64,000 nucleotides of DNA from assembly GCA_009103225.1 (NCBI GenBank), contig RHPI01001737.1, positions 62,001 through 126,000 on the forward strand, read 5' to 3'. Source of the DNA: Chlorokybus atmophyticus. Its lineage: Eukaryota; Plantae; Mesostigma and Chlorokybus algae. This document shows, one piece after another, positions 1-64,000 of this stretch; within the stretch, counting starts at the first letter, position 1; the number at the start of each line of letters is the position of its first letter. A program made the translations under genes and the position numbers. Below the pieces are notes generated by a model. The model had not been told where the DNA came from and searched no databases. It worked only from the letters and a program-made list of their open reading frames with translations.

Positions 1-2557
1 GTGCACACACAGACAGCCAACACAGCTGTATTACCTCCATCTCTAGCTGTGATGCCGCAGCTGCCAACTGTTCGCCAAAGTTCTCCACTAGTGTTGCTTG
101 TGTGGTGCGATCCACTACAATTGCAACCCAGTTTCTGACAGGCTTGCCGGGTTGAATCACTCCCTTGCCGAACATGCTCCAGCTACCAGGCTTTTGAGAG
201 ACCTGGCTGTGACTGTACTGCAGCTGAGGAGGACGCAACACGCGAGCGTTGACCTCCAGCATGTTTGGGTTTACATATACGCCAAACTGCCGCGTGTATC
301 GGTCTGTTTCAAACCGACACTCTCGCACTGTCCTGTCTATGTCTTGCTTGCGCTGGTCTGGTCTCTGCTTCTGCACTTTGAGCATCTCGGCAACCTGCGC
401 ATACAAGTCCGCTTTGACTAAATCTCCCTTAAGACAAGTTGAAGCACAGCAAATGCTTAGCATGAAGGCTGAGTTGCAGGTCTACAAACTCAATGTCAAT
501 CACCTGTCTGGCAGACAGTCTGCCAATATGGCGTTGACCAGCCACGACTTTCAAAACCTGCAAGGGGTACAAGTTGCACCACATGAGCAACCGACCTCAT
601 CGCGAGTGTGTGCGCGCGCGCGCACGTGCGTTTGTGTGTGTGATTTGGCATGTGCACACGATATCACCTCAAGCGGATAGTATTGTGGATTGGCATTGAG
701 TCCCCGAGCTGCATTGGCACATGGCAACTTGGGGTACTTCAGGTCGAGGTTGTAAGTTTTGGAGAAGTATTCCGCCACGGTGCAGGTCCTCTGGACTCCA
801 TTGACATTCAAGACAAACCTGCAAGCATGACGCTCTGTCACAGATGTAAGCTCTCTGCTTGTAACACACAAATGTCGAATAGGTTGTCACGTACGTTTGA
901 TTGTCGGCTGAGTTCGGTGAGAGGCCAGCAATGCGAAATCTACGCTTGATCAGCCCTTGATGCGTGGTTCCCACCTGGACGTTGCACAGGAAATCTTGAA
1001 CGTGCAAGGCATCGCTCCCTTGAATCCCCTTGCGGAGGCTTGCAATTCTGTAGTCCAGAAACTCTGCCACGGCCTCCACCACACCCTGTTCTTTGTAAAC
1101 AGCTGTCGCGGACATATCTGCACAAAGCTAACAAGTTAGATCTCTGGCTTAAATAGGGGCTAAAAGTTACAGAGCTTGGTTGATGTACCACAGAACCAAG
1201 CAACGCTTACCGAGATTGAACGCCAAGCCAGCCTGCACTGGCCGCAAGGACTGGAAGTAGCCGCGACTGTAGCACAAACCGTTGCCTAGAGATCCAAAGC
1301 CAAAGCTTTGGTGGAAGAACAAGGAGCGGCCAAACGACCAGTACTTCTGAGCGGCAGTCATGCGCATCTTCAAATAAGACTCCATGTCAGCTTAGCAATC
1401 AACACGCTCAACATTACATGCAGCGTTGCTACCACCAACTCACCGCAAGGTAGAGACCTTGTAATGCAGGCTGTGGAACATCAGGTCGCTGACCGCGCAG
1501 GTACTCGTCAAGGGCATACATGTTGATTGCAGCAACAAGCTTCAGAGTCACGGTGTACCGCAGTGCGCTCCTGCAGGTAGCAAACTATCAGGAGAGTTCA
1601 TCAATGGACAGCAATCTTAGTTGATGATTGCGAAGCGGGTTCCATTGTGTCACTTACACTTGCTCTGAAGTTGCCGGAATGTCGACCCTCAGCATCAGAG
1701 GAGAAGGTATTGCCTGTGCAGTGTACACGTTGCGGTATCCATCAAAAGCCAACATTGTGTCATCGGCAACCTTTCGGTAGTCGCTGGAGTCCTGCAAGAC
1801 CTGCGCACAGTCACACTGGTCAACTGCACTAGAAGATCGCTGAGCCTTCACCCTACATCATGACGCCTGTATCCGTAGGTGAGTCCAACCTGCACAATTG
1901 CACGCAGCAGCGCCCTGTTGCTAACGCTTCTCTCAACCGGGCCCGCCGCAGCAACAGACACCTGCAAGATAGGCAGAGTACCACACGCTCGTTGTTTGTA
2001 TCCACTCCTCAGTACTCAAGAACCAATTACTTTGCTTAAATTACTACTTTACTTGAACACAACCTAGTCCGTGCAAAGCCTTACGTCGTACTGGTAGACG
2101 GTGCTGTTGGCAATCAGCTCTGCACGGTAGAAGTTTGCAAAGACTTTGATGCTTCTGCCCAGCTTGCCAAACTCGGGCCGTTTTGAGCGCTGTTCCCACA
2201 AAGCCTCTGCCTCCTGCGCAACGTGGTACACGGCTGGTAGTGCACACCATGCAAGTTTTTCGTTTATACGACAACTCGCAGTATAACTTGCTGTAAACGG
2301 CGCATGCCTTGCTGCAACTCTCACAAGCTTGTAAAGCAACCAAGGCAGAGAGTAGTACACAGCAGCATGTTTGCTGAGACACACAGCAACAATCGTGTCA
2401 TACACACCTTGGCTTCGTCATTCTGGTCGGTTGATGAGGACGCTTGTGCTGCATCCACGCCTACGGACTGCCCGGTGGATGTGAGGGGCAATGCTTGAGG
2501 TTGTGCCCAAGTCTGCCCAATTGATCTCTTAGGAGGACTGACTGCTGTTGTACACAT
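1..2557 (-). CDS. AGO: Argonaute, N-terminal half (ArgoN, L1, PAZ, L2, start of MID); multi-exon, runs off the left edge; start codon uncertain
   Basis: Exon peptides: RPEFGKLGRSIKVFANFY...VYQYDV (2064-2250); LAFDGYRNVYT (~1730); GRSLFF...RGYFQSLRPVQAGLAFNL (1210-1330); FRIAGLSPNSADNQT and TVAEYFSKTYNLDLKYPKLPC...YYPLEV (PAZ, 669-960); manually read VNARVLRPPQLQY (~215-255). GT-AG introns separate them. Confidence 0.92.
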
Positions 2558-5363
2558 GGCTTAAACGTAACGAGACCAATGTCAACACACAGTGGGTGAC
2601 CCCTTTACATGAAGGTCAACAATTGCAAGAGAAAGCTTGAATATGAGCAATCCATTGGCAGTCGTGTCAGCAATAAGACAGCTGCAGCTGTGTCGTGTGG
2701 TAATGTCTGTGAAACTGTGCTGAAACCATATGTACATGTTAAGTAACGTCAGTATGCCTACTGGCGCAAAGCCTACCTGAGACCGAGGAGTCCACCGTCT
2801 TTTCATTGTTGCCAGGCGCCGGTTTGGGTCAGCTGTCCAGCAGCAGAGTATTACCTACGGTAGCGCTGAGTACGCTGCTACAAACTGCACTTCACCATCC
2901 TTGACTTCTTGAAACGATGGATGCCATGCTTCATGCAACAACCAGTTGACCAACGCTAGCTGCGAGCTGCTAGCCAGCAGCAGGCCATCCGCAACGAACA
3001 CATCAACATCTCCGCCTCCGCCACCCTCGACACCCTGAGAGAGAAAGTGTCACTTTGCTAGCCTGGCGTATATCCTTGGCTTGCTGCCGTCACTTCCAAA
3101 CAGCCTGCTGCTTAGCGCCACATGCATGCAAAACAGGCGCTGCTCGCAAGCTTCTTGCAAGCGCTGTGCGTACGTTCTACGCGTTGCACGCATTGCGTAC
3201 AATGCATGCACAAGTTAAGAGTTACGCAGCTAAAGTTAAGCAGCTTAACCCCTAACTCAAGTCTGGCTGCAGGCATGGATTGTAGTTTGCCACGAAATGT
3301 TGGTACCTAATTTAAATCAAACTGTACCAACATCTATTGCTGCCCCAAATAACGGACCACCAACAATGCCAATGACATGATGCCATCACTGAACATATTA
3401 TCACACATTTGATGCATCGTAATATTCAATAATCATGTAATGCGAGTTGTACTTAATGCAGTTTTATATGCAATGCATCAAATATAATTGCATTAAATGG
3501 AATTAAATTCAACATGATAAGATTAGTGGTTTGCAATAAGCAAAATGCAAGTTGCGTTGTACACAAAACACAAGATACCAAAAGCGCTATATGACTTATG
3601 GAGATTGCAAGGCGAAGCTTAGCCAAGTAGGAAGCGACATCAAAGCCCGCGTAGCACTAAATGGCGTTAATGTGATAAAATGCATATACCTTAAATGTTA
3701 TCATTTTATTGTTTCAATGTATTGCACTTCGTGGTTTACTCACGACAAGAGCTCAACATCTCACTGTGGTGAGCCACGTGTCAACACAAAACAACCACAT
3801 GTAAGTTCAAAGATTATTGCGTGATCATATTTTAAAATATAAGTTCCGCACGCATGCAATGTTTTGTAATATATGCACATTGGTACCAGTAATCCATGAC
3901 ATATGTCAAGAATTTTTACGAGTGTGCATGTATGACATGCTGGTGATGCTATTCAAAAATTCCACATTTGTGTATTTTTATCACGACATTGATTGTTAAC
4001 ATGGTACTCTTAATAAGTGCATGTAATTTGCAACTTGTGATGCATGAACACCTTCCCTGCTGCAACATGATGCAAGAAGCCTCGCCGAATTTATGTGCTC
4101 AAGTCATGAGTCGACATTGTCTATTGAAAATGACTATTATACGTTTTGCATGTATCTTACATGTGGCACTACAAGTGTAAAAATACATAATACAAAGCAA
4201 GGTAGTGTGGCAATGCCGCTTAATGCATTAGCTACGTAACTAGGAGAGCTCTGTATACACATGCATTGATAAGTTTCAGTCTGAAGTTGTTGTATGATGG
4301 GCCATCATTATGGCTCATTTGAGCCACACAGCTAGTGTTTCATTGGCAACAGCACTGCTGTCATAAGCCCATGATTCAAGGGTCTGGAACATGCTGGCCT
4401 TGCACCTGTAGGACCTAATGGAACTAACTCATTCCGATGTCTTGACCAGCAAATTTGAGCTTGAACGTTTATGGCTGAGCGTGCGAATTCACTCGGGTGT
4501 GCACAAGCGGCGGCAGTAGGGGCGGGCACCTGAGCTGGTTGCCCTGACTGGATCAGCGCTCAAGGAGGCGTTCAAGTAGCCGTCAGTGTGTACATACAGT
4601 CACTCTAGTTGTACAAGCACGCTGTTGCCCATGATTTCAGGAAATGTTGCTCTGCGCATACAACTGTGCTTTCGGCTCTCACTGACTGCCATGCAATAGC
4701 CTGCTGGAGCTGGTTGTTCAGCTGATATTGGCTGGAGCGCAACTCTGTTGAGCATGTATGTACATGAAATTAAAGAAGCGTATATTTTAAACTGTTTGGG
4801 GTTTGCCTGTACTATCAACCGACCTGGGTGCTAGAGCAGAATGAGTTGGACGTACAACACTATCATCAAGTACACCTAGGCCACAACCGTATGCAAGTGA
4901 CACGGTGGGTTTTATATTTTCAACAACAGGACTGCGCATGCAAGACTTGTTCGTAGAACACAATCACCAAGCCAAGCGTCAAGATAGACCACACCTTCCA
5001 CATGCACACCAGATTACAAGCAGCTTCCAGCAACAGCAGCGCTGCTTACAAGCACCATACCAGACAAAATAGTCAATATAACCACTCACACTCACCGTCT
5101 ACCTATCAGTGTCATCGCTCGTCTACAAGTCCAGCCCTACTCAACTGCTCATCCAACTACCTGTCTACTGCCAAAATGTGGTCTGTCACAATTGCTATCA
5201 GCTGACTGGTTTATCCAGCTCAGTCCAACAACCTGTGGAAACAAACCCTACAACACAATGGTTACATTCTGCTACAGCTGCTACTGCCGCATATAGCCTT
5301 GCATTAATCCATACGTACCAACATAGCTGCCTAGGGTAAGTAGGCTAGGGCACTGTGCAGTTG

Positions 5364-8300
5364 TCACAAGATCTCGCCAACCAGTGGCCTGAAGGAGGTG
5401 CCCGCAAGGCATGCGGCATCGGCTTGAATAGAGAACTCCATGTCGAAGGTTATGTACGGGGCCCCAAAGGCGTATGCATGCACCTCCACAGCCAACACCT
5501 GCCAAACAGGTGCGCACGTGAAGCTTTTCTTCTGTGCATAGTATGGAACTCGAGTGAAAACATGAGATTAAGACATACCTGAGGACCATCAGCTTTGATG
5601 AGGCCCGGTGCGAGAGTGTACGACACGAAGTGGTCACCATTGCCGGGGTTTAGCGCAAATGTGCTGGCGTCGCTGTTGGCGGGCATGTTGACGCGCAACG
5701 CTTGGATGCCATTCAGGTACAGAACCTGAAGGAAGCATTCGCACAGCGACAGAAGTGGCTGCAAGGGCAAATGAGTTGCGAACTGGCACTTACGAAGCTG
5801 TCGAATATGCGAATGTTGGCCCGGTACGTGTGAGCGCATTGGGTACCGGTCAGCGTGAATGTTTTGCGGAAGTATGTAGTGGTCAAGTGCGCGCGAGACA
5901 CGATGGTCTGGTCCGCTGTGGGAAACCGATTGTAGAATCCAAGTGGAGACATGCCTGCACAAGTGAGGTGGTTGGTAATCAAAACATTAAGTCCCTTGTT
6001 TGGGGCATAATTGAAAGCTAGTTGAACTTGTCATAGTCAGCTCACTCACCGACAGACCAACTGGAGTCATCATACGATGGGTCCATCCAGTTGGCCGCTG
6101 GCTGGCCGTCGTCTTTGTAGCTCCAGGCGCTGTACGTCTTGAACACACTCAGGCGACCAGTGCTGGCAAGCAGGTTGGAGAGTGAGTTGACAAACACAAC
6201 ACGCATGCTTGAGATCCCTGCATGCATGTATGCATATATTTCGTGTGATCAAACGTACATAAGGTGCATAGCATTGCAGCAGTGGCTCACCTTTGCACAC
6301 ACAGTGAGTTGGTGCAGGTGGCCGCAACTGTGGCGGTAACGGCGGTCGCCAGCTGGAGGTTGTTGTACTGAGTGATTTTGTGCATTTCCACTGCGAGGCG
6401 GTTGGTGCCGGGCTTGAGCAGCGACGACATGCTGCTGGTGGTTGGGAGCAGGGTCATGTTGATGAGCTTGACAGTACCGGAGTTGTACGTGGGGTTGTTG
6501 ACGGTGGCCCACGTGGTGATGCCAACATTGCCATCGGGCATGTTGAGCCGCACAAGCTCAACACCGTTGAGCCACACCACGGCACCCTGCTGGACAAGAA
6601 CCTGGACATCCAGGGAGGTGATGACAGCACCCGCCGCGCTGTTCACCACAAAGTTCTTGATGAAGTAACCTGTGGGGGACACGTCTCCACCGAGAAAAAC
6701 TTGTCTCATTTGCGTGACCGCTGGGTAAGGCGGGCTAGCGGACGTGGCTATTGGCGCGGGCCCGCTCTCCCATCCCGCCGAGTCCGGCGAAAATGTGGAG
6801 ACGGACTGCCAGTCCGGGACGTCTTCGTTGATGTGCTGATAGTACCATGTAGACTTGAGGGGGACCAGCGCAACTTGTGTTGTATCGGACAGCGCGCGGC
6901 AGGCGCCCTGGTAGCACACCTCACTGTTTGCGCAATCCATGTAGGTTGGGGAGCCGGCAGCTGGCACATCGATGGCGCCGTCGCAGTCGTTGTCTATCCC
7001 ATCGCAGATTTCTACTGCTGGGGATTGTGCGTCGCATGCCAGATACGTGCCATACCTACAGATCTGCTCGTGTGCACGCACGCGTGTCAGTGCGAATATA
7101 TGCATGCACATGGGTGTGTGTGCGTGTGAGTGACCCTATCCACAAGATCAGTTCAGGACAGGACAGCTCGGCCGTCTCACCTGCACGCCGTCGTTGCACC
7201 CAACTTTGCACGGCAGCATTAGAGGGAGGGTTGTACCGGGCTGGTTGTCAATTTTGCCTACCAGATTGGAACAGGCAAGAAGATAGCAGCATTTATTGGC
7301 ATGCTGTTCAACTCATTATAAAACAGAAAACAAAAAGCCAAAACCCAATACACACACACAACTGCATGTGATGCAGTACTAGCGCACCATCCTGGTCGTC
7401 ATCTATGTTGTTACAGGTCTCGTTCACCCATCTCGCAAGGGGCACAACACTTGGTGGCGCCAAGGACGAGGTGGAGACTTGGAAGTAAACCACAATGCGT
7501 GTGGAGGTGACCAGAGACCCTGGGCGCACGATGATGTTGACGACGGCGGCGTTGGAGTCTTCTGGCAGGTCCGGGCTCAGGTCCAGAGGGGTGGGGTCAG
7601 CGGTGATGACGGAAAAGGTGGCATCTGCGGGGGAGAGTATTTGTCCTATCAGCACAATGTTGTCGTCTCCTTGTGTGAGCTGCACGCTGCGGCCGTCGCG
7701 CGCCACCTGCACGGAGGCCCTCGTGTGGAACATCGACACAATGTCCACGCCAGGCGCATTCGCCACAATCTCGTCCTGGATGAACATTGCGCCACCTCCG
7801 CCAGACACATCGTTGAGGAGCATCACACCACGCATGACAGATGTTGCGTTGGGATACGCATCGGAGAGGTCCATGATGGCCTGTGAGCGCGTGTCATCCG
7901 AGTAAGTTGTGGTGATTGGCGCTGTAACGAGCAGCGGCTGGTTGTTGAAGTATAGCGGCTGCTGCTTTGTTGTGCTGATGGCCAACGTGTTGTGTCCTTC
8001 CGTCCGAGCGCGATAGAAAGTGTAGCGAGTATCCTCCCTGAAGTAGTTTGGAATGTCATAGTCGTCGCTGCCGAGATCAATGAGCCAACGCTCGCCGTTG
8101 GTCTCAAATATGACTGAACCCAAGTCCAAGTGCTGCAAGGAGTTCAATCGTGTCAGTGAGGTTTGGCGCATTGACCGCATTGACATGGAGAGTTGAATAT
8201 GACTTGAATGGTGTCTTGTGTGTGCGTGCGCTTGCGCGTGTTGCGCATGCGTATGTGCACGCACGCAGCAGCGCCTTGTTATTAAGTGTTCAGGCTAACC

Positions 8301-10529
8301 TGGTGTGAGGTGAAGTGGTCGGGCGCCTGGCCCGCGCGCATGAACAGGTATCCCGCATTGGAGTCCTGCCACGCTGTCTGGAAGGACACCGTGTCCACTC
8401 TGTAACCCGCATTGTGGCCGGCGAGGGGTGGGAACTTGTCTATATCGAGGCCAGGGCCCCACTGCCAGTTGGAGATGCTTCCCAGCCAGAGTATGCGCCA
8501 CACGCTGCCCGTCCGCCCCAACACGCGCTCTTGCTCGGCCAGGAACTTGTCGTTGAAGCGCTTCGCTGCGTACATTGTCCATTGGCTGGACAGAACAGGC
8601 TCCTGCGCATCTGTCACATTCCAAGGTTGTGAGCTTGTGATCAGACGAAGTACAGGTCAGTCTGCACACGCAGAGTTGTCTTGATTAATGTTTACCTGCG
8701 AAGTTGGCATTCAGGCCTACTGGGGAGAGGGTGTATATGCGGTAGTAGGCGGCGGCATACATGGCAGTGCCATCGCCAAGGATGCCAAAGTCGGTGCCGA
8801 GTGCGGCCTCAAGTGATGACACTGCGAACGCCATGCTCATGCCTGTGTTCGCCAGGTACGTTGTGCCCTCCGTCCACGCCCCGCTCGGATGATACATCAG
8901 CGTCGTCCTCCACACCGACACCAAAGCCCTTCTTAAGATCTGTCCGGTAGAGGTCAAAGCGTTATGGAATGCGTGTGCATTGTGATATTGAGCATTACCA
9001 ACCATACATCATGAATAACATCAAGTACTTACCTGTTCGCAAAGAACAGGATCACGTTCTGCAAATGCAAGAGCAGCCATGACCCAGCCGTACAGGGCAT
9101 TGACACCAATGTTGTTGTTAAGCTGGGCGAGGAAGTCAATGTTGGGCAGTCTGTAGTTGTCTGTTTGCAGAGAAGGCAGGAAGGCCTTGTTGAGGACAGC
9201 ATTCCACATCGCCTGTTAGGTGCGCCACAACATCAGCACATGCAAATATGAGAGCGCTCAACCACTGACGCTTACCGTCTTGTCATTGCTGGAGAGATAG
9301 CCGTTCAGCCAGTCATAAGCATACGAAAGAGCCGCCAGGTACTGTCCAGCTGTCATGTACCCAGGCGAAGGCTTAGCACCAGCTGTCCAGGTATTGTTAT
9401 CCAACGTTGTTATGTACAACGCATAAGCTCGCGCCTTTGCTGCAAGATTTCTGTCGCCATTGATCTGCACACAACACATCAGCGTCACACAATCTCCCTG
9501 TTTCATTGTTCTTTCACTCACTCACCAGGTAAGCGCCGGCCATGATGGCGATGCGGTCCAGGAAGTTGCGCGAACTCAGATCGGTGTTAAGCGTGCCATC
9601 AGATGCAAGCGCGTAGGTGTCGTCGAAGTTGGAGCTGCATATACCTGGCAGCATGCTCTGTGCGGAGTTGGCGGGATCGCACGATGCGCGGACTATCGGC
9701 AGTGTGTCTATGTTCACTATCAGGCGTGGATGCGTACTCCTCAACGTCGCCAACAAATTGCTTGTCGGCAGTGGCGTCCGGCAGTCTACTGCTCCAACAG
9801 GTGTGTAACACTGATCGCGTCCGCTCCATGTTGGATTCGTATTGACAGACAACTGGCAGAGGTAAACTTACATTCAGTTGATGGAACAGCAGGAAGCTGC
9901 AGTGCGCTTGGCATGCATGCATGCCAAGCGCACTTATATACATAACAACCACAGCTGCATGTATCATATCACAATGCATTGGTATTATGACATGTACGGT
10001 GCCTGCGTGTCACTGATACGCATACTATGCATGAGTTGTGTACATGCGCATGTACGCGCCAACCCATGTGCGCGCATGTGCCCGTGCATATGCCTGTGCA
10101 TGCGCGTCATACGTATACATACTCATCATGCATGCAGTGCACATGTTTGCTACTCACCGCTGGCATGGTGTAGTCTTTGCTGCAGGGAGTGATGCCCATG
10201 TACACCGTGCAGTTATCACCGGGTGCGGGTCGGTACGCTTGGACCTGGCACCCGAAGAGGGTCCTGCCGACAGCCTGAGCAAACTCCACGGACGGAAGCG
10301 ACGCTTGCCACATCCCGTCTTGGTCTGTCATCGGCCACCGCTGCACTAGCAAGCTCCCGTCCAAGGCGGTGCATGTGATCTTCATCGCCGCCCCTGCGAT
10401 GGGATACGTCACGCCGCCGTCCTCGGCAGACAGACACGTGTCGCACACCACCCGGCCTGATGCGAGTATCATCTGCGCGGCTGCGGGCTGCAGGAGCAAT
10501 GCCACCAATGCCAGCAGAGACAGTGCCAT
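5364..10529 (-). CDS. Secreted multidomain protein: signal peptide, PAC/Pollen Ole e 1-like Cys domain, heparinase II/III-like polysaccharide lyase, two CxxxD(N/D)DxDG motifs, two bacterial-type beta-sandwich domains; multi-exon
   Basis: MALSLLALVALLLQPAAAQ signal peptide; GRVVCDTC...YPIAGAAMKITC...TDQDG; lyase-like HPRL, GAWTEGTTY, HQ|HLDLGSVIFETNGERWLIDLGSDDY...YRARTEGHNTL; ETCNNIDDDQDG and EICDGIDNDCDGAID; two copies of W.Y...W.....DSSW / YF.K.F / V.LNG....R.NMP / LAVE(M/V)H. Stop TGA at 5364-5366 after PLVGEIL. Confidence 0.8.
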
Positions 10530-11311
10530 CTTGATCTGCTTCAGACAGACAGGTTTGGAGCCCAGTCAGCAAACAAAAGCACATTGCATAGGAACATCCT
10601 TGTTTGTGCAATGCAACCAAATGTTGGGTAAGCATACCTGTTGTTTCATGCTTGTGCACCGATCACTGCTCCCTCCCCTTAGGATTCAATGAAGGGAAGC
10701 AATGCTGCATCTTCGTCGTAGTGAAGCTGCTCACAGGTTTGGTATGAGAGAGGACTGGCAGCATGAAGACGGATATTGTGTAATACAGCTTGTGTCGTGC
10801 TGAGGCTGGCTAACAAAACGTGGCAAACTGATGCAGTGTCACAAATGCGTAGCGTAGCACCATGTATTATGTACTATTGCCCAAACAGAACTCTACGTAT
10901 GGGTAAGACTATCTCCTCAGCTACACATCAAACGGAGAACGAACCAACAGTCGCAACTGAGCATTGCATTGCAACATTCCAGCTAAGCATTGCATGTGCA
11001 ATAGTATTGCAAGGCAGAGGGCTGTCAAGCTGGCGTCCGCATTTTGCCACTTACTCTGGTTGTATGCATGCGCAGGAGTGGCATGGAGACGCACTTGGAG
11101 TTAACGCCTCTGCCTCCGCCTCAGTTGCCAGGTGGTGCACGGCTAGCGTTGTACTCAAAATTGCAGCACAAGGAGAACCGCCTGCTTGCAATGCAGGTGC
11201 GTTGTTTCCGGCCTTGTAGTCTTTGTGGTGTTTTCTGCCCAGTGGCACACACAATTGCATACATCCTGCATCCAGTAGGGGCGTCTATACCTGTCCCTTT
11301 AGTCTAGGCCA

Positions 11312-11349
11312 CTCTGCTGCCCTCTACAGCCCTGTAGAGGGCAGCAGAG
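11312..11349. repeat. Perfect inverted repeat (18-bp arms, 2-nt loop)
   Basis: ctctgctgccctctacag-cc-ctgtagagggcagcagag. Confidence 0.95.
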
Positions 11350-13534
11350 AGGCGTGACCTACTGCGTGGTGAGTTGTCGTGTGTATCTTAGGGTGTTGTG
11401 CGCACCACTCTTCCTCTCACAGTCTCTGACTCCGCTCAATGAATGACATTGTTGGTGGAGTCACGCAGCTAACGCACTCACGTGCGGACACAACAACACG
11501 TGCATTTCAGTGAGTGTGTCGGCTAGTGGCGTAAGAGGTACACAGTACAGTGTAGTCTGCTGTCTGTTGCTCCATCTAGTGGGGATTGCGTACATGCAGC
11601 ATGTGCATCGGTCCAGGCGTGCAAGGAGGCTGCGCCTGGTGGCAGTCACCCAGCAAGCGGCCTATGTACATAGTACCATGACACTGTTTATCCTGTTTGC
11701 CCCCTACAGCAGAGGGGTACATAGAGTACACACAGTACACCATAAATTCGTCCATCCTATGCATCCTTTGAAAGAGGGAAACCCAGGGTACAAAGAGTAC
11801 ATGATACATTGTGTACTTTGTACAGTGTGAGGATGGATGCATGTCACATCACATCTGTGTAGGCTGCTGTGAGTCTCCGTTCACGTTTGGTAGAGATACT
11901 GGTATTGGTAAGTAGCAACAGTGGACTGTCACATCAACTAGGCTTAGGAGCCGAAGCTGAGCAGGGCCTCCAACTTGGAGGGCCTCAGGTTCTCAAGTGA
12001 TGTGACAGCCCTGTCGCTTATGGCTGTCACTACAATGAGTGCTCAGCAATCAGTATGGCTGTCTCGTTGGCAAACCGCTAGGCGGAAGTTTAGAGGCACG
12101 AATTGGCCTGATGACTTAGCCCACATAGGTCAGGTGATGTGACTGGACCCCATACAAAGCCCTGTTGAGACATAGATTTGAGTTGGTTGGTTGTCACACC
12201 CCTCTCCTGCTTATTCTCACGTGCGTAGCGCAGTTCAACTGCAGTACAAAGGCGTGAAGGGTCCTGTCCTTGCTGCTCTCGGAGCGCCTGTGTCAAGTCC
12301 TCAGCCTGTTACGGATACCAGTTTGGCTCTCAGGCAAGGTGTTTTGCTAACTTGTGTCACAATCCAATTGACAAGTTCATAAAACATGTACCTCCAGGCC
12401 AGCCTTAAGGAGGCTCCGCATATTTGGCCTCTGCAATTGTGGCTCAGATATTTGGCTGAGCTTTCCCAGGCACAGTTGTTGGGTGGTCTTGGAAAAATCA
12501 GCCAAATGGTTGGGCCATCATGGCATACTAAGATAGTCAGTTTGCTATGAAGTTTGGCTTACATTGTGGTGTGTGACAGAGGCTCGCAGTTATCTGGAGC
12601 GATTGGGTCAGTGACACGTGCTCCCGGGATTCATCAACTTTCATTTTCACAGCACTTACGTTTGGAATTGAGTTTTACTCCGGAAGTTTGTCCCTGCAGT
12701 GATTGTGGTACAATCGTACAGGGATTTCTTAGACCAGAAAGCTTTGGTAAGATGTTTAGTAACAGGGCTCTATCCATCTTTGGTGATCTGACTGCCTGTA
12801 GAATTTATTTTTCCTCCCCGACTTGCTGAGCACCATGTTTGCAGTGCAATGTGAGTCTGGCAGAACTTCGACACGACAAAAAGATTTAAAAGCAACACAC
12901 AGCATCAGAGCAAGTTTTGAGCAGGGAGGCTCTAAGACCCGCCTTTCTTGAGACTATCACGACATGGACTTATGCTCACAACTGTCATGTGTGCAAACAA
13001 TTAGGCAAATGAACAGCATGAGTTGGGTTGCTGTAGAGCGGCAAGCATGTGGAACTTATGGATGCAGGCCTAGTTCAACAAATGCGGCGCCATGGGTTAA
13101 ATCAATTCCTTGCTGTTTGACAGATAAGGCCACCATGTTGCAAATGCAATACTGGGTGCAGGTGATCAAGCCAATATGCGCAATGGTTGCATTGATGTTA
13201 TGACGCAGCAGAGGTACACATAGTAGGTGCACATCTCTTGCAGCTGCAAAGGAGCGCAGATGGTGACGTGCATGAAAAGTGCAGTGCCTCCCATAAGCAT
13301 AAGCATGGAGTGGAAAGTTGGCCAAAACCGGCAGAGTCCAGGCAAGCTCATGGCATGAGTTGCCGTGAAAGTCACCTGACGTGAGTGTCTGCGTGCTTAC
13401 CCACTACAAAGCTACAACTCTACACCGCGCTGGTGCCCAGCTACTGTATTGTGCTCACACAATTTAGTAGCGCACCGCAAGTTGAAGAACAAATAAATCT
13501 GCTGCTGGCTGTACACTGTGAATCAGCTGCCTAC

Positions 13535-16500
13535 TTACATAAAGTATGACAAATCGGTGCGCTGTTGCGCTGTGCCATCACCAAAACGCGCATTCCAACG
13601 CCTCAACTCTTGCATGGCATGGCTATCATCGCTGATTGTTGGCAGAACCTGCCCAAAGGCAATTGTCAGTACCTTTGCAACTAAACATCCAACAGTGAAA
13701 GTGATAGCTTACTGTGCTTGTTGTCCTCTGACTGAGCAGTTCGTCAACATACGCACAGCAGCTTACCTCTTGCAATGCTTCAGTAAAGTCGTCATTGGTC
13801 ATAGGACGCAGGCTCAACTTCCTTCTGCGCACGTCGAGCTGCGTGAACAACTGCTTGCCTTTCAGCACGCGAGGTTGCAATTGCCTCTCCGCCTTCGACG
13901 TGGCCACGTGCTCCCGCAACGGCCGCAAGGCGGCCGCGTAGCAGAGGTTCTTGAGATCGCTGCCGCTGTAGTGGTCAGTTCTAGCCACAATGGTGTCGAG
14001 GTCAAAGTCCTTTGCAAGAGTTTCTTCCGCCAACAACACCTGCAGCACAATTGCATGATGAGACTGATAACACACAGGAGTAGTGCAAGTTACAAGTTAG
14101 TCTGATCTGTGTATGCGCTGCAATCGCTGCACTACCCAAAACCAATCAATAACATGTCCCACCTTCAAAATTTCTGTCCTGCCTGCTTTGTCAGGTAGCT
14201 CGCAAAAGACACGCCTGGAGAAGCGCCTCAGAACAGCATCGTCGAGGTCGTAAGGGCGATTCGTCGCGCCGAGCACTATGACTCGTTCAAGTGCTTGGCC
14301 CGAGCGGATGCCATCCCACTGAGACATGAACTCGTTCTTGATCTCGCGCAAGGCTTCGTGCTCGCTATGAGAGTCACGGCGACCAAGGAGTGCGTCCACC
14401 TGAGTTCAATTGTGCATTTCAAACAAAGTTCAGACTATGACCAGGCCTTGTAAAATATAACAACGCGTAGTAACAGTTGCATGTATCCAAGCCGTCCAGC
14501 TGTCACATGGAAGTGGGTTGCCATGTTACCTCATCCACAAAGATGACAGTGGGTGCCAACTTGGAGGCGAGCGAGAAAGCAGATCGCACGTATCGCACAC
14601 CATCTCCTAGCCATTTGGACGCGATCGTGGACATCTGCAGGGTGATGAAGCTGGCGCCACACTCGGCTGCCACGGCTCTAGCCAGCAGTGTCTTGCCAGT
14701 GCCGGGAGGGCCAAAGAGCAAAACGCCCTGTCATTGCACAGTTGGCATGTCAATCACTTACAATGTTCAATGCGCTAGTTCAGATCGATCGCCGTTCATT
14801 ACTTACTTTGGAAGACCGTGCAAGGGTGCCCTTGGCAAAAAGCTCTGGGTGTTCAAGTGGCAGCTGCACTGCCTCTTGCAGGACCTGCTTGGCCTTGGAC
14901 AGCGCACCCACCTACACGAACACCAAGTCAACAATGACGCCACAGCAACCACAATCACACTAGAGGACTGTTGTAACAATGGGGATGAGTCCACGTAATC
15001 TGGCATCACCCTACCTCACAGAAGCCAGCTCCTGCATCTTCTGGATGGAGGACTTCGTTCAACAACTGTCGCTCGTAAGGGTTATCCGTCTGAATGGTAG
15101 GCCGCAATCGGGAGCTCGCCTTGCGAAGCATGTCCAGACCGTAGAGCAGATCCTCCTCGGTCAACTGCAACTCTCCTCCTAACGACACCGTGCTCATGTG
15201 CGGTGCGATGCTAGCCGTGACGGGTGCGGGAGCGAGCAGGCCGACCTTTGAGAAACTGACTGGGGGGGAGGGAGTGCTGATATACTGAATGGTGTGAGCC
15301 GTGGGCGGGTACTCCGGACTACTACGCGGGATGGGCGGGAGGCTTGGGACGGCCGGCCAGCCAATGGACTGCAGCGAGTTGCGGCGCGGTCGTTCCGATA
15401 AGCTACGGTGCAGACGCAGACTGATCGCCCACGCGAGCGCTTTGGTCCAGTCCTCGCATGACAGCTGGCAGTCCTGCGCGTCAAAGAGGTCCGCGCTGAA
15501 GGGAGGGAGCTTGACGTGGCGAGCCACGGCCAAGTTCTGCAGCTGCGACCAGCAGCGCTCTGCGCGCACGAGCGCCGCGTCCTGTTGCATCCGCTGCTTC
15601 CACTCTGCTTGAGCGAGACCTTCGCGAGGAGGATCCAGCTGGACCCGTGTGGTGAATAGCTCAGCGAGCATGGCTCGTGGGTTTTCTAACGATGACTTCT
15701 CTATGGTGACAGCTACATCGGGGGAGGAAGGTGAGAGGGCGACACCATCGCTGTCTGCTGACAGCGCTGCAGCCGGTCCCTCTGCAGGTTCTAACATGGT
15801 ACTGCTGCGCTGCTTTGTGCCCTGACAAACACAGCGAAAACTTGAAACCAAGAACTTGAAGTCTTACACTGAGTCCGGCCTGCATGCACACGCACATCGC
15901 ATACATGCAGTGGCTGATTTGAACGGTAACATACCACGAGCTCAGCGCCAGTGTCGCCCAGTGAAGATGCGCCAATCAGTACCATTGGTGGTGGCTCTTG
16001 ATCAGCGCCATAGCCCTGAACAGCAAGTTCGTATGAGGGATACAAGCAAAGTGAGAAGGCTGCAGTCCTACGTGAGCAGTTGCAACAAAGCCCTACCAGC
16101 GCCATTGAAGGGTTCGTATGAACCTCGCCAAAAGCAGAAACAAACCCAGCAAAGCGTTCTGGGCTGCAGCAAAGCGTGTTCTCTACATCTCTGAAGAACA
16201 GCACGACTGCGCCAGGCAACTCTGTGCAAAATGCTCGGACAATGTCCATGACAAACGCCTGTGATAGGACAGCAACCACACATCAGTGACACACGCTGCA
16301 AACCACGCAGCACGCAAAATAAAAAAAACAGCGACTGTTTACCTGCAGACCGCCATACAGAAAAAAGGACAGGACATATGACACAAGGCCATTGTTGCGA
16401 AATGCCTCGATGTCCTCAACATTCGACTGGAGCCCAAACCCAGCTCCTTCCAGAGCAGTTGCGGCGACTCGGCCCAAAGTCCGGCTGTCCACAATCACCA

Positions 16501-17667
16501 AGGTGGCATTGACATGATTGGCCAATGCTGTAGCAACAGCTTCCTGTGGAAAGAAACCTTGAGTTTAACACAACTGAAGCATCTATGACCAATGGTTGTA
16601 TAAGTCAATGCTTTGAAACACGTCTCTCACCTGGACACTGTTGTTGCTGTTGCTATCGGGAGCGCAAAGTAGGATGCGACCAAGGGCTGGCAGCTCGGCT
16701 GTGTACAAGTCATGCGTCTCTAGTCGCCAGTCGAGGGCGTGCTGTGCAGCGTGTAACAAAACTTCCTGGACTTTGGGCGAGACACAGTATGGTATGTTGT
16801 CAAAAGTTGCCTTATTCTTGGCCGGTGGCACAGTCTGGCGGCGCAAAACCACTCTGCATTGCGGTGCCAAAATGTACACGCACATGGCGCGGAGGAAAGG
16901 CACGGCCAGGACTGCATCAGGTAACAACTGCACATACACATTTAGATCAGCTGTTTGCACGAACGCATAGACTGCAAAATTGCATGCTAAAGTGTGATAG
17001 TCGAAGAGACTCTAAGTATACACTCGTTGGTACTTTGCATCAGCATGTGCACAAGCGCGTGAGCTATACACACGACAGCAGCAGAGCACTGCACTGTAGT
17101 TGGTCGTCTCGATGACATGACAATGCACACAAGCAGCCATCAACAAACGACGTCCATCCTGGCACTGTCTGACAGCTTGGTTGGACTGTGCAAAGCCCTG
17201 AGTACAGCAGTGCTACTGGGGGTTAGGTTGCTGCTCAACACCAGAGACAACCGTTGGGGCACTACGTCCATGTCCAATGACCAATAACGACAAACACACT
17301 AGGAGGTGAGACCTGACAATGCAATCAAAGCCTACAGCGCAATTGCCTCAACTGGCGAGGTGTTGGCTTTGGCTGCGACAGCGACGCAAGCCCTAACACA
17401 CGCACTTTGGGACATGACATGCGCTTTGGGATTGTTGCCACATAGGACATCACTGCAACAACCCATCACTGACTGCGAGCGTAGCAATTATACCACCGCA
17501 AGCTGTTTTACAAAGTTTTTACAAGCTCAGCGGCTTTTAACATGGCAGCAAGCAGGCTGAGCTTCACGCACAACGATTACGTAGTTGAGCTACTGTACCT
17601 GCAGGAGGCGGCGGAGAGGTCCGGCGGCGACGCCGCGCAGCTTCTCCATGGACCCAAACGACGCCAT
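13535..17667 (-). CDS. MSP1/ATAD1-like AAA+ ATPase (plant long type, with a degenerate N-terminal AAA-like region); multi-exon
   Basis: Walker A LFGPPGTGKT, Walker B VIFVDEV, SRH VLGATNRPYDLDDAVLRRF, YSGSDLKNLC; C-terminus QELRRWNARFGDG...LSYFM* (stop 13535-13537). Probable start MASFGSMEKLRGVAAG (ATG 17665-17667) followed by a GT donor; the start is less certain. Confidence 0.85.
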
Positions 17668-18208
17668 GGCAACTACATACCTACCTACCAAGCCAGCCAG
17701 AGACCTACCAAAACAGCCTCCTCCAGCTCCTTGCCAAAACGACAACCCCTTCCTAGCCTAACGGTGCCATCCAACAAGCAATTGCCCAGCTCCAAAGGCC
17801 GTCGACCTGGGCCCCAAGGCCAACGCCTCCACCGCCGCCGCCGCCGCCGCCGCCTACGCCTCGCACCGCCTTCTCCTTGCTTTGCTGCGTGGATTGCAGG
17901 GCGACGTGTATATCGCCGCGAGCTGCTTGCACCGCAGCGTGAAACGCAGATATCGAGTTCGGTTTGCGCTAGGATTTTGCAGTGGACAACGCAATGAAAT
18001 ATGTGTGCGTGCTGATGTGGGCAGTGTGCCCGTTGCTGGTTGTTTGCGACTGCGCTTTTCATCCGCGCAGGGATGGGGCTTGCTTGGCACACGTGGCTGC
18101 ACTGTGTCAGTGATGAAATGAATTACGATGCACAGGCGTGCTCAGCTTTCTCTCCAATAGGCGCGGCCGCAGACCACGCCATGCATGCATCATGAGGTGC
18201 GGGAAAAG

Positions 18209-18238
18209 AATTGATGTGACATGGTTGTCACATCAATT
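18209..18238. repeat. Perfect inverted repeat (13-bp arms, 4-nt loop) upstream of the AAA ATPase
   Basis: aattgatgtgaca-tggt-tgtcacatcaatt. Confidence 0.9.
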
Positions 18239-18312
18239 GTCGAGTTACTCATCATGGATACTGCACGCTTTTCATACATATCATTGATAGCTTTTACACA
18301 CATGTATACGTT

Positions 18313-18317
<5 letters not shown>

Positions 18318-18371
<54 letters not shown>
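18318..18371. repeat. (AG)n microsatellite, about 27 units
   Basis: Uninterrupted agagag run. Confidence 0.98.
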
Positions 18372-18373
<2 letters not shown>

Positions 18374-19301
18374 TTGGCATATGATCGGTGTTTGAAGTAG
18401 CATTTACGCTGCTATACCATAATAAAGCTCGCCATGTTAAATGAATATAACAATGATCCCGTTTACAAACTCAAATACAACATGCTCATAAATTGTCTGC
18501 AATAAAACGAATTGTGTGGTTGTGAACATCAATGACAAAACGGATGTAAGAGTTGCGCGAATGCTCAGAGATATATATGTACAAGCAACAAGGCACCACA
18601 ATCCAATTATGGGGGGCATTAAAGCAAAGCTTACTTGTAACGCTAGACATTAAGACACTTGCTTAGAGCCTAAACGTATATCGCAAGCAGCACCATGTAA
18701 GGGCAAGCACGGGCAAGGAAGCCATGACTATAAAATAAGCGGCATCTTACACAAGCTCACGACCTACAGAGCGCAAGAAGAGGACATGGAGAGAGATGGC
18801 AAAGGTTAAGCTCGATCTTCAACATTAGCTTCACGACATGAACGTAAAAGCCCGACAGATGGATGCATAGACCATCACACGTGTAATCAATAGATATAAC
18901 CTGTATTTACGAATAAGTATCCAATCATTTATCAATATGTGTATACATATACAGGTAACTTACTGATGTGTAAGTAACTTACGTAAGTAACTTACATGAC
19001 AGTTAGTGCGCAAAAACGTATAGAAACGCAAAGACCCGCAAAATGACTGCTTGACCAGGCTGCCATAACACTAGGCACGAGTGGCAACTCGCCTCAAGAC
19101 ACATCTCAACGTCGCGCTTGAGTCGGCACATGAATTGTATGTGCTGCAGTTATCAAAGAAGAACATCAGAACATGGAGATCTGTGACAGCCGTCATGCCG
19201 ACGTGTGGCATGAGCAAGCCAACTAGCAGCAACTTGCCACGACCGGCACAAAGGGATGGCATTCTACAGTACACCTATGTACACACTGCAACACAAAAAG
19301 G

Positions 19302-22300
19302 TCATGTCTTTGGCCGCTTGCTGCCAGCGTCCTCACTTGAGGTCGCAAGCCTTGACCGTTTTGGAGCTGCAGCGCGACTGGCATTTATCGCCTGAATGTC
19401 TTCTATGTCATCTTCAGCACTATCATCATCTTGGCTATCACCGTCCGTCTGCAATGCACAGATAAACATTAGCAGTGCATGCAAGACAAAGCTACGTATG
19501 CGCAGCAATAATGCATAACATGGGAGCCGCATGTGCTCGTTTCCAAACATCTTGCACACACAAGACGGCTACTCACAGGCCCGTCACTTACGTTGTCACT
19601 AGCTGACTTGAGTGCGTTAAACTTGAACAGCAACTCTGGTTTTGCATTGGACTTGGCTGGCGCTTTCGCCATCGTGGGCAACTGTTCTTCCGTGGCCAAC
19701 GTAGCAGCAGCTGACCCTCCCGCCTCATCGCTTTCTGGCAGCTCGGGCTCATGGAAGTCTTCGGTGCCAAGAGGCTCTGCTAATTCTTGATCATCATCAT
19801 CATCCGCACCGGATGCGCTTGGGGTCGGTGCGGTTGAATCTGGTGGTGATGCATGCGGTTGCGGCGGTTCTGGCGTGGCACTCAGTGTTGCGCTTGGCAA
19901 TTGGCTTGGAGGCTGTCGCGTTGGAACAGACTTGGGCGCTTTGGGAACAGCTTGCTTGGTTGGCTGGTGCACGGGTGCGGGCTCTGGCTGCTCCTCCTCT
20001 TCAGCATCAATGTCATCCGCAGCAACATCCTCATCACCAAAGGTGGTGTCCGTCTCAGCGAATGAAAGCTTCTTCTTTTGCTTCCGACTTGAGCCTTCGC
20101 CATCCACCCTCACTGTTGAAAATAGAGTCGTTGTCAACGCCACAGCCGTCATTGCCAATGGCATGAGAAGCACAATAGCCCTATGCATGTGGCTCTCAAG
20201 TGAGATTTCTGCACACTGCCTCCCAGCTCACCTTTGTCCCTCCTGTCTTGTAGTTGCGATATGTATGCGAACAACGGCTTCCAGTCATCATCTCCCTCGC
20301 GTGCGCGCAGCTGCATTGCCTTCTCTTGGACTTCACTAACGCTGTCAACCATTGCAGCATTGTCAAAAAACTGCTAGTTACATTAAACATCTGGTCATTG
20401 CTAAAGCATATGTGAGGACTTACATAGCAGCGACATCATTGATGGACAGCTTGGCAGTGAACGGTGTCAAGCCACTTTGAATGAAGGAAAGCCGCTTGGG
20501 CGCATCTGCAAAGGCATACTCCAAGCCTCCACGAACAATTTTGGCAACAGTAGTCCTCATGCTGAGGCCGCCGAAGGTGGTGTAGATGGCGGCAACCCTG
20601 ATGGCGAGATTATGGAACACTTGCAGGCTGTCATCGGGGTCCGGCTCATCTTCATTATCGGCTGCTTTGAGATGTCGCTCATACGCCTGCAATAGGGAAG
20701 GTGACGTAAGCTTGAGTCGCATATAGCTGGCATGCAGTTTGGCAGGCACCTACCCGCTTGAGTGCATCAAGGAAAAGCCTCCACTGATTGTGTGATTGAG
20801 ACTTCTTGATCTTTGCGCACAGCACTTTCACGACTTCAGCCACACCCTTCCCATGCTGTGTGAAGTGGGACACAATCTCCGGCCCAAGCCAGTCCTGCAG
20901 GCAAAGAGTTGTTGCTTGCAATCTGCCACACCCCTATACGCAACATCAGCAGCATCATGTGCAACCAACGCATGAATCTCTGCAAACAACAGGATACGTA
21001 AGACAGAAGACGACAAACCTGAGACAAGCATCCGTATGCAACAAGCTTTACAGCTGGCAGCAGAGTATTGATTTGTTGCAGAGCAACCTCATCTTCCAGG
21101 TCCGGGTTTTCCTCATCAGTTTCACGGTTTGCACCTGCACCGACCAACAGGACTGAGTGTCAACCTCACTGACTGTGTCACAACATCACGCCACAAGTAC
21201 TCACCAGCAGCCGCCAGTCTCCGCTCTGCGAGCTCCCAGAACAGTTCAAGGTTTTTGCTTGATGGCTGCAGCCCGACCTGAGCAAGAGGCGTGCCCTCAT
21301 ACTTGTTCTTGCTGAAAATGAGCATGAGGTCTGCCAGCACATTATACACCTGCAAGGGCAGTCCAAGGCAACGTTTGCCAGAGCAGCCCAATTTCAAGAT
21401 GCAGTTAAGCCCTGCGCCTTTGAATGACCAATAACCATGTCTGCGTAATGACTTACAGTGCTGGCAAGCTCCGAGACAGCAGCCTGCTCGGTATCAAACT
21501 CTGAAAGCAAGCCAAACAAGTAGTTCCAAAACTCCTGACGCTTGGACACCAGGTCGTTTATGCTCTTTGTGCTGGGGTTGCTGGCGTCAATGTTGGTGAA
21601 CTCCCAAGTCAGTGCAAAGAAGAGGTTGAGTATGGCGAAGCACTGCACCTGCAAGTGACCTTCAGATAATTCTCCAGTGCTGATGACAGAAGAGACACAC
21701 ACACACACACGCACACACACACACAACAAGAAGACGCTAACTACTTGCCTCGGGTTGAAGCTGTGCATCCTTGTCGTAAAGGACAGCAGAGACCATTTCA
21801 TAGAGACCAGGCTGGTCAAAGCTGCAAGCTTGCTGAAGCTGATGAGCTCGTTTAAGGCTCATCTGCAATTCATATGGATCTGTCGAACCTATAGCTCCCT
21901 GCGACAAAATGCATCAGCGTTGTAAGAACGCTACACAAAATTAGGCACGTCACAAGGCACGTCACAGCCACATGCATTGCACAGTTGGTTACCTGCAACC
22001 TCTCCATGACTTTGCCGCGGCATTTGCGCAATGCGTCCGAAGCAGGCTCGCGAAGCGCGCCATCCCCTTCATAAGCGCAACACCGTAGGGTATGAATGCA
22101 AGCTTGCAGCGCGTCATCTTCGTTCTGCTTGAAGAAGACATCCACAATCTGCTGCAGAAGAGACTCGTACACCTGCCCAAAACAAAAACCAAGAGTATTA
22201 CCCCAGCAGTATTCTCCATGAAGAGCAGCTTCAAGACACAAGCAAGCTGAAGCTGTTGACCTTTTCTTGACGCTTGCTGGTGAACTGTGATAAGTCCATG

Positions 22301-25300
22301 TATTTGACAATCTCCACAAGTGATGGAACCTTGGCTTTATCAACCTGATACTTTGACAGGAGCTCAGGAAGTGCCTTGCTCAGGACAGTTGTCAGCTGCT
22401 GTTTATGCGCAGCCAAAGCATCCTGCGTGAGCACCACAGCATGGCAAGCATGTTAACACCACCAACACTACAGCAGTAAAACAGCAACCAACCACAGACC
22501 TTTTTAGCTTTGGACATGCCGGCCTTGTTGTGGCGAGCCGTATCTGCTGTAGGCACAATGTCTTCCAGACAGGCTTTCTTGACAGTTGCTGCCAGCATCC
22601 ACGTCAGATTTGTGGCATCTACTTCGGAGAGCTCCTTGCCAGTGTTCTCCGTCAGCAGCAATTGTGTCATGCTTTTCCAATCCTGCAGACAGACAGGTCA
22701 GCTATCAACACATATGCGCTTGTGCGCAAACTTATGTGCACACGCAGAAGAACGCACACGTGCACATATGTACGCACGCACATGCACACCCGCACGATAA
22801 CACACCATCATCAATGTTGCCAACACGACCTGAAGCACGGGTGCATTCTCCCAGAGTGCGTCAATCACGTAATGACACAGTACAGGACTGTCGCGGTAGT
22901 CAGCAAGAATCTGCAAGAGAGCAAGCAGCTGCTCCTCTGACTGATCCTTCTTCTTTCCTGCAAGAAAACACAATAAGCAGTGGCACACCTACTGCCATGC
23001 CCGCGCAGCATGTGCAAAGACACTGGTTGCATTATAGTGATCAGCAACAAGTAAGGTGAGTGTTTGACAAGCAGGTACCCTTCTTGGCTGATCCTGGTGT
23101 TGGCTCCTCCAAGCCTGATCCAAAAAGGTGATCATACACCAGCGCCCCAATCGCCTGTCGCACTTGCGGTGTATCATCCACCAGAAGCTCGTACAGGGAA
23201 CCAAGATCATCACCATCCAGAAGCTCTTGGCTGTGGCAGAGACGCATTAATGCAACTGCTGATACCATTGAACAATATAGAGCGCCAACAATGGAGCTTG
23301 CAATGCCATGCTGCACCTCATCAGCTGTCGCAGCAAGTCAATGGCGGCAACAGCTACTTCCACATCTGCATCATTTGCCAGCTCAAGCATGCGCTTGGCA
23401 AATCTGCTGGTAAAGAGATCCATTTGCGCCAAATGCTCCTCATTGGCATACAAATTGCACAATACCCTCACAGAAGTAAGCCGCACGCTTGCAGTCTGCA
23501 CATGCGCAATTTAGCCAATGACCTTAGCAGCCAATGCTGATGTAGGCAACCTACATATATAGCGATGCGGGTACCTTGTCATTGAGAGTCCAGCCAACAT
23601 ACTTGAGATACGTATCCTTCCAGAAGTATGAAGGGTAAGTGACGATCCAGTCACCGACAGCTTTGATGCAGTCAGCACGAATGCTGGCATCCACATCGCG
23701 ATAGCGTCGCACAAAGAGCCTGCCACAGAGCAGTAAGTGCGACGTGTCGGGTACAGTGGCAGTTATACACAACACGCACCCCGTAAAAAGCCCCTCCATC
23801 ATCTGCTCGATGGTAGATATCTGCTTGTGAGCTTCTTCCAGCGCCTTCTGCAAGTCGGTGGCTCTGGCGCTGTCCTTGCCACTTCGCTTCTTCTTCAGTT
23901 CAGCTGTCAGCTGCCGCTGCGTTGTCTCGCGTGTCTCAGACAACGACTTTGCCACATGAACAAACGATGACACAAGCTGAAGTCCCGCAATTGTGGAGAC
24001 GCTCCGGAACGGACGTGGAGCAGTCCTGCGGGCAATGTGTGTCACACACACTCACATATACAGGAATACATGCGGACTGTTTATGTCATACCCAGCAAGC
24101 GCAATGATGTAGTTGATGCAGGTTGGGAATAAGAACTCATCAAAGATAATGGAGCTTCTGCACTCCGACACCAACTCATCCCAGAAGTTTGCAAAGTTCT
24201 TCTTGAAATGCTTCAACTTCTTATCCTTTGAATGCAGCAAGTCCTCCTGCTGATCCTGCTGCTAGGTACCTCATACAACATGAGTTCAACCTCCATTTTC
24301 TCTTGCCTGCCATCTGCAAAGCACCTTACCCCGCCGCTGACTGACTTCAATGCGCGCTCAACAACAAAGTCCACATCACCATCCTCAACAGCCTCCTTGT
24401 CGACAGCAATCTTGGAACCGCACGCCTGTTGACGACAAGCATGACCGCAAGCAACTCTGTGTATTGTTGTCAAAATGCAGAGGTGCAAGCCTGCAGCCAT
24501 TGGCAGTGTGTCACAAACCTGGATGAGAAAGGTCAGCAACTCTGACATGGCAGCTGTACGCTCGCCTTCATACTTCTGCACCCAATCTTCCACAGCAGTG
24601 GGAATGTCTTGCTCGCTGAACTTCACCACATCTGGCAAGCATCACAAACAACTTAAGCAATGTCTGCAGCTTCACCACCACACCACCATGACGAGATAGC
24701 TAGTTCTGTACTCTGCCAACCAAGGTGAGGTACCTAGCAGTGTGTCGAGTTGAGACTCTGCTGGATTATCTTCATTGTTATCTGCTCCTGGTTCATCCTT
24801 GTCGCTGGCCTCAGCATCCTCATCGGCTGTGGGTGTCACCTTGGCTGCTTTCTGCACAAGGTGAGCATGTGGGCACGTGTAACGCCTGTATATAGAGTTC
24901 AGAATCTGGCTAGGTGGACGGTGCAGGTACGCACCGCTTTGCGCTTGGGTTCTGCCTCGCCGCTCTTCCGCTTTCTCCTTGAAGGTGCAGCATCATCACC
25001 ACCCTTTCCTCTTTTGGCGTCCCCTTTGGTAGTGTTTGCAGCAGCGACTTCGTCAACTTCAGAGTCATCATCGTTGTTACTGCAGCAGGCAATAGCCAAC
25101 AGGTTGGGATTCAACAGCAGCGTACGCTCAACATGAACATGATGTACAACTAAGCATGATATTGGAGCTAGGTGAATGCAGTAAGCAGGGCAATACACAG
25201 CAAGCATGCTCGCTAATGACAAGCATGCCATGAACTCCACACTGTCCGTTAATCCAATTCTAGCTACACACAGTCAAGCGCCTGCGTAACAGCAGTGCAA

Positions 25301-25842
25301 GATTGAAGCTGGCTTTTGAAAGCCTGCTCCAATCTCGCACGGTTGGGGGATATGTGGGTGCCTGAATGTACATACCCCGCATAGCATGCTTCCTAGCTGG
25401 CTTCACCCATGCAATAGCACAGTCAGGATTCTATGCAATAAGCAATTACAGCCGAGGAGCATGTTGCACGCACTGGTCTAGAGGACCAGTTTTATCCGCT
25501 GCACACGCAACCGCACAGCACATAGCTCCAAGTCCACGCATGCCAGTTAAGCTTACTCATGGAGGCAGCACACACAGGAGCATGCATGAAGTACGTTGTT
25601 TTGACTAGCGAGCGATTAGTCAAAGCAGCAACCGCCCTGTTCATTTCAGCTTATACGGAACAATTGCGTTTGTCGCAACCTACTGTCGTAACAGATTTGC
25701 TTGTATATTCTACCTGATAAAACAGACTCCTTCTCATGATTCAATTCAAACCAACACCTCTGTAACAAACATTAACATGCCACGGCTTTGACACGACTGA
25801 CTTGTAATTGACCGCAGTCCTCTGCCGCAGCTGCACCACCAT
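19302..25842 (-). CDS. SCC3: Cohesin subunit SCC3/STAG; multi-exon
   Basis: FVRRYRDVDASIRADCIKAVGDWIVTYPSYFWKDTYLKYVGWTLNDK (SCD domain); LLHSKDKKLKHFKKNFANFWDELV; acidic/Pro-rich C-terminal tail ending KRPKT*. Exon 1 MVVQLRQRTAVNY (ATG 25840-25842) splices in frame to NNDDDSEVDE. Confidence 0.93.
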
Positions 25843-26248
25843 GGCGACCGATCATGCACTTCCCCTCACGACAATAAACGACCAAGCCCACTCCCAACAC
25901 GCACGACGTCCCCAACCCGGCGGACACCCGCTCCGACGCCCACAACCAGCCCGCCACCGCCTCCTGGCAGTGCACCAGCCTGACACGACCGTAGCTTTGC
26001 TTCAAACAAAAGAGCGCCAAATCGTGCCACACAGCAGCCAGTGATCTGTAGCGGGCTACCAGTAGCCAGGAGTCTGTAGCCAGGAGTCTACCGCACCGGT
26101 AGTAGCTCAGCAAGTAACATTAACCCTACCCTACCCTACGGTCAGTTTTGTGCCAGTACTGTGCCAGTAGGTCCTAGCTTACGCCACCAATGGCTAGAGC
26201 TACGCAGAGGTACCAGTAGCCTATCCGGCCGAGGTGGGTAGCTTCGCC
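25843..26248. promoter_or_regulatory. Probable bidirectional promoter/5' UTRs shared by SCC3 and menB
   Basis: About 400 bp separate the divergent ATGs. Contains a tandem gtagccaggagtct x2, tgtgccagta x2, several ccagta(g/c) motifs and a telo-box-like taaccctaccctaccctac. Confidence 0.6.
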
Positions 26249-28367
26249 ATGGAGGCGGCGGCGGAGGCGGCGAGGAGGCGCTTGGGGGCTGTGCGGTCGC
26301 ACTTGCAGCCTTCTGGCGTCGTGGGGTCTGTGGAAGTGGCGCAGGACGGGGTGCTGAGCGCTGCGCATTGCTCTGCCGCCTCCTCGTCCTCCTCGTCGTA
26401 CGCCTCCGTCGGCAACGCCCCCTCCTCCTACGCCAGGGTGCATGGTGACGTGTCTAGAACGCCCGCTACTTGGGAGCCGGCCCCCGTCCCAGGCGAGCCC
26501 CTTCAGGACATCCTCTATGAGAAGGCTGCCGGCGAAGGCATTGCGAAGGTGAGGTACAAGCAAGGCTCTATCAGCTCAATCACTCTGCTGTCGCAGCACC
26601 AATGCACCTCCCTGACCTCGCGTGAGCAAAGCATGCATGTGATTAGGTCTCTTGCCAGTTGTTGGGTTGGCTGTGAGCTAAGCATTGACAAATAGATGGC
26701 CTCAGCTCAGACCATTGCAGGCTCTTTTTCAGCCACAAGCAACTATGCTTTAGGTGTCGATCAGCCAAAGAGGATGCTTTAAACATTTCTCTTTCTCCCT
26801 TTGTGTTTGCAACATACAAGCTGACGGGTCAATTCATTTTGTTTATCACTCAGTTGTTGTGTCCATGTTATTGCAGATCACCATCAACCGGCCTGAGAGG
26901 CGCAATGCATTCCGTCCGCAAACAGTGAAGGAATTGCAGCGGGCGTTTGAAGCGGCACGGGATGACAGTGCTGTGGGCGTGATCATATTCACTGGTGCGG
27001 TGCGTGCACATGCGAAGAGTAGCTGCACTTATTCACCACAATGCATGCAATTTCTCTGTCTTGGAGGTGGCTGACTACTGTTGCAGGGCACAACGGCGTT
27101 CTGCAGCGGTGGAGATCAAGCTGTGCGCGGGGCAGGCGGCTATGTTGGCAATGACGGGATACCCCGGCTCAATGTGCTTGACCTGCAGGTCAGATGACAA
27201 ACAAGCCAGTAGTGTTGTGTTTGGGGTTTCGTGTAAGGTGTACGTACGGAAGGCTCTGACACATGTATTCAAATGGTTGTGCAGGTGCAGATCCGAAGGT
27301 TACCCAAACCCATCATTGCTATGGTAAGGTCATAGGGCATTTTCATGTTCACAAGTACATACAGTCACTATGAACACGTGCAAACTGACGCATACCAGGT
27401 TGCAGGCTATGCGGTCGGCGGAGGCCACATTCTCCACATGATGTGTGACTTGACCATCTCGGCTGATAACGGCGTGTTTGGCCAGACAGGCCCAAAGGTG
27501 GACCGCGTCGTTTGGTTGTTTTGCGTTGCAGTGCCTTGTTAGGTTGTTGCCGCGATCTGACTCGTATAGTGCAGGTTGGTAGCTTTGACGCTGGCTACGG
27601 ATGCTCGCAGATGGCCAGGCTGGTACGTGCCAATACAGGCTGGTTGTCTAAGCCTAGAAAAGCCGCAATGTGACTGTTTTATTGCTCATGGCCTCCATAT
27701 GTTGACTTAACTGTACACACTTATGTTGGCTGAGGCAGCGACTCTGCATTCAGGTTGGGCAGAAACGCGCACGTGAGATGTGGTTTCTTGCTCGCATGTA
27801 CACTGCGCAGCAAGCTTTGTCCATGGGCCTCATCAACTGTGTTGTGCCGGTAGGTGTTTGCAACCTTCACATGAACTCACTCACTGCAACATGTTCATGC
27901 CTGCGTGGAGTGGAGGCGATCAGTCAGCTACCATGTAGTTGCATGTTACTGACATGCTTTTGTGGACAGCTCGCTGAACTCGAAACAGAGACACTGGTGT
28001 GGTGTCGGGAGATTATGCGCAACAGTCCAACAGCGCTGCGGCTCCTCAAGGCCTCATTGAACGCGGTGGAAGATGGAGCCAGCGGGTTGCAGGTATAGTG
28101 TTTGTCGTTAGCAAATAAGTACTTTAACGTTTGACTCATTACCCAACATATGGTAGTCACTGGTTGACCCGTCAATTGGAAGACAAACAAGCACTTCATT
28201 AAGTGACCAGCAACACTACAGCGATCTCATGCAAGTTGCAACCCATGCAGGAGCTTGGTGGGAACGCCACGCTGCTGTTCTACATGTCAGAAGAAGGGTC
28301 CGAAGGACGCAAGGCTTATATGGAAAAACGGCCACCGGACTTCAGCAAGTTTCCAAGGCTTCCTTGA
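26249..28367 (+). CDS. menB: 1,4-dihydroxy-2-naphthoyl-CoA synthase (phylloquinone pathway), PTS2-bearing; multi-exon
   Basis: [14 protein letters not shown]|[14 protein letters not shown]; [20 protein letters not shown]; [16 protein letters not shown]; [12 protein letters not shown]; [14 protein letters not shown]-terminal RLGAVRSHL fits PTS2 (RLx5HL). Confidence 0.96.
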
Positions 28368-28817
28368 GTACAACATCGTGCAGTCTCGCACACATCTTCT
28401 GTTTACAGCTGCCAGTGTGAGCAGCTCAGTACGATACCCGTTGCGTAGGTTACAGCTTTTCGGTTTCTGCCATTGGTGAATGTGGTTGCTGCATTGCAGC
28501 TAGGGCTATCCAATATCCAATGTTAAAATTCTGTTGTTTGCGCTGCTATTCTTGCTGTATGGTGACCTCCAGCTGCAGTAAATGCGACATTCTTACGCAC
28601 ATTGTCGCATTTGGGCTGGCATTCGAAAACGAGTGCAGCATTTGGGTACTGCAAGTTAAGTCAGCTGCACTAAACTCGTGAGTATCTACACTTGTGGGTA
28701 TCTACTTTGAGTGCAGGTATCCGGCCAACCAGAGCCCACAACAGATACAGTGTTTGTGCCACTGCGTCCTGCACAGCTTGCCCGCTGTTTGTATTGATAC
28801 TGCTTGCTTGCGCTTGT

Positions 28818-28915
28818 TAAGTCTCATAAACCGATTGTGCCTGAATGTGCACAGCCTGTGTACGCATAAGTCTCATAAACCGATTGTGCCTGAATGTGCA
28901 CAGCCTGTGTACGCA
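28818..28915. repeat. Perfect tandem duplication, 2 x 49 bp
   Basis: taagtctcataaaccgattgtgcctgaatgtgcacagcctgtgtacgca occurs twice, back to back. Confidence 0.95.
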
Positions 28916-29607
28916 TAAAAGACAGGAGTGTTGTACAAACAATGTGAAACCGAAATGTACAGGATATGCGCGGGACAATTGGCGACATGCATGACGTCAC
29001 CACAGCATAGCATACCAACTAGCATGCAAACACAGTCAAATATACCACCACCACCGGGCTATATTGACTGCCTGTTTACCTACCACACTACCCTACTCTG
29101 TGTGTACAGGATATGCGCAGGGCTGTTAGGCATGCATAGACACTCCGCTGTCACGGCATACCATGCAATCATTAACACAAATACACAAGCAACAGCAACA
29201 ACACCACCGGGCTATGCCATACCGCATGTGTGACAGCAACTGGATAATTATCGTGCAATGGCTGGCCAATAGCTAAATCAGTTCGAGCAGCTATGGCACG
29301 GCCTCGCAGAACTCGGCCTCCCCCTGGACATGCTGCCAGGCCTGTGATCATTGTCAACCATTAGGCAAGCGTGTTGCTGTATAAAAGCACGATAGGCAGC
29401 ATTCGTGGCAAGTATGTGCACACCAGATCCAGCCATGACTGCACCTATCAGTGAACCACCTGCAATTCACGACAATCCATGCACACGCACAAGGAGTGTT
29501 GAATGGTACAATCGCAGCTATGGAGTCGTCCTTTCGCTTTACTCCACTTTCGTCACGGACGCAGGGCATTAGCACGCATAATACACCAGGCATGTGTCAC
29601 CGTCTTC

Positions 29608-32600
29608 CTAGCTGAAGGCGGTTGCAACTTGCAATGCCTTGAAGAAGTTGTCATGAAATCGAAGCCCGTCTGCGCTCTCATCTCTGCACAGCAAGCCTGC
29701 AGAGGGCAGAGCTCAAGTGTAAGCAACCAGCGGTGCATGACAATACTGAACAAGTACTAAACTCGTGGCGACCAGCTGAATCACAAACGTACCATACGAC
29801 TCGGCCATAAGAAGCTGCTCTCTTGCAAGCGCCGGTGCAACACCCAATGCTTTCGCGGCATCACTGATCGATATGCCCTCGCGACCCCCAGACGGTCGCA
29901 CCAGCGCTTGCAGCTGCTCTGCAGCCTGTCGCATCAAACAAACAAACTCAACTCCAGGTGTCTCCTTGTTTCACACCATGCGATGAACAGCATGACCAGT
30001 TTACAGTACAGCTGGACCGTTGTGCACATGAGCTCGCATACAAATACACTAGTATGACTGTAGTCACACATGCAGGCACACCCGTAGGCCGTGTGTACCT
30101 GACGATCGTTGTGCGTCTTTGACTGAACCACAAGCACGCCACTGTCGAACTTGCGTAACCTCAGATGTCTGATGTGCAGGCAACTCAACGTAAGTACATG
30201 GCTCAATGAGGAAACAAGGACAACTAACAGACCCGCAAAACCCGTTTTACTTACACATTGATGCTCTCCCACACACGGCACGCTTGCACCAAATCCTCCG
30301 GTGATATCAGTTCTGTGGTCAAACCGAACGCGTAAGCTCAATGCATTCAACCTGTACAAGTCTGCACACCACAACCTGAAGCGTGTCATGGCTATCACAG
30401 GTGTCAAGCCAGCCTCACCTGTCCCTCGCGCTCTGTTGAACATGCAGTACACGTCGGGAAGCGCAATCATGCCGCCAGCACGCTCGAGTGGCACCAGCAA
30501 GAAATCTGCAAGCTGCAGCAAAACTGAAAACCAACATTACACGTTGCCATTTGCCAAGATGAAACAGCACAACAGTATAGTGTTCATGTCCATGTAACGC
30601 ATTTGCTGTAGCGTTGTTCTCTGTACACTCACCTGCCGTGACAGTTGTTGGTGATACAGTGCCCCGGCCGTCTCTTTGGTAACAGGTGATGCAATACCGA
30701 CAGACAGAAACCACTCCTGAATCTCCTCCTGCTCACCTGCACACAACACAGTGATAACGGGTTCAAATGCTGTCGAGCTTGCATAGTTCATTATCTGAGT
30801 CGAGGTGGTCACCGAAACATAGACAGACAGCACCAACACACCTTAAAGTAACGCACAAGCTTGGCAAGCATGAAACACATGAATGCGTCAGTAAACACTG
30901 CGCCTTACAACTGCAGCAATCAAAGCGCACGTGCTGCGCTGCTTGCAACAGCTGGATGTAATCGTGACACAACTGCTTGTACAGAAGGCAACGCTACCCT
31001 GGGTTTCTGATGACGTTCCTTGTTGTGATCCCAATGCTGCCCGCATGCGATCCGCCAGTTTCACAAGGTCCCGCGCTTTGGTCTGCGAAGCAAGCTCACC
31101 TTTCAACACACCTCACACAGTTTGGTATGATGTCAAACGAATCTAACTGCTGCATGCGCAGCTCTTGGAAAGCAGCAACCGTGCGAGATGGCACGCCGTG
31201 CCATTCCATCGCTTACCATGAGCGCGTCAAGGTCGGTGAATGCCGTCTCAAGCGTGCGAGTGGTTTGTGCTGAGGCCAGCTGCTCGTGCCGCAAGATGCC
31301 GCTAATCCCTGCACGAGAGGTGCCGAAGGCAACAGGTGCGCGATGCCTGCATCACAACATAACATCACATTGGCGTCAACATCGAGTAACCTCAACACAC
31401 TGTAGCTCTACATGCAACTTACATACTGGGAAGTCATTACCCAAGAGGCACTGAAGGTGAGGCACTGTCTGTTGGCACACTGGTTGATGGCGTGCTTGTG
31501 GGGGCCGGTGGAGGTGGCGGGTCGTTCAGCCAGACTTTTTGGTTGAGGGCCTCTTGCAGCTGCTGGCAGAAATCATCGTACCTATGTGCATGAGAGCATC
31601 ACAACGTTGGATACGCATGAACAACTCACTTATACACAATTACTAGTTATAGACACATATAGCCACCACACGAGTACACGCGCGCGCACACGTTATATGT
31701 ATATGCAAGTCACGCTACAACGCACACATACACAAATACACACAGATGCGTGTGCGTGTTGACTATGCATATCCATCGATATATTGCCTACAGCTCTGTA
31801 TGAAGTTTCTACATTACCTGCCTGCGCGGAAGCTTAGCGCAATGCCCGCATTCCCCACAGCATCTTTGGCCCCAGTGATCGAAGCCGTGCCTTGCTGAGT
31901 GACCCACACGCGCAGCCTCAACTTGGGATCATAAAACACGGCACCTGGCATACAACTCGCGCTCAAAACTTCCAAACCACGCACGCCAGACTCAAACACC
32001 CAACAAGCAACTCACCGAGTCCTTTGCGCGCGTGGAACACGTCTGCCAAGGCGCCGAGCGGCAGCGCGCAGTGCAGTGAAGTGAGCGCTCCGCCTTGTGG
32101 ATTGTTTGTGGACTTGGGTGTTGCGAGCCATAAGAGGCGGTGCGTCGTCAAGTGCGCGACGCCGATTACTCGCGGCAAAGCTGGCTGAGAAACACCGCTC
32201 GTGCCGGAAGCCAAACTCTCAACTGTCAGGTCGACACCCTCGACGAGGATGCGCTCCACCTGTACGTGCATGTTGATGGTCACCACAGCACTTCCCATCA
32301 CACGCACTAGGTTGGTTTCAGTCGATATGTTGGGTGTGTGCCCTGAGAGTCTCTCATACAGTGCAAAGACATTGTTGATAAGCACTGGTGCCATCATAGC
32401 ATGACACTGTTTGCGCTGTGCTGCTGCGAGTGAGATGTTTGCGGAGGACTTCCAACGGTTTGGAAGCCGACCACACATGCCAACAGACAGAAGCATGAAC
32501 AAACGCTGCTACAGCTTGATATTGACAGCAGGTGTTCAGCCGCACTGTGCCTGATGATCGTGTGGCATGGCAGCATGCAGCCGGACATGCCATTGCCGAG

Positions 32601-32805
32601 CTGCCCTAGCCGGTGACATAAACTATGACCGCTGCACGCAAGACGTGACATGACAGACTGTTTGACATACGCTTATGTTTATGCGACTGCCTTTGTACGC
32701 GCAAGCAGTGGGACCACTCAACCACAGCGCTTGGCTGCTTACCTCGCCTGGCAGAAGCACGGGACGGCCGCTCTGCGAAACTGGCAGCGCGGTCAAAAAC
32801 GCCAT
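29608..32805 (-). CDS. VPS36: ESCRT-II subunit VPS36 (GLUE + EAP30 domains); multi-exon
   Basis: [22 protein letters not shown]; [10 protein letters not shown] (GLUE); [26 protein letters not shown]|LADFL; [18 protein letters not shown]; [18 protein letters not shown]...FS*. Confidence 0.92.
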
Positions 32806-32984
32806 GCCTCTCGTCTCGGTGGCAACCCGTCTACTACCTGCTTTCAACCACCTCTTCCGTGCCCACCACCGCCGCCGCCGCCGCCACCCACACAAGCAGA
32901 CAGCTGCTTGCAAACTGCACACCTGAAAGCATAAGCATAAGCATAGCCCCGTTTTGCCCCCTACCTGCTGCATTGCACTGTTAC

Positions 32985-34034
32985 ATGGCGGCGGTGGCGG
33001 CGGCAGTGTTGGCGCTGCGGCACAGTGGACCAGGTGCTGCCCGCATCTACGTGCGATTGGTAGAGCAGCCTGCGCGTGGACGTGCTGGACGTCTCCGCCG
33101 CCAGGCGCCCAACTGGTCTCAAGGTTGGCCTCCCCCTCCTCCTGTCTCCCCAAGCTCTTCCGCAGCAATGCGTGAATGAAAGCATGCAATTGGAATGGCA
33201 AAACGGAGTTGGCATTGGTCCTCGATAGCTGTTCTTAATATATACGTACACGAGATCAACGCAAGGCTGTGGGCACTACAGCATGCGGCTTATTGTGATT
33301 CACTGGATACAAGGCATGCTCTCGGTTGCTTCTTGAATGGTGGAAGTTGGAGTTACGTCTGCCCTGCAACGACGGTTTGTTCTCCATGCTGAAGCATGGA
33401 AGGCACACCTTGAGTCGAATACGAAGCTTCTGCATGCACTAGCGCCTCGCATTTGTAACAGGATTCAGCCCTGTTGCAGCGGTTGTCTTGTTTGAATCAA
33501 TCAACTGCGTCACATGCGCAGGCTTCTCTTCATCAACAAGGATGAGCGGCGCAGCGCCACAGAACGACAAGTACTTCCTTCTATCCTACGGTATGCCTTT
33601 CCAAGCTGCGCCTGTTGTTTTTTGTCTACGCATGCTATGATCATATGAGTACAAGCCCTCAGCCAAAACTGCATTGTCTGTGTGCTTATTGCATGCATAA
33701 GCAGAGTATGTGCCGGATATCCTCGAGCGTCGGACTGCGCACCGCACGGGCCACTTAGCGCTTGCAAAAGAGTACGAGCAGCGAAACCAACTACTTTTGG
33801 CGGGGGCTCATGCCGACCCGGTCGACGGGGCCACATTCATCTTCCATGCGCCCAGAACAGGTGAGCTATGGTTGATGCTGAAGTTGTTGTGTCGTGTGTC
33901 TCATGTGTGTGTTGGATGCAGCCGTCGAGGAGTTCATTGCTGCCGACCCGTACATGAAAGCTGAGCTCGTGCCGAAGCACACGATCCGGGAGTGGACTCC
34001 AGTTGTGGGAACGGCGTTGGCGGGAAAGCTTTGA
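32985..34034 (+). CDS. YciI-like (YCII-related domain) protein with an N-terminal extension resembling an organellar transit peptide; 4 exons
   Basis: Manually spliced: ...KYFLLSY|EYVPDILERRTAHRTGHL...GAHADPVDGATFIF...|AVEEFIAADPY...IREWTPVVG...KL*. Splice phases are consistent. Confidence 0.82.
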
Positions 34035-34482
34035 TAGTGCACTTCATCCTGGTGTTGGTTATATGTACGGGTGGTCAGTCATCCTATCCTATTGAGGGTA
34101 CACAGGCAGGCATACCCTCACAGCTGCCAGCAGATCACTGAAGGACACATACGCATATGATGATGTTGTTCAGCATGCACGTAGATGCCATGCTCATGCT
34201 GTAAGACACTGCTTCTCAAGTCCGCCTGCGCTGCTGCTATGCCAATTTGGCAAGCCCACGAGTGAATGGACATACAGCGTGTAGTGGTGTTTCACCGTAT
34301 TAACGCTGTGTGTCATCTTTGTTCGCGTGTTGCCCTGTTTGCATACTCGGAGCATGTCATCCACATTACCCGCAAACCTGCATTGCTGTAGTCCTTGCTC
34401 ACTCTCTGTAAGTGTACACTAGCATACTACATCATCTGCTGACGCCAGCTCACAAGCAGTGAGCGGTTGTCAGCGTCATATG

Positions 34483-35583
34483 CTACAACTTCTCATATTC
34501 AATGGAAAAGCCGCACGCACACGTTTTCGTCCAAACATCCTCCTCTTCATCGTATGCTTCGCTCTCATCTGCATGTGGCGGATGCACAAGTCATTGAGTA
34601 AACCAGATACACGCATGCAAGGCACAGTACACGTATGTGCGACGTTCATTGTCACCTGGATACACATGCTTGTGCTCTTCCACAAGCACCTCCGTGGCTA
34701 TCTTCTCGGCTATCCGCTTCTGCCTCGCCTGCTCAACTCTTGCATCCGTATCTGACTTCCTTCTTTTCAACTCCGATCGCTGACACGCGCACACATTCAT
34801 CAGCAACGCGAAGCATGAGCCACACCACAACTTGCAAAATGTCAAGTAGCGTGCATGTCTCTCACTTGCAGCCTTGCTTGCAACGCTTCTTCGTGCGCCA
34901 CAGCCAGCCCGTGCTCTCCCCCGTGCTTCCTGTACGACGCCTCCATCACCTGGCACCGACAGCACGTTGTCACTGCCAACCATGCGCCACACACATCACA
35001 TCCTCTTGACGATACTCCCCTGGCCCCCTCTCCCCACACCCACCTGTTTTTTCAGGTAAAGTGCCATGGCGCTCCAGTCCCTGTGCCTCGGGTTCTCCTT
35101 GTTGACGAACCTCAGTTTCCTCAGGTCCGCGTCCGTGAGCAGCCACTTGTCTTTGGCCTCGCTCTTCGTCACCAGGCGGTAGTGCTCGAGGTCGCGGCGG
35201 CAACCGAAACAGACGTCGATGCCAAACACCTGGTGCAAGCACACGACATCGAGTCAGATGCTGCTGAGCTCTGGTGAAGATTGCACATGCACGGACCTCC
35301 TTGTATTCGCCATTCACTGCGGGGTTGTCGCAGTTCTCGCAGCTGCCAATGAAGCGGCCAGAAGGCAATTGGCCGCTCTGCGGAGCAAACATGCTTGAGA
35401 AGCAGCATCTCACAGTACCCTATGATTACAGAGTCTTTCAGAAAGCAACCAACTGCTTGAGCAATACAACAGGCAGTATATGCTCACCGCTTGCCGCTCT
35501 TCTTCGCCAGCTGCTGCTCCTCCGCCTACGCTTGCGCCCCCACCTCCGCCGCTAGCAAAGGCGCCGCCCACGTCCACAAGCAT
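34483..35583 (-). CDS. XPA: XPA/Rad14-like nucleotide excision repair protein; multi-exon
   Basis: Zn finger CENC...|VFGIDVCFGCR; YRLVTKSEAKDKWLLTDADL...KENPRHRDWSAMALYLKKQV; last exon EEEDVWTKTCACGFSIEYEKL* (stop 34483-34485). Confidence 0.9.
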
Positions 35584-35805
35584 GCCGACCAGGCTGATGT
35601 CAGCTACAATGCCTGCCAACAACACCCACCCACCGCCACCGCCGCCGCCGCCGCCGCCGGTCCTGGTCTGGTCAAGCAGTCGTTACGCCAGGCAAGGCCA
35701 GGCCAGGCCAACCAGCCTAACTTCAGCTTGGCTTGGGGCGGCGGCAGCGGTGGTGGCGGCGAGGGAGGCGGAGGCGTGGGTGGTGGTCGAGCGTGCGCGG
35801 GGGGC

Positions 35806-38036
35806 ATGGCGAAGCGCAAGGATGTCAGCGGGGACGACGGGGCGGAGGCGGCTGCCTCGGGTGCTGAGGACGTGCTGGAGATCACCCCTCTGGGCGCTGG
35901 CAACGAAGTGGGACGGTCGTGCGTGCACATGACGTTCCGCGGAAAGACGGTGCTGGTATGTACAGCAGGAGGAATATGGTGTATGCATGCAACAGTGCGC
36001 ACAAGGCAGATTCATAAAGTATGAGCGTGGGTACTACTTTCACAGGTCGACCAACCTGCTGCTTTCACTGCTTAGCTGTGACTCTCGATTTCAAGCAAGA
36101 AAAAGAGATAGTTGTTAGAATCCCTCGATCGTGTGAACACAGTGGGAGTCTTGCATAACGGGTGACTTGTGCATGCATGGTGTGTATGCACAGGTGAGTG
36201 TACGTATGTGGGACGGCTGCAACCACTCGTGTTGCTGTTTGTGACACAAACAGATCCCCTTGCAGAATGCGGTTGATCAGTCATTGATGTCGGGTGCCGA
36301 TCTGTTTCGTGCGACAACGTGGCTGTGCTGTGTGCAGTTTGACTGCGGCATCCACCCGGCGTATTCGGGCCTGGCAGCGCTGCCCTACTTTGATGAGATC
36401 GATCCGGCTACGATCGACGTGCTGCTCGTCACACAGTAAGTCTTTGGCGTGCTTGGCACCTCTTCGTGAGACTGAGGTGCAGCATATACAAGTTGAGCAC
36501 GATTGCGGGTTTGCAACACGAGTTGCACGTCAGGTTTTGCTTGCTTTCTGCAGCTTTCATCTCGACCACTGCGCCTCCCTGCCATACTTCATTGAAAAGG
36601 TTGGTTTAGTACAACAGCGTGCGCGCGTGTGAATGTGGGCGTGGGAGTGCGTGTGCATGCGTACCAAGCAGTGTGCACCTGTTGATGATGTGATCTCTTG
36701 ACGGTTTCGTAGACCACATTCAAGGGTCGCGTGTTCATGACGCACGCCACCAAGGCGATCTACCGCCTCCTCCTGGCCGACTTCCTCAAGATCACCAAAG
36801 CCGGCGTCGACGACATGTTGTACGACGAGCAGGACCTGCAGCGCACGATGGACAAGATCGAGGCGAGTTCATGCTGGAATGTTGTGTCAGGTGATTAGTG
36901 TCATGACTCTTGATTCATGCAGGTGGTGGACTTCCATCAGCAGGTTGAGGTGGACGGCATCAAGTTCTGGTGCTACACCGCCGGCCACGTGCTGGGCGCA
37001 GCCATGTTCATGGTGGATATAGCTGGCATGAAGGTGCTGTACACGGGAGACTATTCGCGCGAAGAAGACAGGCACCTCAAGGTGGTCCATGTTGTGTGCG
37101 CGTGTGCGCGTGCGTGCGTGCGTGCGTGCGTGTGTGCGCGTGCGCGCAGTGTGCGTGTGCACGCGTGTGCGAGTGCGTGTGTCTGTTTGTATGCGTACGT
37201 TTGCGTACAGTGATTGTGCGTATGCGTACCTCAACGCATGCACGCAGGCTGCAGAGCTGCCCGAGGTGTCTCCCGACGTGTGCATCATCGAGTCTACGTA
37301 TGGCGTCCAAGCGCACCAGCCTCGGCGAGAACGGGAGAGGCGCTTCATCGAGCTCATAGACGGCACGGTGCGGCACGGCGGCCGCGTTCTCATCCCTGCT
37401 TTTGCCCTTGGCCGTGCACAGGTTGTCAATCAGTGTAGTACACCATGACACATACACACCCGCTACAACGGTGTGTTCACCAGCATACAATGCAATGTGT
37501 GTTATAATCGCTTGTACATCAGCGCATTGCCGTATGCATTGTTTGATGCTCTGACTACAGGTATGTACAGACTGTACAGCTGAAGCATATCACTAAGCAT
37601 GGCCAAGCATGTACCTGTTGCAAGCTGATTTGGACGTGCTGTGGCAGGAACTATTGTTGATTCTGGAAGAGCATTGGGAAACGCATCCGGAACTCCACAA
37701 CATTCCCATTCACTTTGCATCGCCGCTAGCATCCAAATGCCTCACAGTGTATCAGGTGCGGCGCATCAACCAAACATGGCTAAATGTATGAACATGCTGA
37801 TGTGGTTTCCTTTTGCTGCAGACTTACATCAGCGCCATGAACGACCGCATCAAGCGTCAGTTTGAGACGTCTAACCCTTTCGAGTTCAAGCATGTGAGCA
37901 GTCTGAAGAGCATCGAGCATTTCGATGATGTCGGACCCTGCGTCGTCATGGCGTCGCCGGGAATGCTGCAGAGCGGACTGTCGAGACAGCTCTTCGACAT
38001 GTGGTGCCAGGTCAGGAGACGTGAATACGGTTGTTG

Positions 38037-38068
<32 letters not shown>

Positions 38069-39706
38069 TTTTTGCACACATGCATACAGCTAGAAGCGCG
38101 CACGCAGGCACGCACACACGCACGCACATGCGCATACACATGCGCACGCAAGCGCGCACGTTCAGCTAGAAGTCATGCAGTCAAACTTACATGTTGGTCT
38201 CATGTTTGGTGTTGTTTTTGTGTGTAGGACAAGAAGAACGCGTGCGTGATTCCCGGTTACGTCGTCGAGGGCACGCTGGCCAAGACGATCCTCTCCGAGC
38301 CCAAGGAAGTGACGCTTTCCAGCGGGTTGGTCGTCCCCTTGCACATGAGGGTGTACTACATATCCTTCTCCGCGCACGCCGACTACCCGCAAACCAACGA
38401 GTTCCTGTCCATACTGCGTCCGCCGCACATCGTGCTCGTGCACGGCGAAGCGCGCGAGATGATGCGGCTGAAAGCAGCTTTAACCTCCACTTTTGCGTCC
38501 ACCACGGATGAAAAACAACACAACAAGCACGCCGTGCAAGTGGTCACCCCGAAGAATTGTCAGACTGTGCGCATGTCTTTCAAGCGCGAGAAGACCGCCA
38601 AAGTGGTTGGCAAGCTGGCGGAATCCACGCCGAAGGACGGGTTGGAGCTGCAGGGACTGCTCGTGCACAAGGGGTTCGACTACCAGCTCATGGACCCGGA
38701 AGACCTCGCCATGTACACGCAGCTGCAGACCGGCACGGTCACGCAGAGACTGCTCATACCGCACACGGGTGAGTGTGCTACATGGTGCACTGTGGGAAGA
38801 GTGTGACCTTATGTGCTGCGTCATGTGGTTTGTGCAGGGCCGTTGGTGTTGCTTCGCAGGCGGATAGAGGGCATGTTTGAGAGCGTGGTGCTCAACACAA
38901 AGGGACCGCTGCCGGCTCTGATAGTCCACGAATGCGTCGCGGCTTACCAGCAGGTGCACTGCCCTCTTGCAAGCTTGCTGCCAGCAATTCTTAGAAGTGT
39001 TGGGCGTATCTGTTTGTGACATGTCTGCCTGACAGACTGTGTCTAGCATTCGTTTGCTTACATGCTCAAGCAAACTGAGCTTGCATTGTTTGGAGCGGGT
39101 GCATCTTGGCAATACGTTCACTTGTTGGTTGACTCGTATAACTGCGCGTGGTCCGGCAGGGTTTGGAGCACATGGTTCTGGAGTGGAACGCAGATCCCAT
39201 CGCGGATATGGTCGCTGACTCCATCATCGCATTGGTTCTGCAGGATGCCCCAACCACATCAGGTATGTGTTAGCCTTTCATCTACACAGTCACTTCCTTT
39301 TGAAGTTGTTGACTGAGTTGCTCATCACTCGACTGTTGCAGGAGTGAAAAAGGAAGAGGAGGACGAGGAGGCTACGGAGTTGAGGACTATCAATGCGTTG
39401 CTGCGAGCCATGTTTGGCAACATTGAACAGGTATGTGGGCCTTGGCGAGCAGATATGTAAATCGTGCATGCAGACATTGAACCAGCATTGGCAGTCATTG
39501 CAGTTGGCGCTTAGCTTGATTGTGACTCTGGCATTGTGCAGGATATGGAACGCAAAGTGTTCACAGTCACAGTCGATGGGCGAACGGCAACAATTGACCA
39601 TGGCAGCAAAGCAATACAGTGCGCCGATGCGGCACTGAAGGAGAAGTTGCAGTTTGCACTCAGACGATTAGAGTCGTCCATGTACCCTATTGACGTCGGA
39701 TGTTGA
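35806..39706 (+). CDS. CPSF3: Cleavage and polyadenylation specificity factor 73 kDa subunit (metallo-beta-lactamase/beta-CASP); multi-exon
   Basis: [16 protein letters not shown]; FDCGIHP; LLVTH|[11 protein letters not shown]; [10 protein letters not shown]; [12 protein letters not shown]; IIESTYG; [13 protein letters not shown]; ISFSAHADY; ends MYPIDVGC*. Confidence 0.96.
36863..36922 (+). other. GC-AG intron in CPSF73
   Basis: GAG|gcgagt...tgcag|GTG restores the conserved MDKIE|VVDFHQ; read-through hits an in-frame TAG. Confidence 0.85.
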
Positions 39707-42564
39707 GGTGTGTATGTGGATTGTATTGCGGGATGTGGCGTTTCACTTGTGCTGCGTGGACTGCTGTGTTGCAGAAATGTGCAGAGTGCGCACTGGCATG
39801 TCGTTGCACAAGTGAAGCGCATGAGATGTACATGACTCTTGGCGTGTGATGCTATGTTAGCCCTTTAGATCAACAACGCAATAGCACAATAAGGCACACA
39901 TGTTTGCTCTCTACCATGCTTGAAGCTGGTGGGGGAGTGCTAGAGGGCGGGGGCATTGCATACACCACAACATAGCACTTGGCCAAGTGTTGCAAGTACA
40001 GCGACTACACCAGGAGACAAGATAAACCCTTCGGCGGTAGAGACGTTTGGCAATCTCGAGGCTTCTTACCATGAGCTCAACCCATCATGCGCGCTGTGTG
40101 GTTAAGCACAGGGGATTGCATGCGACCCGTAAAAGACGCTACACATGGACCATTGGCAACTTAAGGCAGCTGGCATGCCAAGGGCAATAGCACCAGAAAC
40201 AACAGCAACAAACACTGGGAACCAACTAACGACGGGGGGGCCCTCTACTCTAATTAAGTGCTACCTAAACCAGAGGGAGGAGGGGGAAGGGAGAAGAACA
40301 ACAGAAGCATGGGTCGAGGATCACCTGCCAGCACCGCGCAGGAGCGTTAGCCCAAGTCCACGCCGCGCCGCAGCAAGCACGACAACCTCTATGGCCCTCA
40401 TGTGCAACGCCTGCCACCAGAGCTTGCAAAGGCCTGCCGTCACTCACAGCGGCTGCCATGTTAGCGTTGGGTGAAGAACGCACACAGTCAGGAAGCGGCG
40501 CAGCGTACACCAGGGCATCACACGCATTTCTTGGGCTTTGTGTCCATGTACAGGCAGCGGATTGCTTGTGCTCTGTTTTGGGCTCAAGGTGTAAATGTTA
40601 GCTCGGTGGTGGAACTACTTAGTGAGGTGTGTACTGGGTAGGCAGCTACGCATGTGAAGTAGTGTGCATGCGATGTTGGAGTGCTATGCATGTTGCATGG
40701 TGTTGCGTGTGCACAACAGCACGTCATATATTATGTATACAAACACAGCATGTGTTGAGAATCCTCGCTCTATTTCCCATGTGTATTCATCGTGAGCGGG
40801 TGAAAGGTGTCTCTCAGCGGGTGGTCATCATACTTGCAACACTTGACCGCTTCTGCTAAGAGCACCTGCAAGTAAATTGTCACTTTGCATACATCACTTA
40901 TGCATATCCTTGCACTGTCGTTGCTTATGCTTTACAATCACACACCTAAACTGAACAATACGTGTATAGCTTACAACAACTTGGCTTGCAAACCGTGAAT
41001 CTCAATACCACGTCGCATCATGTGCGTTGCATAAGCTGCACACACCATGTATATTAAAAAGATACAAAACTGTGCTCCGCCCCGATGACAACAACATCAT
41101 ACAGCTCATATGCGACGCATCGACAGCATAACAGGCAGTTATAAGTAGATGAGCCATTGATTCATACGCATTGGTGTTGTACAATCCGTCATCATGTGAC
41201 ACAAACACAACATGTATTCATGTATTGCGTCACATTGCATGGATGCACACAAGTATTGCAAATCACATGCCTGAATTCGTTGTACCCTTCAGTGCTTGTC
41301 ATCTGTTTGCAATAATGCTATTACCTGTTGTTGGATGATATCACCCCCACCCCAACCACCCCTACCCCACCCCACTTCGTTGCGGCAATGTGAGAGGGAG
41401 ACGAATACCAACCAACCGCATCTCTTGCTCACTCAACTGCATCCGGCATTGAGGTTTAACCAGCTAGTACAGCAATCCTAACTGAGCAAAAACGCGCGCA
41501 GCGGCGGTTTCCGCGATGAAGTCAAGTCCCATGGGTGACGTGGGAGGATTAACGCTGTCTGTACCTGCGCTCCGCCAATCACCTGCTGCCATGCCCTAAA
41601 CAGCTTGATCATCTGCAAGATCCTCGCGCCCTGCGTCACCAGTGGGTTCTAGCCGACGATCCTCACTGCTTCTACCCCTCCAGGAGACGGCTTCCGCGAT
41701 AGTGTCTGGATGGTTCTGACTGGAAATGACAGAACATTTGAAACTACAAAAGCTCCGCATTGCTAGTGTACAATAGGCTTGGGCCCGGTATGTTACACAT
41801 GCAATTCGCTGTCTCCCCTCCCATCTGCTCGCTTTGCCCACGATGAAGCACAGAATGAAGCACTCATGCAACAAGTGACTTCAGTAATATCGATGCAATG
41901 ATACTTCAGATACATGTTTATTTATTTAACACCCTTATCGTTAAGTTGGAGGCTGAATGCGGCGTTGCAAAGATTGGATATAGATGGTGATGCGATATCC
42001 ACCACTTGATTCGATCTATCATAATATCGCCATTATTGCGTTTACCTTCCTGACAATATCATGAAATGCCACGAAATAGGCGTTGTGATGACAATAATAA
42101 ATTAACGATATGGCAACACAGCCGCGACGGCAACGGAGGCGCGATGGGACGGCGCCGACTTTTTAAGGTGTTATGGATCTTCTCATTGACAGCCTAGTAA
42201 TAATAATGTACAAGCGACAAAAAGATAAATGAATGTATTGATTGGTACAGACCAATGCCGATAGGCAGCTACATGGTACTTCATACACCGGATTCACATT
42301 ATCACTCATGCTTCAGACCAAGCCCATCCCTACAAGTCGTGCTTGGTTATGTTTCTTTTACATATTTTGATATTTATAATTATTCTCTTTAATTCATTCT
42401 CTACCTTTTCTCATCAATGTTCACCGCTTGCATGTTGCTTCAAGCATAGCTCATTGTTGTTGCGCTACCATATATTCCCAACTGTGGTTTGGATGTAGGT
42501 TTGGGTTTGGGTTCAGGGTGCAAATGCATCCCCATGGTTGCGCATTTGTGGCACAACCTTACAG

Positions 42565-45545
42565 TTAGCTGCATGGTGTCCTGACGCAGCAGCACAACGC
42601 GTGGCACACATAATCTTGGGAGGCCACCAGGTTGGCGGGTGATGTCGGGAGTTTAACACCGTGTGTGCCTGCAAGCACGCAACCGTTAGCGGGCATGGCG
42701 TGCACCAAGTTGATGTCTATACGCTTCCGCGAAGATGTCGCGCCCTGCGTCACCAACTCGTCATCTAAAGTCCAAACCTCTTGTCGCCAGTCCTTGCTCA
42801 TTGAAAGCACACGCTTGGGTTGCCCATACTTGAGGGACGATACGCGTGTGGCGCCAGCAATTGCGTATTGTCAAGGGAGTGATTTCGCCCCATGCCTCCT
42901 TGCTCCACATGATTGCATCGCGCGCATTGACCGGAACCTTCCTTAAGTCCATTGTGGGGTCCGCTTCATGGTGTTGAATAATGTGTGCTGGCAGCTTGCG
43001 CTTGTATCTATGAGAAGATCGAACGCCCATCAGCGTTTATGTGTCACTACACACCGTGCATGTGTTCACACCTCACCTTGTATGCGGCAATGATGCCGGC
43101 ATCAAAAGGTTGCACCTCAAAGGTTGTGTTTGCTGGCAAAAACAAGCAAGTCACATGAGACAAGTACAAAGTCTTTAACCCATTCTGCGTGCCCGCCACG
43201 GCCTTCGCGCATTGATGTGTCGATGAATTAACCAATAGCAAGAGCACCTTGCGCTTGGCCTGCTCCATCTCATAATTGAAACTTGGCAACCAAGATGAGA
43301 ACACCTGCCAGCACGGCAACAACAATGCATATGCTATAGTGCAAGCATGCATGTGTGCGCGCCAGCTGCAAAGCATACACTCAGCACGCACGCACGCTTA
43401 CATACAAGGTGCTATGCTGCAGCATGCACGCAAGTACGCATGCACACGCGCATGCATGCTCGTTCATGCGGAGGTGCTGTGCTGCAACACTCACTTGACT
43501 TTGTGGAATTACCTTGCTGTTCATTCACGCAGTAGCATTGCGTGTACATGACGCCTACTTGATTGGGACGCCATGCTCCAAAGCAATGCGGCTTCTTTAA
43601 GGTCCCAATCAACAACATAGGGCGCTTGTCTGTGCCAAGTGCATTGCAGCATAGCATCAACGTGAAGCGAGTAGGGCTTTCTTCAACCCTTTGATCTTCT
43701 TCCCTATCTTTGCCAGCGTCTTTGATGTACGCAGTTAGATGTACAAAGCCATCTCGTCCATGTTATACACATCCTCTGGATCATACTCACCAAGAACTGC
43801 AACAACGATGCATGCACACATGCTACTTCCCGTAGGCAGGTGCATGCAACAGTTACTTGGAGGCAAGTCCGTCCATGCGTGCTGCACTCCCTCTTAATCA
43901 GCATTTCAACTCTCTCCATAAGCAGTGAAAGACTTATCAAATAATGCCAAAGCGATTCTTGCATCTTCTCAACCAACCACTGAAACGCCAAATGTATCTG
44001 GAAGCTTCATGAGGCTTGCAAACACGCGCGCTTTCTCCATCACAAGCAGACCCGAGATGCATGTATTTGTTGCGATAGCATGCTCAAACCACACGTTCAT
44101 AGCATTGTCCAGCACTAGATAGCAGCCCAAACGCATGCGTTTGCTGCTGGTTGCCATGTGCCCAGCAGTGTTAGCACGTTCAATGATAACATCACCATCC
44201 TTGATGTCACAGCCCACACGTTCGACCACAAAAGACTTGGTGCTTTTATGGTCGATTTGTGGAATCTAATGTACCTTCCCGTTACATTCCCCCCACTTAA
44301 GAACGCTGACGTCCTTGGCAGCTGGCTCGCATCAGCTGGGGAATCATCCCAGGGGTCTGATTAGGGTCGGTCACCAGCCCCACCGCCCAAGGACCGGCCA
44401 ATTTAGGCCCATACCGGTCAACGCGCGCACATCGCGCCGCTGCCGGCCCCACAGGTCGCGTCGTCGCAATAGGCAGGTCGCGCCCTTCCGCGCCGACTGA
44501 GCTGGTCAGTTCGACGCGACTGCCATCAGGCAAGTCGCGACCCATCGATGATGGCACTTATAATGTGACCATTTACGATGTTATTGGATCGAGAAACAAC
44601 AACCGCGGAAAGTGTGCAAGGCAGGAATCAAACCCGGGTCTCAAGCTCCGATACCAACGTCACAGCCCACTCAACCACAAAAGACTTGGAGCTTTTATGG
44701 TCGATTCATGTAATTTAATGTACCTTCCCGTTAAACTTTAGCAGTCGAGAGACAACAAATTGGCATAGCTCAAAGCTCAAGTCCTTCTTGATTAGCGCAA
44801 GCTGATCAGCCTGATTTTTAACATGCAGATAACTTCTGCACAATTGTACAAGCCGCTTCGTATCCCATACACTTAGTGCCGTACGTTATGACGCCATGCC
44901 TGCTGTGCAAACCATGGTTGGAATGATGCATGCAAATGTGACAAACATGGGCGGCAAAATGCATGCAGCATGCGCATCTTACATTACACGACACTCATAG
45001 CAGAAATCAATTTGATAATACAAGTGCAAGACAAAGCTGCATGTCAATAGAGCACAACAACGCACTGAAGCAGTGAGATGAGTTCGCCTGCAAATTAAAG
45101 GCGGCAGCACACAGAACCCACATAACACTTGCACTATACACATCACTGTTAGAACAAAAGTGTTACTTTTGATGACTTCCTCCGCTCCTGGGCCCAAGCC
45201 CTCCTCCTGCCTCCTCCGCTGCCACCGCAAGGTTGGGCCATGACGTGCAGGGGACACAAGGCGCCGCCGCGAGACACGCAAACCGTAAGTTGATGTCAAT
45301 ATCGGCAAGGAGTCTTTAGATCTGATCGATATCTGCATGCACACATAACTTGTGCGTGAATAAACCCTGATCCTCACCGATAAAAGCTTATGAAGTCGGG
45401 TTTTATGCAATCTAAATTATATCACAACCGCTAGTAACATTGCTTATTGGTGATGAAATAGCTGGAGGGCCGTTTGGGACGCAGCAAATTATGCAAGTAA
45501 CGGCAAAATCTCACTATTGGTTATGCTCATAACGGCGCTTGACTG
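42565..45545 (-). mobile_element. Decayed pogo/Tigger-like (Tc1-mariner superfamily) DNA transposon with an intron-containing DDE_1 transposase pseudogene; left boundary not established
   Basis: HTH_Tnp_Tc5-like KRMR...WF...EKARVFA; PMLLIGTLKKPHCF; KVLLLLVNSSTH...FLPANTTFEVQPFDAGIIAAYK; AWGEITPLTIRNCW. Right end reads TA|CAGTCAAGCGCCGTTATGAGCATA on the minus strand. Stops and frameshifts present. Confidence 0.85.
44205..44735 (-). mobile_element. TRIM (miniature non-autonomous LTR retrotransposon), 531 bp
   Basis: Direct repeats 44658-44735 (5' LTR) and 44205-44286 (3' LTR, TGTAAC...GTGACA); PBS TGGTATCGGAGC (44645-44656, iMet-like); PPT AAGTGGGGGGAA (44287-44298); near-perfect 5-bp TSD cttga/cttta. 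Confidence 0.9.
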
Positions 45546-46090
45546 TATATATGTATATGTATATGTGTGTACATATATATATATATATATATGTGTGTAT
45601 ACATATGTGCACATATATGTACATAAGTACATATATATATATATATATATATATTTATATGTATAAGTACATATATAGATAAATATATATGTGTGTACAT
45701 ATATATATGTGTGTGTATACATATATATATATATGTGTGTGTGTGTATACATATATGTTTATTAATATATATGTACACACATATGTGTATATATATATAT
45801 ATATGTGTATACACATATGTGTGTGTGTGTGCTTGTATATATACATATATATGTATATGTCTATATATTGATGTGTGTTGGAGTGTGTGTATTTATAAAT
45901 AGGTTTATGCACATATATGTGTATATGTATACATATACATATACATGTATACAAATATATATACGTGCGTGCGTGTTTATGCGTGTGTGTGCGTGTGAGT
46001 GCGTGCGTGTCCATGCGCGTGCGCGTGCGCGTGCGCGCGTGTGTGTGTGTGCGCGTGTGTGTGTGCATGCGCATGCGCGTGTGTGTGTGT
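45546..46090. repeat. Composite (TA)n/(TG)n/(CG)n microsatellite
   Basis: About 550 bp of alternating purine-pyrimidine dinucleotides, starting exactly at the TA next to the pogo TIR. Confidence 0.97.
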
Positions 46091-46177
46091 GGCAACAAAG
46101 CCAAAAATACGCATGTGCAAGCTTCATGAATAAATGATTGCACAACTGATCAACGTCGTTGCACCAAATTGCCTAAG

Positions 46178-49100
46178 CTATTCTCCAACATCTTTCCTGT
46201 TCTTGGGGCGCAACACTTCAGTCAGTTCTGCTACAGTACATGGTCTGGTGCATTTGCCATTTGCAATTGACTTGTGCTGCTCTTGCCGCTGGTGATCCAA
46301 CTGTTGTGCGGCCATGTCTTCGCTGATGTTTCGCGATACCACCAACTCCTTAAGCTTAGCTTTATTCAGTACATTGCGCGTGCCGTATTGCTTTCGCTCA
46401 TCGTCACAACGCCAAGTGGACGTGAACTTGTCATCGAAGTTGCGGATTGCCGGCCCACCACCTATGCCCGTCGTGTATTCTTGCCACACCGCCACCACGG
46501 TGGGTAAGTAAACCTTCATTCTATACTTGGTAGGTACGGAGGTAGCGGCGATAGAAGGTGCTAATTGCCGAGTGACGTTATTGCCTGCCGCTGTTGATGG
46601 ATCAGAAGCACGATTGCCATCATTGGCATGTGCGCGTTTGCGTGGTGATAATGCGGACGGTGCCTCTTCACAAGCAGCTGTTGATGCCACATCTGCAGAC
46701 AAAGACACCCCCATATCGGCACCTAGCTTTCGCACCAAGTCAGCCACAATCTTCACTTCTGCCTGTGTCGCAGCAAAGCCAGCATCAGTAGCTGTAATGA
46801 CATGATGAAGCTTGCAAGCGAAGTCCACAATGCGGTTTTTAGTCATGGTCACCAATGTGTAGTTGCCGCGTATGATGTGCGCGAGCTGTGCGACCACAAC
46901 CAAGACCATTAAGGGGACAGACATGCATTGTACAACATCACGTCAACCAAGCAGTTGTGTGCTATGCATACCCGGTCCAATAGCTGCGCGACTACAACAT
47001 AGACCATTAAGGGGACAGATATGCATTATACAACATAACGTCAACCAAGCAGTTCTGTGCTATACATACCCGGCCCGGCAAATCTTCATATTGCAAATTT
47101 GCATGCGAATTTGCATGCTGCATGAACTGATCATGAGCGGCGGCGACAGTCTTAGCCCACGCATTAAACTGTGGCGTGTGGAACAGATCGTGGTCACAAA
47201 TTGTTGAATTTGTGCAGCCGTATGTGGTACCGTCGCGCAGTTGAACAACCTCGTTGCGCATGATGGAGACATCATCCTAATAAGCAATACACAAGACTCA
47301 CGGATTGCACTTGTTGACAAACATATACACATGCTTACCTGTCCGATGACATCTCGCAGATAGTCCAACATGAGAAGATGCTTGTATGCAGCATAGGCTC
47401 GCACCTCGTTGGACCATTAAAGCAGCTGCAGGAATGCATGTGTAAAGCGTGTGCCAACATCAATACAATGCAACACTTGGCTGCATGTTGCAAAGCAAAC
47501 ACCTCTTACAGTGAGCAACTTATATGCAAAAGAATCCAACAGAAGGTACCTACATGACAGAGGCAAGATGCTCCTCCAGCTGCGGGAAGATGCACTTACG
47601 GATGTTGTCGGGTAAGGGCGACCGGGCCAACACATGCTTATGCTCGTGACATTGATGCCTATAACTTGCTATTACAGCACAAGTATCCACGTGGAGCTGT
47701 TTCACATAGGATTTGTTGAAGTGCTCGTTGTTCCACCGCCCATTCTGCTTGATGCCCTCCTCACTTGCCTTATGAACTCAGTGCTAAGTTGTGCACATCA
47801 AGAGAATGGCACAAAATAGTGCAAACTCACCCGGCATTCATGGCTTGCTGACTCGCTTCTTTGCGCGGGGCATGTACTTTGGCGCGGCCGGTGACGATGC
47901 CACCTGTTTTGATTGCTTTGCAGGACTTCAAGTATTGCTGTTTGTAACTGATAGCCTTTTTCAGTCCTCTCACCCGGAAACAATGGCTCACCATACCTGG
48001 ATACATTAACAATTAAGCATTGTATGCAAGCATGGTGCTATGCGCATGCCCTACTAAGATTGTCGTGATTTAAAGGAAGGGAATGGGCGTTGCGCGATAT
48101 AGTACTTGTGGAAGAATGTGCATGCCACCGCATTGTGCATGTCGCACAATGCGCTACCGTTCACATTGGGATTTCAATGTCGCAACCCTCCGAAGTATTC
48201 AACATTGCCATTATGCACACCAACATAGTGAGATGGTTGTAACAAGTTGTACATGATCAAAGCCCAAACCTTGCACGAAATGCAAATGCACACCTTATTC
48301 ATCTTGCCATTACGCGATACAAAGCAGAGTATCACGCCTTGATCAGGTCCCAAGCACTCCGTCCCCGCATCATACTTGTACAGGTCGCATTATTCTGCTG
48401 CCCTGACAACATCACTGCACGATAGACAAGTAGGACGCATTGCCAGATCCAATCTGCTCATGCACGAAGCAGCTACCAATGTTGACGGTAACACTCCTCT
48501 TGATATACAATGTCTACAAGTTTGCAACGCCGCAACATTGCAGAGTGCATAACAGTTACCGAGCTCTTAACGCAGCGGCTTGCTTCGCTATGTTGGTAGT
48601 GTTTGCACTTTTGTAAAGCCAATACTCGTTCATACTCTGATACTGAGCAGGTGTGTAACTTTTTGCAGCCGCCCCAGCTAACCGATTCTTAAACTCCTTA
48701 TTGATATAAGCAGGTCATACTGGTGTCTTCAAGACAAGCATCAACCTTGGTGCAATTAAAATGACACTTACGGTTTGGCAGTCTCTGATATACTTTGCCG
48801 TCCGGTTCGTAGGATTCATTGAATGATGGGGATGCTGCGCAAGTTATTTGGTATGGTGCCATTGCCGTCTCGCATTGCCCGGTCTTTTGCGGCGTCCTGC
48901 AAACTCTTCATGCAGTTCTCCAACTTGTTCCATGCCCACTCGTGATGCTCAGTCATGAAGCGTTCCACAGTGCTTGCTTCAATGCGAATGGACAATTGAT
49001 GGCAAGTGCACCACTCCTACGGTTGTTCTATGTGTAAGACATTAAGATCCATAACAGTTAGCACTTGCTGTTGCAACAGCAAGTAGACTTGTAATGCTAG

Positions 49101-49700
49101 GCAATTGCCTAGCATTACAACTCTATACCTCATACAATCGCAGCCTCGCTAATATTTCAAACCAGTACAGGCCAGGCGTTCATGTTGTTTTCGCTTCAAA
49201 ATGTTGGTCATTGTTGGCACGCGTGGTGCAGAACTGGGGGATGGAGGCATCCCGCGCTCCTCTGTTTCTTCATCTTCTTGCTCGCTGCTCCTATTGACCT
49301 GCAACGATAGATGGCATCAAAAGTTGTCCTGCAGTACAAGACATTATACCACAAGGCAAGGCTTGCCATGAACGCTTACTTGTATGCCGCCAGCCATGGT
49401 TGCCAATGCCGCCAAAGGCAAAAACACAGAAGATGCATTTAATGCAGATTGCTTGGTCATTTGTGTCGACAGCGCTTGCGCATTTGTTGAGGTGAAAGCA
49501 GGCGCAATGCGCAATGGAGAGAGACTTGAAATCTCTCCATCGTAATGCCCTCTGTTTAACAACTTTGCAACCGTCGCAAATTCAATGCCATCCCCAAAAG
49601 CCTCGGACACGTGTAGCCCTTGCAAGCTGCTTAAGAATCTCACATGATGCAAAGCCATGCGTCAGGCTTTAATGCTGCATTTAATGCATTGCAATAGTTA
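46178..49700 (-). mobile_element. Decayed Crypton-like tyrosine-recombinase DNA transposon (NDC10-II-like YR + C-terminal GCR1_C); intron-containing; termini not defined
   Basis: Manually read: EWC...VERFM (N-terminal), SRNGKMNK, VEYFGGLRH*NP...PFPSFKSR, KVHAPRK...AG|ASEEGIKQNGRWNNEHFNKSY (HxxR and catalytic Tyr), IFPQLE, DHDLFHTPQFNAWA; GCR1_C-like YRMK...TVVAVWQEYTTGIGGGPAI...WR...KQY. Confidence 0.8.
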
Positions 49701-50479
49701 GCAATTGGTGCAGCAAGTGCAAATACACCTACACATTCAACACAATGCATGCGCAATAGTTGCAGCTCTACACACGTACAGAAGAAACGCAGTAGCTGCT
49801 ACTGCAGACACATTTCACACGCTTATGCTGAACAGCTCCGCAATCGCAGACACAAGTGCACACAACTGTTTGCTGACTTGTTTGAAGCCTGTGCGCGCAA
49901 ATGTTAAAGCCCACTAGTCAACCTTCAGTACGCCTTGCATGACCTACACCGCAGCATTTAGGACTTCAAGGACTGAAGTTGACACCGCAACACATGCAGG
50001 CAACTGCTGCCACAATAGTTGGCTTGTCGCAGCAAGTACCTGACTTGCATGCTGGCTGACAAAGCTCCTCTTTGCTGACTCCGCCGCTGCGCCACCCTGT
50101 CATCTGTAAAGCACAAGTTGACCATCAGGGCATGCTGTAGGCTCCGAGCAGCCGCTGACCAAACGAGACATATGCACGCATTTTTAAACAGTTTTATCGT
50201 TGACAAGCACACAAGCGCACAACGCTGCTGCTGACAGTCACACGCCTATGCTAAACGCACACATAAGAGACACAAACATGCACACAACGCTGTCGCTCTG
50301 AAACTTTTAATGCTAGTGCAGAGTCCCATGCCACACACGCACCCCCACACATAGACACACACTTGAGACCAACACACACGTACGCACAGATAAGCATCGT
50401 ATCAATCAACGAACTGATGAACAGCACAAAAACAAGGGTTAAAACACATTAAACTAACCAGTGCCGCCGATTCATTTAC

Positions 50480-50496
50480 ACCCTAACCCTAACCCT
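50480..50496. repeat. Short interstitial telomere-like tract (CCCTAA)n
   Basis: accctaaccctaaccct; a related ggttaggttaggg lies at ~50722. Confidence 0.7.
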
Positions 50497-51738
50497 CTAG
50501 CCACTACCCACTAATGGGTACATTATCACCATGGATGGCTCCGCCGCCGCCACTTTCTCCTCCTCTCCCGCCGCCAGCAATGCCGCGGCCGCTGTCAGCA
50601 ATGCCACAAAGTAGAATTGCTGATATCAGAGCGTCAGGAGGAGCTTGGTATTAGTAACTTACTATTGATATCCGAGCCTTAAGAAGCTCGATATCAGTAA
50701 CACACAACTGTTATTAAACATGGTTAGGTTAGGGACTTATTACGTCCCATATACTGACCGATCGATAGACACGCTGAGCGTCTCAGCCACACATAGCACA
50801 CCGTCTCCAGAAACGTTTTGGAGGTAAGCATACGGTACGACCTCTAGCGTTTAAACGTCGCCATAACCACTAAGCCACGAGTGCACGTACCGGTAGGGAT
50901 GTTAAATCATATATTTTGCAACGTGCCGACGACCGCTGACGATTGCCGATTAATATGCCCATAAGCTGAGCCCTTGCAGTGCATGCTATAAACATGCATA
51001 GGTTGTATTAGTATCACTATATGGAAAATCAATATTGGATGGACATCAATGGACATCCGCAACTCGGCGGCTTTCAGGGTAATTGAAATACACAATTTAT
51101 CGGGGGGGCTGTCCAGATGTGCCGGTGATCTTATTAGGAGCTGTCAAGACAGCCTGTTTTTACGAATAAAAACATGTATATGTCTATATGCATATATATG
51201 TATATGTGCATACATTTATGTGTATAGATATACATGTACACATACATATACATTATCCGGTGATGCGCGCGTCGAAAGGATCATATGAATTACAATACAA
51301 ATAATGAGATAGATTTCATGACGTATACATACATCAATGTATGTCACAAGAACATGTCTATAATATTCGCAACTTCGTGCACATGCAGTTATGATTTTCA
51401 TGATAACTGCACAGATAGCCCCTTACAGCTTATTAATAAATGACTGACAGCCCTGGCTGTCAATTAGCCGCCGACTGTTTGCGGCTGTCCACATGTCGGT
51501 GAGCATTTTCCGACAGTCGGGGCGGAAGTTAACATGGACCAGCAAGTCACTGGTCCGTGCCGCACCATGTGTGGTACCCAACAGACCGGGTACGGTACGC
51601 GACAACAACCGCAAGGCCGCGACCTTACCTGGTCCGCATCTAAGAACCAGTGTGGCTGACTGGTCCGTGCCCCGAACGTGCCAGGAACGATCCGTCGCCC
51701 GGACCTGGCAGTCCTGGCCCGGGGTCCGTGACAGGATA

Positions 51739-52208
51739 GAGTCTACCCCCGCTAAGAGACTTCGTTTCAAGGGAATAACTCCGCTAATAGCATAGAATAT
51801 GAGATGACCAAACGTTTTACAGGCAAATATGGGTGCCTAAGAGAATATGCTTAACCGCGAAGAGCATATTTTTATGTCATGTAATTCTCGCAAATTTTAG
51901 TGAGCGATATTCCAAGGTCGGGGGAGTAGTGCGTGACGGGTGTAGCATAACGCGTGACGCGCGTGATGAATATGGCGTGATGGTTGAGGTGTGACGCGCA
52001 ACTAACGTGACGAGCGTGATGACGCGACGGGCGTGGCATTTTACGCTTGATGCAATGGGCGTGATCGGCGTGATGAAATCGCGCTTGAAGCATATTTATG
52101 CTCTTAACACCCAAGAGCATAATATGCTCTTGGACGTCAAGAGAGTAACCCCGCCAAGAGCATAAGATAGCGGAGGATAAACAGTATGCTCTTAAAGGGG
52201 GTAGACTG
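51739..52208. mobile_element. pogo-family MITE, 470 bp
   Basis: TA|gagtctacccccgctaag ... cttaaagggggtagactg|TA (TIRs match at 15/18); internal GAGCATA/TATGCTC array; no ORF. Confidence 0.8.
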
Positions 52209-53280
52209 TATCTGGTTTCGAATGTCAAACCATGTTCACGAAGTGCCAGTGCACGCCTAGAGTGCCGCTATAGGAATGCATGCACGGGCAGGACATGTGT
52301 GCGACTTCTTTATGTGCGGCGTATTAAAATATGCGCTGTATATACCCTTGTAATGCACGTCATGCTGTCGTGTGGCTTGGAGAATTGAAAGGCAGTTGTT
52401 TCCTGGTATCCTGGAAGTCCTCGTCGATTGCAAAATCATGAAGCCTTGCAATTTGTGATTATTTCAGCCAACATTGCGACTACTGTGCTACTGTGCATGT
52501 GTGCCAGACATCAGTACTAATTGATCTACTCACAGTCAGCACACGCGGTTATGCTTAAGCCCCCATGCAATTTCGTTGAGGCGTTGTCAATTGCACAATT
52601 CACTCATAATGTATGATACAGCTAATACCACATGTGACGTATCCAGTTGCATTGCTTGCTCAATTCTGGATTAGACAATCCTTGCTGTCTTCCGCAGATG
52701 TAACGACTGCCTGCCCATAACCACCCATTGATACAACTTGTACATCAAGTGCCGTTAGCATCGCCTTTCTCACATGTATGACAACATATGCATGATGTCT
52801 TAAATGTGCCGCATCCGTGTCCTAAGGTTGTGACTAACCGTGCAATTGTTGTTGTGCGGTTCTGCTGTTTCCTCCTGCAATAGTTGCATAAGTAGGTAAG
52901 GCAAAGCCACATGTGTGCTGAACGTGGCAGTTTGGTTGGATGCCACGTCACGTGGTAGCTTCATAAAGTAATGTACGCTTTTTATACTGTTATAATTGGG
53001 CTGTTTTATAACCTTGCAAGCATCCTCTTGATTTGATTGTCTATGGCTTTGCAATGAGCCTTTTGGTTTGCTTATCACTCGGAAGTACCACTAAGCAGGT
53101 ACAGCACAGTTGATGCAATGAGGGTGGTATTCCAGGTCATGAGGTGGTAGACGTGGTGTCACTTGAGTGCAGCAAGTCGAACATTGCAATCACGCTGAGT
53201 ACATTTGTGTGGCTATATATATAATCGGACATCCCCATTGTGGAATGTGCTGTATCCAGCAATACATTGATTTACACTAC

Positions 53281-53617
53281 TGTCATGCCAAATACCCTCG
53301 CATGCCAGTCCTCCTCGAGCATGCATACATCCAGCCCTGAGCCCGGGCTACCAGCATGAAGACCGCGCGCGCCCTAGCCTACTATAAGCTACCTCGTATT
53401 TCATGTAGCATGTAGCTAAGGCTACTCTACAGACCTTTCTGTAGGAACCGCGCATAGCGATGATCAGTTTGAAATCTATTATTAACTCTTGTGCTGTATC
53501 AAGTCCTAGGGGATTTTTGTAATAGCATATGGCCTCGATGTGACCGTTGCCTAGTGCCCGCGTGGCACTGCACAGTCAAGATTTAACATGTATAAATAGG
53601 AAGTCATGTCACTAGAC
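53281..53617 (+). repeat. 5' LTR, alignable part (true 3' end lies further right and was not determined)
   Basis: Begins TGTCATGCCAAATACC; aligns with 63666-64000; TATAAATA at ~53591. Confidence 0.9.
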
Positions 53618-54699
53618 TCGCTGGTGACACTCTGAGTGAGTACTAAGAGTAGAGACTCTAACTTCGAGAGCTTGTAAAGCGACTTGAACTAGAAGCGCAC
53701 CTTCCCGATTGCCAAGGACTGCCTTACCATGTGAGACACAGTGTATGCTCTTGTGCGTTGTGCTTGTTATTGCTGTGAGCTTGGTGGTGGTGTGTTTGCT
53801 GCATCAGTCAGAACATAGCATCTCTGAGTTGCTTGTTCATTCACCTCACTTAGTAGTGTAATACATCATCCACTCATGCAAAGAACTGTGTATACAGCAC
53901 AACTTATCGTAGTGGCTTGTTTACTCACAGTGTCACCCTCTTTGCTCAAGTGAGAGTGTCGCATTCTGCATCAGATAGTGCAGTCTGTACCTGGGGATAC
54001 ATGTCCGTGCATTCGTTATTATGGTCATCACATGCTGCGCACACAAGCAGTGGTGTGGTGATTGGTAGCAGCATCAAGACAGACAGCAGAGCACAAACAT
54101 TCTACCCTGCATACACTTTCACCTGTGGACTAGCTGTATGAGCAGGCCCACCTCCTTCTGTTGAATAGACGAGGGTGACCTCAGCAGCTGGAGCCCAACC
54201 TCCAATGTCCCCTACGAGCGGACTAGCGACGGGAGCAGCGATTGCAGCAGCAGAGGCTCGCATTCTGTCTCCGGCTTCACTCCGTTCCGGTCTACTCCTC
54301 GCCATCGAGCTTCCCCACTATCGTCCGACAGCGACGACTACGAGATGGAGTCTTCCAGCTCAACAACATCCCTGCGCTTCTTCGATGTGCGGGCACCACC
54401 TCGCCGGACGAATTCATCATCGAGTTTCATTGAAAGATGCGACAGCAAGCGCTGAAGACCAAAGACTGGTCAGATGAGATTTCTTTCCACATTGCTGCTC
54501 GGTATCTAGACCATGACGCACACGATGTCTGAAAGTCTGTTGCTAAACTGCATTGAGTTGATGGCTATGGCGAGCTTGCCAGCACCATAGCATCTGCGTC
54601 ACTGCATAATCCAACACCCGTCGTCCCACCTGCCACTCCAGCTGCAGTCACCGGCTTGTCCATAGCTGCAGCCATTAACAGGGCAGACGAGGAGGAGCT

Positions 54700-56163
54700 T
54701 AATTACTTTTATAAATTGATAATCTCAACTTGACCCCGCAGAGATTGAGACCAAGACGATCGCACGACGGGCCCCAATCTTGGACCGGTCTGCTGCTCTC
54801 TTTAAAGAACATCGTGTTGCATCCGTTAAGGTGGGCACGCCTCTACCTCTGGCAACACCTGACTCTCGTGCGGGAGGCAGTGCTTTCACCCTCAGGTCAG
54901 TTGCACTGCGCGCACCAGCCATCACTATAGGTGCTGCCATCTCTGACTCCCCACTCAAGGACCTGGACACTGCACTTCGGCGCACCTTCCCACCTCAGAC
55001 TACTAGTAAAATGGAGGAGCTAAGACGGTTTTGATGCAAGCCCAGCAAGGACGCGCTACGCATGTACTTCATACTTGAAGGGCTGCTAAAGGACACCTCG
55101 TCACTGACTACAAGATCGTCAGTGACGAGGCTGCAGTGGTGTATGTCAATGAGTTGGATGCCACCCTGAGCGAGTCGGCGCGCCTGACCCTAAATTACAG
55201 CAGGCCCCTTGGCTACATAGTCAAGAAAGCTTTCGAGACTGCACAAGCCATCCACAAGCGCTTGGTGTATGAGAAGGCAGTGCTGGACACCAACCGCAGT
55301 GCCTCACGGTCTGTAGCCAGCACAACTACTGAGCCTCCTCACCGCGAACGTGGCCGGAGCGCTCCACCAGCATGCGACAAAGGGAAACGGTCAGCTCATA
55401 CTGCTTTGCCTGCCCCTAGGGGCACAGGCCTGTGCTGTATCATCGCTGTAGACGGCATGGGCACTACAAAAAGGAGTGCACCAAAGAGTACTCAACCCTG
55501 GTCTGTGACTGTCACAAGACGGGTCACTTGAAGTCAGTCTGCTGGCTTAAATCCCGTAAGTTGAGACCTGCCAACAGTTACAGCAACAACTACTCTGGTG
55601 GCTACAACAGCAACAACACTGGAGGCCACAACGGCAACAACTTTGGTAGCTACAACAGCAACAACACTGGAGGCCACAATGGCAACAACTCTGGTGGCTA
55701 CAATTGCAACCACACCAAAGGCCATAACAACAACAATTATGGCAACGCTCGCAAGGAAAAGCAAGGCTATAGGGGGAAGAATCGCCCTCCTCAGCGCAAG
55801 GGACTGGAAGGACGTCCACGCGCTGCTGCTGTTGCCATCAAGGCTTCAGCCAACCCGCCAGCTGATGACCATATTGCTGCCCTCATTGCGCGTATGGCAC
55901 GCTTGGAGGAAGAAAGGGAGCAGGACTATCGCGCCTGCTATTCTGCCCAATGGGCACGAGGGACACAAGCACTCCGTCACGCGTTCAACCATCCCGACGA
56001 GCACGAAGAGAAGCCGCAACATCGTCAGCAGCTACCTCCTTTAAAGCCACCAGTGGGGCTGCATCAGCAGCAACAGCCATACCGGCTACGACGTCGACTC
56101 CGTTACTATCAGCAGCAACTACTTCAGTTGCACAAGGAGTTGGTACATAAGTGGGCACTGTGA
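54700..56163 (+). pseudogene. gag: gag remnant with two degenerate CCHC zinc knuckles and an N/G/Y-rich repeat
   Basis: YHRCRRHGHYKKEC and CDCHKTGHLKSVC; 16-aa (48-bp) repeats like NNFGSYNSNNTGGHNG at 55580-55745; frameshifted. Confidence 0.75.
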
Positions 56164-57056
56164 CGCCAACACTGGTGAGCACAATGGCAACAGCCACTGC
56201 TGTCACCGATTCTGCAGCAGTTATTCGCACCGGTCCCGCTTCAGCTGCAGGACCACCTGTATTAGCGAGCGTTGAGACCACTCTTGCGCCATTGACCAGG
56301 ACTATTGCAACCATTGCCAGTATCATCGTCGAGTCCGCTGCCACTGCAGCGACACGCGCAGTTACGTTGCCCGCCCTCGACACCACTCAGGCTGGCCCGC
56401 GAGGTCAGCAAGCTGAGCTCGCATGGGAGACCATCATACGTGGAGCAGATCCCACTACCATTGCTTTTGGGCGAGGAGGAGAGCGCACCACGCGCATTGA
56501 ACGCAGTGATCACGTCTTCCCCTGCCTGTATATCACACCTTGCCAGAGCATACCCAGCGGCAACTAGAGGATAAAATCCTCGCCGGCACGGTGCCTTCCA
56601 TGCGAGACCGCGTCGTTGTGGTCAGAACACCTGTTGTGCTGAAGTTGGCCCTGCAGCTGTTCTGGATTTTCCATGCCAGCATGCAGACTGCGCCACGCCA
56701 GCCCGCAAAAGGCCGTCACGAGCCTCAAGGCCAAGATAGCTGAACACGTATTAAGAGCGGCAACCTAACGTGCAGCAACACATGAGTGATGCAGTTGACA
56801 TGCCTTTGTGTAGCGACAAAGCACTGAGACCCCTCAGTACTTTTCCGCTTCACGAGCGCTACACTGCTCTGGAACAAGCGTTCTCTTGGCGGCAGGACCA
56901 AACTGCAGCCATCAATGCACGAGCGCAAGCCCTTGCTGCTGCTATTGAGATGCGTTGACAAGCCTAAACATGCACATGTGTGCACACCACCCAACACCAA
57001 CGCCAAGAGGTTGCAACAACAAGACTAAGACCATGCATTGCCATCATGTCCGCGGG

Positions 57057-57381
57057 TGTTATACCCGCTAGGAATACACCTATCTACTCTAAAAGCCACC
57101 ACGTTCGCTACACTTACTTAAATGCTGCGTTTTAAAAAGCATCTTGTATCTACTTTCAAGGGCTATTTACCAAGCTCTAGAACGCCCAAATCGGTGCAGT
57201 AACCACCGAGTTATGACGATTCTTGTGCCTAAAAGTCGCCAGACTCCGGACTCGAGTCCGCGCCTGGAACCTTCAGGCGCCCAGCACTTTCGACTTGAGT
57301 CCTCGCCTAGAGCCTTCTTGCGGACATTCCTATTCAGAGGGCAAGCTGACCGTCCGCCTAAATGTAGGAATATCTCCAACA
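57057..57381. mobile_element. Probable solo LTR of another family nested in the Gypsy element
   Basis: TGTTA...CAACA termini; AT-richer than the flanks; degenerate 5-bp TSD gcggg/gctgc; removal joins AIMS|AACASVPQP in frame. Confidence 0.5.
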
Positions 57382-58487
57382 GCTGCTTGCGCTTCCGTTC
57401 CTCAACCAGCAATCGCTGGCCCATCGTACAACACGACACCTCTCGCCATTGAGCCCGACATTGACCTGGCGAGAGCGGTGGCCCAACAAACCAGGGGGTG
57501 ATTGCCCCGCTGCTACCCGCCTTGGTGGAAGATTTGCCTGACGATTAACGAGATCCAGGGAGAGGCTACCTTACACCACAAGGGTGTACACAATGGGATG
57601 GAGCAGGCTCAGTTGGAGAACAGCAAGGTCGCACTGCCCTGTTGCAACAAGCAACCATGCTACATCGACAAGAAGGCATCGGCCTGAGTCAGATGATGGG
57701 GATGCGAGAAGGTGGCAATGCTGCGCGAGCGAGACTAGTGACTTAGCTAGTCGCCAATCACCCCGCAGTCCATTTGTTCGCAATCGGCACATGATTGTTA
57801 TGGTTGGACGCCTTCCTTCGCTCGCTATGGCAAGCCTATGACAAGGTGGCCTCATCAGCCGCTGACGCCTTGGGAAGAGCTCAAGAGGCCATACTGAGGT
57901 TGCCAGGAGTGGAAGTAGGGGTGGTCAACGGCAGGTGGGATGCCTACATGGCAGGGATCCCAAGGGTTTTCACCATCACCCGCGACATAAGAGCGCGGCT
58001 CTTGCGCGCAGTATATCTTCAGCCCATGCCTCAGAACCATCGCTGAAGTGACGTGGTCAACAATCCAACAGCCACATGGGAAGGTACACTGGTTTTGGAG
58101 GCGGCTCATGCTTTACGCTGGACTTATGTGGAAGAGCAGGCTGCACGGGAGGCGGGCCTACAAACACCCGGTCCTTCAGGGTTTCCCCCACAGCCACTAG
58201 CTATGCTGCCAGGTATGACCCCCGCCACACAGAGGCGCAATCCCCCTGCGCCTCAACCAGGGCAGCCACAGGCAGCACCGCCAGCACCTAGGCCGCAGCG
58301 GGTATACCAACAGCCAAGACAAGGACGGCTCGAGCCAGGCCACGGACAAGGAGGTTCTCAAGACCTAGCCGGTCGAGGGGCGCTTGCCTTGCTGCGCTCG
58401 ACGGCACCGGAGGAGACTGCAGCAACAGTCACCCCACGCTAACGCTACCGACGGTTCAAGCGGCTGCGCATCAACGCCAATGCAGCC

Positions 58488-59123
58488 ATGATTGCCAACA
58501 AAGGCAAGAATGTTACCATCAACAGGCGAGCACCCAAGCGCGTGATGCTAGACTCTAGAGCCCAGCCTATCACCATTGGGCGCTACCTCGCACGCAACCT
58601 CGGCATTACAAGCGCTGAGCTAATGCCATGTCCATACGTGTTCGATACAGCAACCAGCAACCGCAATAAAGTGATTGGCATCACCAAGCAGGCCCTCTGC
58701 ATTTGCTTGAAAGGGCTGGACCCTTCCCACAACACCGTAATATTACCGAAGTGTGTGGTCACCTACGCGGGATCCCTCGACCTGCTGCTGGGACAGGACT
58801 TCAACTTTTCTGTTGGCATGGGGCTGGACTGCTGGACAGAGAAGGCATGGTTTCGTCCCCATTGGGATGAGGAGGATGGAGAGGTGCAAGGATACCTGCC
58901 TCTTAAGCTGGTGGCTCGCACGCGCTCTCACCAAAAGTCAGCTGCAATAGCCACCTATGGGTCGGCTTTGACAACCACTGACAGGTTAGCAGCGATAGTC
59001 CACAACCCAAACCAGGGCTCTCCTATCCCATATGAGGTCCAGGAGGATGCTATTATAAATTGGCCCAACAGAAACCATCTAAACGCCGTTGACGTGCAGA
59101 AGGGGTCGCACACTTTTTACTGA
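58488..59123 (+). pseudogene. Retroviral-type aspartic protease region
   Basis: VMLDSRAQPITIG (DSG-like active site, G>R); DLLLGQDF. Confidence 0.8.
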
Positions 59124-59229
59124 CCAGACCACAGCTCACTGCACGGTTCTCTCTCTACAAGGACCAAGCTGCAGTTCAGGAGCAATACCAGGTGGCCACT
59201 GGAGTAGTGGAGTTCCACGTGTTCCGCCG

Positions 59230-60125
59230 ACAACAAGGCGTCACCATGTTGGAATTGTTTGGAGGTATAGGTAGTGGCCTTGCCGCTGTCCTCAACACCG
59301 ACGCGACGGTCACCAAGTACCTCTACTGTGACCCTGATCCACACGCACAAATTGCCCTAAGCCACAATTTGCGCCACCTACATGAGTGCTACCCGCAGCA
59401 GCTGCCACTATCAGCATTGCAAGGCCGTCTAAAGGCACTGCTACAGAACATCCGTTTAATCACTGCGGATCACCTCCTGGCGGTGGGCAACATCCACTTG
59501 CTGATAGCAGGATGGGAGTGTTAAAGACACTCCAGAGCAAGCAGAGGCCAAGGACCATCCGATCCTCGCTCGCAACTGATCTGAGACCTGATGCGCGTTA
59601 TTAAACTCTTGCAGCGCAACCACATTTCCAGGCCTCTGGGGTACATTATCAGAAATCGAGGATGTGCATTCCCAGGACGATAAGCGTCATCACGCGCCAA
59701 CAGCTTTCGATAGGTGTGTTCCTTGCTGGGGCATTCTCTCAACAGCGCAGCGCGTCATGGATCCCGTGCTCATCGCGTCTGCGCCAAGTGGACCAACCTG
59801 GCCACAGTTGAGGATCTCTTTGCTGCTGAATATCTGCACAGCAGCTGTCCACGCAATCTCACCGCTGACGCTATTTTTGACCCTAGGCGCATAGCACAAC
59901 CGGTCACATGACACGATCACCAGCACTTCTACTAGTGCAACCAGCCTAATGTTGGATTTCAATACAGGTTGGCTGGAGGAACCCAACGCTCGTGAGCGTG
60001 AACGCGCCATCGGATTCTCTTCAAGCAATATTACAAGTTCCATGCTGACCAATAGTCAACAGTGTCAGTTGTTGGGGCGCGCCATGGATAAGATTAGCAC
60101 GGTGTGGTTGTTGGAGAAATGCTTT
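59230..60125 (+). pseudogene. DNMT3-like C5 cytosine methyltransferase domain embedded in pol
   Basis: Motif I MLELFGGIGSG; motif IV LLIAGWEC*(Q)...SDPRS; motif VI IEDV (ENV-like); motif VIII AARHGSRAHRVCAKWTNL; motifs IX-X ERERAIGFS...QQCQLLGRAMD; spread over three frames by decay. Confidence 0.9.
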
Positions 60126-60399
60126 GCTCTCCAGGACCGCCATGTGTCCTTCCACGAGCTCGAACACCTGGCGGGGGGTGGGCTGATCGCATTGAAAAGA
60201 CCAAAGCAGCACACACCGCCCACGCCATCGCCCACATGGAAGAGCAGGCAGCAGTCACTGTGGAGGACATTCCAGTGATTGCCAATGCTACCTCCTTGTC
60301 CCATGCCATAGGACCGCTGGCTACTGGCCACACATGAGAACAACTCGAGGCTCTCCTCAACAAGTGCAGGAGCCAGTTCACCTTTAGCGTGAAGGAGCT

Positions 60400-61740
60400 G
60401 GGCAGCTGCTCAGTTTACCAGATGAACATCGAGTTGGTGGGGACACCGAACCGGTGTTCCGACGACAGTACAGACTTTCTAAGGTGGAAGAAGACTTGGT
60501 AAAGCAGGCCTGGTCGAGGATTCCACATCGGACTTTGTGGCCGCAACCGTTATGCCCCTGAAAAAAAATTCAGCAGGCAACTGCACAGATTGGCGTATGT
60601 GCGGTGACTACCGCCCTCCCAACAACAAGACCAAGCAAGACAAGTATCCAATGCCTACTGCAGAAGGTATGCTTGATGATGTAGGAGACTGTACAGTCTT
60701 CAGTATCCTGGACATGCGCCAAGGGTACAACTAAATAGCCATCAAGGAGGAGGACAAGCACAAGAGCTCCTTCTGGGGCAACCGGCAGCTGTACCAGTAT
60801 AAGGTCATGCCCTTCGGACTGAAGAATGCTCCTGCCAAGTTCCAGCGCGTAATGGACAAGCCCTCAAGGGATTGGACTTTGCACGCTGCTACATCGACGT
60901 CAGCCTCATACTTAGTCGCAGCAAGAGGAGCATATCAAGTACATCAAGGAGGTGCTACAGAGACTGAAGGAAGTAGGGATGACGGTGCACCCCGACAAGT
61001 GCACTTTCTTTACTCAAAAGGGTAACTTACCTAGGGCACATGATTGTGCCCCACGGTGTGTATGTACAGCACGCCAAGGTGGAGGCACTGGTGGCCATCC
61101 TTGCCCCCACAGTCTCACGCGACTGCTTGCTTTTCTCGGCCTTGCCAACTACTACAGACGGTTCGTCAAGGACTTTGCGCAGATCGCGCGGCCACTCAAC
61201 GAGCTGATAACGAAGGACACGGAGTTCCTGTGGAAGGAGGCACAATAAGACGCCTTCAAGGAGCTGAAGCTCCAACTCACCACAGCTCACATCCTTCAGC
61301 GACCTGAATACAACAGGTCATTCATCCTGCACGCAGATTGGAGCAAGCTTAGCATGGGAGCAGTGCTCAAGCAGCACGATGACAACAAGAAGGAGCGTAT
61401 TGTCTTATGCCAGCCGCAGCAACAACAGCGCTGAGGCCAACCACAGCAGCTACGAGGGGGAGTATCTCGCCGCAGTATGGGCCATCTCCTTCTTCCGCCC
61501 CTTTCTATTTGGACGGCAACTCCAACGGATCATCGACCACCAACCACTGAAGTGGCTGATGACAACCAGCATCTGACAGGCAAGCTGGCACAGTGGGCAT
61601 TACTGCTGCAGGATTATAACTTTGACGTGGAGCATTGGGCAGGCCTGTCCAAGACGCAAACGGCCTTAGTCGCAACCCCCACCTCAGCTTCAGCGATGCG
61701 ACAAGAGCCCGACACGAGTAAGGTCTTGCAGCCACACTTC
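60400..61740 (+). pseudogene. pol: Reverse transcriptase and RNase H
   Basis: WRMCGDYRP..N..TKQDKYPMP; ILDMRQGYN*I; MPFGLKNAPAKFQR; ARCYIDV; FLGLANYYRRFVKDFAQIARPL; FILHADWS...GAVL; YASRS...EGEYLAAVWAI; DHQPLKWL. Confidence 0.93.
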
Positions 61741-62129
61741 TAGGTGAAACGGCCATGTTCGCTGTCGCTGCGCTGCGTGAAAGACGCTAGGCTCAAGCCA
61801 CTGAGGCAGCAACAGACGAGGACGTGCCTTCTTTCGGGCCCACCGTCACCGTCACCGATCCCTTATTAGAGGAAGCGCTCGCCGCCGACCCTGAGGTGGA
61901 CGATGAGGAGTTAGCACCCACCGACACGTGTCAGGACATCTAACTCAACAAGCCATCCCTTGCACTGCTCCGAATTGGACAATTTTCAGTAGGCATGAGC
62001 GCGCGCGAGAAGGACCGCGTTAATCAGCGCACTCACCACTATCGCTGGGCCGACGACAAGCTGTATCGACGGATACAAAATGAGGACAAGGAGGTCCCAA
62101 TACTAGCTGCGCAAGAAAGCATCATCGCT

Positions 62130-63200
62130 GCCCTTCACACCGAGCACGAACACTGAGTGTCAAGCGCACGGCCAATCTAGTCAGGACTCGATACAGGTGG
62201 TATGGGGTGCGTGAGTTTGTCAGCGACTGCCAGCAGTTTGACATGGTTCGCGCGAGCCTCAACACGCGCAACGCCACCTTGCATCCCCTCTCCATCTCGG
62301 GTGCTGTTCTACCGCTGGGGACTGAACGTTGTCGGGGACTTATCACCCTCAGCACGAGGCAACCGCTACATCCTCATCATGATCGAGCACTTCTCCAAGT
62401 GGGTGGAGCTGGTGCCCCTGCCCGACAAGAGCAGCGAGGGAGTAGCCCAGGCTTTCCTCTCCCATGTACTCGGAAGCTTCGACAGCTGTGCTGAAGTCAT
62501 CACCGACCAAGGTATGGAGTTCAGAGGAGCCTTCGACAAGCTCATGGACAGATGCTTTATCGACCATCGCCATACTTCACGCGACCATCCACAAGCCAAT
62601 AGTCTCGCTGAGCGTACCGTGCAGATCATCAAGAAGGCTCTGCGCAAGTACGTCCTCGACTACGAGAAGTGCACATGGGATGACCACCTCCCATGGGTAG
62701 CTCCTGGATATCGCCTGTCGAAGCCGACAACACTGCTAGAGTACAGTCCATACTTTTTGCTGTTTGGAAGGCAGCCATTGGTCCCTTTCCGCGCACAGCA
62801 GGAGGTCGACAGAGTGTTAAGTAATTTTAACAACCCCGACAAGATGCTATATGTTTTAACAGTGCGCAGCACGCTGTTCGAGCACGCTGTCCCCATGGTC
62901 TTCAACAAAGCATTGCTCAGCACCGCAACACGCTTCACTACGAGCGTGTGCGCAGCGGTTTCTACAAGGAGCAAGAATGCTGCTTCCAGCCAAGAGACTT
63001 CGTCTTCCGCATGGCGACCACACACGACACCCTCGACACCTCTGTTGGGCGCTGTCTATAAGGTATTGAAGGTGTATCTTACAAAGGTACTAGACCTTCT
63101 GGGACAACAAGGCGAGCGCATGAAGGACAACATGGTGAACTGCGCGCCCTGCTATCTTCCCCACACTGCTGGCTTCGGCAAGATCCAGCACCCGCGACCA
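62130..63200 (+). pseudogene. Integrase (HHCC remnant + DDE core)
   Basis: WGLNVVGDL; LIMIEHFSKWVELVPL; VITDQGMEF; HPQANSLAERTV; YSPYFLLFGR. Confidence 0.92.
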
Positions 63201-63215
63201 CTGCGAAGCACCCGC

Positions 63216-63379
63216 TGCGAGAAATGTGCAGCGCCGACAACGACCCGGTAATGCTGTTATGCGAAGGCTGCAACCAAGGCATGCACTGTTACTGCCTTGA
63301 CCCTCCATTAGACAAGGTGCCGCTGTGGGAGTATGAGTGCGATGACTGCCGCATCAACGGTCCTTCACACAACTGGTAG
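63216..63379 (+). pseudogene. PHD finger at the integrase C-terminus (one frameshift near 63230)
   Basis: CEKC / ADNDPVMLLCEGCNQGMHCYCLDPPLDKVPLWEYECDDC = C4HC3 spacing; stop TAG at 63377-63379. Confidence 0.9.
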
Positions 63380-63665
63380 AAGCTGACTCCTGGAGCAGGA
63401 GGCTACCCCAGAACCTCAAGGGGGTGGCTTGTTGACTGTGTGTACTACAGCACAGTAGGTACAGTAAGGAGGAGAGCGTCACCAGCTCTACTAATGATCA
63501 GATCCTCGAATAGGTTCATCCTCGAGCTTATGCCTGTTGTCTGAGGGGTTGTCTTTGTTTGTGTTGCTCTAATGCTGCGCGCAGAACCAGCATGCCCACG
63601 GCATGAGCGCTCATCTGACGTGTGCCCGAGACGGCGTGACCCTCGACCATGGCAGGCACGACAGA

Positions 63666-64000
63666 CGTCATGCCAAATACCCTTGCAGGCCAATCCTTCT
63701 CGAGCATGCCTACATCCAGCCCCGAGCCCGGGCTACCAGCATGATGACCGCGCGCGCCCTAGCCTACTGTTAGCTACCTCGTCCTTCATGTAGCATGTAG
63801 ACAGGGCTACTCTACAGATCTCTCTGTAGGAACCGCGCGTAGCTGATGAGTTATGAATTTATTATCCGCTCATGCGCTATATCAAGTCTTAAGGAATTTC
63901 GGTAGTAGCATACGGCCTCGATGTGACCGTTGCCTAGTGCCCGCGTGGCACTGCACAGTCAAGATTTAACATGTATAAGTATGAAGTCATGTCACTAGAC
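63666..64000 (+). repeat. 3' LTR (truncated by the window end)
   Basis: cgtcatgccaaatacc...; aligns with 53281-53617. Confidence 0.9.

Follow-up and report, generated by a model that had tools for sequence, protein, structure and literature searches.

A PL35-like polysaccharide lyase joined to an Ole e 1 domain in the alga Chlorokybus atmophyticus

Introduction

The closest described relatives of the lyase reported here are the GAG lyases of family PL35, among them GAGase II from Spirosoma fluviale (8KHV), GAGase VII from Bacteroides intestinalis (8KHW) and a chondroitinase (9O3Q), all of which are bacterial, intronless and of a single domain (about 600-650 aa). The PL35 enzymes that have been characterised act on glycosaminoglycans with GlcA, and one of them acts on alginate (PMC11262172, PMC12088678); for GAGase II the roles of the catalytic triad and of the Mn2+ residues have been derived from mutagenesis (PMC12088678). 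Heparinase II/III-like lyases also occur in multidomain bacterial proteins, such as RME94134.1 from a Verrucomicrobiota MAG (P0127) and P0007 and P0032 from Myxococcales/Kofleriaceae, in company with PA14, LamG, Big_7, CBM96 or F5/8 type C domains and T9SS tails. Plant Ole e 1/PAC proteins (PF01190), which include pollen allergens and AGP31-type wall proteins, are small and stand alone or are joined to Pro-rich/AGP regions, and no described case of an Ole e 1 domain fused to a polysaccharide lyase was found in the literature. For streptophyte algae, horizontal transfer has been proposed for several CAZyme genes, GH5_7, GH28, PL1, PL4 and others (PMC11096116), and PL35 is not in the listed families.

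The locus described here lies in a stretch of 64,000 nucleotides of C. atmophyticus DNA (hereafter the window). Its lyase is collinear with the PL35 GAG lyases over the full lyase domain and shares with them both its catalytic triad (Asn/Tyr/His) and its Mn2+ site (His/Asp/Asp/His), but similarity is low (exon 7 against 9O3Q, E 1.8e-11), and in the algal protein the lyase is accompanied by an Ole e 1 domain, MopE-like motifs and two sandwich modules. The multidomain bacterial proteins belong to the same lyase family (about 30-40% identity) and P0127 has the same type of C-terminal sandwich module, whereas Ole e 1 domain and MopE-like motif are both missing from them. The six-Cys pattern, the GRVVCDTC start and the N-terminal secretion leader are shared with the plant Ole e 1 proteins. 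Like the CAZymes proposed as horizontally transferred, the lyase appears to be a bacterial-type wall-degrading enzyme that was taken up and intronised; unlike them, it comes with a new domain architecture, and the family is confined to Chlorokybus among the named eukaryotes looked up.

Results

The splice model was built manually from the DNA alone, and domain, structure and profile searches were queried with the separate exons or with the public Chlorokybus protein model JGI Chlat1 7377 (P0001, 1225 aa). All 12 introns (61-305 nt) are GT-AG with consistent exon phases, in line with a first-pass annotation of this DNA that had noticed many spliceosomal introns, and the exons sum up to 3774 nt or about 1257 codons (Table 1). 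The predicted product consists of a hydrophobic leader, an Ole e 1 domain, the lyase, two MopE-like motifs and two beta-sandwich modules in this order, and P0001 has the same domains joined. Because P0001 matches the locus exon by exon (96-100% identity, tblastn), the gene is already annotated, and the locus is an orthologue or near-identical copy of JGI Chlat1 7377. The earlier statement that the architecture was undescribed thus holds as far as papers are concerned, none describing it having been found, but not for the protein model, which is public. The manual and the public model disagree on how exons 7, 8 and 9 are joined and on the acceptor of exon 12, where the short start at 5725 allows a gapless alignment with the P0127 core of the (D)DGA(V/I)VY(L/V)NG type. 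An Argonaute gene adjoins the lyase gene, with exons at 2-481 of the window. The 12 spliceosomal introns, this neighbour and an independent public annotation that also contains the gene place the locus in the host genome and not in a contaminant, and it is predicted to be a functional nuclear gene of the Chlorokybus alga.

Table 1. Positions of the gene, its exons and its predicted domains and key residues, numbered along the window.
Feature	Position	Strand	Basis
Whole coding region	5364..10529	(-)	13 exons, 12 introns, TGA stop; manual model
Exon 1	10529-10158	(-)	
Exon 2	9852-9526	(-)	
Exon 3	9464-9276	(-)	
Exon 4	9212-9033	(-)	
Exon 5	8939-8696	(-)	
Exon 6	8610-8300	(-)	
Exon 7	8132-7388	(-)	
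Exon 8	7257-7181	(-)	
Exon 9	7063-6291	(-)	
Exon 10	6162-6050	(-)	
Exon 11	5954-5794	(-)	
Exon 12 (public model: from 5758)	5725-5579	(-)	
Exon 13 (TGA)	5498-5364	(-)	
Predicted signal peptide, 19 residues, hydrophobic core then AAAQ	10473..10529	(-)	Read by eye from sequence
Ole e 1 / PAC-type domain, six Cys, exon 1 residues 25-110	10200..10457	(-)	Pfam PF01190
PL35-like polysaccharide lyase, exons 2-7, five introns	7419..9810	(-)	Profile A1 and PL35 structure matches
Neutraliser Asn codon, exon 4 residue N34 (after N33), Asn192 of GAGase II	9111..9113	(-)	Invariant profile column
Catalytic Tyr codon, exon 5 residue Y28, motif GAWTEGTTY, Tyr246 of GAGase II	8856..8858	(-)	Alignment to 8khv and profile
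Catalytic His codon, exon 6 H102, second-last residue, H-Q/H-L-D (slash, exon boundary), His401 of GAGase II	8303..8305	(-)	HxHxD motif
Stretch with four Mn2+ ligands, exon 7 H1, D3, D19, H47 (HLD...IDLG...EGHNT)	7992..8132	(-)	Residue-by-residue alignment to 8khv
First MopE-like motif (CNNIDDDQDG...), starts 7415-7388, continues into exon 8	7181..7415	(-)	Sequence and splice sites
Second MopE-like motif, CDGIDNDCDGAIDV	6965..7006	(-)	Pfam PF11617
Beta-sandwich module 1 (W.Y...W...; QGAVVWLNGVELVRLNMP; LAVEMH)	6293..6889	(-)	Similarity to P0127 C-terminal domain
Beta-sandwich module 2, exons 10-13	5367..6162	(-)	Homologous to module 1

Exon 1 encodes the hydrophobic leader (MALSLLALVALLLQPAAAQ) and, downstream of it at residues 29-116, six Cys in the pattern GRVVCDTC...YPIAGA...TDQDG. 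Exon 1 matched Pfam Pollen_Ole_e_1 (PF01190) with 33.7 bits (cut-off 23; E 4.7e-08) and P0001 with 28.7 bits, also above the cut-off, and the nearest ESM-Atlas clusters of exon 1 were streptophyte Ole e 1 proteins (scores 0.91-0.93). Both the signal peptide, at the level of a predicted leader, and the six-Cys domain of plant PAC/Ole e 1 type had been named in the first-pass annotation and are borne out. The paralogue P0002 carries the same Ole e 1 domain (5.9e-15).

The fusion of this domain to the lyase could be an annotation artefact, with a stand-alone Ole e 1 gene of 140 residues (10529-10107) situated upstream of a separate lyase gene, as the exon 1 frame continues past the donor for 16 codons to a stop at 10107-10109 and the resulting length falls in the 138-156 aa range typical of Ole e 1 proteins that stand alone. 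However, exon 2 offers no start codon for such a lyase gene: 18 nt upstream of the exon there is an in-frame TAA, which is not followed by any ATG before the exon begins, and its first Met is 67 residues in, beyond the conserved HPRL lyase start. In addition, intron 1 contains no other leader-like ORF, the exon 1/exon 2 junction is in phase 0 with a good GTGAGT donor and a CAG acceptor, and the public models of the locus and of P0002 both join Ole e 1 to lyase. We therefore regard an artefact as very unlikely, and the fusion read from the DNA at first pass is supported by P0001, by the same domain order in P0002 and by the closed frame upstream of exon 2. Alternative products are nevertheless possible because retention of intron 1 would give the 140-residue stand-alone Ole e 1 protein.

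Exons 2-7 fall collinear and without gaps on the lyase profile A1 (30-129, 130-185, 187-241, 242-321, 324-411 and 415-641), and exon 7 reached 37.8 bits with Pfam Hepar_II_III_C (cut-off 24). Among solved structures, PL35 chains were the only ones matched by exon 7 and by P0001 (1.8e-28 to 2.7e-23 for the latter). Profile A1 itself scored 7e-156 with PL35, 1.4e-36 with PL15 as the next family, and 1.7e-24 and 4e-18 with two further structure groups, which we take to be PL12 and PL21 (the latter being heparinase II). The heparinase II/III-like lyase seen at first pass is thus confirmed and can be classified, as judged from sequence, as a PL35-like member of the heparinase II/III fold. Its full-length collinear match to the solved chains implies an alpha/alpha toroid plus beta-sheet fold, at low sequence identity to the characterised PL35 enzymes. 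The motifs GAWTEGTTY, HQ/HLDLGS (slash, exon boundary) and RTEGHNTL, highlighted before, are all present, and the catalytic Tyr and His as well as Mn ligands lie within them. Exon 7 H1/D3/D19/H47 correspond to His403/Asp405/Asp421/His457 of GAGase II, and these columns are invariant in profiles A1 and A2. With 7 of 7 residues aligning, the PL35 Asn/Tyr/His triad and all four Mn2+ ligands are intact.

The first of the MopE-like motifs following the lyase is interrupted by intron 7, and its remainder is found in the small exon 8, which is absent from the public model; there, exon 7 is spliced straight into the second motif, which scored 24.1 bits against Pfam Cu-binding_MopE (PF11617), below the cut-off of 27. 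The two CxxxD(N/D)DxDG motifs reported earlier are both present in the DNA; splicing from exon 7 to exon 9, on which the two models differ, decides whether the mRNA has both. The two tandem beta-sandwich modules recognised at the same time proved to be homologous to each other. Module 1 gave no Pfam or NCBIfam match; it scored 0.97 to unnamed bacterial clusters in ESM-Atlas and is homologous to a C-terminal domain of the Verrucomicrobiota protein P0127, and by their sequences the sandwich modules are of bacterial type. An AlphaFold model of module 1 was all-beta at low confidence (pLDDT 51, pTM 0.57), and Foldseek with this low-confidence query led to weak matches to GH2, GH86 and CBM35 domains (E about 1e-3, TM about 0.3), a weak hint that the module may resemble GH2-type sugar-binding domains.

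In a phylogeny of the lyase domain together with bacterial sequences, the five Chlorokybus paralogues, of which one besides this locus (P0002) also has an Ole e 1 domain, formed one clade (SH-aLRT 100). It is nested among sequences from bacteria that share about 30-34% identity with it, and the bacterial splits enclosing this clade had a support of 96-99 in three trees. Because the trees are unrooted (midpoint only), the nested placement is conditional on the root and holds if this is not on the algal stem. The nearest labelled relatives are from Myxococcota and Bacteroidota (a Myxococcales MAG, Kofleriaceae, Hymenobacter, proteins with T9SS tails). Relatives were found in more than 546 bacterial species genomes, and the 30 nearest matches looked up for their source (30 of the best 150 matches; 2417 matches in total) included no named eukaryote other than Chlorokybus. 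Two environmental fragments (P0009 and P0011; one metagenome, eukaryote-like contig) fall inside the Chlorokybus clade and may be from another eukaryote, and a long stem (0.45-0.68 substitutions per site) leads to this clade. Unrooted trees, the long stem and two possibly eukaryotic fragments are what might also be seen if the lyase were an ancient eukaryotic gene lost nearly everywhere, or if it had been transferred from alga to bacteria. Such histories are extremely unlikely given that the relatives are spread over many bacterial phyla, that Chlorokybus stands alone as named eukaryote among the looked-up matches, that supported bacterial splits enclose the clade and that every characterised family member is bacterial (PMC12088678, PMC11262172).

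A bacterial origin is well supported, as are the later gain of introns, the duplication and the joining of the lyase to an Ole e 1 exon of the host. Horizontal acquisition and intronisation had already been proposed from the DNA, and are backed by the five-paralogue clade among bacteria, the large number of bacterial genomes with relatives, the five introns within the lyase and the Argonaute neighbour. We suggest that the lyase passed from a bacterium into the Chlorokybus lineage, where it would then have gained spliceosomal introns and been duplicated to at least five paralogues, and that in one paralogue branch it may have been fused via a phase-0 first exon to a host unit of signal peptide and Ole e 1 domain.

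Discussion

From its residues, the lyase would be expected to act by metal-assisted beta-elimination at 4-linked uronic acids of a polysaccharide, so that cleavage creates a non-reducing end that is unsaturated. The Ole e 1 domain and the sandwich modules may hold the enzyme on a glycan matrix. The 'pectin' of Chlorokybus contains GlcA, GalA and sulphate and is resistant to land-plant wall hydrolases (PMC10953000), and we infer this sulphated GlcA/GalA 'pseudo-pectin' to be the leading substrate candidate. Overall, the protein is likely a secreted multidomain PL35-type lyase, derived from bacteria and fused to Ole e 1, whose likeliest substrate is the pseudo-pectin or sheath of the alga itself. 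That the substrate would be the alga's own sulphated, GlcA- and GalA-containing pseudo-pectin or sheath is the least certain step; the role could then be wall turnover, cell-packet separation or zoospore release. Use of the pseudo-pectin as substrate requires that its GlcA or GalA is 4-linked.

The same protein might instead act on foreign material around the subaerial alga, such as bacterial exopolysaccharide, biofilm or the acidic glycans of others, for nutrition or defence. This would fit the bacterial relatives, which are secreted degradative enzymes with CBM96 and F5/8 type C domains and T9SS tails, the bacterial type of the sandwich modules and the very broad substrate range of characterised PL35 enzymes (PMC12088678, PMC11262172). 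We nevertheless consider it rather improbable, since a streptophyte-type Ole e 1 domain fused in two paralogues and the presence of at least five copies both fit an endogenous wall role, and since no other enzyme is known to degrade the GlcA/GalA/sulphate polymer that this alga produces itself. A more specific and tentative form of the endogenous reading is that the Ole e 1-PL35 lyases serve Chlorokybus as 'pectinases' of its own, a wall-turnover system in which Ole e 1 would aim a captured bacterial lyase at the sulphated GlcA/L-Gal pseudo-pectin.

Chlorokybus is an early-branching relative of land plants, and to our knowledge no enzyme acting on its pseudo-pectin is known. The intact, predicted secreted PL35-type lyase family is a concrete enzyme candidate for this acidic, sulphated polymer and, as far as descriptions could be found, includes the first eukaryotic PL35-type lyase. 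It also represents a clear case of a bacterial CAZyme that gained introns, was duplicated and became joined to an Ole e 1 domain of streptophyte type, and the fusion provides a starting point for finding the ligands of Ole e 1 domains. If the 'pectinase' reading is true, the machinery by which early streptophytes remodelled their matrix would have arisen separately from the pectin toolkit of land plants, and Ole e 1 would prove to be a module that targets glycans.

Gene model and domain fusion

A first-pass annotation of this stretch had claimed a gene with many spliceosomal introns. Reading of the sequence by eye placed a single minus-strand gene of 13 exons, and a script check bore the claim out: all 12 introns begin with GT and end with AG (61-305 nt), and exon phases are consistent throughout a coding length of 3774 nt (1257 codons plus TGA). 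G+C is higher in the exons than in the introns. Imperfect CA/CG-rich runs of the CACGCA / GCATGC type in three introns give rise to numerous short, spurious ORFs on both strands.

Features of the lyase gene and its surroundings (window coordinates)
Feature	Position	Strand	Remark
Lyase gene	5364-10529	-	13 exons
Sandwich module 1	6889-6293	-	
Sandwich module 2	6162-5367	-	
Exon 8	7257-7181	-	77 nt, omitted in P0001
MopE-like motifs merged in P0001	7388-7063	-	
Extra exon 12 stretch in P0001	5758-5726	-	eleven codons
CA/CG-rich run, intron 1	9960-10150	-	
CA/CG-rich run, intron 6	8165-8290	-	
CA/CG-rich run, intron 8	7075-7150	-	
Argonaute exons	2-481	-	ArgoL2 (54.5 bits), ArgoMid; just downstream of lyase gene
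Further Argonaute exons, probable	672-1127, 2047-2397	-	downstream of lyase gene

Searches were run with single exons, and the public orthologue model P0001 served as a stand-in for the full-length protein. P0001 was the best match of exon 7 when 1.84 billion representative proteins were searched with HMMER, and it corresponds to the EukProt/JGI entry 'Chlat1 7377' of Chlorokybus atmophyticus, a strain since renamed C. melkonianii CCAC 0220 (PMC11096116). By tblastn it is 96-100% identical to the window exon by exon, with 1-4% amino-acid differences in some exons. Its N-terminus, MKQQIKM, starts six residues upstream of the window ATG at 10529, where the window reads ...CTG AAG CAG ATC AAG ATG and has no in-frame ATG at 10530-10550. 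These few substitutions and the different start-codon surroundings suggest that the window genome is very close to that of JGI Chlat1, yet not identical to it. P0001 also skips exon 8, so that exon 7 is joined partway into the second MopE-like motif and the two motifs are merged, and it begins exon 12 earlier. The resulting 11-residue extension interrupts the conserved (D)DGA(V/I)VY(L/V)NG-type sandwich core, to which the shorter window exon aligns gap-free. Judged from the sequences, both departures look like annotation errors.

Exon 1 encodes exactly a hydrophobic leader and a six-Cys domain, and a score of 33.7 bits against Pollen_Ole_e_1 (Pfam cut-off 23) confirmed the PAC/Ole e 1 assignment made for it. 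The closest ESM-Atlas clusters were of streptophyte proteins 138-156 aa long, labelled 'Pollen Ole e 1 allergen and extensin family', and a homologous-protein search with this exon returned no match. Exon 1 ends and exon 2 opens in phase 0; as an in-frame TAA lies 18 nt upstream of exon 2 and no ATG follows it before the exon, the lyase has neither a start nor a leader of its own. P0001 unites the same domains in Pfam (Ole e 1 and Hepar_II_III_C), and the Chlorokybus paralogue P0002, itself the sole match in a homologous-protein search with P0002, has an Ole e 1-like domain at its N-terminus as well (5.9e-15 against exon 1). The proposed fusion is therefore supported by the public model, by the architecture of P0002 and by the closed frame before exon 2. 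Since the paralogues P0004 and P0006 have no N-terminal Ole e 1 domain, its origin probably lies in a single branch of the family, ahead of the split between P0001 and P0002. Read-through of intron 1 gives an Ole e 1 protein of 140 residues, and retention of this intron may yield a stand-alone Ole e 1 isoform.

Both MopE-like motifs noted earlier were found in the DNA, one in exon 9 (24.1 bits, just below the Pfam cut-off of 27) and the first spanning intron 7. Their arrival together with the lyase was rejected, as the other 160 proteins fetched all lack the motif. The C-terminal 400 residues consist of one beta-rich module in two mutually homologous copies, as expected for the two tandem beta-sandwiches described before. 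The module had no match in Pfam or NCBIfam, module 1 none in a homologous-protein search, and none was found on plasmids by tblastn; an Rfam search gave no useful match. In the ESM-Atlas it reached 0.96-0.97 to unnamed bacterial clusters (30 clusters), and P0127 (RME94134.1, 1630 residues), from a Verrucomicrobiota MAG, ends in a homologous sandwich domain at residues about 1391-1560, alongside PA14, LamG and Big_7 domains and a lyase of the same family. The module seems to be a bacterial accessory domain that has not been described before. AlphaFold gave a pLDDT of 34 from the single sequence and of 51 from a 6-row alignment, the latter model being all-beta but weak. Foldseek with this model led to marginal matches to the sugar-binding jelly rolls of GH2 beta-glucuronidases/beta-galactosidases, GH86 and CBM35, and given the weak model and the marginal matches 'carbohydrate-binding-like' is a lead, not a result.

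Lyase family and active site

Exon 7 scored 37.8 bits against Hepar_II_III_C (Pfam cut-off 24). Among all PDB sequences it matched three chains only, all of polysaccharide lyase family PL35 (9o3q at 1.8e-11, then 8khv and 8khw), and P0001 matched the same three only, at 1.8e-28 to 2.7e-23 and over nearly the whole lyase, which bears out the heparinase II/III-like assignment. On A1, a profile built from four Chlorokybus paralogues and their twelve closest relatives, exons 2-7 align consecutively without gap or overlap (30-129, 130-185, 187-241, 242-321, 324-411 and 415-641), which validates the splice model as well as the assignment as a lyase. A1 scored the PL35 chains at 7e-156 to 5e-121 and the next group, PL15 oligo-alginate lyase, at 1.4e-36; the groups below PL15 include heparinase II and alginate lyases, and we take these lower-scoring groups to be PL12, PL21, PL39 and PL17 by family label.

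Mutagenesis of a PL35 enzyme identified Asn192, Tyr246 and His401 as the catalytic triad, with a Mn2+ ion held by His403, Asp405, Asp421 and His457 (PMC12088678). In a residue-level alignment the triad is matched by N34 of exon 4, Y28 of exon 5 (GAWTEGTTY) and the His of 'H-Q|H-L-D' at the exon 6/7 boundary, and the metal ligands by H1, D3, D19 and H47 of exon 7. With all of these positions aligned, the enzyme looks catalytically competent.

Phylogeny and host integration

The exon 7 search gave 2417 matches, and among the 30 whose sources were looked up the only named eukaryotic ones were five Chlorokybus proteins (P0001, P0002, P0004, P0006 and P0008), which share less than 50% identity with each other. 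They form one clade (SH-aLRT 100) with a long stem, inside a larger, otherwise bacterial or metagenomic clade with support of 96-99 in three unrooted trees: one of 104 rows and 609 columns computed with a site-heterogeneous model, one of the C-terminal domain alone, and one that included 80 bacterial loci labelled by taxon. When bacteria were scanned with one genome for each species, relatives at about 30-34% identity turned up in at least 546 genomes, including Verrucomicrobiota, Planctomycetota, Armatimonadota, Chloroflexota and Acidobacteriota. The labelled sequences nearest to the algal clade were P0007 from a Myxococcales MAG (identical to locus L014), P0032 (Kofleriaceae) and P0025 (Hymenobacter), together with P0013 and P0014, which carry Bacteroidota-type T9SS tails; as no single sister group is well supported, no donor was assigned. 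The nesting supports the horizontal acquisition proposed earlier, on the assumption that the root does not lie on the algal stem; with a family so widespread in bacteria, this is the parsimonious reading. The viral contigs scanned contained no relative and gave no sign of a giant-virus route.

Contamination was rejected on the strength of the introns, the neighbouring Argonaute gene and the public model, which is independent of this one. The gene is clearly integrated in the host genome, since five introns interrupt the lyase region itself and Argonaute exons lie next to the gene.

Two lyase fragments from JGI metagenome 3300059473, P0009 (contig of 7271 nt) and P0011 (996 nt), fell within the Chlorokybus clade in the C-terminal domain tree (SH-aLRT support 98). 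The P0009 contig looks eukaryotic, with short scattered gene calls and about 50% coding density. From these positions and this contig, the family may also occur in another alga, or the fragments may be an unannotated Chlorokybus paralogue. A 310-aa gene call lies 400 nt upstream of P0009 on the same strand. A metagenome scan with the Chlorokybus-clade alignment found three distant loci only, the P0009 contig not among them.

Substrate and novelty

Characterised PL35 enzymes cut GlcA-containing glycosaminoglycans, one of them also alginate, by Tyr/His beta-elimination with Mn2+ (PMC12088678, PMC11262172). The 'pectin' of Chlorokybus contains GlcA, GalA, sulphate and L-Gal, including beta-D-GlcA-(1->4)-L-Gal, and no land-plant wall hydrolase that was tried could degrade it (PMC10953000); the alga, which lacks pectin lyases, is surrounded by an extensive sheath (PMC10762512). 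By analogy with the PL35 specificities, and given this acidic, hydrolase-resistant material and the sheath, we favour the alga's own acidic matrix as the substrate; the main rival is that the lyase would degrade foreign exopolysaccharide instead.

The architecture had also been thought undescribed. Among the papers searched, none names Chlorokybus together with heparinase, and those on Chlorokybus and polysaccharide lyases do not describe this gene, but its protein model is already in a public annotation, without a name. Overall, the original observation is confirmed and its interpretation supported, and the gene represents a known enzyme family in a new domain arrangement, in a eukaryote where it was unexpected.
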